Shown piece by piece: positions 1 to 64,000 of a DNA stretch of 64,000 nucleotides (positions within the stretch are counted from its first letter, which is position 1; each line of letters opens with the position of its first letter). The notes beneath the pieces were generated by a model. The model searched no databases and was not told the DNA's origin. It saw only the letters and a program-made list of their open reading frames with translations. The position numbers and the translations under genes were made by a program. The DNA comes from Chlorokybus atmophyticus (lineage: Eukaryota > Plantae > Mesostigma and Chlorokybus algae): positions 534,098 through 598,097 of the forward strand of contig RHPI01002568.1 in the NCBI GenBank assembly GCA_009103225.1, read 5' to 3'.

Positions 1-706
1 TCCATCCTGGACGTAGCGAAGGAGTTGCAAGATGTCACAGGAGGTCAGAAAAAGCGTCGCAAGGCCGACAGCACGGACCCCATCTCCACCGCACTCACAC
101 GGCGCTTCGGCCTGGCCGGAGGGCTTGCATGGCTTGGATTTCTGGCCTTTGGAGTGATTTCAGAGCAAATCAAAACACGCCGAGAGGTCAAAGAGGTACG
201 CTTGTTTGATTACTATCGTTGCAGTCTGGTCGCTATTGTGCACGACTCTGTCTCAGGACATTTATCAGCGTACAACCAAAGCGAGATACTGATGTCTGTG
301 TAAGGCTGAGGAGGGTGCGCGGGAGGTGTCTGCGCAGCAGGTTACGACGCCTTCTGGTTTAAAGTACAAGGACCTGCGTATTGGTGGTGGCGATCAGCCT
401 CGCAAGGGGGATTTGGTGGTGGTGGACTACACCGGTCGTCTGGCAGACGGCACTGTAATTGATGACACACGCGCGCGAGGCCGCCCGGTGGCGTTTGTCT
501 TTGCAGGGCAGCCGTCCTCAACAATAAGCCGTGGCCTTGAGGAAGGAATAGGCACGATGCACCAAGGAGGCCGCAGGAAGATAGTGATTCCGCCTGTCTT
601 GGGCTTTGGACAGGGTGATGTTGTGCTCCCCTCCGGCGGGCGAGTGCCAGCTAATTCAGTTCTGGAGTATGATGTAGAGTTGCTACGAGTCTCCATTGCA
701 CCTTAA
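1..706 (+). CDS. FKBP17-2: Thylakoid FKBP-type peptidyl-prolyl isomerase, FKBP17-2-like (5' end outside window)
   Basis: Exons <1..195 and 305..706, GT-AG intron 196..304. Spliced protein ..ALTRRFGLAGGLAWLGFLAFGVISEQIKTRREV..TPSGLKYKDLRIGGG..GGRRKIVIPPVLGFG..LEYDVELLRVSIAP matches the plant FKBP17-2 pattern. Confidence 0.9.
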
Positions 707-839
707 AACTCTTAGCCAAGACACATGCAACGACGATGATAACCTCAGTTACTTTGTGTTTGTGCCAAGTGACGAGAAAAGCACCATCATCCCAAAACTG
801 CTGAATGCTGTGTCACACAGCATGTTTGCTTATCTACAG

Positions 840-1924
840 CTAGCTTAGGTCACTTGGCTCATTATTAGAGCACGCAGCTGAACTGGTGCACACTTTTTCA
901 AACAGCTGATGTGTTTCAGACTGCATCGTCTGCACCCGGCTAACTCTAGCGTATGAGTTTGCACCTGCCCCAGTCTCCTGTGTAGCTGCCCAGTACGCGT
1001 TCTTGGCGTCGGTCATTGGTGTACCTAGCATACTTTGATAGAGAAGGTCAAGCTGGCTTCGCTGTTCTTCAGAAAGCGTAAGCTGCTCCGCGAATGCCGT
1101 CATTGCACTGTAAGATGTGAGCATTCAGATCACGAGCAGTATATAGAGAGCAGCATTTGTATAGAGAGCACGACAGGGCACTGTCTCGCATGCAGTGTAC
1201 AATGAGTCAATGTGCATGCGCATGTGTCCTACGACGGAACAGCAAACCAGGAGGAACGAGCATATGTACACATGTCTTGACATTTGCGTGTTGCAACTGC
1301 ATTCTTTACATAGGTATGCACAAACGCACGCACGCATGCTCGCACATGCACAGACCTGACGATGCCACGAGCGTGCCCCCAATCGTAGCCTGCAGGAGCA
1401 GCTTGCTTGAACCCCTCGTTGAACCCTTTTTGCATAGCAGCATTCTTTCCTTCGGTGAGACCATCCCTGTACCCCAACTGTCACAAAGAAACGTACAACG
1501 TATCATGGTTACATGGTTGCTCGTCAACATCGCTACTGTTGCAAGCTTCAGCCCCTGTGTTTCAAACCTTTCATGCGAGCTGTTCGTTAACAATAACACA
1601 TGAGAACTCCGTCATAGAAACATAACGACTCCGTGGGCCAGTTTGCGACCATTCAATGAAGCTTGGTTGTGCGTACATAACTTGGAAGCTTTCAGAAAAG
1701 CTGCTTTGATTCCGAGACATAAGAATGATAAAATTCTGTAGCATGCATATACGAATATGAGGTGACAAGTCCAACAGCTACTAATGAACAGCAACGTTGA
1801 ACATAAGCGCCCACAACCGTGAGCCCAAGACACGCACCGAGTAGAAGCGGCGCTCCCTCTCCTCCCACTCCCTGTTGAGTTCCGCTGCGGAGACGTCGCC
1901 GCAGCCGTCATCTTCCTCCTCCAT
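840..1924 (-). CDS. YAE1: Yae1 N-terminal domain family protein
   Basis: Three exons (about 1924..1838, 1477..1353, 1108..840): MEEEDDGCGDVSAAELNREWEERERRFYS|MGYRDGLTEGKNAAMQKGFNEGFKQ.. This carries the GYxDGxxxG..Q.GF.EG Yae1/deca-GX3 motif. Confidence 0.75.
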
Positions 1925-2187
1925 CTCACCCACAACGCCGGCTGACTACTGGCAGCAGCTTCGTGTGCTCGCACTGCTCAAAGCTGAGGTATGCTGGCAG
2001 CAGCTTCCGTCTCTTGAAATTGTTTTCACGGTCGCAGACCGACTCCCAAAACGACCGTGGTTTCCCCGCTGAGTGGCACTCATATCGCATGTACTCGCGA
2101 ATCTGACAAGACCGTTTTGCGCACTACAAATGCGTAACGGGGTTTCTTCTAAAACTTGCAGGTTAGCTTCCACGCTTGGGGGCAAGC

Positions 2188-3971
2188 ATGGCCATGGCGT
2201 CAGTGGCGGCGACGGCCGCGGCGGCTGCGAGAGGGTTCCTTGGGAGTGTGAAAAGGAGGAATCAATCCCACCAGCAGGAGAGTAAGGCGGTCGCGGAACA
2301 ATATAAGTTGCCAGGAGCTTGTGCTGTTTCAGGGAATGGGAGTGTGCTTTCCGGCATTCGACTTGTCGCTAGGCGCAAACTGCATGGCTTGACAGCTCAG
2401 AAGTGCAGTAGGCTAAATGCGGTAAGCAGCATTGCATGCCACGGAAGCAGTAGTAGCTGCGACAACTTGAGCGAAGTTCGTGTGTATGCAGTACAACAAC
2501 ATGACATCACAGTGTTTTGCGGAAACGTCACTCACAATGCTGCGTGCATGCGGGTAAAGGCAATGGTTGAAACCGTGCGGTTCACCTCACACGCAAGCAG
2601 TACGCCAACTCATTGGTGCACCTCAGTGGTATTATCTGGCACATTGCAGAGGTATAAGTACTCAAAACCGCCGTTGCTGCACATGATTGCGCACTGTACT
2701 GCCAGTAGAGTAGAAAGCTAGCAACCTAATTCATGCGTCTTGGTTGATGCGTGCCTGGACCTGCAAGCAAGAATGGATGGTGTTGCTGCTCAGGCGTGCT
2801 GCAGCGCTAGGAGACCTTCCAGCTCAGCTGATGAGGCCGAGGTTTCTCATGAAGCACATGAAGTCAGCACCACTGCTACTAGCACGACAACCGCCATCAG
2901 ACAACCTAGACACCTGTCCTGGCGACCTCTCGTCGGCCTTGTGCTTGCCATTGGTGAGAGCAATGAATCTGTACTGCATGTTTATATTCCTGCTCTTTTG
3001 CTGTTGAGCTTCTGTCATGTATGCTGCTGCACTGTGAGCGACATGCTCACGCTGACTAATGCTGCCTTCATCTGCATATCAAAGTTGCATCCATCTTCAC
3101 ACATGTACGCTTGCAGTTTATACTCAGTTCATGCATGCGTGACGCAGCCATCCTCTGCGTCCCATTCCGTGCCTTGGCCCACACAGTCGTGACGACTGCC
3201 ACTGTCTCTACCCACCTCGGTCCCGGGCAACGCATTGCAGCAATGCTGAGACAAGCTCGCTGGCCGGATGAGATCATCCTGATGGTGATTGCACTGCTGC
3301 CGATTGTAGAGCTCCGCGGTGCCGTTCCAGTCGGTCACTGGATGGGCGTTGGGCAGCTGAAGAACTGGTCACTCAGCGTGATTGGCAACATGGTGCCGGT
3401 GCCCTTTGTGCTAAGGTAGCAATGCGGTTTGTGGTGCAAGATCATGAAGGACTCTCCATGCAATCTCAGCACGCGTGGCTCTATACGCCATGTTGCAGGT
3501 ATTTGGGTCCGGTGTCGGAAGCTCTTATGGCACGCAGCGATGCAGCAAAGAGCTTCTTTGACTGGTTATTCAAGCGCACGAGGAACAAAGCTCAAGATAT
3601 CACTTCCCAAGAGTGGCGCGCACTTGGGTTGATGATATTTGTTGCCATCCCGCTGCCACTGACTGGCGCTTGGTACGATGGCATGCTGTCAAGTCCAAAC
3701 AGCAATAGGCGTTGCCCATATGCACAAACCAACCTGCTGCATACTTACTATGTCTTTCAGGTCAGGGGCGATTGCAGCGTATCTGCTGGACATGCCTTTC
3801 TGGGAGTCTTTCTGGGCAATACTTTTGGGCGTGATGATTGCAGGCATTATCATGCTAGTTGTCGTGGCTCTCGGGTGGATTGGAGCGGCCATTGCAGGGG
3901 TTGCACTAATGGCGTTGGTAGGGGGAGGGTTTTTGACTGCCATGAAAACGCGTCACTCGCAGACGGCATAG
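2188..3971 (+). CDS. Small multi-drug export family membrane protein with plastid transit-like N-terminus
   Basis: Ala/Ser-rich N-terminus. Exons encode WPDEIILMVIALLPIVELRGAVPVGHW, LSVIGNMVPVPF, ALGLMIFVAIPLPLTGAW|SGAIAAYLLDMPFWESFWAILLGVMIAG, the family signature. GT-AG junctions. Confidence 0.85.
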
Positions 3972-4278
3972 CTTTAGGACATTTTGTACCATTATGCAAC
4001 CTGTTCAGCAGAGGCTATCATCCGGCTTCAAATCAAGCGCTATGTAGCATTATCAGATTGGTCAGGTAGCCTTGACACGCACAGGATGCATGCAGTTGCA
4101 CGTGTAGACATGTATACATTGCGACCTCGGACTGTGATTCACGGTCCAAGAAATTGACTGCAAGCCTCGCTCATATCCGCCTGTGCACATTGTAGTCACT
4201 GCGGTGTATGCACAGGCATACCCTTAGGGACAAAGCAGCGTCACAAAGCATATGTACAAGCACCACTATGTACAGTTT

Positions 4279-7051
4279 CTACAAGTGAGCTGAATTCTCC
4301 TGCAGCTTCTTGGACAGGAGATCCCGCATGTACGACTGCAGGATGGCACCTGCAGCGAAGGTTACAACATTGTCACACAGCACATCAATGACATGCACGC
4401 ATGTGACACTTATACTCATGCTGATGCTGGCGGATGGAGGCAAGCTGTGCTGCAGCTGCGGTCTCTGCATCAACACAGTCAACTCCGCTGCAGTCTTGTG
4501 CAACGCCAGCAGCGCTCCCTACACAGACAGAAAATTAGTTAGCAACACGCACATCCACTTGCATCCTTCCTGTGACCTGCACTTACCTGCCAAGCACCAT
4601 CAAAGTGACCGACATGCTCGGCGGCAAACGCACGATCCACCACCGCATCCGGCTCCTCGTGCACGCCAGCATGTGCTTTCTTCCAGTGCGTAAGCATCTG
4701 CAGTGTGACAGACACACACACTTGCGCACGCATACATGCATGTGCGCTATCCCCTTAGCATCTCTTGTGCATGCAGACACATGTATTACAAAATGGACAT
4801 CTGACAAAACAACAGGTAAGCATCGCCCTTGCGCACCACTTTGCGTTCATCAGAGGGTTTCTCCGACTTGCGTCCCGGCCGATCGCTGGCGAAGAAGCCG
4901 CAGGCCGGGTAGCCGCATCGGTACTTGTCCGCGGCAGAGATGCTGCCAGGTATGCGGCGCTGCACGGGCTGGACGGTCACGCCGGGCACGCCCACTTCGT
5001 ACAAATTTTCGTAGGGCGTGCCGTCCGCGAAGCACTGCAACGGACAGGACCTGATGATGGTGGACGGTATGTGTTTGTGTTGCGTGTTGTGGAGAGTACA
5101 CACACTCAAACATGTGCACCTGCTTGGGTGGGATCGTCCCCCCCCGTGGTGCCGTTCCCCATGGTACTGTACCCCGCAGACTGCGCACACCTTCATGTTT
5201 TGCGCTTCATCGCGCATACCTGGAAGTTTCCCTGGAGCCCTGGCCTTTGCTCTGGCTGCACATAACAGAAGCGTGCATCACAAGATTGTAGTCTTTATGA
5301 CACAGAGGTGGTTTACTGTGGTAGTGATGTACGTGTTGCAAACGTGCCCACATACAGAAACAAGGCACGCGCGTGCACACGCCTCATGTATACGCGACTG
5401 CATCATTTGTATGTATAAGCATACGCGTGCAAATAATCCTGTATGCACAAGTATGATTTGCGCTTGCGCTTGCGCTTACGCGTGTGCCTACAATGAACTT
5501 ACGCAGGAGCTCCTCTTCGAGCTGCATACGCACGCCTGAGCCGTAAAACTCTTCCGACAGCGTGAGCCTCTGGTTCATGTACTTATGATACAACATTACA
5601 ACGGACGCCTTCCTCTTATATGCATGATCCCGCTTCAGCCACAGGTATATCTGATGACAATGAAACAGATAGCAAAGTCACGCAACATTGGAGCCATATG
5701 ACCGACACAACATTCCCACCTGTTGCCATGTGTGCCTCTCGAGTGGTGGCAGCGCCCGCTCGGTCTCCATCAACACCTTCACCATCAAGCGCAAGTCCCC
5801 GAGCGGCTGCCCGCGCTCCTGCTTAATGGGATTGTTGTCCTGTTCACCCACTACTACTCCTTTACCTTTCTCATCAATATCATCTCCGCTTTCATCAAGA
5901 TCTTCTTCTCCCCTCCTCCTCTTTGTCCCCTTTTTCATTTCCTTCTTCTTCTTTTTTCTTGTGTCCTTTAGCAACTCTTCCTTGGTGTACTCCTCGTCTG
6001 CGTCCTCGTCCATATCGGATGATGAAGAGGATGCAATCAAGGGCTCGTCTTCATCGTCGGAAGGGAGGAAAGGGTCGCTCGACTCTTCATTGTTGTTGTC
6101 GTTGGCATTGGAGAAGGCGCGCGCTATGGCACCCTGAGGACCGTACTGCTGCTCCACCCACGCTCTCCTCTCAGCCTACAAGACAACAAAAAATACTTTA
6201 ACACGCACGCACAACAAGCTGCTTGCCTCACGACCGACGAGCGCATCCCGCTAGTTTTATCAACAGCATCACACCCTTTCCTTGCCTGTTGTCGGAGGAC
6301 GTAGTTTGCGAGGTACTGTCGGTCGGTGACTTCCGCAAAGTAACTGAGGTGGTCGCTGATCTTGCGTACCCGACTCGGTTTCTTCTTCTTCTTCGCTCGT
6401 GCTGGCGGTCCTCCCTGTCTGCTTGCGCCCGCTCCATCTCCACCTATGTCCTCATCACCTGCTGCCGCTGCTTCTTCTGCCTGGAACTGCAGGAGACTTG
6501 AATGAGCATGACAATCAGCATGGTAACATACATACGAATCAATCCGCATGCATATGTGTGTGTGTGTGTTGTGGTGTGTCTAACCGCATGCATATGTGTG
6601 CATGCAACCAAGCATTGTCATGCATGTTCGGCACGTATTCATGTGTCAAACACTCTCATCCACTCTAGATGCAAGCTTAAGGTCACAGGGACACCTGATG
6701 TTGCAACATGACTGAGCTTGACTGAGACAAACGACAGTGTCAAATCAGGGCTCCAAGACACAGCAACGACAACCACACGTGCCATCAGATTTTATGAGTT
6801 TTATATCTATCTATCCAAATTTTTACATCATTGACAAAATTGCTTAACAATAAGAGTAGACTCGTCAGTGAGGCTGTTTATACAATAATGTCAACAGCAA
6901 CCGTGCATGCACATCTGCTCGACTTCCTCAGCAACACAGCAGCAACACAGCAACCAGATAGGTCAACGCAGACCTGCGCGTGATACGTCTGCTCCACTTC
7001 ATTCTCATGCATCACTCCCACTCCCGCGCCCTGCTGCTCCTCCTCCTCCAT
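4279..7051 (-). CDS. Hypothetical multi-exon nuclear protein (acidic/Lys-rich tracts, C2H2-like motif near the C-terminus)
   Basis: In-frame exons MEEEEQQ..YHAQ|FQAEE..YVLRQQ|AERRAW..HTWQQ, then a later exon pair YRCGYPACGFF..|MLTHWKKAH. No family recognised; the start and 3' end are uncertain. Confidence 0.5.
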
Positions 7052-7194
7052 GGCCGCCACCGCCGCCGCCACGCACTCCGCCAATGTCGCCACCTGAACC
7101 CACGGTGAGCACAGTGATCCAGCACTGATTGACACTTGATCCATTATGAGGAACCAACATGAGTCGGGCTGACCCAGGGTCACCGCATACACGA

Positions 7195-7217
7195 TTAGGG
7201 TTAGGGTTTTCCCGCGC
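7195..7217. promoter_or_regulatory. Overlapping telo-box (TAGGGTTT 7202..7209) and E2F site (TTTCCCGC 7208..7215) between divergent genes
   Basis: Sequence TTAGGGTTAGGGTTTTCCCGCGC lies about 155 bp upstream of the WEE1 ATG and about 150 bp upstream of the orphan gene ATG. Confidence 0.5.
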
Positions 7218-7369
7218 ATATGGCGTTCGTACTTTCGAAAACGGGACTTAGCCGTTTGTTGTCGTGTCGCTGGTGTTGTTGTTGGCGGCGGCAGCGGCAT
7301 GCTTGAGGGGGAAGGTGCAGGCAACTTTGGGGGAAAGGTAACATAGGCAGCAATTGACTGCGATTTGCC

Positions 7370-10300
7370 ATGGTGGTGGCGCTGGAGACGAGGATGAGGC
7401 CGCCGCCGCCAGGGCGGGCGGCCTACGCTGGGGGCAGCGGCGGCGGCGGTAGGGTTGGGCGCGGAGCGGAGGAGTTTATGAACCTCAGCCAGGTTCTCAG
7501 TCAGGTGCGGTTGGATGAGACCCTCGCGGATCACGCGGCGGCGGTGCTGAACGCCGGAGATGCGGAGCCATTTATACACACCTGCACCCAGCAGCAGGCA
7601 GCACCTCTCCTCTCTGCAAGCCAAGGGTTTGGATCCTTTGGCAGCAGCCAAGACTGCGTGCTCAGGCAAGCGAGCATTCCCTGAAGGGTGCATGCAGGGA
7701 GTCATTATTTCTACCATATAAGTACAGTTGCACAGCAATGCAACTGCACTTATATGCATTGCTGATCTGCACATGCTTGTTGCATGCAGTTGGACAAACA
7801 AATGAAGTTATCAATTGCTGCGGTAGTCAATCGTGCTGTGACTTGAGTGATAATAGTGTGTTGATGGTGTCAATGATGAAGCTGGGTGATGATGTTGTCA
7901 CATTATTGCAGCACGCCGGACTTCATTACGCCGCAGGAGCAGCAGTTCCAAGTTGGTTGGGAGAGTGGGAAGGTCAGATGCTCAATGATACTGAGCTATG
8001 CTATGGCCATTGTATGTTTACCTAAACATTGCGCTTAAGCAGGAGAACGTCTCAGTCAACATGGTGCAATCGCCTGCACGCATCACCCCAATCAGAACAA
8101 AACGACCAAGAGGTGATTACCTGCGCATGCACATGCACATACACATGTATGCGTGCACACGCACACAAACGCAACATACACAGAATGCGCACGCACATCT
8201 GCACAGGCAACCACATATGCATACACGTGCGCACGCGCAAGCGCCGGGTGCATATGTACGAGCGATGTGCAATGTCTCAACTCGAGTACGTTTCACTCCT
8301 CCTTTGCAGCGTCACAGTTGTCGGCAACGCCATCATCAATTCGTTCCAGTCCCTCCTCCTCCACCGAGTACTTTGGTCCCACTCCAGGCCGTCGCATGCA
8401 CACGCCAATGTCGGCAACAGGTGGTCGGCCTCCTCCCGGCGCAGTGTCCACCTCGACGCCCTCAGCAACGCAGTCCACGCAGTACGCCATCCATCACCCT
8501 CACCACCACCACCACGCACACGGGTCGAAAGGGAAACTCGCCACTACGCACACGCAAAGAGGACCGCGACGACCGAGATCGCCGCCGTACTATCCGAATC
8601 CTTACCTGTCGAGCGAGGATGCACACGCAAATGTCCCCACACCAACCAAACCTGCCGGTAAGTGTTTTGTTGTTGCTCGTTTTGAGCATTGGTCAAAGAG
8701 ACAGCACTGTTGAAGGGTATTGGTGCGCATGTGTGCATTTGTGTGTATGTTATCAACATGTGTCATAACATTTATGTAATACAATTGCACGCAGACGCAC
8801 GCATGCACTTAACAATTGCACATGGAGGTCTGCAGCATACGCACGTGCACTTGCGCTCACACATACACATATGTGCACGTATTATGCCTGGTGCATGAGG
8901 ACTTATGCATGCCGTGCTTTGATCCAGTCCCTGTGCGGATGTCACCATGGCTGGCGGGGACCTCACGATATCGTGATGAGTTTATAGAGTTGAAGGTGAG
9001 CAACCAACATGCATGGTGGCTATTGTAGACCCCTTCCTGATTGCAAATGTGTGTGCTGATACCGGCCGTGACACACAGGAGTTGGGCCGCGGCAGTTTTG
9101 GAAAGGTCATGCTCGTGCGCAAGAAGATTGACGGCTGCTTGTATGCCGTCAAACGATCTGCAAAACAGTTGCTGGAAGATAGTGAAAGGTGCATTGGGAG
9201 CATATACATACACAACGATACACATATATGTGTGTGTATGCATGCGCTACTCAAGCCAAGAATGCACCGTCCGTCTTATGTGAGACTTGTTTGTTGTATG
9301 TTCAGGAAACTAGCGAGGAGAGAAGTGCAAGCGTTGGCAGCATGTCCTTGTGAGTCGAGTTATGCTTGTAGAAGATGCAGAGACCACTTGTTATCTCAGA
9401 ACCCATTCTTACCAAAGAGTTGCGCGCATTGGCAGGTGTTGAGAACCTCATCAGATACTACTCTGCGTGGTATGAGAGCGACCACTTGTACATACAGCTG
9501 GAGCTTTGTGAAGGCAGCCTGGCAGGTCAACTTGCACATGTGATGAACTTGCTCTCAACCTACAACACCAACATTTGGTTTAAGTGCGTACTGCATGCCA
9601 CGCACTGACATCAAGCATACCTTCATACAGATCAGCAGGAAAGCGGGATGCAGTTTACTGAAGACATGCTCATTGAGTTGTTGCGCCAGGTACACACTTG
9701 CATGCACACGCACGCATTCCACGTGCACACACGCAAGCACGCACATGATGCTATTGTTGTCGCAGCATCGTTGATTTGTGCTTCTCATGCGTGTGTGGCC
9801 AGCTAGCGCAGGGGTTGTGCACACTGCACGAAGCGGGCATCGCCCACATGGACGTGAAGCCCGAGAACGTGTACCACAGGCGTGGCGTGTACAAGTTGGG
9901 CGATATGGGTCGTGCGTGTGCGCTGGATGGCGTGCGCGTCCCCGTTGAAGACGGAGACGTGCGCTACCTACCCATGGAGATCATGAATGACGACTATCGC
10001 CACCTCGACCGCGCGGATGTGTTCTCACTGGGAGCCACCGTGTATGAGATCGCCAAACGCACGCCACTACCCAAAGACGGCCCTACATTCCAGGTGGGTG
10101 ATGGTGTGTTGGTCTACAGTAGTGCAGTGCATAATTATAGTTAGTATGCAGTTACTGCATGCGTGCATGCATGCAAACATGTACCCATGCGCACAGTCAG
10201 TCATGTTCTAACTGTCTTGTTGGTCTGTCCGTGACACGCAGTCGCAGTGAGCAAAACACAAGTAGGTGTGTATCTCATCGTGAACAAACAGGCATTTGTT

Positions 10301-10580
10301 AGCATGCTTTTCAACAACACTTGTCTGTCTGCAGTCTCTAAGGAGAGGGTCGCTGTCGCCACTGCCGGGAATGTCGCAACCATTCCAACAACTGTTGAAG
10401 GCAAGCAAGCAAAGGAACTGCAATCCCTTGTATGTATATACTAAAGTTCTACAAGTAAATCGCCTCATGTATCTGTCTGCGCAGGATATGATGCATCCGG
10501 ACCCGACGCAGAGGCCGTCGGCCGAAGAGGTGCTGACGAGTCCGCTGTTGAATGATGGAAGCATGACGTGCTCGCTGTAG
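7370..10580 (+). CDS. WEE1: WEE1 protein kinase
   Basis: About 10 exons. N-terminal SQDCVL|STPDFITP matches plant SQDFFCTPDYITP; also PPYYPNPYL and SRYRDEF. Kinase motifs ELGRGSFGKV..DGCLYAVK, HLYIQLELC, HMDVKPEN, KLGDMG, VEDGDVRYLP, DVFSLG, DPTQRPSA. Confidence 0.95.
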
Positions 10581-11002
10581 CTTAGAATGCATGGTTGCTA
10601 CGTTTGCTGATTGTGGAACTCAGCGCCTGTACATTCCTTTTTTAACAAGTTGATGCAACGGTTCCCAACAAGTGAACTGAAGGAACAAACCCCTGTCATG
10701 CAACAACACTGTCAACCATGACTCTTTCTGTTGTGCCACAACAACAAGAAGGTGACTTACATCATCATCATCACTGACATCAGACTATCAGGTTGATGAA
10801 CCAACAGTGCACCTGCTGAACCGACCAACTTCAACAACTCCTCTCTCTAATCACAAGTCACCAAACGAACACCTTCTCACTTACTCAACCAACGAAGTAA
10901 CAACCCAACACTACTCAATTGTTGACTGCACTATACTCGACAATGTCCAGCATACCAACATCGTACAAACAACTTATCAACAAGTCCATACCAGAACTTC
11001 GA

Positions 11003-11855
11003 CTACCGTCTCCTGCTCTTCCCCGCGCCTTTCCTCCCCCTCACCCCTCCCTCGCCTCCTCCCTCTCCCCCGGCAACCGCCGCCCCTTCCCCCTGTCGTT
11101 GATGCGTCTCGTCCACCGATAGTGTTGTTGTGGTTGCGTCTTGAGGTGGGAGGAACTTGAGTGGGTGGCGGTTGAAAAAGGGCCAGTCGGGGACGGTCAC
11201 CTGGGGGGGTGAGGGATGGTGTGTAAGGGGAGGGGGTTGGGCATGCGGGAAGTTTGTTGTTGTGTATGTGTGCGTGGGAAGAGGGTGCGGAAAGAGAGTT
11301 GGAATCGTGCGTGTACAGAAAAATTGTGAGCAAAGGATGTGCATAGCTTGATGTGCTTCATCTGCTACTGCATGTCAAGTACGCAATCTATAGCTGTTTG
11401 TGTGCAACCATCGGTGGAGACAAACAGTCAAACAATAGTGTGCATGTTGTGCAAATGCAATGAAACATTCTCTCATCCCAACTGGCATCCTGATGAAGAG
11501 ACTGATGAGCGATGTGAGATCCATCATCACCGTCATATCACATTAACACAAGGCTGCTACTTATCCCTCACCAGGAGAGCGGCGATGACGCCTGTGGCGT
11601 AGACGGCCATCATCTGCTTGAACGACTGCAGCACGTAACCCGCAGCAAAACTCAGCACCTGCGCATGCATTCTGTTACACATCAAGCACAATGTGCCCCA
11701 AGTCAGAGCACATATGCACACGTGAAAGGTATTCATGGTCGTCCACCGAGACATTACAATGAGGACCGCCAGAGTTTGCATGCATTGCACACCGTGAACA
11801 GCATGATGATGTAATGCTGCAGCGACTCCGCCATCTGCTGCCCCTTCAGATCCAT
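11003..11855 (-). CDS. SPCS1: Signal peptidase complex subunit 1 (SPC12), 115 aa
   Basis: Exons 11855..11793, 11658..11572, 11200..11003: MDLKGQQMAESLQHYIIMLFT|VLSFAAGYVLQSFKQMMAVYATGVIAALL|VTVPDWPFFNRHPLKFL.. All junctions are phase-0 GT-AG. Confidence 0.92.
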
Positions 11856-11990
11856 CCCCTCTTCTCCTCCCCCTCCTCCTCCTCCTCCTCCTCCTCCTCC
11901 TCCACCACCTCCTTGCGCACCGCCGCCGCCGCACCGCAATGCAATGCGCACGCCGTAGTCAACACTGGGCGCGAGGCGGCGTCGTTGTGG

Positions 11991-14900
11991 ATGGTGGGGT
12001 TGGCGAGGAGGGCGGCGGGATGGGTTGCGAGGAGGCGCTTTGGAGCTGCGGCAGGAGGACGAGGAGGAGGAGGAGGGCGGGGAGGGAGAAGGTTGGTGGC
12101 GGATGAGCAGTCTTATGCCTGGCTAGAAGATGTCAACAGTCCCAAGGTGGAAATCTGTGTGTGTGTGTGTGGGTTTGGGTGTATCTGTAAACGTTCGTTT
12201 ACATGTGTGTGTGCATGCGTGTGTGTGCTGAGGGTTTTGTAAGAGTAGGTTCAGGCGCACATAGCTCAAGAGCGCGCACGCTATGACGCGTGGATGGCCG
12301 ACACCATCCCACTGCAGCAAAGGTAAGGTTGGTCAATTCCACTACACGCATTGTGAGTCCGGCCCATACGAGTACACACGCACACGTATGCGCACATGTA
12401 GGCGCGCACTTATGCACTCACACATGCGTGTGCACACGCGTGCAGACACATGCTCGTGCACATACTTGTGCGCACGCGCATACGCATGCATACACAATCC
12501 CATGCGCATCCACACGTCATGCCGGGGCACTGCAAACCTGTGCTCACAAGTCCACCTGCTTTTGCGTTTGCACCCCCATACTCGCTAGAATCCCTCATCG
12601 CTGCATGTGCAGCTTGCACAGGGAGCTTCTGGCCCGCATCCCAACCGCGGACGACACCACTCCACCCGAAAGGTACACAACGACAGCACACAACCCCGCA
12701 CTACACTTTCCTTTCCTATCTCCAGCATCTAACAGAACACCTCTTATTGTCAGCTGGAGCGGGTGGCAGTATTACACTCGCCTTCCAGCGGGCGCAGACT
12801 TCCCTCTCTACTGCCGCACGCGCGCGGGAGGACACAACAAAAACAACAACAACACGGAGCAAGTGCTCATTGACCAGAACCGCCTCGCTGACGAACACGG
12901 CAAGTACACGCACTGACATCTGTCAGTGTCTCTGGCGTGCATTACGTGCAAGTGTGGATATGTGTCTCTCTTGTGGGATAGGGTATACGCATATTGGGGC
13001 GGTGGCAGTCTCGCGCGATCATCGATTGGTGGCGTATACGCTCGACTCAAGCGGGGACGAGCGTTTCGATGCCCACATCATCGACACCGCTGATGGCGGT
13101 ACAAAGCACAGTCACACACGTACACAGAAACACGCACACATGCACGCGCACACACGCGCACGCGCGCACGCGCACGCGCACAGCAATAAAAATCGCATCA
13201 TCCCATGCTTGGATTCAACCCACGGATGCAGGTAGGTGTGTTGACGTGGTTCGCAACGTGGTCGGTATCGAGTGGAGCGCCGCGGACGGTGCGAGTTGTG
13301 ACGGGGCTGCGTTGCTGTACACTGAGCCGGATGAGGAACACAACCGGCCGTGGAGGGTGCGGGCACGAACAATTGGTACAACAATACGTGGTTGCTGTAC
13401 ACATGTGTACAGCGCGCTGTGTGAGCACATACATGCGCACATGCAGACACATGGACGTGCCTGCGTTAGCACGCGCGCGTGTGTTTCCTGTGCGTGTATA
13501 TGTGTGTCAAGAGCTATATACTTCGTGCATCAGTGAACATGTACGTCTGCATCTGTACAGGCATGTACATCGGCATGCCAACACATCGGTCAAACTCGCA
13601 CTTGTGCGTAGGAAGTGCACAGCACGACGACCCGATCCTTCTCACCGAGCGCGATCCGGCGCGGTTTGTTGACGTGAGCAGGAGCAAGGACTGGGCGATC
13701 ACGACACTCAACTCCAACTCAAAGACGTCGTCTGAGGCAAGCCGCAAGTAGTGGTGTAGTCGTGACTGTCGGGTGGTGGTCTCATATTGAGGTGAGAGTT
13801 GATGTGTGATTGTGTGTTGTACTTGGTGCAGGTGCATCTGCTGGATGCGCGCAGACCGTTCTCTGAACCGTGGCTGGTGCAGGTACTTGTCTTTTTCAGT
13901 CAGCTGCACACACGTTGCTGTGGATGCATCATGCGTGCATGCACGTACATGCACGAACATACGCGAGCGCGCGGGCACCCACATGGACACGTGGACATGC
14001 ATGCGTGCGCACTCACACACGTGCTGGCAGGTGTACGTGTCACGCACACATACACACGCAAGCGCGTCTATGTGCAAGCGCACGTGTCTGTGCGGCAGGC
14101 AGAAGCATGCAAGCATGCACAGTCTTTTGCATGTGCACACATGCATACAGCCGTCCATCATGCGCATGCCCATCGTCCACATCCACCAGTTACACACCCT
14201 TGACTTCACGCAGCGCGTGGCAGGCTAGGCAACCCAACCTCGAGTACTACGTCGAGCACCACCACGACACCCTCTACATCCTCACCAATGCGCACGGGGC
14301 TGTCGATTTCAAGATCTCACAGTGCGATATCACAAACCCGTCCATCGACGCGTGGCGCGACTTTGTGCCCGAACGGCCTGGCGTGGCCCTCGAGGACATG
14401 GACATGTTTGAGAAGTGGGTTGTGGTGTATGTGAGGGAGGAGGGCGTGCCGAAAGTGGGGGTGGTGGAGGTGGGGGAAGGGAGACAGGTTGTAGGTGAGT
14501 TGTGTAGCAGAGGTTGGTGTTTGTGACGTGAGTGCGTGTGCAGGGGACTTATGCACCTGGGTGTTGCGCGTGCGTGTACTCGTGTGCGCATCTTGTCCAT
14601 GTGCACGTGTGCATGTGTGCACACGTGCACATGTGCGCGTGCGCGTGTGTGATGCGAGTGCAACGTATGTTGCAGGTGATATTCGCTATGTGGACTTACC
14701 ACACGAGGTCTGCGCGGTATCTTCCGGCGCCAACGCCGACTTCAACGCCACAACTTTGCGTCTGAACGTGTCCACGCCAACAGTACGTTCACCACCAGCT
14801 ACAATGTCATTGCCCTCAGCAACAACGTTCAATCTTCCTCTTTCATGCAGACCCCGACAGTGTATTACGACTACGACATGCGTGCCGGCGAGCTGAAAGC

Positions 14901-16703
14901 TGTCGGACGTGAGGAGGTGCCCGGCCATAATGTAGAGGATTATGTGACCGAGCGCACGCATGCGCGAGCGGCGGACGGGACTAGCGTGCCGATAACAGTG
15001 ACGAGGAAACGCAGGTTTGTGTGTACGTGCATAGGAGCCATCAATTGTGCGTGGGCTCGTGCGTGCGTGTGTGTGTGCGTGTGCGTGTACATGTGCGTGC
15101 ATGCGTGTGTCTGTGTGTGTGACATTGCCTGCAGATTGCAATTGTTGCTTAATGAGTCGCGGACACGCTGTTGTTTGGCAGTACTCTTCTTAATGGCACA
15201 GCGCCTCTGCTGCTGCACGTCTATGGTGCGTATGGCAAGGTACCAGTGCATGAGACTCTACACTAGTTGAAGATGCACTGCATACACTCCACTGTCACCC
15301 CCTGTGCCTCGCGGCTTTCACAGCATGCACTGGCGTTATCAACAACCGATGGCGTGAGCATGCACTCGTGATGATGCTTACATTGTCTTCACCACTGCAT
15401 CAGTGCTTGGAAGCCTCCTTTGACGCCGACGCCCTCCCGCTCCTGGACCGCGGCTGGGTCATCGCCCTCGCACACGTGCGGTACTCACAACAACATCACA
15501 GCATGATCACACACTGTACACAATACCCCCACCCCCACCCCCACCCCCACTCACCTCTCCCTCTCCTCAGCGGTGGCGGTGAGTCGGGCCGTCGCTGGCA
15601 CGCATCCGGTCGCCGTCACAACAAATCAACATCCATCCACGACTTCCTCGCGTGCGCGGAGTCTCTCATCGCGCGCGGAGTGTGTCATCCAAAGCGACTG
15701 GCGGCGTGCGGAAGCAGCGCTGGAGGGATCGTGGTCGGGGGGGCGGTGAATGAAAGGCCGGAGAGGTTCAGGGCGGTGGTGGCAAAGGTGTGGGTGTGGG
15801 TGGGTGGGTGGGTGGGTGGGTGTGCATGCGTGTCTTGTCTTGACTGTGGCGTTGTCATTGAATTGTGAGATCTTGTGTAAAGTGTGGCGTATCCTGACGG
15901 TGCGACGTGGTACCTTCTCTCAGGTCCCCTTCGTCGACGTGTTGGAGACGATGTCCCGGCCGTCTCTCCCGTTGACGCAGCACGAGTACGACGAGTGGGG
16001 AGACCCCGCCAGCGATGCGCTCGACCGCGCCGCCATCGCCGCATACTGCCCCTGCAACAACGTCCAAAAGGGGAAGAACTACCCCGCCACCCTCATCACC
16101 ACCTCCCTCAATGACACGAGGTGAGCACGTCATGTTGTGTCGCTTTGCTATATGTGGGTGTCAGAAGAGGGGGCGGGGGATCTGTGTTATGTGTGCGCGC
16201 ATGTGTGTGAGACAGAGATCACCGCCTATATGCGGGCGCCTGTGTGTCTGTACGCCCGTATGTGTGCATCTGCACCTGTGCGTGGGCGTGAGCGCAAGTG
16301 TGTTTATATCCTTGTGCACGCACCTGCGCACATGTGTGTGTGTGCATCCGCATGTGAGGGTCTCCACGCGTGAGCATGCAATGCACACGCCTAAAGGTTC
16401 TCACAGTGCTCGTGGTGCGCTTCAAGGATTGCGTGGACAGTAAATTGTGACACGCTCGTGTGGCGTGGTTTCGCTAGCTAGTATTCGGTCTCATTTAACA
16501 CATGCATCAGGGTGGGATACTGGCAAGCGCTGAAGTGGGCAGAACTGTTGCGCGCGGCCATAAGGAACGGCACGAAAAGCCCGCCCGTGCTCGTGGATGT
16601 GAGCAATGATGCCGGCCACTTTGGCGAGGGCGGGCGTTACGGTCAGTTGGGGGATGTTGTCGCGCATCAAGCGTTTCTCATAAAAACCGTAGAAGGTGGC
16701 TAG
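11991..16703 (+). CDS. ptrB: Oligopeptidase B / protease II (S9A prolyl oligopeptidase family), with an Arg-rich mitochondrial-type presequence
   Basis: About 15 exons. SRDHRLVAYTLDSSGDERF, LLHVYGAYG, GGGESGRRWHASG, catalytic GSSAGG (Ser), SLNDTR|V (Asp), DAGHFG (His); stop at 16703. Confidence 0.93.
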
Positions 16704-17206
16704 CCAAGCGTCATACGGGGTTGCACGATTGTAACAAGTTGCTCCGCCTTTGCAACGCTTACACTTGTACAATGTGATATGTGACAAGGCATACCTGTTG
16801 TAATCCAAACTGATATATCAGTGCAACCCATGATATGTCATTCGTGACCAACACTCACCAAGCATACTTTATGAACATGCCTCACATTGACAGCAAAACA
16901 AAAATCTTGTGGATGCATAAACATTATCATGTATGCATTGTTTACCACATGTGGAAATTGCAACAGTACAATGATGTTCGTGCTCGGCCTGGACGACAAC
17001 ATGTGACAAGCGACATAGCATACAGAGCACACACATGCATGCACTTGCACACGCTTGCACACACGCAAGTGGAGGTGGGGCTAAGTGGGAATAGGTCATG
17101 CTACAGTAGCACAATAGCAGTGCTATTGTGCTTCTGTCGCACAGTATGCAATATGCTTGCGACTGATTTGTTGCTTCCTGTGGCGACAATTATGGGTGTA
17201 TTAATG

Positions 17207-17620
<414 letters not shown>

Positions 17621-17824
17621 NACGTAGTGCGCATCACGTGCAGGTGTGACACGGTTGCATATTATAACATTTGCAGTAATAATCACTAGGCTATGCAGCA
17701 AAAGTTGCAGCCATAGGGAAAGCCACATGCCATTTATGCATGTCCCATAACCATGTACATGACACATATGCATTATGCATGCTTATGCAATCTTTACTAC
17801 TTTGCCTACACACGCAGGCACCTA

Positions 17825-18161
17825 TGTGCACATACGCGCATGCACGCGCACGAAGTTGCTTTCACACGCATTTGATACTTGCACACGCTCGCCTGCACGC
17901 ACGCACGCACACACACACACGTAAATACACGCACACATCAACTCAAACACCCTCCCCTTTCAACAAATACATCATAACTACCCATAATGGGCTCGGCACT
18001 TGTGTGCACATACGCGCATGCACGCGCACGAAGTTACTTTCACACGGACACGCGCGCGTGCACGCACGCACGCACGCACACACATGTATAATTACACGCA
18101 CACATCAACTCAAACACCCTCCCCTTTTGATAAAAACATCGTAACTACTCATAATGGGCTC
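17825..18161. repeat. Tandem direct duplication of a ~160-170 bp unit (17825..17994 and 18003..18161)
   Basis: Both copies start TGTGCACATACGCGCATGCACGCGCACGAAGTT and end ACACATCAACTCAAACACCCTCCCC..CATAATGGGCTC. Confidence 0.85.
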
Positions 18162-21050
18162 AGCTGTGAGGAACATGTTCATGCATGTGTACGTGCACAC
18201 GCAATGCAAGGCAAGCATGTGCATACCATAAATCTCCGTCGCCAACTCGCTAGGCAATGCTTCCATTTTGTTAAGTGGTAAGCAGCCATATCAGCAATTG
18301 ATGGTGACAGTGAACTTTATGATATATTTTGCCTATTCTGCTCGCAACATAATGTGTGGCCAACTTGTCATGAGATCTGCTGGCCTTATCCGACCTCAGA
18401 AGTGGCGTTGAGGACCTGCGCTGCACGGGACTGTCAGCCGATGACAATCAGCTTGCCTGCTTGACAAGCAGTGCTTGTGCATCACTTATGCCGCAAAGAA
18501 CACGATTCGTTCATGACTCATGAAGCGACGCATTGAGACAGCTCGACGCCTTGGTTGACAGGCACCGCCACTGGACAAATTTCTTGATGAACGTATCGTC
18601 TCAACTTCAACTGAGACCTGAAGTTAAAGGCTACCGTGCCCAGAACAGAAAAAACAGACAAAATTAATACGTATATTCACGACAATCTTATTTAGTTTTA
18701 GTTTTAATTGTAGTTTTGTCTTGGATTTAATCTCTTGTGATAATTTTGCTTCCTATGCCGCCATGGCCTGTTTCAACTATTTCGTTACGCGCGAAGCGCG
18801 CGTAACTAACACATTTTGCACATTTTAGCCCTACTTCAGTGCAGTGTAGTAACCAGACGTCATATATCCTTCGCGTCGTATGGGAGCAGTTCGTTATGTT
18901 GATCTGCTCCATAACATAAACTACGTCTAAAAGCGCCTTTTTATTATATTTCTGCGGAAAGTTGTGCAACTACAACTCAACCTGATGACACGACATGCTT
19001 AACCCTCTCAGATCGGTCGCTCTACAGAACAGCTGTAACTCTGAAATGACATGTATAAACCGTCTTTACTTACACTGCATAAGTAAGGAAGGAGTAACTT
19101 TGGCGCCGCAATTTCGTCTATCGCGCACGCCGTCCGCCGCAGCTACCGGCCATCTGACAACGTCTAGTCGGGTATCGCCTGCGATAGCGACGCTTGGTGA
19201 TTGTCATGAGGGACAAGCTGTCTCGGAGGATCACCCTTGACTTGGGTACGGCGCCTGTAGATCGGCACAATCGGCGGTACTACACCGCCTTTGCTGTCAA
19301 TGTGGCGAGCCTCTTCGGTCGCTTGAAAAAATGCTGCAGGATGCAAGTTGCATTATGCAACTCCTACCACATGACGCCTTACCAAGTGATTCCGTCAGCA
19401 AGTGCTTGAAACTCAACGCGATGCATACCAACAGCGCATATGGACGGCTCCGGTATTGAGTTCTAGACGGGACTTGGTCGTCCGCGCGCTTACATTGTAC
19501 AATGGCAAAGTACGCTGCTCAGCGAGATAATAGATGTCTTACGTTAAAAATCTGGCTTAGGGACGATGCGCGCGCTGAGCCGCCGCGATAGGGCAGCGTG
19601 GCCACGCCGAACGATACCGACAAGCTATACTACAGGCGCGCGGCAACTTTGAAGAAGTCCTTTGCGGCGCGCGGCAGATACGGATACAGATGCACACGTT
19701 GCGTGCGTCGCTGTGCATCGGTGCATCAGTGCATCGGTCACAGCGGTGTGACTCAGTCCAACCCTTTTAGCCTCAAAGAGCCACACGCAGCCAGCGAACA
19801 TTGCTCATCAGTGCGGTGAATAAGTCAGACATGAAGCCCTACTCAACACCGACACAGTGCAGACCAACAACTGGAAGCACTGCAACCCAGTACGAACTTA
19901 TGCATCATGCACCGGATATTGCATGCAAACTTCTATGCCTAGGGGCCTATCCTGAAGCGTGTGTGGTGCACGTACAAGCCTAGCGCTCTATACGAAGCCC
20001 ACCCGTCCTTACTCATGATAGACTTTGTCTTCTTGTGCACGTGTGTGGGCAGATAGCTGTGGCTGGCACACAGAGGTTTAGGCATGTCGTGACCGAGCAA
20101 AAAGGGTAGCGTGAGAGGGCAAGAGAGTGCGTGAGAAGGTCTCATGCAAGGGTAAACTTGGCCTTGACTTGCATTATGCACCATGGTTCATGCAACTTGC
20201 ATGATGCAAGCCACCTTCACCTAGGCAGGCAGGCTTCAATCATATCGGCTCCAGTTTGCTACTGAACTTTACAGCGTGCCACTTAGCTAGTCGGCCAACG
20301 CCACCTCTGCTGCCGCCGCCGCCACTGCCGCCGCCGCAGGCAGCTTGGTGCGCAGGTACTTCCTCGTGTTGTCGTCATCAACTCCATCATTGTGGATAGG
20401 CGCTATCATAATTGAGTTAGAACGATAGGCCGCGTAAGGCGTGTCACTATTCTCTCCCAGTCTTCGTGTCTCTCCCTAATCTCAACCACTTCGACTTTCA
20501 GGCGCTTGAGAAGCCTGCAAGCCTGCAAGTAGGTACTTATTGACGAGACTTAACACCCCCTAAGCATAGACAAGACCTATCTCTAGCAAGGGTAGCTTGG
20601 CTAGTAAGCTTCAGCAACTTGACAGCTCTTAAGCACGGAAGCAAGACAGAGAGACTCAACGTCATTCTCTCTTCCCCATACCTCGTGAGGGGTTGCAAGC
20701 AAGACGTCCTCTTGCAGACATGCAAGTGCGGTGAGTGAACAGACACTCAGAGCCAGCATTGTTTCTTGACTGCCTATCATCTGATGCATGTACCGCATAC
20801 CATGCATCTGTGCTCATTTGGTACCTTGTTCGTCCGTGCTTGTCAACTTCATGCATGATCTCTCCCTGTTCATCTTGCTGTGGGATGATTTGCCTAGATG
20901 GTATGAGTTGCAAACAAGCAGTTCTCCCTTTGTTGTGCAGAGAGTTATCTTAAGCCTTCCCAGGCTGCCAACGAGTTCAGTGAGTAGGTATCAGTAAGCT
21001 ATCTGCCACACCAGTTTTTCTGTGTACAAACACCCACGTAGCCACCCAAC

Positions 21051-24000
21051 ATGGCGCCTCCTCGCCTGCTCTCCTTCCTATTGGTTCTCTGCTGCTGCTC
21101 TCTCCTACACAGCGCGTCTGCACTAGTGGTGAGTTGTGCATATAGCTGCCATATGGTGGTTCCATTGAAGCAGGTCGTGATGAGGGTATGTCGCTGCAGG
21201 TGACCAATGTGACGGTGAATCTCACAAGTGATCCCACGGTGCCGTATGCGAGCGACGGCTTCACGTGTCTCTCAATCCATCTCGATGACGTGCAGATGTA
21301 TGCCGGCCTCGGCCTCAACCTCGCTGCTGGTCCTGTAGGTAAGAGCAAGAAGAAGTACAAGGTGGTGATGATGATGGAGATGGGGAGAGAGTGTGTGAGT
21401 ATGTGTGTGCTTGCGCCTATGTGTCTGTGTGTGCGCATGAGCATACGTGTGTGCATGGGCGTGTGCCACGATACGCTCTGATGTGTACAGCACTGATGTA
21501 TATCTTGCATGCTTGCAGATCCTGTTTTCTATCAAGCGTTGAAGAATCTGATTGATCTCGGTAATGGTTTGACCATGCGCGTCAACAGCGGCTTCGGCGT
21601 CACCTTTGATGAGACTCAAGCCAAGACGAATTCCAGCGACTTCAACACAGCCTCGCTGGAGTTTATCTCTGTAAGAGAGACTGCATAGTGTCCTTGTGAT
21701 GGCGTCTTTGCATAGGTGGCACATGACCATGCAGCCTTACCTCCATGTGTGTATGTGCGGCTCAGTTGATGGGTAGACTCTATCGGGAGCTCGGCATGAA
21801 GATCATTCCCGTGCTCGGGTGGGCCAGCGACAATGACCCCAAAACCCTCAACACAACCTTCCTCAAGGTACTCACGTGTGTATGTGTGTAGCATGCGCAC
21901 TCACAACAACACCATCACCATCATCAACACCAACCTGAAAATCTGCTTGCAGTATCTCACGCGCGCGACGGGTACTGCTGCGATCCGTGGCGTGGAGCAG
22001 GCGAATGAGCCGGACGCGCTCAAGCCCGCGATGGTGATCACCAACGGCGGCCGCCGCAACATCACCGCGTCGCAGATACCCTATGTGGCCAACGCTGTGG
22101 GGGACTACCCAAACACACCATGGTGAGTGTGTGCGGTGTTGTTGTTGCTACAGATGCATCAGCTGTATCAGTATCAGCTGATACTGATACAGCTGTATCA
22201 GCTGTATTAGTTCTTGCATTCATACTTATTCGTGGAATAGGTGTATGAATGTCTGATACTCGTTCATGCAGGGGGTATTATGGCTTTGAGAAGGTGTATG
22301 AGTACTTTGCTCGAGAGTGGGGCAAGCAGATTGTGCGGGACCGAACCGGACTCAGGACAGACCCATGGTAAGCAACAGTTTATTTATGTACATACTGTCA
22401 GTTGTCCGCTGTTTGGCCTCTCATCGCAAACACACATATGTGTCACACTCACCCGTGGCTTCTTTCTTGTGCAGGATTGGGGGAGCAATCACAGTAAGCT
22501 CCTTCATCACGTTTGTTATCGTTGCTCCGCGTCCTATGCCTGTTTAACTTTGTTAGTGCTGTTGGCACAAAACTGACTGTGGCCTTTGCTCGTGCAGTAC
22601 ACGTTTAAATTCCCATGGCTGCCAAACATCACGGTACGATAAGAAAATCACTTGCGTGTGCGCGTACGCATTTGACTGTATGTGCGCCCATGCACAAACT
22701 GGTCCAGCAAATCAGCCAAATAAACCAACCACAATTCCCATCCCATCAGGATTTCTTCCAGAAGTACATGAACGAGTCCTCCCCCTTTTACAGCACGAAT
22801 GCCTTCTCCTGGCACCATTACAGTTTCCCGAACTGCGTGGCTCAGAACCAGGGGTACACCGTTCCCGGTGTGCTCAACTCGACGGTGTTCCCGTCCTCAC
22901 TCATCCCCTTCCTGAAACTGGCGTCGTCGCTCAAGAAGGAGGTTATGCTCACGGAACATGCGTCGAGCTCGTGCGGAGGCGTGGCCGGCGTCGCAGACAC
23001 TTACGCGTAAGCTTACAACTTGTGTCACACGCATATGTGTGCATGCGCAGGTAACATAACACGACAATGGTGTTCTTGCCTTGCTGATGAGTTGATGTGA
23101 CACAGGGCGACGCTGCACGAGATTCAGTACATGATGCAGACGGCTGCGGCGGGTTTCACCGCGGTGTGCATGACGACCAGCACGGCATCATACACGCCAG
23201 TACGTGTTGCTTGCGAATATGATAACTTGCACACGCATGCACACATATGCGTGTATGCAGTTGCAGACACGTGTTCTTACATGTATGTGCTATTCGCAGT
23301 TTGAACCCCTCGGCAGCGTCACCTACGATGCTGATGGTTATGGTTACCGCCAGAAGTGGTGGCTGAAGAACACCTATTACTGTGAGCACAACACCACAAC
23401 TACCACCGCCAACATGAAATACCTACCACACCCACTCACTATGTCATTCTCATGCAGCTATGCTCGTTGTTGCTGAGGCTTTGGGCGAATCTTCAAAGGT
23501 GTCTCGCATCAACATCACCGGCACAGACCCGATAGTCCTCTCTGCCTTCATGGTGTATCGTCCCGACAACTCTTTCCGCATCGTCCTCATCAACAGAGAG
23601 TTGACAACCACACCAGCCTACAAGCGCACGCCTTTCCAAGTGGCTTTGCAGATGCCTGTGACCAAAGGTTCCGCAACATTCAAGCGGCTGCGATGCGACA
23701 ACGTGTACAGGAAGTCCACCATAACGTATGCAGGACAGACCTATGATGATACGACGGACGGGTGTCCGGTTGGGGACCTGACAGTGGAGACGGTTAGATC
23801 GACGCAGTATGACATCGGCACGTACACGTATGCGATCAACATGGTGCAGGCGGATGTCGTCGTGATGTTCTTTGGTACGCGTACTGTGTGTGTGTGTGCA
23901 TGTGTGCTTGTACGCGCGCATGTGTGGGTATGTGTATGCGTCTACATGCTTCTCGCGCGCATGTGCGCGTGCATGTGGGCTTCTGAGTGTGCATGCACGT

Positions 24001-24511
24001 ACGTGTGCGTGTGCGCATGTGTCCAGCTTTGACACCTATGCTGCCATGTCTGTCTGATAACCAACCAATCTCACTCTTCCTCCTTTCTCAGGCACGCCAC
24101 CACGCAACCCTCAGCCCTGTCCCGCCCTCCAGCCTCCTCCTCCCCACTCTCCCCCTCCTCCCCCTCCTCCCTCCCCCTCTCCTCCTCCTCCCTCTCCTCC
24201 CCCACCTCCTCCCTCACCCCCGCCGCCGCCGCCGCCCGTGTCGACGGTCAGGCTGCAGGTGCTGTCGTTCCCCATCGATCACGGGATCGTCGCCATCAAC
24301 GGGACATACTACTTTGCAACTGCGGCGGTGGCAACCAAACCGGGATACAGAGCACAGGTGGGTGATGCGCAGTTTGTGGACGAGTTTGGGTGGCTTTTTG
24401 CTCTCAACATGGTTGCTTGCAGATACGCGCACGCACACAAAGACAACAGCAACATGCACATATGCGCATGCACGTGTGCATGCGCAGACACACCCACACC
24501 CACACGCACAC

Positions 24512-24579
<68 letters not shown>

Positions 24580-25616
24580 CCTCTCAGGTCTCTGCGACAT
24601 CTTCCTACGACTCTGGCATCCCCTACAAGCTCGTTGGTTGGAGTGATTCCGGCGGTTTGCTCCACTCCTTTGTCGTCCCGTTCCAGGCAGACTACCCCGT
24701 CACCGCCTACTTCTCCATCAACACGCCATCGGGTGGGTCTTACGGCTCCCTCCCGGCCCCGTACAAATTCGTGCAGATCAGCAACTACAACGTCAGAGGA
24801 GTACTTGGCAGTAAGTCCACGTGATGGTCGATATGTTGTGTATCAGTGTCAGTACCATCTCACTGGTACTCACCGAGTGTGTGTGTGTGGCTTTGCAGTG
24901 GGAGTGTGGTACAACTCCAACTCGGCCGTGACAACTATGACTGCGGCCGGTCCGGGCGTGGGTGGTGTTGAGGATGGTTGCGGCTTCGTGTACACGCTGC
25001 AAAATGTGCCGCAGGCAGCCACGCTGCAGCTCACCGTCCGCATTGTCTCCATCAAGTGCCAAGACAGCACCGAGTACGCATGCATTGCATCACTTGCGTG
25101 GCTTGTCTCTTCACAAACGTTTGCTACACACTTGCACAGTTGATTGCATTCTGCAGGCAGCTAGCAGTAACTTGTTACCTAAAATGCGCATCTCTGCACG
25201 TCAAACCAGTTCAACACTCACACCTTCTCTATCGCAGCTGTCGCGCGGGTGTCATGGTTCGTCGTACCGGCTACCCCGTCAAGACCAACCCGCCCTCGGT
25301 GTTTGCTTACGTCACCTCCGGTGGTCGCGTGGGTCTAACCTACCGCACTTCCGCCACCGGCAACAGCGTGGACATCACCTCTTCCTCCACCACCCCACTC
25401 GTGTTCCCCGCGTGGGTTCGCGTGTCGATCTCCACGACGACTGTGACAGTTTCAGCTTCTCGCGATGGCAGAACCTGGGTGGCAGACTATAACATCAATG
25501 CGGATATAGCCTTCGGTGTTGCGGGGATGACGGCAGTCCCTGTTGGGGTGGCAGCAACAAGTCAGGCTGTTCAGCACATCTCGCAGGTGGCTTTCAGCAA
25601 CTTCAGCGGGCATTAG
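21051..25616 (+). CDS. Secreted GH79 (beta-glucuronidase/heparanase family) + extensin-like Ser-Pro linker + bacterial-type repeat + ConA/DUF1349-like domain
   Basis: Signal peptide MAPPRLLSFLLVLCCCSLLHSASA. Acid/base motif EQANEPD, FSWHHY, nucleophile region MLTEHASSSCGGVAGVADTYAA, GH79 C-domain IVLINR..TITYAGQTYDDTTDG. SPPPP linker at 24091..24237. About 17 exons with consistent phases. Confidence 0.85.
22160..22195. repeat. Perfect 36-bp palindrome inside a GH79 intron
   Basis: CAGCTGTATCAGTATCAG|CTGATACTGATACAGCTG equals its own reverse complement. Confidence 0.95.
24523..24576. repeat. (CA)n microsatellite in a GH79 intron
   Basis: Pure CA run. Confidence 0.9.
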
Positions 25617-26612
25617 AAAAATGAGTGGGAGTGGTAGATGTGGAGCACAGTGTAAGTGCGCGTGTGTGTATGTCTGTCATGTGTAGATGTTTGTAGGTGT
25701 AGAGGCGCATTTGCCGGTTTTGGCGTGCTAGTTTGCGGAGGTTGTTTGTTTGTGTGTAGATGTGCTCGCGTTAGTTGGAGAGTAGCAGAAACGAAAGTAG
25801 GGTTATGCCTGAATTGTATTGCTTACCAGTTTGCTGCCGTTGTCACATATGTTGTGCACGTGTCGTGATGTGTTTGTGTTGTGCCGCTTCCTCCTCCACT
25901 CGCTTGCCTAGCTATCAATGCACTGGTCAACTCATGCGCTTTGCAGCTGTTTGCTTAGCCAAGTCAATCCTGCAGGTGTTAACCATGCCCATTGCATGAG
26001 TCATACGTTTGAGCTGACCAACCAGTCTGAGCGTAGTACAGCATGGTACACACGCACAATGTTCGGTTGTCTCTGCTGATCTCTTGATCTTTTAGCACAC
26101 GGTCACACAGTTTTGAAAGGTATGTGGCGAAACTACTAAGGAATGCACCCACCACGACTTGAACATGGATAATTATTGGCAGTACAGCATAGGGTATACA
26201 AAGGAACAATTACATCTGATCTGCTACCCAATTCAACTTCTATTGGTCAGATAGCTATAAAAGGCTGGTACTTTGACACTGCTCAATTCTTCAAGATATT
26301 ATTGGATTCGGAAACTCCAAAAGCGGATTCTGTGCAGCTGCTGCCAGTGGCATAACAGTACTCCCAAGCCTCGGTAATTGCAAACTCCTGTGCACAGCTG
26401 TGAAGTTTGTCATCTCCGAGGTCTGCACGATGAGCAACAGGATAGGTCCCATCAGTGTGTGTGCACAACTGAATTCAGCCCTGAACCATACTGGAAATAA
26501 GCTCTCCACCTGGCCAAGAGGGGGCATGGTGGAACATGAACAACACTGGCATGCGGTTTGTACCACACCCTGTGCCGAAGACCATCGTCTGCAACTTGAA
26601 GCCCAGGCGAGG

Positions 26613-27819
26613 ATGCAGCTAGGCGGGGGTAACCTCCTTGCTGTTGTTGTGGTAATTGCGGGTGTCCTTGGCAATACTAGGCCCGCTACTGCCTGCGTCC
26701 CTATCTTCAATGCCAGCTTCTGTCCTGTAAGAGTGTACCAGTGGTTCGCGCAGAGTGCACTTGTGGAAAATCATCAGTCTCGAACTGAATAACACCACTC
26801 TGGTAACGAATGCAGGTGCTAAACGGGCTTGAGATGTGGTGGTAAGTGATGAGTCTCAACAGCTAGCTTTGTATGCGCGTGACAATGCGCATGCTTTGGT
26901 TGGTGTCAGGCAGCCAAAGGATGTGGAGCGCACGGCAAGGCAGCGCTGCATTGACATTGTTGCCAATTGCCATGCGGTTGGTGCTAGCTATCACGCCTAT
27001 CCAATGCATATTGCTCGGTGTTACTGTGTTATACATGTAAGTTGTATAACTCATCTGGGTATTATGCTTGGACACAGCTGGACATGTTCACTGGCAAAGA
27101 GCAGAAGTGCTTCACCTCAATCACCATGGAGGAGTGCGCCTACTTCATGGTAAGAGCGATTGCCCCAAACTGCGCACACGTACAATCATGATGCAAACAC
27201 CTTTGCCTGTGCAGTGCTACATGACTGCCCAGGAGGCCATTGGCCCGTGCGAGGCCGGATGGAACTATGTTGATGCGTTCTTTCCTGCACCACCCTGCAG
27301 GCAATCATGACTACACACACAATTGATGACTTCCGCATGTGCCATCACATGCAAGTTATCCTGCAACTTCTTATGCACAACAGGAGCCTCTGCCAGAAAA
27401 TGGAAAGGTGCAAACAGAAACTGGTGGACCCCAAAACTAAACAGAAGAAGGCAGATCCTGTGGACATATGCAACGCCTTTCCCGAATGCACTCAACAGGT
27501 ATGTCCTGTCCTGTGTATGTCTTACTTCGCGGGCTCAGTTGGTTGGGTCAGATTCTGGGTCAGGACTGCGTGTAATGCCATCATCAATGGAACAGCAACA
27601 CCACTGAAAGGCAACGTGTACCTTCAGTGCCTTCTGTATGCTCTCACCAACGCTCTTTGCGCTTACGCTTGACAGGATTGCACCAATGTTTGCTTTCAGT
27701 GCTCCGACTGCCGCTGGTGCCGTAATGCAGCAACCACCGTGCATGCAGCAAGCAGCCGTCTGTTTGCTGTACTGGCGACCGCATTGATACTGGCCTTGCT
27801 TGCTGTTGGTATAGCATAA
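26613..27819 (+). CDS. 207-aa secreted, probably GPI-anchored cysteine-rich protein with a Frizzled-CRD-like pattern
   Basis: Seven exons: 26613..26726, 26816..26841, 26910..26976, 27078..27149, 27215..27300, 27384..27498, 27676..27819; all phases join. Signal peptide, 18 Cys including CVPIFNASFCP, CAYFMC, PPCRSLCQKMERC, DICNAFP, then a hydrophobic C-tail. Confidence 0.8.
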
Positions 27820-28128
27820 GAGCAGTGTACTCAAGCATGTGCAGTGTATAACGGGACATGCAGGTTGCATTGTTCTCTCAGAAGTGTGTACTGACTTGCA
27901 CAAAACCATGCACCAAAGTTGTCAAGGCAACATACATTCTCATCATGACCAAAACAGCAGTAGAAGTAGCACACAAGCCCCGCTTGTTCTCCATGAAGCA
28001 TCTCATTACAAAGAAACTAGAAACTATTATAGCCTGAACTAACACCGTTAGCATTATGGTGTTAGGTTACAAGCACTAGACATACTATATATACTTACTG
28101 TATGGCTGCTATCCCACCTTATCATATG

Positions 28129-28828
28129 TCAGCTCTCCTCCTCTCCATAGGCAAGGTGTCTGCCAGTGGCACAGCCCACCACATCCTCACTGGTAGCCCC
28201 ACAGCAGTCCCAAAACCGCCGCAGACCCTTCTCGCCCATCCCGGCCTCGATCCCCAAATACTTTGTTGCCTCACCACCCGTAAACAGCTCAGTGTGATAC
28301 CTGAAAGTGAGAGTATTTGGAAAACACAAGGTTAGCTCTTAAAACAACGACTGCATACTTGCCAGTCCCATGCTGCACAGCTTTGAGCGTAAACATTGGT
28401 GCGCACACGTCAAGTGCAAACACAAGCCTACCATTCCAACCGCTCACGAGAGGCAAACAAGTAAAGTTCATGAAACACTTGGGTGGCGTGAGTTACAGTG
28501 AAGCAAAACAGGCCAGGGCATGCGCATGACATGAAGCCAATCAGAATAGCGATACTGTCATCTCTCACCTGCAAGCTTGCGGGCCGTTGGTTTGGGAGTT
28601 GTATTGCTGACGACACCGCCGGCACGTGCAAAGGGAAGCAGCATCAACAGTGGAAGTTGAAGACTCTCTGCTGCTAAGGCTGGCAGAAGCACTGTCGCTA
28701 GTCAAAGCGCAGCATGCTGCTCGCCTTGCGAGGGCATGCGAGGGCTGTCTGACGTGCTGTTGTTCATCTAACCTCAGCCTTGTGCGGTGAGAGCTTAAGG
28801 GAAGCTGCCGTATTGCAAATCCAGCCAT
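28129..28828 (-). CDS. Small plastid-targeted Cys/His zinc-binding protein (Btk/CHORD-like motif)
   Basis: Exons 28828..28569 and 28300..28129. Ser/Arg-rich transit peptide, then CRRCRQQYNSQTNGPQACR|YHTELFTG..FWDCCGA....GCATGRH. Confidence 0.7.
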
Positions 28829-30474
28829 GCTTGGCGTAGTGAACTAAGCACAAACGAAGTAATGTCTGTCAGCAGCAAGTTTGCAAGAATCATGAAGATA
28901 GCCAGAACCATTTAACGGAGTGATCGCAGCAGCAGCAGTGCAATGCTGCTGCTGCGATCAAATAGCAACATGCTTCGTGAACATAACAGCACGACAGACC
29001 CAACCCAAGCTCAGCTTTCAGCACGACAACCACAATCACCAAAGGGTTGGCTGTCGTAGTCATTAAGACGGACAACACACAGCTGCTCTGCTCTTTCAGC
29101 CATACATTTACCACACAGGCACATGCACTCTCAATCTGGGATCAGTCAAGCACACCTGACACGTCTGAATACACCACCAGCAGGCGCCGCCACTACCGCC
29201 TCAAACGCACGCTCACGCTCTAGCTGCCAGCTGGCATTCTAAGCACCTTGAACTGATATGCGCACGTTGGCATGGCGCCATCCAGCTGACTCATTTGATT
29301 GCAGCAAAGCTGCAGAGTAGCTTGCCTGGCTGGCAGAGACGGCGGCAGAGGTGGCGGCAGAGGTGGCGGCGGCTGTCGTTGGGGACGGCTGGGCTAACAA
29401 CCTTGCCCTGGTGGAGCTTTGGCCTGCGTTGCCGTGGACGAACTTCGTTTGCCATCAAGCCCGGCGTAGCCCACAGGAGCCTAGCTGCAGGTTGAGCCTG
29501 TGTCCTTGCTGTGTGCTTGGTTAAGGGTTTACTTACTTGCGTTGCTTGAGGAATAAGTTGCTGCTTCACCTTTATCAAGTGTTGCATTGTTAGCTTCGCT
29601 GCATGTGCCCTCCATGAATGAGATTGCGTCCACCTTGTGGGTAACAGGGGTGCAAGCGTTCTCTGCGGAGTTGGAGAGGAGCTACTAGCTCCAAACCATA
29701 GGGCAGCTGACCGGCTGCGAAGGATGGACGCTTCCACAGCTCATCCAGCAGCAGCGGAGTGAGTACACTGCGTTCAAAAACAATTGGTTGCAAAACAAAT
29801 GCGGCAATGCGTTCATTGACACATTGGTTTGCCGTAAAGTACACGCAATTATCTGTCGCAGATAATGTCTACTGACTGTTTTGCTGCACAGCCATAAAAA
29901 ACATCTTCATCAAGCATGCAGTTAAACTGTCCATCACATTGTCCATCACACTCACCATTGCTCATATGTGCGACATAAAACATGCACACGATAGTGCAGT
30001 TAAATTCTGTTTTACATACACCATGCACATACTGGTCTGACTCAAGCAATTGACTGTATTAAGCAACTGGACTGAAGGCTGCCGGTAGCGGTAGACACCT
30101 GTATATCATCTGCATAATGTTCTCTTTGAACATGTATTGTCCGCGCCAGCTGCTGTCCTGCAACACACTTACATTGCAATAACCTGCGGCAAGCTTTGGC
30201 AACCGCAACTGCTAGCTCACTCATGCAAAGTTTGCTACACTTGCTGCAAGTTGATGTTGACGGGTAGCACTAGCATGTAATGCAGACCGCGCACACACAC
30301 GCCTGCGCGCGCGCACAAATGCATCTGCTAACGTTTCAGTGGTGGTGCTGGTGTTGTGTCTATGCGTGTACGGTTGCGCGCACACTCACCAACAGTCTGC
30401 GTCACTTCGCGACCTGGTAGTGGCGGTTTTGGGCTTGGCAGAGTCTGCAAGTTGCTTAACTGCTGATAATGCAG

Positions 30475-33400
30475 GAGAGAGTTTGACCTTCAGTTGGCGG
30501 CCCTGACCTTGGAGGACGAGTACCCGGATGTGCCAGCTGATGTGATCGCGAAGAACTTGGCGTCCGCGTGTGGGGATATGAACGCAGCGCGCTCTTCACT
30601 TGAAGAGCTGACACATGCTCCCCCAGACTTGCCCAGTGAAAGTAGCCAGCATCGCAACTGGTGGCCGGCCTGGCCCGAAACACAACTCAATGACAATGTT
30701 GCCAAAGCGCAGCAGGAGCTGAGCCATGTGGATGACGACGATGCTATTGATAGCGTATGCCAGGTGAGCTACTGATGCTCGTAATGGTATGTGCATGACA
30801 GTCCACTTTGACATGGTGATCATCATCACTAGCGGGTGCCATCAGCCGCAGCAGTAGCAGCTGTTCAATACATGTTGTTTGCAACATGCATGCCAGCTTG
30901 AGCACTGTCCCAAGCACATACACAGTACATGGGCTGAATTTTCCGAATGGCACAGGCATTGGAGTCTGCTTTCTACCCGCTGGACGCGTACACAATCCGT
31001 GCAGTGCTTGAAGCGCGCAGCATGGATGTCCCTGGCACAATGGAAACGCTCAGAGAGCTCCTTGGGCCGGAGGGTGTCATTGATGAAGAGTTGGTAATCG
31101 CCATCTTACAAAACGTTGCCCCAAAGCATGCCACGACAGAGTCACAGATGCACCATAAGGCAAGACCCGAAACAACATTGCCACAATGCCCTGCTCCTGC
31201 TCCTGTTCCTGTTCCCGCGCTTACATCTCAACAAGGTACGTACATCAAACTTCAAAGCGGCATACGTTTATTCAGTGCAATACAGTAAGCAACGTACTGC
31301 CTGTTGCACTGTGCACTGTTGCCAGGCATTTGCTGTGTGCATGTACAACATCAAGTTCTCCCGTTGTGTGCAGATGTAAGCAAGGAGGACGCTTCATCAG
31401 TATCCTCGCATGTGCTCGCAGTAGCGGAGCTGGCCGAGTTTTTTCCAGCACTTCCGCAGTCTGCTGTGTCGCTCGCTCTCGCGCGCAATGGAGGTGATGT
31501 TCATGCGGCCTCTGAGACCCTATTGAAGATGCATGCGTCAACACCAAGCACAATGCAAGAACATGTGTTGGATGGCAACAGCGCCTCACTCAGGTAATCG
31601 AGAAGTTGCATTGCTTCTGCATGCTGCCATGCAAGTACACACTTGGAGTGAGCACCAGGCAGCTGTCATAAGTACAGGCAGTAGCAGCTGCTGCTTGCCA
31701 GCATAAAGCATAGCTACCAGCGTGATAATGACAAAGCTTCTGCCATGCAGTGCACCGACTTCTCCCACACCTGAGCAAGCTGTGCAGCGTGTTATACGAG
31801 TGCCATCAACTGCATCGCGCTCTCTGCCGGCCTCACCGCATCTAGGCCGGAATGTGAATAAAGATGGCAACACTGGCAGGGATGCTGCCATGCAGAAAGG
31901 CTTTGTTCTTGGTCAATCTAATGCATCTTTCACTCCATTGACCTTCAAGCCATCCGTGCCAGTCCCATTCAGAGTTGCAGCGCATTCCGGGCTGAAAAAC
32001 AAAGCATTGCCGCCTCCGCCAGCTACTGCGTTTCCTCCACTGATTGTAGGAGATACGGTTGCAAGACTGGCCACGTACGGTCACATGGACTCTGTGAATG
32101 AGTTGGTTGCCTACGTCGATGACCAGGATGCGGGCTTCTCCACAAAAATTGGCGAACTGCAGGTTAGTGCCACTCTTATAGTATCTGCGTGCATCTCTTT
32201 TGCCATGTTGCTTTCCTTGCTTTCTGACTGTGTTTTTTGGTTTGCAGGAATATTTCCCTGTGTTGCCACTGGATATTGTTGAGTCAGCACTAGCGGCACA
32301 TCAGGGTAACATTCAGGTATGGCCATGTTCACTGGCATACGACAACTTGGATCCTTTTGCATATAAGCCATTGTGCGTGCAGCTGCAGTCTTGTGTACAT
32401 CGCCCGCCATCAATGACATATTGCAGAGACCTCAAACAGATTTGCTTGCAGGCTGCATCTGAAGCGCTAGCGGAGCTTATAGATGAGGAGGGTACTATCA
32501 CACACTGGAGTGAGGTTTCAAAGTCTTACGTAGACATGGCAAAGCTTCATCAAGAGGATGCAGACATAGCCGCCGCTGTAGCTGCATCGCTTGCTGATGC
32601 CGAGTCCAGTCGCGTTCGGCAGTATATAATGAAGGTGAGCAAGTGGTGGCCGAACATTTGATGCAGCTAGTTTTTCTAACAAATGTCTGCCATGCAGGAA
32701 CAAGCACGCTTACAGGCAATAGAGGAAGAGCGGTGGCGCAGTGGGCATGCAAAGGATCAGCTGCAGGAGAATAAGCATGTACACCCAAAATCCACTATGA
32801 ATGACTTCTATGTCTGGCAAACGGTGAGCGCTGATGATGGTCGTCATTAATGTAAGTGTTTTCATGGTATGTGGCAGTCTGCTGATGAACTTGTGTACAT
32901 ATTCCAGGTTAAGACAAAAGGGAGTTCTCGCAACACTGAATGTGATCCTGCTACAGCATTGATGCGAAAGGCATTGTCACCCCCGCAAGAATACTGGCGT
33001 CAAGCAGGTACACATTTTGTGTTACTTGAGTATGTGACGCTCCGTTGCACAATTAACTTGTCACTACCTGTCAGGGCTAGCACGTCAAGCCAGAAATGCT
33101 TATTATAAACGCGCAAATGCCGCTTATGACGGCGGCGACACGGCACTTGCGGGCCAGCTGTCTGCGAAGGTGCATGTTGTTGCGCGCCATCAACACGGTT
33201 TTTTTTGGGGCAATCTTTCACCAACACCGCTTGTTGTGCATGAACAGGGCAGAGAGCATGACGAGCGGTATAGAGAGCTGATGGGTATTGCCCAGCAGTC
33301 CGCATTTATCAACAACAACTGTAAGACATGTTTTCCACAGTGCACATGCCTACACAGCAACCTTCCCAGCTTACATGTCGTTACCTGGTGTCTTGCACAG

Positions 33401-33821
33401 CTCAACTAGGAAACCTGGTCAAGCTTGACCTTCATGGACTGACGGTGGCCGAGGCATTGGACACTTTGGAAAAATATCTGGACAAGCTCTCATGTTTGGG
33501 TATGGAGTGGTGCTGCGCCTTGCCCATCATAAACCGCTGGTGTTAATGCATGTACGCTTGCAGGTGCAACTATGACGCTGTCCGTCATTACGGGAGTAGG
33601 CAAGCATAGTGTAAACGGGCGAGCGCGCATTCTTCCATCCGTGGTATGAATTGCTTGGTTGTTTGTGTGGGTGTTGATATTGACCCTGCGTTGTACTGAA
33701 GTTGATATCGATTGTGGGTATGCAGTTGAACTTCCTGAAGGATCACCAGATGAAGTGGTTCATGCCTCAAGCAGGTGTTGTGAACATATTGATCAACCAG
33801 GAACCGCCAGGGTACAGATAA
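30475..33821 (+). CDS. Four CUE-like domains + DUF1771 + Smr domain protein (Cue2/N4BP2-type); start codon unresolved
   Basis: CUE-like repeats EYPDVPADVIAKNL, AFYPLDAYTIRAVL, EFFPALPQSAVSLAL, EYFPVLPLDIVESAL. DUF1771-like ARNAYYKRANAAYDGGD..A..LSAK|GR. Smr motifs LDLHGLTVAEA and VITGVGKHS. Confidence 0.85.
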
Positions 33822-34337
33822 CAGTTGCACCAGCGCTGTGAGCAGGTCTGTTACAGTTTGACAATAGGCGTGTTGTGTTCATGGGGTTAGTTTTGTGATT
33901 AGATTGTGTATTAGGTTAGGTTACCATCAGTAGTAGGGTTGGTTGTGGAGGTTTAGCAATTCACGATGCTAGCAACAACATTGCAGTGCTGGGCACAGAT
34001 TGTCTGGGTATGGTATGTTGTGAGCCAGCCTGGAAATGCAGGATCGCTTCTATGTATGACGAAAGCGCTGCCTTCATCGCAATAGAGAACTGTTGACAAA
34101 GCCAATTATAAAACGGCGAACAGCATTAGCCACAGAGTGCACCGGCGTACAATGTACGCTCTCATAACGCTGGCACACAATATACCATTGACATGGCATG
34201 CACAATGCACATTGCTCAGTGACATGTACAGAACACAGCATTGATGTACAACTGCAAAAATATGTGTCTAAAGTTTGCGCTCGCCTCGCAAGGTGCCAGC
34301 ACCATGACAGACCCGTAAGATTCTCCTTTATACACTG

Positions 34338-35676
34338 CTATCTTAATCGCGATAGTATGAGGAGGCCAACTATGCTGAAGCAGCAGGAAGCCACAACCGC
34401 CACAACCAGCACAAAGGCCGCGAACTGGTTGGGTAATCTCAGCCTCGCCTGCATCTTGTTCAGCAACTTGTCCACGGCGGGTGCCAGAGCGGCGGCAGCG
34501 GCAACTCTGAAAGGCCTGCAAGCATGGTCTCTTTGTACGTTGTCAAGGTAACATCTGACAATTTGACCTGCCTGTTGTGCCATTGTTGGGAGTGAAGTTG
34601 ACACAGATGCGCGCGCGCGCACATGCATTCAATACTACACATGCATGCACTTACCGTGTCACATTGTTGCCCGCCCACATCAGAACAACAACCTGCCGTG
34701 TATATAAGCAGCAAAACATATCAGAGCTCACATGCAACACACCGCTTGCAGCGACAAGTTTGCCATTAACTGTGTGTGCAATGCGCAAAAGTAGCATTGC
34801 AAACCAGCCACGTGCACTCACCCCTGCGAGATCTTTCAGGTTTCTCGCTGGATTTAATCCCATAGTCCTCTCATAAGTCAAGAAAGCCAGGACAAAAGCC
34901 GCCGTGTACGTCACGCCATCAAAAAAGCCATACGTGAGGATGGCGGACAGACCCAGTTTGGCAACACGAGCCCGCAGCTCTCCCGTTGCTTGCTATCCAT
35001 GGTCAAAAACTATACTTGTAAGGAACATATTACACCTCTTTACTTTGCTGCTTGTTGCTGACAAACGCCATACAATCGCAATGCATGACAGAATAGACGA
35101 ACAGACTGTGTGTTATCTTTTTTTGTCAGCGCGTGCACATACACCCACGCATGCTGATACATGCATATGCACACGCACACACATACCCACAAGTTGCAAT
35201 AATCTAACGCTGTTTACGGGGAAGTGCGCACCTGCTGACGCTTGAACCAAGTGATGACACGCTGCACTGATGAGGGCTCCTGAGTACAACGACAGGCATG
35301 AACACACCGCCAGATTAATGTTGTCATCTCTTACAGTTGCACCAGTCTGCCACAATCCACCATCAACTCTAACTTGTTACGACACCTGGGGATAATCACG
35401 GGAGGAGCTGGCGGCCGCCTCTTCCAGAGCGTCATTGGCGTCTGCATTGGGGTTACTGAAGTTTGAGGAAGCGCCAGCGCCAGCGCCAGCGGAGAGGCTG
35501 GCAAAGACTGCATTGTGTCTCAGTTTTCGCCGCTGCAGGGCGGAAGCTAACTCTAGTCTGCTCGACCCTTGCCTCTGCGTTTTGGTGCTGCAAAGCGTCA
35601 ACGGCGGATGTGATAGCGATCGCAACCGTCCTGCGCAGCACGGCAACGTTGCCGACAACGCCGCCGACGCCGCCAT
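34338..35676 (-). CDS. Conserved green-lineage plastid membrane protein of unknown function
   Basis: Transit-like MAASAALSATLPCC.. Spliced core KLGLSAILTYGFFDGVTYTAAFVLAFLTYE..|VVVLMWAGNNVTR|PFRVAAAAALAP..; five exons. Confidence 0.75.
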
Positions 35677-36435
35677 TATGCACGACGACTGCTCTGCGCT
35701 CGACCTGCTTGGTACGAGCGCAGAGTTGAACAAGTGTTACGTTAAGAGAAGCGCGGGCGCGCATTCGGCGTGTACAAGTTGCATCATCATCAGTACCATT
35801 TGCATGATGCGTGCTTGCAGAGTGATTGGCACACGTTGAATACTTTATCTAATAGGCTGTGCCACGCATGCGCAAACATGCCGATGCAAACACTCCAGCC
35901 AGGCCAGCAAACAAGCTGCACTGGGTGACTTACAAACACACAACGAAGTAGTGGCATGATGCAAGCAAAGTACATACGTTGCCGCGAAAGGGGTGGGCTG
36001 TTGTTGGCGACGGATGACGTCGCCGGTTTCGGCACCCGCAGGTGTTCAATGAATCAACCATGATGGCTTAGGTCTTCATGGTGAATGGGGAAAGGCCTGT
36101 ATTGATTCGCGATAGCGCATCAGTAATTGCAACATTCAGCGATTTCGCCGATGTCACTGCNCCGACAATAGTACAACGACAACGACGACGATGCCAATGA
36201 CAACAACGTGGTCTGTAAGCATGTTCCTGTCAAGTTGATCATGATAGCAACATGCTTTAAATGCCACTTAGTCTATTACTTCGCAGCCGCACATTATGCC
36301 AACAAACGACCATCGCGCTGAACTAGCTCTTTCGCCATCTACCCTAAGTCCAACCATATTTGTGCATCGCCGTAGCTTTACCTGCCAGCGGGGCGGCTTC
36401 GTGTTAATGCCAATATTGGTGATCGCATGCATTCA

Positions 36436-36439
<4 letters not shown>

Positions 36440-36499
<60 letters not shown>
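36440..36499. repeat. (GA)n microsatellite
   Basis: Pure GA run. Confidence 0.95.
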
Positions 36500-36502
<3 letters not shown>

Positions 36503-37607
36503 TCCTCTCTTATTATCTTCATGTGCACTACCTAACTACTGTGGGTTGCATCACGCATGCGCAACTTTCAACTTACATACTTATGGAACCCGGTCTGGCT
36601 TAGTTCACTCGTGTGTTAGACTAGCTATTACGTTGTGTTGCATATGCATACCAAAGAATCAATGTGGCATGTCTTCTTGCATTCCAGGCCCATATATGTT
36701 GAGATCAAACAATACCTACGTCAACGTTAATGTTTTGCGCAATGCAAATTGCGTGATTGATATTATTATTATTATCGAAACGGAGTGCTTAGAGCTTTGT
36801 GCTTGCACTCCGATACAATTACATGATAATAAGTATGTAAACGAACATGGTACTATTGATACTTGATTATATGGCATGCTCGATTATCATAATCCGATTT
36901 ATGAAATGCACGACAAAGCATTCTTATTAGCCATACCCCACTTTGCTCAATTATACATTTGATGAACATAATCAACAGATAATGTATAATATAAAGCAGC
37001 TTGTTTGCGTTAATGCGTCGGCCCAGCAGGGATAATGCTTTTGCTTACAAGCAGGATGTGTGTGTTAAAAATGATAGTGTTTGCATTCTTACTTTTTCAA
37101 GCTCGAGACAACAAAAAGTAACAATTGCGACATGCTTCAGGAAAAAGATAGTACCCTAACTTTAAGTCATCAACTCTACCAATGTGATTATTGTGAGAAA
37201 ATTTTGGTTTGCTGTAATAATAATATGATGAAGGCAACAGTATTTGCGCAAAGCCGATTTATCATCATCCTGAATGTTAAAAGCGTTTAAGCTCAATCGA
37301 TCAACATGTCCCGCACATGCACAAAACGAAACGTCAACTTGCACAGTTATAGGATTTGTCCATATCAAGAGCATATACTGTATGGACTCCATCAAAGGCC
37401 CCCCTCACATAAAGTCCTCTATCAATGGAAGTACTGGTTAGCTAAACTCACTTCGTCCTTAGTTAAGGGGGGAGGTTTATACAAAATATGGTGGACTTTA
37501 TTGGAGTAAATACGGTAAGCGACAGATGATGTCACCAGCTTACACATCGACACCTTGGCTCATGTTTTCAGCTTCATGCATCTAATTACACCGGAAAGCC
37601 GCCGGTA

Positions 37608-37652
37608 CACGTGGCGAGGCCACGGCGCCTCCCAACCGTTATGGCACGTGGC
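37608..37652 (+). promoter_or_regulatory. Pair of ABRE/G-box motifs (CACGTGGC at 37608 and 37645) upstream of GPRP
   Basis: Two exact CACGTGGC copies 37 bp apart, about 410-455 bp upstream of the ATG at 38063. Confidence 0.35.
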
Positions 37653-38062
37653 ATTCGACTTCACCTCGGAGACGACGCAACAACAACATCGAGGGTCGAC
37701 GACCCCCTACCTGGCCACACTAACCGGAATTCTGCTTGACGTATTGACACTTATGTCAACCTTACTAACCAGATCTACGCGTGCAGTCACGCCTTCAGTT
37801 GACCAGAAGTACGTTATACTGACGGAGGTCGCGCGCAACAGGTTAACACAGGACAAAGTAAACACGCCACAACCCGAGCATTGCATGACTGTATGTTGTT
37901 ATAACAATTCACCATCCGTCACTTGGTGTTTGACTGCGCCCTGCCACGGTGGCAGTTGTTGATATTATTATTGGCTTTTACGTGGGCCAGGGTGGAAGCT
38001 TTAAGGTTTGGTAAGAGAGAGGGCAGAGAGAGAAGAGGGGCGGCGCAACCCTCTCGGCAAGG

Positions 38063-39620
<1,558 letters not shown>

Positions 39621-40445
39621 TGAAGATAACTGTTGCACAACAGCTTGTGTATTGTGGGTGTATTATTAGCTTAAGTGTATGTTGACTTTGGTGGTGTGTG
39701 GATATCCTCGAGGACCAACAGCTAAGGGTGCTGTTAGGCTGAGGAATAAGGCTGGTGTGTTGTAGTTTGCCTCACTTAACAGGCAAATGATGCCTGTGAA
39801 CGCTGGCCATGTATGATGATACCAACTTGATCTGGATGGTGAGTGGCGTTGTTGAATTTCCTGCCAGTGCTTGTTGTGCATTGTTGGCGCCCAATGTATT
39901 GTCTGCTTCCATGTATGCTTGCACGGACTGTGCGAAGATTGCAAAACCACAGTAGGACTGACAGTGCCATGCCATACTTACCACTTCCTGTCTGCACTGC
40001 CACAGAATGTTGCGATCATCCTACAGTATCCTTGGTAAACAGCAAAAGCAACGCTAGACTTCATCTTGCTGCTTTATATCTATTTGGCAAATTCTGTGCT
40101 ACAGGTATCACGACTGCCAGTAGACATGCAGAATCTGCTGTCGAACACCAATGCTACAACCACTAGGTGCAACTCTGATAGGAGCTCCTAAAAGCAAGCT
40201 CAAGGCTACCAGATGTGCAAGCAAACGTGCATCCACACTCATAATGCAGAAGTTTAGTACGGTCCCTCGCAACAGGCATGAGTCCTGCTTGCTATTAACT
40301 CACCAACAACTGCATGCCCATAGCAAAATGTATTTCTGTGCGCCAACATACCGCTTAAGGAAGGTACCGCGCAGACAAGGAAATGCACTTTGTGTGAGCG
40401 CCAATATGCAAAAGTGTACGGTTTGAACACAAGTTAACACACCAT

Positions 40446-43400
40446 TCAACCAGTTAAGCTCCAAGGCACGGTTTCACCAGCAAAGAACGGTACGACAGTC
40501 CCGTCCGCAAACGTGTATGTCTGGGGCACACTCATGGGGATTTTCTCCAGCGTGGCAGTGCCCTCGTTTCTTGGAAGCCCGTAGAAGTCCGGCCCGTTGA
40601 AGCTCGCAAATGTCTCTAACTTGTCGAGGGCATTGGCCTGTGCACGCCACCACGCAGCAGTAAGTTGAGATGTTGTGTGTGCGCGTGCGGATGCGTGTGT
40701 GAGAAAGCTACGAATGGCAAAATCAACTTGTATAGTGTCACAGTTCATTTGTGACACTACTCACCTTATACATGTGCACGCGCAACCATGTGTGCAGTGC
40801 GCGTTGCAGATGAGTACATGTGTTGTTTCATGTCTGTATAACAGTCTACCGACAACGTTTACGTATTCGTGCACACGTAGGGCACTGGCGTAGAGGTAGT
40901 CACGCACGCACAACCACATATTTTCACCTAGAGACATCCTTTTACAGGCGTCCTCTACATGGAACAATGCAATATGTCCCGTATTATTTGTGACGTTCAG
41001 TGACTCACCTCCTCAAAAGCCATAGCGTACAGCTGCAAGGCCGCGTGCGCGCTGTACACGCCAGCGCAGCCGCACGGGGCCTCTTTTGTACTCCTTTCAT
41101 GTGGCGCGCTGTCTGTGCCAAGGAAAAACTTCTCGCTGCCGCTAGCAACCGCTTGCAACAAAGCTTGCCCTGCAAGTTGTGTGTGCATGAATAAACACGA
41201 TAGCCAATGCGTGCTTGTGCAAGACCTGACAGATTTTCTCACTGTGTGTCTCCCGCTTTAGGATGGGTAAACAGTAGTAATGAGGCCGGATGCCGCCCTG
41301 GAACAATGCATTTCTGCTGAGAAGCAAGTGTTGAGGCGTGATGGTAGCAGCCAATGTGTCTGGCCCGTACTGCACAAAGTTTGCTGCCTCCTTTGTGGTG
41401 ATGTGCTCCATGACTACCCTCAGTGCCTGGGTAAGAGCACAACGCACAACATGATGAGCATCTCCTGCATAATTCATTGTATGCCAGCTGGGTGTCCAGC
41501 ACACAGTCATCAACATCAATTAAAATGCCCATGAAGACTGAGGCACTTACTGTGAACTTCTCTAGGACAGGTGACAACACCTTTTCGATAAATACTTTCT
41601 CCCTGTCGAATACGTCCACTGCAGGGTCTGTCACTTCACCTGGCCAACCAAGCCAACAGTTCAAGAACGCAGCATCAAGACCAGATGAGTCTATAACCCT
41701 AACGTTGATTATGGCGTCGACACAATCATTGCTATGGCTGTCTTGCACCTAATATGTGCTTTAACACGTGTGCTGTGCATAATCAATCACATAGCTAGAC
41801 GCCGAGAACCGGGTCATAGGCGGATCCAGCATTCGCATGTGACCCCAGCATGTGCTTGCGAACACACATGCACACTGGAAATCATCGTCATGGTCATAAA
41901 GCCTGGGTCCAAGTCAAGGAATGATGATCCACGATGATTATCAACGTCTTTGTGCGACACATTCATGTGCAACAAGTGTGCTTGAGACCACCTGGCAAGT
42001 CTGCTCACATGCACAACGAGGCTTTCCACACCTATATACCATGTACCAGCAGTGGGATGTTCAGCTCTTGCATAGCCGCCAGCGTGGCTTCGCATTTCTT
42101 CAGGCTTGTCACTCCGGCTGCCGAGTTGGTTGTGGCGCCTGCAGGGTACAGCTTGAACGCCGCAATGAATCCACTCTCCTTCGCTGCTTGCACCTGTTTG
42201 TGTAGTATGTAAGCACCAACATGCCAACACCACGCAACTACACGTGCACACACGCAACCAATCTCACACCTCATCTGGGGGTGTATTGTCTGTCAAATAC
42301 AGTGTCATGAGTGGCTGGAAGTCCTGTCCAGCTGGCACTGCTGCCAGTATGCGCTCGCGGTATGCGCTTGCGTCCTTCACAGAGATGACTGGAGGCCTGC
42401 AACACGCACACAACCTTCGGCACCGCACAAATGACAAGATGGGTGGCGATCGGTTTTTTTAGGCAAGGCAGTGCAGTTGTCTTGACCTTAGGTTCGGCAT
42501 AATGATGGCGCGCTGGAACTGAGCTGCAGAGTGCGGCACCACAGACCTGCAGCATGCGTAATGCCATGAACAACTTGCAGTGCAGTCACAAAGCCGACAG
42601 TTTGTAATAGCCAAGTAGCCAAGCAAGCACAGCGGGATGGTTTGCATCAACAATTGTTGTGGATGCCCAACCTACGCACGCTTGCATGCATGCAGGTAGG
42701 CAAGCAAGCACGCTGCTGTAAGCGTGCACTCACTCACATGTGTGTGCGTGTGTGAAAGGCATGGGTGAGCGTTACAACCACTTTACACACATCATCGCAT
42801 GCTCTAAGTGTACGCTCACTCACATGCGCATGTGCGTGTGCATGTGAGAATCAGTGTGCATGTGCATGTGCGTGCGCGTGTCTCAGAACAAGCGTGTGCA
42901 TGCGCAAGTGAGAGTGACGATCACATGACATATACCAACACCCATGCTGAAGCAGAAGCAAGTACACGCGCTCGACTGTTGTTGACCGAAATGGTTCGAT
43001 CATGTACGGGGGAGCGACAAACAAGCTGGACGTGCTTACCGCATTGCGTCGCCATCTCTGAGATGCAAGTGCCAGTCATCTGGCTTAGTGATGACCAGTC
43101 TACTGGCTGCTGCTCCATGCTCCTCCTGCGCCTTGGTACTACCCGCAGACAAGCCACTGGCCAAGCAAGCAGGAACAAATTTGCACATGGCCTGTTGTCG
43201 CTGCCTGCTCAGACAAATGCAGGCTGTTCTCACGACACACCGGCGCAGCGACAGCGACGACGCCAGCCCCGCCCCTGCCACCGCCGCCGCCGCCATGCTG
43301 GCCAAAGCCCTAACAACGGCATACTTGCAGCCGCGCGGTGCATTGCATTGCAAGCAGGTGGAGGCGCAGGAAACGGAGGCGGAGGCGGAGGTGGTACTTC

Positions 43401-43449
43401 TGGTCCTGCAGAACGCTGTTGTGCAAGTAGTTGTCGTTGTTGGGAGCAT
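40446..43449 (-). CDS. PYR4: Dihydroorotase (PyrC/type II, plant PYR4-like) with organellar transit peptide
   Basis: [37 protein letters not shown]|[51 protein letters not shown]. Confidence 0.96.
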
Positions 43450-44042
43450 GGATCGGCGTGGTGAGATGCCGCCACCACCTCAAACTGGTGAGCAAGTCGG
43501 GTGGTTGGCCAATGCGTGGCGAGCAATAGGCATGGCTGGCTGCCTTCGTGTAGCAGTTTGTTTGGCATGGACTGCATGCTTGCTTGTTAGCATGCTTGCA
43601 CTACTAGCTTAATTCAAAACCGCTGTTGTGTGGCTCGCATGGCTCAAACAAAGGCACTTATGTTGGTGGCTCTGTTGTTGGGCATAGCACTTGGGCATGA
43701 ACAGTTGCTTCAACGCCCTGCTTGTGGTGATTGTCTCAACAGCTAGCTTGCTTGTATGGGCCTCTTCTCACTGTGTTACTTGCATCTGTTGTTGTGTGCT
43801 AATCCTCATTAACATGATGGGTTCGCGGTGGTGGAGTCTTAGGTTGTATGCAGCTGCGTCTCAGCTTGCAGCTTCGTTGGTTTGTTGTAGTCAATTACAC
43901 AAACAACAGTCTGTCATATTCAATTCAGCTGGCAACCACGTAGCTCAACGCCGAGCTACTTGCCACAAGCGCTGGTGTGTTGTCGTTGAGTACATGGCAT
44001 GGTCATTGCTGACCCTGCACTGGATCATCAATTTATAGTTTA

Positions 44043-44220
44043 CCCCCCCCCCCCCNNNNNNNNNNNNNNNNNNNNNNNNNNNNNNNNNNNNNNNNNNNNN
44101 NNNNNNNNNNNNNNNNNNNNNNNNNNNNNNNNNNNNNNNNNNNNNNNNNNNNNNNNNNNNNNNNNNNNNNNNNNNNNNNNNNNNNNNNNNNNNNNNNCCC
44201 CCCCCCCCCCCCCCCCCCCT
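44043..44220. other. Assembly gap (N run) flanked by poly(C)
   Basis: About 140 N between C homopolymers, followed by an acceptor-like TTCTCCTCGCAG. Confidence 0.95.
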
Positions 44221-44270
44221 TTCTCCTCGCAGTGACCTCAGCGCCATGGGCCAAGCAGAGCATTGGCAGT

Positions 44271-45885
44271 ATGCCCTTGCCGATGGCGCCAACCAGAGCT
44301 CCATGGGCGAGGCCGACTGCAGATCAAACAGTTGCGATGGACGAGGAAAGGCCAAGCGGAAGTGGACAAGCTGGTGCAACTGATGTGAACGGCAAAGCTG
44401 TGCAAGCGCATAAAGCCATCACGAGCCGCGCGGACATTGATAGGTTTCTGAACTCAGAAGCTGGAAAGGTATGCAGCAGGTGGTAGGTGTGCGCATGCAT
44501 GCTGAGTTGTGTGTACTTGCTTGCTTGCGCTCTCTGATACTTACTGCCATGACAGTGGTGTACCTTTGCATTACTTGTGCAGAGTTGTGTCTGAGTATGT
44601 CAAGCGCAAGGCCATACAACAACTGCATACTGCTCTTTGGCAGGACTTTATGGCGTTTATATCTGCACTGAATGACTCTGTGCGCGGGAAGGTTTTGTCG
44701 GATCCATGCGCAATCTCTCCAGCTTGCCACAGCTTGCTCGAGGTGCATTTATGCTTCATGATGTGTGAAGAGCATTGCAACACAGCATGTCACGTGCTCA
44801 CAGTAAATCCATGCACTTGTGTGTTGTCTTGCAACCGCAGGTGCTGACGGAGCTTGACAATTGGATTAGTGAATTCCCCCCAGCACAACATCAGGCACGC
44901 TATGGCAATCCTGCATACCGAATCTGGCACGCAAGGCTTACAGAAGAGTCGCAAAGACTCATACAAAAGGTGAGTTGCCATCGCACATGCCAACATGGCT
45001 ATTGCAAGCGAAAGTAAGGCTTTGTTGCACACGACCTGTCTGTTGCAATGGTAGGTGCTGCCAGAGAACATGCCTGCTACCATGGAGCTTGCAGGCTACC
45101 TGTGCGACAGTTTCGGCAACGCTACTCGCATTGATTATGGGACTGGGCATGAGACGACTTTTGTGGCTTTGCTGTATTGCCTCTCCAAGCTTGGAGTATT
45201 CGCAGCAGAGGACCGACAGGTGAAAGCTGATGCGTGTAGCTGTTTGCCCGCGCGCAAGCAGCATGTTTAGGCATCTACATTGTTTTTATGTAGATGCCTA
45301 CACAATGGGTATAGGAGACTTGTATGCGTACGAGTTGTGACAGCAGACACTGAAGTGGACTTTACCAGGCGCTTGTGACACACGTCTTCCTGGCGTATTT
45401 GCAACTGATGCGCCGGCTGCAAACCACATACTGGTTGGAGCCAGCGGGATCGCACGGCGTGTGGGGGTTGGATGACTACTGTTTCATGCCTTTCTTATGG
45501 GGGAGCGCGCAGCTGATTGGCAGCAGATCAGTCCGCCCTGATTCCATTCATGATCCCAAGCTGCTCAACATGCACGCGGGTGAGTACTTGTACATGGAGG
45601 CTATCCATTTCATCACACGAGTTAAGAAGGGTCCCATGGGAGAGCATTCGCCCATGCTCACCGACATCAGCGCCGTCCCCACTTGGTGAGTTAAGCCAAT
45701 CTGGCCAATTACGATCATTGTGTGTTGTATGACATGTGCATTTACAGTATACCCTTGTTTGTCTTAGGGAGAAGATCAACAGCGGCATGTTGAAAATGTA
45801 TCGAGCTGAAGTGCTGGAGAAGGTTCCGATCATGCAGCATTTCTTGTTTGGTTCTATCATCAGGTTCCCTGCGTCCAAGCGATGA
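44271..45885 (+). CDS. PTPA: PP2A phosphatase activator (PTPA/RRD); the first exon may lie in or before the gap
   Basis: [88 protein letters not shown]. Confidence 0.95.
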
Positions 45886-46893
45886 TGTGCAACAGAACGA
45901 CAAAGTCACTGCTAGGAGTCCATTGTTCTGTAGTTTCTGTAGTTCTGTAGAAGTGTTAAGTGTTGTGACATTACCATAGCAGTAGTATATGGCTCTTAAC
46001 CAGGCATGCACTCTGTTGCCGCCGCCCATGCTCCAACATCAAAACCTGTACACGTGGCAGCTTGCAAGCCATTTGAACGCACCCGCATGAAAACACACAA
46101 GCCCCACAGCTTAGATAAATGCCAACACATGTTGATGCACTTTTGCCATGTCACATGGTGCGCACATGTTTGGAGATTGCTGAAAGGCTTCCTCCTTCTT
46201 TGCTGCTCGGCAGGTTTTTAGTGGTAGGTTTATTGTTCACAGCTGGACCTGGACTGATTGTTAGTAGATTAAAAGCGTATCATGGGGCAGTTGTGGTGGT
46301 GGTATATATGTGAAACATTTGCAGCCCATTTTCTGTAACTAACATATTGGCAATAGCCGCTCGGGTCGTGCTTTACAGCCCGGTTGATGGCTTTAAAGAG
46401 CCAATGTGGCTACTCGTTGCTTGTTGGCTCACAATAATGAAATCCTCACCCCTCTTGGAAGCCACATTGTGGCTCATAATTGATAACCGTTGGCGGAGGT
46501 AGCTACATGTTTGCGCAACCTCATGTAATAATGTTACACCTTGATGGGCATTGTATACACTATGCGCTCAAAATAGCTCCCAATACTAATAAGGGTTAAT
46601 GGGCCATTCGTGTATTTGCGTACATGTCGAGTTGTAAGGCTACATCACACTCGCAACATAGTTGAATTGATTATTACTCATGATGTCCCTCAAGTGGAGA
46701 GCCTCAACAATTACCACCATCAATTAAACATGCAACATAACATGTCATCAAGTATTGAGCTGCCGTAATAGCAAAGGTAGCATCCGCCACAACTGCAACC
46801 AAGTGAACACGCACTTTGCGCGCTATACACACCCATGTAGATATCTATATGCTTTTCAGTAAGACTGATGCAACGCTGTGCAAGTACGCACAT

Positions 46894-46937
46894 AAAACAT
46901 ATAGAACCTAGCATATATGCTAGGTTCTATATGTTTT
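46894..46937. repeat. Perfect 44-bp intergenic palindrome
   Basis: AAAACATATAGAACCTAGCATATATGCTAGGTTCTATATGTTTT equals its own reverse complement; the ORF track shows twin MLGSICF starts on both strands. Confidence 0.95.
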
Positions 46938-48466
46938 GCAACGCACGCCGTGACCACATCCATATATCCTTGTGCACGGCGTGCTTGCATACTTTGTGTC
47001 ATTGTATCATCTTTGCTTATGTGCAACTGTATATATGGTAGTGTATTTTCAACAACCACTCGCAGCCTAGCGCGCGCTCCACTACAACCGCTGCAGCTTC
47101 AAATGCAATAAAAAAGCCTACACATGCTGCAACGAGTAAGCCACCCGCTATTCAACACCCCAAGCTCACATCATGTATAAATTCATACCCACACGTATTT
47201 GACTATGCACCACGCGGTGTGCACACAACCGCAAATACATAACCCGTTTAAAGGCCTTTCTCAAGCTGTCATGATATTAGCTGCGAGCTAAATGAACATG
47301 GGCTTTTTGTTTGGGCGTGGTCACGGTACTTGCGGCGCTCTCGCGTGCCGCATGGACCAATACGTACCGCATGCGACCAGCATAACATTTCATCACTCTA
47401 CATGGGTGCATACATGGGTGCATACATGGGTGCATCTACAAAAGATGCCAATAACATTGTGCACATGCAAATCTGCATGAACATGTAATGTCACAACCAC
47501 AACAACCACTCACTAACTCACCCACCGGGCAAAGCCACGCGCCCGCATGCTATCTGAGAGGGAGTATGTACTGATTACCCCTAACTCCGCCACTGTACAT
47601 AAATCCGTGACGGACTTGCGACGTGACCACCACGACACCGAGCACAAGGTGCGGCTCGCAATGTGTGTTAACTCCATGGGATCCATCAAGCAAACCCACT
47701 TTGTTGAGCAGATGGACCATACAGGCTATACGGTAGTACAGACCGCGACCATGTTACGCTCCTTGCCAAACTAAAGCCAGCCTCACGCTTGAGGTAGGTA
47801 CACCTCATCTCTCCGTCGTGGCCATGCACGAGCGACCGCGCAAGCAGCGAGGTCACTCGTGCTGCTGTTCACACCTGCGGGTGTGTCCCCGCAGGTGTGA
47901 ACAGCAGATAAAAGTTAATGGACGCGGCAAAGGGCAATCAAATTACATATGCCATGGCTACCATATACCACCTGGCCCCAGGTGTCGTGACATATTGTAG
48001 CCAGCGAAGTCTGTACGTGTACATATCCGCTGCATAGCAGAGACCCTAGCGTGTCTGCATGCTTAGGAAACAAAGCATCTGCTTCACAAAGCCCCAGCTA
48101 GCTATGAACAAGGAGCTCGCGCGGATGCGCAGCTCAACTACAAGAGCCAGCGATCGAGCAACTGCTCAAGAGAGCCGTCAGGCTCAATCGAAAGCACCAA
48201 AGCAAATCTGGATACCAAAAACTAGTATACGGTTCTGACATACTCAATCCATGGCCACCAGAATAACGTAGTGACTACATGATACTATCACAAGCTTCAC
48301 GCACATCACTAAGGTAGCGGATGAGTGCCGATAATGAACACAGGGCTCCAAACGTCTCAGTAAGGACGCGTGGAGCTTTAATTATTTACCTCAGCTCTTG
48401 CTGGGAAACTGCCGGCCAGCAGGCTGGAGCTGCGTCACATAGTTGTAGAAAAGCAGCTGAAGCAAG

Positions 48467-51400
48467 TCAGCTGGAAGTTACCACCGTAGCCAGTGAGGAA
48501 GTCTTATTGTCAAGGGCGCCCGAATTGGAACTGAACAGCTTGAGCGATTGGGCAAGAGCTGACTGCAAAGCTGCAGATGTTACTTGCGAAGATCGCGGGT
48601 GTAACCTCTCATCAAAGCCCCCTTGGAATTGAGCAATGCCCTCAGAGACAGAGGCTTGTGCGAGCCGGTAATCTCCAGGAGTCAACCCAGCAGCATCTCG
48701 ACATGAGCTCCAGAGTTTAAGACCACGATCCATCAACAACAGAGTCTGCACACACACAATATCACAAGTCACAAACAGGGTGGCATGCCTACGAAGGAAC
48801 GTACGCCATCGCTATGGGAATAACATCAGGAGGAATCCCTCACCTGGCAGATGCGTGTATCTGGTAGCAATGTGGCGAGGTGAAGCGCTGTGGTCCCGTC
48901 AACGGGCGTGTCAAGTGCGCACTCTGTCCGCAGCCAGCTATTTTGCGATGTTGCTGAGCGTTGCAGCAGACACGCAGTCATCTCAAGGCTGCCTATGCGC
49001 ACGGCCCGGAACAGCAGTGTTTCGCCTTCGAGGTCCTCTGGAGGACAGGCGTGGTGATGGCGGCGCTGTTGCTGCACAGCACGCTCTTGCTGCTGCAGCT
49101 GTTGCATGTGCGCATCACTCATTGTGGAGATGGCCTGCGATGACGCAGGATACTGTTACCAATGGTGCGCCAAATAGCATCATTGTGCTCAGGCGTACAG
49201 CTGACTTGCTTACCTTGACCAGCTCTCGGGTCAATGCGCACCAGTTGCGTGCAACAGCAAAACGCAGCAGAGCAAGGACATCGCAGTCGTCCACTCGCCA
49301 GACTTCAGCTCGGCGCAGCATGCGCCCAAGGTCATACAGCAGATTATGCAGCTCGGCAACAGAAAGCTGCGACGCGATGGAGTTCACTTCATCGCAGATT
49401 GCTTCTTCAGCAAAAAGAATAGGCTGCGGGCACGATACCATATCCTCCGCGATGAGCTGCGCAACGTGCCTCAGCGTCAACACCTCACAAAGCGTATGTA
49501 TCAGGATGCCTGGTAAACATCAACAACAGCTGCACTTACCTCCAATGTAGCAGTTCCTGATCGAATGCCAGAGACCTCACCGGCGACTGTGATGTTAACT
49601 GTTCCCTCCACCAGCCCAGGGCCATCCACAATGAGACGTGGATACACTCCCAAGTATCGGCACACAAGTTTCCTGATCGAAGCCAAAGGCAACAATCCAA
49701 CTTGTCAGATTGCGTAGTCTGATTGTACCAGCTGCATGCAAAAGCAGATCACATACGTGTCATCAGTTGCCCCAAGACACTCTACGGTGAACGATGCAGC
49801 CTTGCCACGCGGCACACAGACCGGAGTGACACTTGCGATCATTGGCATCCGTTCATCTGTGCGCACAACCTCCATGATGACTCCTGCAAGACACATATTG
49901 TGTCATGCACTTGTAATGAACGATATTGTTCAATGCAGGTTGTTTTATAACACTGATGAGAATGAGAATATTTACGCATGAACGGATATGAATCGACTCA
50001 AAGGCCAAAATTTGGCTACAAGTCTGTAGAAATGCAGTGGTGTTTTGGCTGTACATCGTGCCAAACCTGAAGTGTTAAAGAAATCCAGTACTCAAGTTGG
50101 GACGTCAGACTGGTAACTTACCGCAATCAACAACAGATCGGTATTGTTGAAACTGCAGGATCATTGGTACTGAGCGCCAGAATTCGTGACAATCCAATAG
50201 GCGGCGAACAGTGACCTCTATGTCCTTCTCAAACTGCGCGGGAGTTGTGTCAATTTCGCATCCCATAGCAAGCAACAGTTGGCTCTAGCAGACTTGTAAA
50301 GCATGACAAAGGGCAATGGCACGAATGCATACCTCATCCCATGCTATACAGGGCATGACAACATCAAGGGTAAGCAGCACACAACCAGGACGAATAAAAC
50401 TCTCAAGAGAAGTTGGGGAAAACGCCAGCCACGCCATAATCTGCGACACACATGTCAGGCAGTACTTGACGCCATGTAAGCAATGCTGCCAGCCTGTTTA
50501 CGCTGCCAACCTGGTCTCGCATGTCCGGCGGCAAATCTGATGGATTCTTGCCAAAGAGTTTCATGGAGATCCGGCCAAGGCGTTGCACCTGTGCACACGC
50601 ATGTCTAAATGCCAACATGCCAGCAGCGAGGGATGTCGACAGGAATGGAAGCACCAACCTGTTGTGGGTAATGCACACCACTAACAGCATTGTCCAACAG
50701 GAGACGCTGAGCTTGTAGCATGGCTGGCACGCTCACATCCGGCAGCGGGTTCTGTGTCCACTGCACTCGGCCCTCTGCAGGTGGCGTTGGAGCAGCCGGA
50801 GGCGTAGGCGGGTGGGGAGGCTGCTGAGAAGTTTGCTGCAGCAGCGCGAGCATTGCCTCCGTTGCAGTTTGCTGAGGCTTTTGTTCAGTGCTCTGTGGCT
50901 GCAGCGACATGGGAAGCTGCGGGGAGGCTTGGTTGGAGTCTGGCAGCGGGGAAGCTCCAAATGAAGGTAGGCGCAGCAGGTTGTAGAACTGATTGAAAAA
51001 AGCAAAGGGTAAGCACTTGCCATGTATATTTTACACTTCACAGAACAGGCGCATGGACAGTACCTGACTGTCAGCCAGGCTAGGCCATGCTGGCGCAGAG
51101 CGGCTCAAGCTGAGGGCTTCATTCTCCGAAGGTTGGTGCTGCCCCACGAGCGCGAGCAGGGATGACTGCTCCTTTACACTCAGGCGATTGGGCATGTCTG
51201 GCCAGATGTGGCCAGCACCAACCTGACCCAGGCTGGGTCCAGGCTGATCTGCGGCGCTGCGCGGGTGTCCAAGTGACAGTGGTATCGTTCCTGGCTGCCC
51301 AAGCTTGATACCCAGAAGATTTTGTAACTGTGTAGCTTGATCAGTAAGACCAGACAAGCTTGGTCTCAACCCTGCACAACAATCGTTGAATAGCTACACA

Positions 51401-53048
51401 TCAGGACCACAGCCACTGAGACACAGTATGCAACCTTTCTACTCTTTCGCAGCGAACACAAACCAACCTTCATCGACAGCCTGCGCCATGGCAGCTTCAG
51501 CGCGAGCTTTGCCAGATCTTGCTTCCCGCACCTTCCGCCGACGCGTGTTGTGGCCTTTGAGTCGTAATCGGCAGGACTTCTTGTCACCATCAAACTCAAC
51601 CAATGCATGAAACCTGCACATGCAGTCCGGCATGACTTCCACGCCTCAGTAGCACTGGCGCCAGTGCTAAACTGCATAACACCCCATTGCCTTACCGTGA
51701 ACACTGCTGGCAAAATCGCTGCATGGAGCCATTTGTAAGCACTGCAGGCTCTGTGGCATGGCGATCACAAACACGATGCCGTCTGTAGTAATCTTTGACG
51801 CCACTGAGGTCATTGGTGCAATCCTCAACCTGACACTTGACTGGTCCAATGGTGAGCGCGCCACTCAAAGCACGTTTCAGACCACGATCAGAATGCTGTT
51901 CCAAGTCCAGAGGCGAATCCTGCAAAGAAACCCTACGTCAGCTTACGCGCAGCATGGCGCAAGCAACTCATGGATGTGGCGAACAAGCTTCACCTGGCGA
52001 TTGACATCTGAGGCAGGCGTGCCACTCGGCAAGGGTGTGGTGCTGCGAGCTAGCTGAGCAGGGGAGTCAGCGGAGCGGCCAGTGCCACCTTGCCCACTGC
52101 TCGCAGATGTCCCCCCTCGGTCAAGACCCGACATCCTGCATTGCAAGCATCATCAAGCCTGCAGTGTATGCACCCAGAAACATAGCTTTCCTTGTGCACT
52201 TTCAACAACAAACCTTTCGTTAGTGGGAGCTTTGCTTAATAGATCCGACAAGCGGCCTTCTGGGGTGCTTGGCTGCTTGTTTGGTAGACTCTTGTAGAAG
52301 GGGGCACTAGACAAGGGGCCGACAGCTGGAAATCTGCAATGAACAGCATGTTGGCTCATTTCGACTCTGTTCATTTCTGTCGCTTGCGTTGCTTAGCAAA
52401 CGCGCATGTAAAAATTGCCGACATACGGCAACTTACATACGACCAAACCAGTTGCGCACATACGCCCATCACATCAGAACGACGCCTACGCGATGCTAGG
52501 CTGCAAACAACAGCAATAGTGACTACAACGACAGTAGCTACCACTCGGGCAAGGATTTGTTCTGTAACTCCCATCGCACACATAGCTGGCCTTATGACCC
52601 TAGCAATGTTTGGCGACTGACACAAAGAGATGGGACTACGGGTGGGCTGCAGGGAGGGGGGGGTGGCTAACCTGCTTGCTGCTATGACGAGAGACGGCGA
52701 CGGCCCCCAATACGGCACTGCCGCAGAGCAGGGCTGCCTCAAACCCTAAACGGCGCACCTGGGCAGTTCCTTGCAGAGGGCAATGCCCTGGAAGTTTAAG
52801 CGGGCGGGGGCAGGCGGGACAGCGGTGGCGGGCTGCTGCTGCAGGGTGGCGGGAAGTGCAGGCTGCGCCAGCATGCGGTGCGAGTCCCAAACCCACTGCC
52901 CGGAGCTTTGCCACTCAAACGGCGCCTCAAACGCCGGCAAGTCGGCCGGCCAGCTGGGCGGCACCGCCGCCCCCGCCGAACCCGAGCAACCAGCTGAAGA
53001 AGGAAGTGAAGCTACGTCCGTGCTCACCCTGGGTTTCACATCGTCCAT
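48467..53048 (-). CDS. SPL: SBP-box transcription factor, SPL1/12/14/16-type, with C-terminal ankyrin repeats
   Basis: N-terminal EWQSSGQWVWDSHRMLAQP. SBP domain CQVEDC..YYRRHRVCDRH..RFCQQCSR|FHALVEFDGDKKSCRLRLKGHNTRRRK. Also RISMKLFGKNPSDLP, SLESFIRPGCVLLT, ankyrin GETLLFRAV / GTTALHLA and RDAAGLTPGDY. Confidence 0.93.
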
Positions 53049-55589
53049 GCTCCTCCCACAAGCTGATCCTCCACCTTCTCCGCCACCTTGTTCCCCTCCT
53101 CCTTCTCCACCCCCGCCAGCCCCGCCCAGCCGGTGTCCCTGCCTAGGGCGGCGCAACCTTGGCGACAAACCCCCGTCACTATGCCTCGCACAGTAAGTAC
53201 ACACCTACCCGAACGCCAATTTCGCGTCGCCAAAACGCTGGCAGGAGGGTGCAGCCTACAGTACGCCCTACACACCACACAGGTCCCAGAACCGGCCGCA
53301 CAACAGACGAAAGTGAAGTCTCCCGCGTGCATGTGTGGCCAGTAGGCTCCGTCGACCGGCATCCGCTGTCATGGCAACCGGTAAAAAAGCAAAGCTCTAA
53401 CTGCAGATGTCGATGACCCTCGGTGGCAAAGCGGTCAGTGACCGGTACGCTTATTCAAACACCCACAGGGGAGTCCTGTACAATGGCTAGCAGGACGGCC
53501 ACGCACCGGAACCAACGAGGTTGTTGGGAGCAGCGACAAATGGCGTGGGCAATTTCGGACATAATGGTGGTGTGTGTCGGCTGGCCGGAAGTTGTGGTTT
53601 TCACTTATGGTAGGGACAACAGAAAGGCAATCACAGTGACTCACTCCACTGACTCGGCGGCGACCACCCCATGGAAGCAAGTAAAACGGCCGACAGCCAA
53701 GATTCTTATGAATAGAAACCGCCGCCGGCAGGTGCTATTGTCGCCGGACCCTTTGCTTTGTCTGACCGATTGTGAACGTTTTGCGGCAAGTCGCCGCTGC
53801 GCGTCCGGTGCAAAGCTGCGGGTGCGGGTACGTGCCAAACACTGGTGCGCCGCGCTACTTGCTCGAGCACTCATGGAATGACCGATCATTTATTACAAAG
53901 CGACGGCACGTTTGCAGCGCGGATGAAAGACGACGTGTTACGCAATTGGCGCGCGTTGTAGGGAGATGCCCGATATGGTACAACAACGACTTGCGCTAGA
54001 GGAACGCAACACACAACGGCTGCGCCACGCGACAGGCGCGACACAGTTAAAGCAAAAAAGGTCAACCCATGAACAAGTCAGCCTTCATGATTGTCCAATT
54101 GTAGCCTCATGCACGCAGTGGGCGCGGGCATCCAGGCGTCGTGCATCACCACGCCAATGAGGTTCTTAGTAAGAACATTTTATCAGTAGAACACGTTTTC
54201 AGATGAAGGCACCCCTTCTGCGTATTTGGCCCAGACAGTTTGGGACCCAGACTTTGGGTTCTTTGAAAGTTGTTTTCACCTGGCCTGATTGACTGCCATC
54301 CACAACCGGTTACAGGATATTAGTACAAATTTGCCATACGTTGGTCAACTGCTGACATCCGTGTCTGGTAGCGGGTGCATCATGAAATAACATGAAAATG
54401 TGCCATTCGCCAATTCCGTAGGTAACGTGGCCAGCCTGGGTTGTTAAGGATATTTCCGGTACCCACAGTATAAATTCCCATCAGCAGACACTTGAAATGA
54501 AAAGCATATGAATGTCACATTTTTATGCTTATTGTTTTTTTTCAATCAGCCACAAACCTACAACTTGTAACCTACATTGCTTACTTCCGGTTAATGTATA
54601 GGTACACATATACATCTATGTAAATTTTTACAGCTTTAATATCTTATTCAGATAGTAAAATGCGCTTGCAAAAGTAAACAGATGCATTTCTTGTTACAAT
54701 TAACATAAGATAGTACATTGATCATGCGTGTTGTTATTTAAGGTATTTAAGGCTAAATGCATGATTGGTTGTCACGCATTGCAGTATATATTATTAATGA
54801 TAAATTGGACGCAAATGTAAGAGTTGTACGCACATAAGTCGCTGCATTCTCGTTGTTTAATCTTTTTAATTCAAATACGACCATAATTCGTACTTAAATA
54901 GAAATGCATGACAGTAACAACTTTGCATGCAAGTTATTGCTCAATTCATGACACAAGCAAAGACAAATGCAGGATTATAAAGTCTTGATGAAAGGCATGA
55001 GAGTCACTCAATATGCTGGAGGCAGTTAAACTATGTGTGTTATATACTTGAAAGTTGTAGACCAGACTTTAACATCAACAAACGCTAATAATACAATCTT
55101 GCTCGTTTTACCACATCGTGCACGTATCTTATGTTGCTTTACTGCCAGGCTTGTTCAAGAGCGATGTTTAACACATATACAATGCATGCAATTTATTTGT
55201 GAACAATCCATATCTTATTTGTTGAAAATCTATATTGCAATGCTATCATTACTTCATCACTGGTTAGACCACATCAACAATGTGTCAATCATTGAATATG
55301 AAAATATAGGATCTGTGAAACGATATAAAAACAGCGATATAACAAAACTACCAAAATGAAAATACGCAGGTATATAAAATGTGCATCAATGCATCAACTT
55401 GTTATCACATTACTCAAACATGCATGCGTTTTGTTAACTTAATCAAGCACTTAGTGCTTTATAAGTAAATACTGACATCGGTACACGTGTACATTTAAGT
55501 ACATGCAATTTTGACACGTACACAACACGTATGAATATTTATAACTATTTTACATAGCAGCTATTGGGATAAGAAGTAGGAATGTTTCC

Positions 55590-55870
55590 ATACATATATT
55601 CCCAATGTATATATGCATACATATACATATACTTACATATATGTAAGTGCGTGTATATATACACATATATATATGTATATATATACATATACACATACAC
55701 ATATGTAAGTATATACATATATGCATGTCCATATATGTAAACATATATATATCTATGTATACATGTTTACATATATGGACATGTATGTACATAACTATAT
55801 GTATATTTATATACATTTATGTGTACATATATGTACACATATTTATATATATATGTGTATATATATACTA
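55590..55870. repeat. Degenerate (TA/CA/TG) low-complexity repeat
   Basis: ATATACATATAT-type run. Confidence 0.85.
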
Positions 55871-56654
55871 GCATGTGAACCCCTGACCTTTTATGCTTAC
55901 TTTCATTATTGGCATGAATAATATGTTCATGGCACGGGTAACAGGGCGGAATGCGGCACAGCAATGTTAATTACGCTCAGCGCATCAACTGCAATGAACG
56001 CGCAATCAATTCGTATCTGATCATGTATATTGCTTTTGCAATATTATATCAATAATACATTACACAATCAAGCATGCTATGACTGTGTATTCACATAATT
56101 TATTCTTTTTGTGCATACATGTAGTTAATAACATGCGCAATGCAAACAACACCGCATCACATGTTGAATTCAAACATTATCATACTGAAAATTTTGTGTG
56201 CATCACATACATTGTGTAGACCATTGACAATGACTGCAGTCGTTCAATTTATATACATATACCCCAACCTGCTTCGCTTCCCGACACATAGTCGTACATA
56301 TTAATAGATATAATTAACAATTGGCCCCATATAAGTGTTATCGGCTACAAACAGCACAACATAGCAAATAGCATGTCGTTTGTACACATATTCATACTAA
56401 TACTTAACGCAAGACACTATGCCCCAATGTACCATCAGTTTTAAGCTGTCTTCATTGCTCGTCACAACCATCACCCGGTGTGATGGCGTCGCCCGCTACG
56501 TCGAGTGGGCGACGCCATCACAGGTACCACAGCCTGCATGCAAAATCGAAAGTGAGTAAGCTATGGGAGGCTGTTGGCATGAATTGACTGAAAAAACACA
56601 CGCACACATGCACGGGTTGCACACGCACCAAAACACATACATGCACTAACTGCT

Positions 56655-56662
56655 CGCTCGCG

Positions 56663-56735
<73 letters not shown>

Positions 56736-57023
56736 NNNNNNNNNNNNNNNNNNNNNNNNNNNNNNNNNNNNNNNNNNNNNNNNNNNNNNNNNNNNNNNNN
56801 NNNNNNNNNNNNNNNNNNNNNNNNNNNNNNNNNNNNNNNNNNNNNNNNNNNNNNNNNNNNNNNNNNNNNNNNNNNNNNNNNNNNNNNNNNNNNNNNNNNN
56901 NNNNNNNNNNNNNNNNNNNNNNNNNNNNNNNNNNNNNNNNNNNNNNNNNNNNNNNNNNNNNNNNNNNNNNNNNNNNNNNNNNNNNNNNNNNNNNNNNNNN
57001 NNNNNNNNNNNNNNNNNNNNNNN

Positions 57024-57113
<90 letters not shown>
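56655..57113. repeat. (CT)n - N gap - (CT)n - (CA)n compound microsatellite
   Basis: SSR-flanked assembly gap of about 290 N. Confidence 0.92.
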
Positions 57114-57116
<3 letters not shown>

Positions 57117-57680
57117 ACTGGCTGAGTGCGCAAAGCGTACATGCATACACATGCATACATGCAATGACTGATTGACTGCACACATGTCCAGGCCAGCACA
57201 CACACAACACGCAAGCAATGAGATTATTTCCCACCTGATTGGTAGGGTTGGAAGGCGGGTGGGGTTGTGCAGCTGCGTGAGACCACCATCGCTGGACCTG
57301 CCTGCACCAGCAACAATTAATATAGACAGATACACTGAACACACCCACACCCATCCACCCACACACACACATGGCACCTCACGCGCACGGACGCACGCAC
57401 GCACGTGCACCCACTGTACCAGCATATAACAACACGCACGCAACCTGACACAGACAACCACAACACATATAGCATATACACCAACCAGAGGGTGGGGGGG
57501 GGAGTTGCGGTCGCTGCAACTGCGCTGGCAGGGTGCCGCTAAGGAGGAGGGGGCTGCCGCTGGTGGTGGTGACGAGGATGGGCGCTGCTATGGTTGGGGC
57601 GGCTTGGAGTGGAGGGATCAGATGGTGGAAGGGGTGCCGCCTGTTGCCGGCGGCACCTGTGGCGAACAGAGGCACTTAGA

Positions 57681-57682
<2 letters not shown>

Positions 57683-57722
<40 letters not shown>
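57683..57722. repeat. (GA)n microsatellite
   Basis: AG run ending at an N. Confidence 0.9.
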
Positions 57723-58073
57723 NGCACCAGAATCAACCTGCTGAAAAGGCGTTGCCGTTGCCGCCGCCGCGCAGCAGTACGGTCCTGCCAATACCTGTCA
57801 CTGCTGCGCAGCTCCGTTTATTATACGGCGCTGGCGGCCTCACAACTTCTCAAACAGCCGCCATCGTGCCGTTGCAACGGGCCGCGGGGTCACTGCGGTG
57901 CGCTGCAGCCCAGCGCCGAAGCAAGCGGCGGGGCGTATTGTAAACATTAGCCTGCATTGACTTCTTACATCTGGATATTGCGTCGCGCAGGTGCAAAACA
58001 GCCGCAACGCGGGGGGGCGGGCAGTTTTTTGCCCGTGTACACACACAACTCTTAGCATGATATAGTAGGATAT

Positions 58074-58647
58074 TTCGGCTGTTGACCATGTTTGATGACG
58101 CAGTAACTATAGCGTGTAATCAATTAGCGTTACATGGTAGAGTGGATCAGTTACAATGAGGGTGAGTAGTGGCGGCATGTTTTTGGGGTATGGGGCCTGC
58201 CCCGACCTCGTACCGCCAAAAACGCGGCCGTTTCAACCACTAACTGTGCTGCAATTGCACCAAATCCCTAGCAATTTTTGGTCGCCGTTGGTAAGCAATT
58301 GCCGCTGAGATAGATTTCAGCATCTTTTGTGCATCTCTGCAATGATTGGCGACTTCGCTGCCTTTTTCAGCAACGGCTGTTATCACCGTTGCGATCCCAT
58401 TTGATCAAATTCATACATGATCAAATGGCGGCCTAACGATGCAATTTTTCGTTTAGTTGAATCTTAACGTTAAAGTAATTTAGGTTAGCATCATTTTGAT
58501 GGTTGTAACCTTGACTTTACTTACTGAGTATCTTAGCACGTACCGTGGCGTGAACGCTACGATGAACATTAAGTTTTGTAACATTTAATTCGGCTGTTGA
58601 CCATGTTTGATGACGCAATAACTATAGCGTGTAATCAATTAGCGTTA
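58074..58647. repeat. 59-bp direct repeat pair (58074..58132 and 58589..58647, 1 mismatch), 515 bp apart
   Basis: TTCGGCTGTTGACCATGTTTGATGACGCA(G/A)TAACTATAGCGTGTAATCAATTAGCGTTA; looser similarity continues for about 20 bp. Confidence 0.9.
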
Positions 58648-59101
58648 AAAGGTTGAGTGGATCACTTAGAATTGCAGGTTGCTAGCTATATTGCACCATG
58701 TTACACCATATTGCACCATATTGCACCATATGTGCTTCATATCGCAACATATGTGCTTCATATTGCAACACATCAGAGATTGTTTTGCCACCTTAAATAC
58801 GCGAGTTACATCTCAAATCATATCGGCCATATGCAGCAATATGCCGGCATGTGCAGCGTGCACATTGTGCTCATTATTGATATTTATTCGCATATATTTT
58901 GAGTTGAGCATGAAGTGGGGATGTGCTTTGGACGGTCGAGATCTGTATTCTACAGATCGAACAGGCAACAATTGATCAACGCCGCCTAGCCAATGCGGCA
59001 TGCGGGCCACGCAGCCCGGCAGTCGCGGGTGCCGCATGTGATGCCCTGGGGTGAGGTTTGTGTGTGCCCTAATGCCGGCTGCCCAATCAGCCGCACCGCT
59101 C

Positions 59102-59105
<4 letters not shown>

Positions 59106-59141
<36 letters not shown>

Positions 59142-60300
59142 NNNNNNNNNNNNNNNNNNNNNNNNNNNNNNNNNNNNNNNNNNNNNNNNNNNNNNNNNNN
59201 NNNNNNNNNNNNNNNNNNNNNNNNNNNNNNNNNNNNNNNNNNNNNNNNNNNNNNNNNNNNNNNNNNNNNNNNNNNNNNNNNNNNNNNNNNNNNNNNNNNN
59301 NNNNNNNNNNNNNNNNNNNNNNNNNNNNNNNNNNNNNNNNNNNNNNNNNNNNNNNNNNNNNNNNNNNNNNNNNNNNNNNNNNNNNNNNNNNNNNNNNNNN
59401 NNNNNNNNNNNNNNNNNNNNNNNNNNNNNNNNNNNNNNNNNNNNNNNNNNNNNNNNNNNNNNNNNNNNNNNNNNNNNNNNNNNNNNNNNNNNNNNNNNNN
59501 NNNNNNNNNNNNNNNNNNNNNNNNNNNNNNNNNNNNNNNNNNNNNNNNNNNNNNNNNNNNNNNNNNNNNNNNNNNNNNNNNNNNNNNNNNNNNNNNNNNN
59601 NNNNNNNNNNNNNNNNNNNNNNNNNNNNNNNNNNNNNNNNNNNNNNNNNNNNNNNNNNNNNNNNNNNNNNNNNNNNNNNNNNNNNNNNNNNNNNNNNNNN
59701 NNNNNNNNNNNNNNNNNNNNNNNNNNNNNNNNNNNNNNNNNNNNNNNNNNNNNNNNNNNNNNNNNNNNNNNNNNNNNNNNNNNNNNNNNNNNNNNNNNNN
59801 NNNNNNNNNNNNNNNNNNNNNNNNNNNNNNNNNNNNNNNNNNNNNNNNNNNNNNNNNNNNNNNNNNNNNNNNNNNNNNNNNNNNNNNNNNNNTATATATA
59901 TGTATATATGTATGTATATATATGTATATATATACATATATATGTATATATGTATGTATATATATACATATATATACATACATATATACATATATATACA
60001 TACATATATACATATATATACATGTATATATATACATATATATACATATATATACATATACATATACATATATATATATATGTATGTATATATATATGTG
60101 TACATGTATACATATACATATATACATGTACATATATATACATATATGTACATGTATGTATATGTGTACATGTATACATGCACACATATACATGTACATA
60201 TATATACATATATGTATATGTGTATGTACACACACACATGTATATGTGTAATTATGTCTGTGTACATGTATATATGTACCGATATGCATACCTATATATA
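59106..60300. repeat. (AT)n / (ATAC)n array spanning a ~750-N assembly gap
   Basis: AT run, N gap, then a degenerate TATATACA array. Confidence 0.9.
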
Positions 60301-61449
60301 CCGTATTCACCTTAACACAGTCCCCCATTTTTATACGATCCCCCCTCAATTTTGCGGGGGGGCATAGTCCCCGCAAATTACGTCATCAAATGTGTGGGTT
60401 ACGCTATTGGTCGTAGCCAGTAGCGTAACCTGTACGGGTGCCGGCAGGCCAGCTGCAAAGGCGGCAGCATCTTGACGGCCCATAAGGAAAGAAGCATCTG
60501 TGCCAAAGTGGCCCACAACTTGTGGGCCATTTTGGCTTTCTTATGGGCCACAAAAAAGACAATTAACATCACATGTCATGTCACACACTTTAACATGGCA
60601 AGCATATACATGTATCAAACTATAAAATACATGATGTATAGACTTGTTATGTGCGATCCCATCATATACACAAAGACATATGCATAACATTGTAGTATAT
60701 GCGTTTATTCTGTAATATATGATGTTTATAATTTATGGTTATAAATATATACATACTTATAGCGGATACTAACATCACAAATATACATATAAACCACATT
60801 TAACACATATATATACCACATATATAGTACAGTCCCCTTTTTGGGGGTGTAACGGGAAGGTATATTATATTACCACAAATCGACCATAAAAGCACCAAGT
60901 CTTTTGTGGTTGAGTGGGCTGTGACATTGGTCATCGGAGCTCGAGACCCGGGTTCGATTCATGCCTTGCATACGAATTCCGCGGTCGTTGTTTCTCGATC
61001 CAGTAACATCGTAAATGGTCATAATGCCATCATCGATGGGTCGCGACTTACTTATGGCAGTCGCGCCGGCGTTCAGTCGGCGCGGCAGGACGCGACCTGT
61101 GGGGCCGGCAGCGTTTCGCTATGCGCGCGTTGCCCGGTATGGGCCTATATTGGCCGGTCCTTGGGTGGTGGGGCCAGTGACCCTAATCAGACCCCTGGGA
61201 TGATTCCCCAGTCAGCGTTCTTAAGTGGGTGGGACCGTAACGAGAACATAGTACACAGTACATTAAATAACCACAAATCGACCATAAAAGCACCAAGTCT
61301 ATTGTGGTCGAGTGGGCTGTGACAGGGGGACTGTACTATACATGGACTTTAAGAATGGGGGGGGGACTATAAGGTTAAAACAATGTCCCTCCAAAAAAAG
61401 CCGGGGAGGGGACTGTGTTTTGGGGGAGACTGTGTTGGGGTAAGTACGG
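60301..61449. mobile_element. Non-autonomous Tc1/mariner-superfamily (Tc2/pogo-like) MITE, TA TSD, ~26-bp imperfect TIRs
   Basis: Left TA|CCGTATTCACCTTAACACAGTCCCCC; right reverse complement TA|CCGTACTTACCCCAACACAGTCTCCC (differences are transitions only). Mirrored subterminal AGTCCCC/GGGGACT motifs; no ORF. Confidence 0.75.
60848..61324 (+). mobile_element. TRIM-like miniature LTR retroelement (477 bp) nested in the MITE
   Basis: LTR1 60848..60926 (TGTAAC..GTGACA) and LTR2 61236..61324 (CGTAAC..GTGACA) share a 55-bp core with 2 mismatches. PBS-like TGGTCATCGGAGC at 60928..60940, purine-rich tract at 61223..61234, and a 5-bp TSD GGGGG at 60843..60847 and 61325..61329. Confidence 0.75.
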
Positions 61450-61545
61450 TATATATACGTATATATATACACACAATTAGTATACATATGTACACTTTAT
61501 GTATACATATATATACAATATGTATATGTATATATACATATTGTA

Positions 61546-61549
<4 letters not shown>

Positions 61550-61595
<46 letters not shown>
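61550..61595. repeat. (GA)n microsatellite
   Basis: GA run. Confidence 0.9.
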
Positions 61596-61598
<3 letters not shown>

Positions 61599-62099
61599 TA
61601 TTGGTAAAACCGCTGTATATATCACATTCATGCTAATATACCCACCGTTTACCACACACCCACCCTTCAAATCATAGGGTGTTGAAGTAGGTTTGCCAAC
61701 CTGATATAACTTAATACAACTTCATAAATGATTTATGATAGCTTGTAACTCAAAGGATTTATGAATGTAAGAGCCCCCCCCCCCTTTCCTTTTACACTCG
61801 TAAAAGCCTTTATGTGTAACTTACAAACGAAGATTACCCCTTGCGCCCCCCTTTAATATAGCAAAGGGCGCCCCTTTTACACTCATAAAAGCCCTCGCTT
61901 GTACGTTACAACCGAAGAGCGTCGCAATATGTTTTCCCTGCCGGCCGATTAAATATTGGCAACGGCCGTGCACCTGAGGATACTAATCTATACTGTCGTG
62001 GCTCAGTCCACCTGTAATCTTGATACAGGGACCTAATAGTAACTTTCGTTACTATCAGGCCCTTGTTGTTACAGTTTAGTCTTTAATGTTAACTATGCC

Positions 62100-62395
62100 T
62101 AACTAACAGGCGCCTGTTAATTGCCTATCAGGCCCTAACAGCTGACTTTATATAATTCACAGGCATCTATTAGTTACACATCAGGCCTTAACAGGTGAAT
62201 TTATATAATTTACAGGCACCTGTAAGTTACACATCAGGCCTTAACAGGTGACTACACCTAATTAGCAGGCACTTGCAAATTACACATCAGTCTTATTTAT
62301 GTGACTCAGCCTATGTGACAGGCACCTGCAGGTTACACACCAGTCCAGCGCAGGCGACTAAGCCTAATTCACAAGCACCAACTAGGTTATCGACA
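62100..62395. repeat. 53-bp minisatellite, about 5-6 degenerate copies
   Basis: The TCAGGCC/CCAGTCC anchor recurs at 62128, 62181, 62234, 62287 and 62340, an exact 53-bp period. Confidence 0.85.
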
Positions 62396-62744
62396 AGTTG
62401 AGGCATTCTTTTACAACTGAAGGTGACTAACGTCTAACTGTCGCCATATGTATTTGCATAGCTTGACTACACGCGACTGTCACTGACTGCCAGCATTGTT
62501 ATGTGCCTGTGCTGTGTACAGGTACCTGAAATGTGTACAGTGTCTCTCAGTCACTTGCCAAGGCTTGTAGTTCGATTATGTGACTCGAATGCAGATGTGC
62601 AGTTCTGTTGTATATCATAGGGATGAAAGTATTGACATGCATCAGCATTACGACAATTGACTGAGCTGGTTTAAGATGCACAACACTCGGTCACAAGAGC
62701 CTTGTAGCTATGTACACTACCAGCTAAACGGACTACCAACTGCG

Positions 62745-64000
62745 CTACAGCTCCTCTCCATCATCGCTGGTCTCGTCATTACGGAACAAAGCACCACGCA
62801 ATGGGGCCTGTGGAGGAGACGCCGGAGCTTGCTCTTCCTCCTCAAACGGTTGTGCCAGCCAATCAAATGCCGCTTCTGCCTCAGCGAGCGGGTCACGAGC
62901 TGCTGTCTCTTGCGGCCGGCGCCGATTGGGATCTTTCAGGTATTCGACACAAGATGCAGTGCGGCGTTTCACAAGGGTGAATGGCTGGAGGGCTGCGTGC
63001 CGTTGCCTCATCTCCCGCTTCATTGACATGATCATGGTGTTGATTTCGCTGAGGTACTCTTCATGTGTGTCTATGCTGGCAGCTAGGAGAGGGTCTCCAT
63101 CTTTGCCCTTTAGGATGCGCTCCACCTGCGTAGTTTACAGGCATGTCTTAGTGGCATAGAAAGCCACTATTCACTGCAACGCGTCTGCAAGCCTGTAGTT
63201 TGGGGCTACTGCATTCTTAAATTGCTAATGATGGAGTTCAGAGTGCTTACCGTAAGCAACAGGTATGCGAGGTGGTTGACTGTCAGCTGCCGGCGACCAG
63301 GTGTAGTGACGGCGTAAGACCAGCATTGCATGATCATTTGCCAGATTATGGGATTGCCCCATCATGGATGTATCTCCTCCGCTCCGGGTCTGCAGTGTCG
63401 GTCACCTCAAATCTCCGCCATGACTTATCTGCGACAGTCATACCGACAAGGCATTAGTCACGAAATAGATAGTTCAAGTTGAGCCTGCATCAGGCTAGAA
63501 CAGTGCATGTGACTTACTTTGGAGCGCGTTGCGCATCTGGGCTTTTTGGGTCTCGGGGTCCATTAGGGCGTCGATGTCCCTGATTGAATCGGTTACAATA
63601 AGCGAGATGAGTACGTGTGTATGGAGGCTGAGTAAGAAGGCAGTGTTGCATAGCAGACATGGTGGTGAGGGACCCAACTCACTTGCGCTTGTTGCTGTTA
63701 AACAGTGTCCACTTGTACTCCTTTTCAAGGACATGCTTGATCCTGGTGACGTTCTTAGACCGGACCTGCGTAGCTTTCTTCAAGGCGACACTCCAGTGGA
63801 AGGGGCACTCTTTGGGAGTCCAGTACACCTCATAGAACTTGGCCGCATCGGCCTCGTCGCCATCGTCGAAGCCAACTAACTGTCACGGGCAGGTTGGTCA
63901 GTGTCACGGTGCAGTGCGGTCATGAAGCATTCACAGCACCTGACACATGACGTTACGAATAGTGTCCTCCTTGGGATAAACGTGGCTCTCTACCCAGTGG
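62745..64000 (-). mobile_element. Partial intron-containing gene resembling a Mutator-like (MULE) transposase, possibly disrupted; continues beyond window
   Basis: Spliced HWVESHVYPKEDTIRNVMCQ|LVGFDDGDEADAAKFYEVYWTPKECPFHWSVALKK resembles the MULE D-D..A..V..CxxH segment. The following exon hits a stop (..HDGAIP*) before the 62745..63125 ORF. Confidence 0.4.

Follow-up and report, generated by a model that had tools for sequence, protein, structure and literature searches.

Bacteria commonly have modular glycosidases that carry ConA-like appendages. In Planctomycetota, Verrucomicrobiota and Acidobacteriota, DUF1349 domains occur as repeated modules in multidomain proteins, and bacterial DUF1349 modules are found appended to carbohydrate-active or sugar-oxidising enzymes. 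In the GH79 family, AcGlcA79A (the exo-beta-glucuronidase of Acidobacterium capsulatum, 3vny/5g0m) and the fungal FoBGlcA (7dfq) are made of a barrel followed by a C-terminal beta-sandwich, and end there. The land-plant GH79s (AtGUS-type, heparanase-like, PF03662) belong to the same CAZy family and have a presumed role as wall or AGP glucuronidases. Chlorokybus is one of the deepest streptophyte branches; it is subaerial and lives among soil bacteria. Feng et al. 2024 (PMC11096116) count GH79 among the wall-degrading families of streptophytes whose phylogenies are HGT-like.

We analyzed a stretch of 64,000 nucleotides from Chlorokybus atmophyticus (the window, contig RHPI01002568.1). On its + strand, at 21051–25616, 16 spliced exons form a single frame of 894 codons (2685 nt) without internal stops, and all of the 15 introns have GT donors and CAG acceptors. 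The start ATG is at 21051, four codons after an in-frame TAG, and the stop TAG is at 25614–25616; the gene ends given in the earlier note are exact. The motifs that it quoted are all present on the + strand and in the order it gave: NEPD, TEHASSSCGG, SP7/SP4/SP6/SP7, WSDSGG...VTAYF and GVGGVEDGCGFVYT...RAGVMVR...SRDGRTW...AFSN. Its description of a single gene for a secreted protein, in which GH79 is followed by an SPn linker and then by two further modules, is supported. Our main reading, to which we give a probability of about 0.6, is that these parts stand in this order in one nuclear gene of Chlorokybus, that the product is secreted and 894 residues long, and that its DUF1349-type module came from bacteria. 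Compared with AcGlcA79A and FoBGlcA, the protein has the same barrel and beta-sandwich but adds the linker and two modules, and its gene is split by 15 introns in a streptophyte alga. GH79, Pro-rich rod, module 1 and DUF1349-type module make an unusual domain combination.

Exon 1 (21051–21128, +; 26 codons) carries the start codon and a predicted signal peptide, with a hydrophobic core and a cleavage-like site between ..SASA and LV. Exons 2–10 (21200–23199, +) encode the GH79 catalytic (beta/alpha)8 region. They lie at 21200–21338, 21519–21670, 21766–21867 and 21953–22122 (exons 2–5), 22272–22367, 22475–22493 (a microexon of 19 nt) and 22598–22633 (exons 6–8), and 22750–23006 and 23106–23199 (exons 9–10), with GT..CAG introns between them. 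The predicted acid/base Glu (NEPD, model residue 176) is encoded at 22007–22009 and the predicted nucleophile Glu (LTEH, model residue 333) at 22954–22956, both on the + strand. Exons 11–12 (23300–23381 and 23458–23874, +) encode the end of the barrel and the C-terminal beta-sandwich of GH79, where PF16862 matches.

The gene corresponds to the public model Chrsp82S07957 (P0001, Chlorokybus atmophyticus/melkonianii), which is 723 aa long. Exons 2–12, 15 and 16 are identical to it, except for the end of exon 12, and a search with the last exon retrieves a 100% identical public protein as well as bacterial DUF1349 proteins. The signal-peptide exon is missing from the public model, in which a single intron (23793–24686, +; GTTAGA..TTCCAG) also takes away most of module 1 together with the linker and the end of GH79C. 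In our model this interval is coding sequence plus two shorter introns, 12 and 13 (23875–24091 and 24358–24587, +), the splicing of which is predicted from homology and frame; intron 13 contains an (AC)45 microsatellite (24488–24577). The paralogue Chrsp158S02305 (P0010) bears on the choice between the two models. It has an equivalent signal peptide at its start (ending ..SASAQNV), GH79, a complete GH79C, a Pro linker and then module 1 plus ConA-like module twice, and by tblastn it shows collinear protein-level homology inside 23793–24686. The longer model is thus supported, since the paralogue is collinear across the linker, the GH79C end and module 1.

Could the 723-aa protein, with only a truncated module 1 between GH79 and the ConA-like module, nevertheless be the true product, alone or as one of two isoforms? 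It is the form in the public annotation, and its intron has GT..AG ends and preserves the frame. The linker DNA, which is C/T-rich, has moreover no stop in any of the three frames, and an open frame there is by itself no proof of coding. Against this, the 723-aa model has no signal peptide and leaves out 149 codons that are collinear with the paralogue and have a coding-like GC3 of 0.75. It also truncates the last strands of GH79C: the Pfam match covers profile positions 1–82 of 103, vs 1–102 of 103 (36.6 bits) in the paralogue, and the ~27 final GH79C codons that it omits match the end of this domain in the paralogue. We therefore hold the shorter product to be quite unlikely. As judged from sequence, the public model is wrong at three points: the signal peptide, the GH79C end, and the linker with module 1.

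It is highly improbable that the GH79 part is a gene of its own, ending near 23874 and followed downstream by an independent lectin-like gene. The GH79C end has no stop unless intron 12 is retained, which would add ~50 junk codons; the tail has neither an ATG nor a signal peptide of its own before the linker; and the GH79 part is fused to the tail in two public gene models, of this gene and of its paralogue. The prediction of a single fused gene is based on the reading frame and on the paralogue.

The GH79 assignment is far beyond chance by profile comparison. PF16862 (Glyco_hydro_79C) matches exon 12 alone with 37.6 bits (cut-off 27, E 4.3e-9). A GH79 profile built from this protein, its paralogue and a fungal GH79 (alignment A3) was searched against the PDB: it retrieved AcGlcA79A at E 4.7e-18, BpHep GH79 at 3.6e-11, heparanase at 7e-8 and FoBGlcA at 8.5e-8. 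Identity to AcGlcA79A and to fungal beta-glucuronidases such as FoBGlcA is low, about 25–34% over parts of the sequence. In the profile alignment NEPD falls on the GNEPD of AcGlcA79A, and LTEH on its LTETN; LTEH also aligns to the GETSS of human heparanase. The Tyr of the ..YTP.. motif after the nucleophile is aligned with AcGlcA79A as well. Both predicted catalytic Glu are invariant in A3.

This likeness places the catalytic domain, on sequence grounds, in the microbial PF16862 type of GH79 and not in the land-plant type. PF03662 has no match in this protein, and no plant protein is among the relatives detected, which are the paralogue, a fungal GH79 and bacterial (soil) GH79s. The gene and the land-plant GH79s are not orthologous, and a comparison with them spans different subfamilies, since the C-domain of the catalytic part is the fungal/bacterial PF16862. 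The earlier note had seen the host enzyme as a wall/mucilage glucuronidase and compared it with land-plant GH79s; a plant-type host is not supported by the C-domain and the kin of the catalytic part. The picture of a bacterial tail on a plant glucuronidase is right only in part, as regards the bacterial relatives of module 2: with a catalytic domain that is itself of a microbial type, the protein is not a foreign tail added to a plant enzyme.

Thus the whole gene, and not its tail alone, may be foreign or ancient. One such history would be the arrival of the whole gene from a microbial donor, catalytic domain and accessory modules as one unit, with only the linker and the introns being algal. 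The PF16862 type of the catalytic domain, its fungal and soil-bacterial kin and the HGT-like phylogenies listed for GH79 in streptophytes all speak for it. But the catalytic domain is only 23–34% identical to the GH79 of any microbe, and over parts of its length, while the non-Chlorokybus relatives of module 2 carry partner domains other than GH79 (0 of 28 have a GH79 domain). We consider this one-step arrival unlikely, and keep to the reading in which it is module 2 that came from bacteria.

The first part of exon 13 (24092–24237, +) encodes the Pro/Ser-rich, extensin-like linker: 49 residues, 34 of them Pro, with SP7, SP4, SP6 and SP7 in order, encoded by a CCT/CCC repeat (24133–24221). Repeated Ser-Pro(3+) in a predicted secreted protein, here downstream of the signal peptide, is by sequence an extensin-like HRGP motif. 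The paralogue has a Pro-rich linker at the equivalent position. The 11 N-x-S/T sequons of the predicted protein, like its SPn motifs, speak for secretion.

Module 1 follows (~110 residues, beta-rich). Its N-terminal half (VRLQVLSFP..VAING..) is encoded by the second part of exon 13 (24238–24357, +) and aligns with both copies of P0010; its C-terminal half (..YKLVGWSDSGG..VTAYF..TPSGGSYG), encoded by the first part of exon 14 (24588–24746, +), is 33–35% identical to both. The earlier note had proposed a divergent InlB B-repeat (PF18998, Flg_new_2). Module 1 is of similar size and resembles what we take to be the PF18998 pattern in its core, G-[YF]-x-[FL]-x-G-W-S, and in the V-T-A-x-F at its end. 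The nearest language-model clusters all belong to PF18998 or its clan; the score to PF18998 is 0.82 (138 shared features), which is below the trust levels of the tool, is reached by a third of shuffled proteins, and is a lead only. The profile searches do not uphold the proposal: there is no Pfam match on the window exons at E <= 1 or on the paralogue copies at E <= 10, and no match in NCBIfam or PHROGs. An AF2 model from a 4-row alignment has a pLDDT of 38, too low for a fold. Module 1 is conserved only in the GH79 paralogues of Chlorokybus and is absent from the bacterial DUF1349 proteins examined.

Module 2 (~190 residues; 24747–25616, +) is encoded by the end of exon 14 (24747–24810), exon 15 (24899–25073) and exon 16 (25238–25616), and thus has two introns inside. 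Its Pfam scores are low: for DUF1349 (PF07081), exon 16 reaches 15.4 bits (E 0.015) and the whole module 13.8, and the paralogue copies reach 11.9–21.8, all below the gathering value of 32.4. Other comparisons are much clearer. Atlas feature scores to DUF1349 clusters are 0.95–0.96. By phmmer, module 2 matches the proteins P0003–P0006 at E 2.7e-12 to 2e-09, and these score 38–91 bits on PF07081; BLASTP with the whole module goes down to E 6e-15 over 172 residues. In alignment A1 it runs full length with 26 bacterial modules and shares with them the series DIWG..D.F.FVY, AKAGVM.R, P.WVRL and S.DG..W, which is also that of the DUF1349 modules of Planctomycetota, Verrucomicrobiota and Acidobacteriota. 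The DIWG motif itself is degenerate in Chlorokybus (GVGG).

The structural comparison agrees. The AF2 model of module 2 (pLDDT 79.5, pTM 0.82) has 3o12 as its best Foldseek match (E 4.6e-8), and it has the same fold as the two solved DUF1349 proteins, ECA2234 of Pectobacterium (3mep) and yeast 3o12, which are its top structural matches, with VIA Z of 18.0 and 17.8 respectively (~170 residues aligned). By shape it also matches bacterial DUF1349 modules on PLD, GSDH, melibiase and alginate-lyase proteins (TM 0.71–0.79). The next-best structural matches (Z 15.5–16.7) are the C-terminal ConA-like domain of GH43 (PF17851; 16.7) and CBM66 (15.8). PF17851 matches the first copy of the paralogue weakly, and both domains score lower than DUF1349 in the structural comparison. 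In addition, the ConA-like domain of GH43 completes the active site, whereas module 2 is held well away from the catalytic domain by a long flexible linker. We conclude from the model and these matches that module 2 is a predicted DUF1349-type ConA-like beta-sandwich, lectin-like, despite its sub-gathering Pfam score. The earlier note was right on this point.

HMMER with module 2 over 1.84 billion representatives gave 30 matches at E <= 1e-3. The 22 that were checked are the gene itself, its paralogue, or MAG or metagenome proteins, and among the 20 non-Chlorokybus matches whose origin was looked up there is no eukaryote. The named relatives are all bacterial MAGs (Planctomycetota, Verrucomicrobiota, Pseudomonadota), the others being unlabelled metagenome proteins. 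Six relatives that were scanned have genuine DUF1349 domains (up to 91 bits), and the partner domains of the non-Chlorokybus relatives are LamG, SdrD_B, heparinase II/III, LTD and Ig. By sequence, the nearest relatives of module 2 are thus accessory modules in multidomain proteins of bacteria, mostly from soil phyla, and like them it is appended to an enzyme. It differs from them in being split by introns, in having DIWG replaced and in being preceded by module 1 and an extensin-like rod. The three Chlorokybus copies form one group (support 95/92) in a tree that is unrooted, has long branches and includes no other eukaryotic DUF1349; they are 30–32% identical to one another, no closer than to bacteria.

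A horizontal transfer of module 2 is plausible, being consistent with this distribution of relatives in sequence databases, with its direction left unrooted. Module 2 could instead be an old, fast-evolving eukaryotic domain (cf. yeast REE1-like), with bacterial best matches owing to database bias and long branches. The yeast structure fits it as well as the bacterial one, and the low mutual identity and very long branches of the Chlorokybus copies would be expected of such a domain. The introns within the module and the absence of a compositional trace of transfer go the same way: GC3 is 0.70–0.75 in the GH79 part, module 1 and module 2 alike (introns 0.49 GC). The earlier note had called the modules intronised; spliceosomal introns do interrupt them, and their codon bias is that of the host. 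On the other hand, the representatives searched include eukaryotic proteomes and yet yielded, in the 22 of 30 matches looked up, no eukaryote other than Chlorokybus; the motif set and the decoration of secreted enzymes are traits of the bacterial multidomain DUF1349 subgroup. We regard an old eukaryotic origin as somewhat unlikely, and prefer a bacterial one.

The product would be a secreted, N-glycosylated wall or mucilage enzyme of 894 residues. Its GH79 part (retaining, clan GH-A) may act as an exo-beta-glucuronidase-like enzyme on uronic-acid-bearing wall or mucilage glycans of the AGP or glucuronan type. The linker, hydroxylated and O-glycosylated, would form a stiff spacer, and modules 1 and 2 a non-catalytic cassette that targets or holds the enzyme on its glycan, as is thought for such modules on bacterial glycosidases, lyases and dehydrogenases. 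As to history, the Chlorokybus lineage would have acquired the DUF1349-type module from bacteria of the Planctomycetota, Verrucomicrobiota or Acidobacteriota type; the module would then have gained introns and host codon bias and been duplicated, and the GH79 family would have diversified to ~34% identity between paralogues. It is possible, and no more than tentatively proposed, that module 1 and the DUF1349-type module form a pair of soil-bacterial origin (PVC/Acidobacteriota type) that has spread as a cassette through the Chlorokybus secretome on HRGP rods, in several GH79 paralogues.

There are precedents for a find of this kind, since many bacterial glycosidases bear ConA-like appendages and GH79 had already been flagged as HGT-like in streptophytes (PMC11096116). 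If the cassette proposal is true, the earliest-diverging streptophyte lineage on land surfaces would have domesticated a bacterial device for glycan targeting, and module 1 would be a small domain family not described before. The family offers biochemistry a GH79 with a predicted natural targeting tail. If the wall and mucilage enzymes of Chlorokybus were built from catalytic and targeting modules of microbial type on plant-type HRGP rods, they would be a concrete sign that the transfer of genes and domains from soil bacteria shaped the remodelling of walls before land plants.

Three-frame translation and inspection of the DNA over 21000-25760 (forward strand) reveal short coding blocks lying between (CA)n-rich introns. 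The 16 exons of the gene were delimited by eye; all introns begin with GT and end with CAG. Once joined, the 16 exons form a frame of 2685 nt, i.e. 894 codons, whose sole stop is the terminal one. The initiator ATG at 21051 is preceded, four codons upstream, by an in-frame TAG, and the stop is the TAG at 25614-25616. Thus the limits 21051-25616 proposed in the earlier note are exact, and all the motifs it quoted are found in the gene. The GC3 values are alike in the GH79 part (0.71), in the segment of ~110 residues following the linker (module 1, 0.75) and in the C-terminal ConA-like sandwich (module 2, 0.70). The tail is therefore compositionally not distinguishable from the remainder of the gene. 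The introns have a GC content of 0.49; intron 13 carries a long (AC)45 microsatellite (24488-24577), and TG/CA repeats are abundant in several others. A TGTAA, the chlorophyte-style poly(A) signal whose role in Chlorokybus is only putative, stands at 25651-25655, 35 nt past the stop, and is the only one in the first kb downstream. No paralogous module was found elsewhere in the 64-kb window.

In an exhaustive HMMER search of 1.84 billion representatives, exon 16 (125 aa) is identical over 125/125 residues to a public protein of 723 aa, labelled by its source jgi/Chlat1/8572/Chrsp82S07957 (EukProt, Chlorokybus atmophyticus). The sequenced strain is now named C. melkonianii CCAC 0220 (PMC11096116). 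The public model shares exons 2-12, 15 and 16 with ours, including a 19-nt microexon in the GH79 barrel (22475-22493, WIGGAIT), whose counterpart in the paralogue described below reads WVGGVIT. Its start codon is an internal Met (21188), which leaves out the signal peptide, and 23793-24686 is spliced out as a single intron. This splice removes the last strands of the GH79 C-terminal domain (GH79C), all of the proline-rich linker and the greater part of module 1 (residues 521-669 of the 894-aa model).

These 149 omitted codons are homologous to a second Chlorokybus protein, the paralogue Chrsp158S02305 (1150 aa, 34% identical to the window protein). In its public model a signal peptide, GH79 and GH79C are followed immediately by a Pro-rich linker, GH79C being complete (profile positions 1-102 of 103). 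After the linker come a module-1-like segment and a ConA-like module, a pair present twice; the tandem units occupy residues ~566-870 and ~866-1150. By tblastn the paralogue is collinear with the end of exon 12, with the linker and N-terminal half of module 1 (E 4e-10 over 24157-24363) and with exons 14, 15 and 16. In the protein alignment of the module-1 pieces it reads straight through the exon 13/14 junction, and it also has a counterpart of the signal-peptide exon. For these reasons the 894-aa model, built on homology and reading frame and not on transcripts, appears better than the public one (probability about 0.85). That the public splice is the correct one, the product being the 723-aa form, is improbable given the homology of the stretch it removes. 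The omissions (21051-21199 and 23793-24686) are probably an annotation error; the public splice form may also be an isoform.

For the catalytic part of the 894-aa protein, exon 12 alone matches PF16862, the GH79 C-terminal domain, with 37.6 bits (Pfam threshold 27), and no Pfam match to PF03662, the plant/heparanase N-domain, was obtained. A profile made of the window protein, its paralogue and one fungal GH79 was run against solved structures. It retrieved the Acidobacterium beta-glucuronidase AcGlcA79A (E 4.7e-18), a Burkholderia GH79 (E 3.6e-11), human heparanase (E 7e-8) and the Fusarium AGP-active glucuronidase FoBGlcA (E 8.5e-8). Both catalytic glutamates of AcGlcA79A have their equivalents, GNEPD being aligned to NEPD and LTETN to LTEH of the window protein; GETSS of heparanase is likewise aligned to the window nucleophile. 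Besides the solved structures and the paralogue, the only detectable relatives are the fungal GH79 (34% identity over 118 residues) and, at 23-26% identity, GH79 genes carried by replicons of Granulicella and Paraburkholderia. GH79 is among the streptophyte wall-degrading families with HGT-like phylogenies (Feng et al. 2024, PMC11096116). The PF16862 match, the microbial relatives and the lack of PF03662 thus place the window enzyme, as judged from sequence, in the microbial PF16862 branch of GH79, outside the land-plant GUS branch. This weakens the contrast drawn earlier with land-plant GH79s, described as devoid of such tails, since the window enzyme does not come from their branch.

Of the residues of the linker (548-596), 34 are Pro and 5 Ser, in the order SP7, SP4, SP6 and SP7; the underlying DNA is a CCT/CCC repeat. 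At this position the paralogue, too, is Pro-rich, with a linker of different sequence. SPn motifs of secreted proteins of the green lineage are known sites of hydroxylation and glycosylation; by analogy, the linker would be hydroxylated and glycosylated. The 894-aa protein also has 11 N-glycosylation sequons.

Module 2 scores weakly against DUF1349 in Pfam (E 0.015-0.048, 14-15 bits, below the threshold of 32.4). It is nevertheless a DUF1349-type module, as four independent lines concur, and the ConA/DUF1349-like reading proposed from the sequence alone holds. Exons were searched singly, and exons 15 and 16 in joined form were represented by the 723-aa public protein. First, the language-model features of exon 16 reach 0.95-0.96 with DUF1349 clusters. 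Second, HMMER finds relatives with E-values down to 2e-12; those checked in Pfam are large proteins with genuine, often repeated DUF1349 (38-91 bits), accompanied by LamG, SdrD_B, heparinase II/III, LTD or Ig domains. Over its full length the module aligns with 26 bacterial segments through a common series of motifs, DIWG..D.F.FVY / AKAGVM.R / P.WVRL / S.DG..W / GLAVTSH / FDNV, the window gene having GVGG in place of DIWG. The bacterial DIWG is kept in the first ConA-like copy of the paralogue and is absent from the second. Third, AF2 on this alignment gives a module 2 model (pLDDT 79.5, pTM 0.82) whose best solved match by Foldseek is the DUF1349 structure 3o12 (E 4.6e-8). The DUF1349 structures 3mep and 3o12 (Z 18.0 and 17.8) rank above GH43 C-domains (Z 16.7) and CBM66 (Z 15.8). 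Fourth, the nearest ESM-Atlas clusters by shape are bacterial DUF1349 modules (TM 0.71-0.79, rmsd 2.2-2.8 Å), mainly from Acidobacteriota and Verrucomicrobiota, carried by PLD-like, Ig-like, GSDH/PQQ-dehydrogenase, melibiase and alginate-lyase proteins. When proteins of 69-219 aa were searched by words with only exon 16 as query, nothing matched, and tblastn of module 2 against plasmids was likewise without a match. The module starts in exon 14 at ..SLPAPY.., where its bacterial counterparts start with LP.GW, so that it is interrupted by two introns.

All three Chlorokybus units have kept module 1, which separates the linker from module 2. The divergent InlB B-repeat (PF18998) to which the earlier note likened it was not recovered: Pfam, NCBIfam and PHROGs gave no match even at E 10. 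In language-model space exon 14 has only PF18998/PF09479 clusters as neighbours (0.82, 138 shared features), a lead-level indication, and the B-repeat reading is a reasonable guess. A profile of the module 1 copies had no match in the PDB, word-based search with the corresponding region of the paralogue recovered only the paralogue itself, and tblastn of module 1 against plasmids returned only noise. AF2 on a 4-row alignment gave a pLDDT of 38, too low for the model to be used. Module 1 of the window gene was examined as separate exon pieces, not joined. Against the PDB, phmmer of exon 14 picks up a blade motif of CV39L, a seven-bladed propeller lectin (6gxs; E 1.4e-3 for the whole sequence and 0.05 for the best single stretch), and, in InlB, the GW region (E 0.11) and not the B-repeat. 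The stretch LVGWSDSGGLLHSFVVPFQADYP (24630-24700) resembles the repeated CV39L motif LVxWQDSGGNWHxGFxLPxPSxY. Both likenesses are put down to short motifs, the motif not being kept in the paralogue copies and one blade being unable to build a propeller; that to CV39L is probably due to chance. The sole locus from a metagenome scan with exon 14 (L003) was also discarded, as a chance YGSLPAPY match in an unrelated HD-type protein. Module 1 is best described as a putative beta-rich module, matched by no family in the three collections, which always stands before the ConA-like module and has so far been seen only in the GH79 family of Chlorokybus.

The relatives of module 2 whose organism is given by the source come from Phycisphaerales, Sedimentisphaerales, Verrucomicrobia and Pseudomonadota MAGs, and no eukaryote outside Chlorokybus was seen among the 20 of 28 non-Chlorokybus HMMER hits looked up. 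One example of this bacterial context is a 1181-aa protein of a Verrucomicrobia MAG (JAFLEG010000007.1; L002:2453-5995) with Ig, Big_5, DUF1349-like and three lamin-tail domains. This distribution favours a bacterial source. In the ML tree of the module 2 alignment, unrooted and built without other eukaryotic DUF1349, the three Chlorokybus copies group together (support 95/92) on very long branches, which fits one origin followed by duplication; they are 30-32% identical to one another, no closer than to bacteria. Of the bacterial origin by horizontal transfer claimed earlier for this lectin-like module, the distribution of relatives thus speaks for the source, and such a tree leaves the ancestry plausible but unproven. 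We consider acquisition by HGT slightly better than an even bet. That the module is instead an ancient eukaryotic domain passed down vertically seems unlikely.

The window gene is real and has a better model here than in public annotation. Its product combines a secretory signal, an intact retaining-glycosidase machinery, a spacer and a ConA-like sandwich, i.e. a new domain combination in a known class, that of modular glycosidases with a ConA-like appendage. In bacteria, sandwiches of the module 2 kind are appended to polysaccharide-active enzymes, and the window protein likewise bears one. The GH79 part would remove glucuronic-acid-type residues in beta linkage from glycans of the wall or mucilage. 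The tail may anchor the enzyme to a glycan, and the rod, presumably rigid and glycosylated, would set the distance between the putative docking site and the catalytic site.

Follow-up and report, generated by a model that had tools for sequence, protein, structure and literature searches.

Does a locus of the alga Chlorokybus atmophyticus, at which the open reading frames appear only as fragments, encode a stand-alone surface protein built on a Frizzled-type cysteine-rich domain (CRD)? The locus lies in a 64,000-nt stretch of contig RHPI01002568.1 (assembly GCA_009103225.1), which was analyzed as a whole and is referred to below as the window. A sequence-only reading of this DNA had proposed that the fragments conceal a gene of 7 small exons, whose 207-aa splice product would be a Frizzled-CRD-like, probably GPI-anchored protein. 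The gene model behind this proposal could be reproduced in full: all of its elements were found in the DNA (Table 1), the ORF track indeed contains fragments only, and each exon translates as had been quoted. The exons, all on the + strand and spanning 26613-27819, total 624 nt, corresponding to 207 codons and the TAA stop.

The model is open over the whole 207 aa with six canonical-type introns, and two codons are split by introns, TG/G for W and AG/G for R (n=2). The reading frame closes only when the micro-exon E2 is included. The GC content is 0.54 in the exons versus 0.47 in the introns, with a GC3 of 0.62.

Table 1. Coordinates of the gene model, of the minus-strand RNA features and of neighbouring observations in the window; slashes mark exon-intron borders and C1 to C10 denote the cysteines aligned with the canonical ten.
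Feature	Position	Strand	Description
E1	26613-26726	+	Start codon ATG, signal peptide, then C1-V-P-I-F-N-A-S-F-C2-P, in which N-A-S is a glycosylation sequon; donor CCT/GTAAGA
Predicted signal peptide	26613-26693	+	Residues 1-27
E2	26816-26841	+	26-nt micro-exon; acceptor TGCAG/G; donor GTG/GTAAGT
E3	26910-26976	+	Acceptor GTCAG/G; R-C-I-D-I-V-A-N-C with two extra Cys; donor GCG/GTTGGT
E4	27078-27149	+	Acceptor CACAG/C; K-C3-(X8)-C4-A-Y-F-M; donor ATG/GTAAGA
E5	27215-27300	+	Acceptor GTGCAG/T; C5, one extra Cys, end F-F-P-A-P-P-C6 and two bases of the Arg codon; donor CAG/GCAATC (GC donor)
Intron 5	27301-27383	+	83 nt, GC-AG ends
E6	27384-27498	+	Acceptor AACAG/G; (R)-S-L-C7-(X5)-C8-(X19)-C9-N-A-F-P-E-C10; donor CAG/GTATGT
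Intron 6	27499-27675	+	177 nt, GT-AG ends
E7	27676-27819	+	Acceptor GACAG/G; terminates in TAA
E7, first part	27676-27723	+	Five-Cys module D-C-x3-C-x2-C-x2-C-x2-C-R
E7, second part	27724-27819	+	GPI-type signal, then TAA
Antisense intron	27566-27647	-	CT..AC ends (GT..AG on the minus strand); inside sense intron 6
Minus-strand intron	26423-26509	-	87 nt, CT..AC ends; contig 26300-26422 joined to 26510-26688, depth 33
Short ORF	28132-28329	-	In the highly expressed neighbouring unit
87-aa ORF	28568-28828	-	
AT-rich block	58001-60000		G+C 0.26

The predicted product carries sorting signals at both ends. In E1, a hydrophobic core of 12 residues (Kyte-Doolittle 3.34) is followed by P-A-T-A, a standard signal-peptidase site, with cleavage predicted after A-T-A and directly before the first Cys. 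In E7, the sequence R-N-A-A, with N-A-A as a candidate omega site, is followed by a 9-residue polar spacer and by 19 hydrophobic residues that run up to the stop; the best 12-aa Kyte-Doolittle window of this exon (2.93) lies at the extreme C-terminus, and zero residues follow the hydrophobic stretch. The signal peptide, the NAA site and the hydrophobic tail without a cytosolic part, all three of which had been called beforehand, were recovered, and together with the spacer these sequence features make up the complete layout of a GPI-anchored protein. Judging from them, the product is probably secreted and GPI-anchored.

What kind of domain lies between these signals was assessed against the published Frizzled pattern. 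The FZ-CRD is described by the spacing CnCnCX8CX6CnCX3CX6,7CnCnC, with disulfides C1-C5, C2-C4, C3-C8, C6-C10 and C7-C9 (PMC6938638, citing Pei & Grishin 2012), and the MEME consensus of the human Frizzled CRD (Table 6, motifs 9, 8 and 3) reads C-Q-P-I-x5-C; C-X8-C; and P-I-P-P-C-R-S-L-C-E-R-A-R-Q-G-C...C-D-K-F-P (PMC4978840). Compared with the at least ten ordered Cys of an FZ-CRD, the algal protein has 18 after the signal peptide, at model positions 28, 37, 60, 67, 80, 89, 94, 105, 121, 125, 131, 151, 157, 162, 166, 169, 172 and 175. Extra cysteines had been pointed out beforehand, and eight were found beyond the canonical ten, three inside the domain and five after it.

The motifs follow one another in the order C-V-P-I-x5-C (E1), C-X8-C-X4-C (E4/E5), P-A-P-P-C-R-S-L-C-Q-K-M-E-R-C (E5/E6) and C-N-A-F-P (E6), such that four Frizzled hallmarks, C-x-P-I...C, C-X8-C, P-P-C-R-S-L-C and C-x-x-F-P, are all present and correctly ordered. 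The P-P-C-R-S-L-C heptad, assembled across the RNA-confirmed E5/E6 joint, is identical to that of the human Frizzled consensus (PMC4978840), and 9 of the 16 columns around it are identical to the consensus when compared by eye. Furthermore, C-N-A-F-P matches C-D-K-F-P of the consensus, and C-V-P-I matches C-Q-P-I. The fixed gaps are divided, with two of the four as in Frizzled and two missed. The C3-C4 gap is X8 (Cys80-Cys89, both in E4) and the C6-C7 gap is X3, as in Frizzled, whereas the C4-C5 gap is X4 instead of X6 (Cys89-Cys94, across the E4/E5 joint, which is not RNA-confirmed) and the C7-C8 gap is X5 instead of X6-7 (Cys125-Cys131, both in E6). The C5-C6 gap amounts to 26 residues and contains one extra Cys. 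When 18 Cys were placed at random, the relaxed spacing core arose in 0.5% and the strict core in 0.09% of cases, the protein having the relaxed core only, and the naive joint chance of the four residue-level hallmark matches given the composition is ~2e-9; all these figures are post hoc, the comparison having been chosen after the sequence was viewed and the scan covering very many proteins.

Relatives were sought exon by exon, with pieces of 24-47 aa (for PDB, all six exons of at least 22 aa). Against Pfam at E<=10, these pieces matched 0 families, Fz and the folate-receptor family (PF03024) included, in a search of low power at 24-47 aa per piece. A phmmer search of PDB with the six exons at E<=10 gave no Fz match, again at low power, and the chance matches to a pyrophosphatase-like protein, a phage S74 domain, KcsA and a methionyl aminopeptidase were dismissed. 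In the comparison of ESM Atlas features, the top score for E6, against unnamed clusters of 56 aa, was 0.85, short of the useful range. The word search with stop-free ORFs containing E6 (67-212 aa) or E1 (72-227 aa) retrieved no public spliced protein, and an E6 phmmer search of 1.84 billion representatives retrieved no relative. The lone E6 match, to a 1270-aa tandem-repeat protein (P0001), was dismissed as a spurious repeat artefact. Moreover, scanning JGI metagenomes with the E6 ORF gave 134 pattern matches, 0 of which were confirmed, and tblastn of the exons within the window found no paralogue. The searched collections lack the product, or at a minimum E6. Note that, because the queries were only 24-47 residues long, blank searches of this kind are weak on remote homology.

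On balance, we lean towards a divergent Frizzled-type CRD, judged at the level of motifs. Of the Frizzled identity as first claimed, the motif order and the X8 and X3 gaps stood, the X4 and X5 gaps did not agree, and the exon-wise searches returned no Fz match; since two defining spacings depart from the pattern, we do not file the protein as a canonical FZ-CRD member. The same protein might instead be an orphan, a lineage-specific, GPI-anchored and Cys-rich protein of the surface or wall with no relationship to Frizzled CRDs, in which the heptad and the short matches arose by coincidence in Cys/Pro-rich sequence. We regard this origin as doubtful, although a good deal speaks for it: the exon-wise searches lack a family match, very large collections lack a relative, two of the four fixed gaps deviate from the Fz pattern, there are eight extra Cys, and a scan of very many proteins is expected to turn up rare coincidences. 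However, an unrelated orphan would have to carry four hallmark motifs in the correct order by accident, with a combined chance for spacing and residues that stays far under 1e-6 when generously corrected, and the exon-wise searches counted in its favour are nearly powerless for remote homology. Despite the post hoc nature of the figures and the many proteins scanned, coincidence is the less likely reading of the motif matches.

The divergent Frizzled-type CRD presupposes the splice joints from which it is assembled, and these were compared with the contigs of one RNA run (X1), aligned to 26300-28300; the stretch was present in one study. The run contains 0.41 of the sampled words (1451 bases queried), a fraction close to that of the exons. 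Runs X2 and X3, from transcriptomes of other Chlorokybus species, contain 5-8% of the words. In run X1, two of the six junctions are confirmed, E5/E6 across the GC-AG intron 5 and E6/E7 across the GT-AG intron 6, each by one contig whose shorter side measures 25-26 letters, a length for which the chance of an exact match within 2 kb is negligible. The first sense joint (27297>27381) has four ambiguous letters and was set at 27300/27384, because only the +3 register yields canonical-type ends (GC..AG, + strand); the second (27494>27672), cut at +4, falls at 27498/27676 with GT..AG ends. The confirmed E5/E6 joint builds P-P-C-R-S-L-C, the heptad that a differently spliced transcript had been feared to lose, and the five-Cys part of E7 is covered by the RNA contig 27672-27854. 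RNA-seq had been proposed as the check on the junctions, and it bore out these two, the GC donor among them; the E1/E2, E2/E3, E3/E4 and E4/E5 joints are covered by none of the run X1 contigs shown, and RNA support therefore does not reach the N-terminal half of the domain with C1-C5. The locus is confirmed as a real, expressed and spliced gene.

With the four upstream junctions uncovered, the 3' half (E5-E7) could be real and the 5' half mis-modelled, with other exons or another start and a product that is not a signal peptide-CRD-GPI protein. This is improbable in our estimation, and several observations nonetheless point that way. A depth-3 contig (26763-26955) passes E2 unspliced, the depth-33 spliced minus-strand contig lies over E1, and the E3 donor is the weakest splice site in the model, the other sites being near-consensus. 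A perfect GTAAGT donor at 27037, in phase with E4, would end E3 at 27036 and add 20 aa including two Cys (a C-Y-C pair). The intron then remaining, 27037-27077, would measure only 41 nt, shorter than all other introns of the gene (65-177 nt), and this GTAAGT is either an alternative E3 end or a decoy site. The C2-C3 gap would be 42 residues with the short E3 and 62 with the long one; in Frizzled-8, this gap is ~36 residues, so that, assuming homology, the short E3 donor is mildly favoured. The main conclusions are unaffected by the choice between the two donors (26977 or 27037). In addition, the frame stays open upstream of the modelled start and includes two further ATGs, one at 26526, in a favourable context with G at both -3 and +4, and one at 26430, which could extend the N-terminus if transcription begins further upstream. 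Against a wrong 5' half, every splice site except the E3 donor is close to consensus, the frame would not close without the 26-nt E2, E1 is a textbook signal peptide followed directly by C-x-P-I, E4 supplies the C-X8-C core in register, and a GPI signal needs an N-terminal signal peptide.

Minus-strand RNA was also observed at the locus. The contig with the antisense intron (27470-27565 joined to 27648-27701, minus strand, run X1) crosses the E6 donor and the E7 acceptor at a depth of 7, approximately that of the sense contigs, and the minus frame of this transcript reaches a stop 13 codons past the splice. The second minus-strand transcript lies head to head with the gene, and its upstream exon (26510-26688) covers the initial 76 nt of E1; the 87-nt intron of this transcript is a multiple of three in length and lies within a 139-codon minus ORF. 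Pfam searches with the minus-strand ORFs of the locus found no family. We infer that the minus-strand RNAs are non-coding antisense or read-through RNA, the read-through perhaps originating in the unit from 28113 onward, whose expression is strong (depth 304). That both strands yield a non-coding pair with the open frame untranslated, as spliced antisense RNA at a depth similar to that of the sense contigs might suggest, is highly improbable in the face of a 208-codon frame open across six introns, sorting signals that match at the two ends, an even number of Cys, a raised GC3 and an antisense frame that stops soon past the splice.

Three other features of the window were recorded (Table 1). 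The short ORF in the neighbouring unit has a sub-threshold match to the BTK zinc motif (E 2.5e-4, 21.3 bits versus a cutoff of 24), and the 87-aa ORF resembles a transit peptide with a C-x-C-x2-C motif downstream of it. The very AT-rich block, in which ORFs of 417-484 codons are simultaneously open on both strands, is typical of low-complexity or repeat DNA.

If the divergent Frizzled-type CRD is accepted, the expressed nuclear Chlorokybus gene would give rise to a 207-aa precursor consisting of a cleavable signal peptide, a Cys-rich CRD of ~130 aa, a five-Cys stalk and a GPI-attachment signal. The mature protein would most likely reside at the plasma membrane, on its outer face, or be shed into the wall. 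Its CRD would stand alone, without a signalling part of its own, and the helical groove typical of the fold would accommodate either a partner protein or a small ligand that is hydrophobic or lipid-modified; the protein would thereby act as a carrier or co-receptor. Lipid or sterol sensing or binding is suggested by analogy only, and the class of ligand and the role would likewise follow from analogy with known CRDs. In its most extended form, the proposal would be that of a stand-alone GPI-anchored Frizzled-type CRD in the earliest-branching streptophyte alga, unannotated and without relatives that exon-level comparison with ~15 billion proteins could reveal, which would bind a lipid or sterol at the cell surface and thereby preserve or illustrate a Wnt-independent, ancestral role of the Frizzled CRD fold as a ligand carrier in the green lineage; in this full extent we consider it unlikely.

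Should the fold prove true, the protein would represent a minimal lipid-anchored Frizzled-type CRD in an organism that lacks both Wnt and Hedgehog signalling and a convenient natural system for what the CRD fold binds outside animals, be it a lipid, a sterol or another small ligand, and the green-lineage record of the domain would gain a new architecture. Should the fold not be borne out, the locus would add one more orphan Cys-rich surface protein. As the locus also shows, genes with short exons and a GC-AG intron, overlapped by antisense RNA, can escape public protein sets.

Several families of Cys-rich proteins were weighed and set aside on sequence features: nsLTP/LTPG, as the protein has no C-C pair; X8/PDCB, as there is no W-C-V start; and CFEM, which is fungal and has a different pattern. 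One close likeness is to the FZ-CRD (Pfam Fz, PF01392) of Frizzled, sFRP, ROR, MuSK and others, in which a signal peptide is likewise followed directly by C-x-P-I...C, with the same C3-X8-C4 spacing, an identical P-P-C-R-S-L-C, C-x-x-F-P near the end and a domain of ~130 aa. The algal protein differs in the X4 spacing of C4-C5, the X5 spacing of C7-C8, the long C5-C6 loop and the extra Cys, and it is without a 7TM, NTR or kinase partner domain. Chlorokybus is not known to have Wnt.

The folate receptor and riboflavin-binding protein (HFN-type CRD, PF03024) share the layout of the algal protein, with a signal peptide, a single multi-disulfide helical CRD and a GPI anchor. Proteins of this type are of similar size (~210-260 aa) and bind a small ligand; the folate receptor has 16 Cys, and folate receptors carry Trp-rich and C-C motifs. 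The algal protein has neither motif, for which reason the folate-receptor type was set aside, and the motif matches that it does have are with the Fz type rather than the HFN type. RECK and glypicans combine a GPI anchor with a divergent Fz-like CRD at the cell surface, as the algal protein would, but they are large, multi-domain and animal-specific, whereas the algal protein is single-domain and 207 aa long.

GPI-anchored proteins with Fz-like or related CRDs are thus known from animals, in the form of RECK, glypicans and folate receptors. FZ-CRDs were reportedly also found in plants and chromalveolates by Pei and Grishin in 2012. Given such plant FZ-CRDs and the GPI-anchored CRD proteins of animals, a Fz-type CRD in Chlorokybus would not be a new kind of protein. 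What would be new, in a protein with no detectable relatives, is the 207-aa signal peptide-CRD-GPI architecture with its eight extra Cys.
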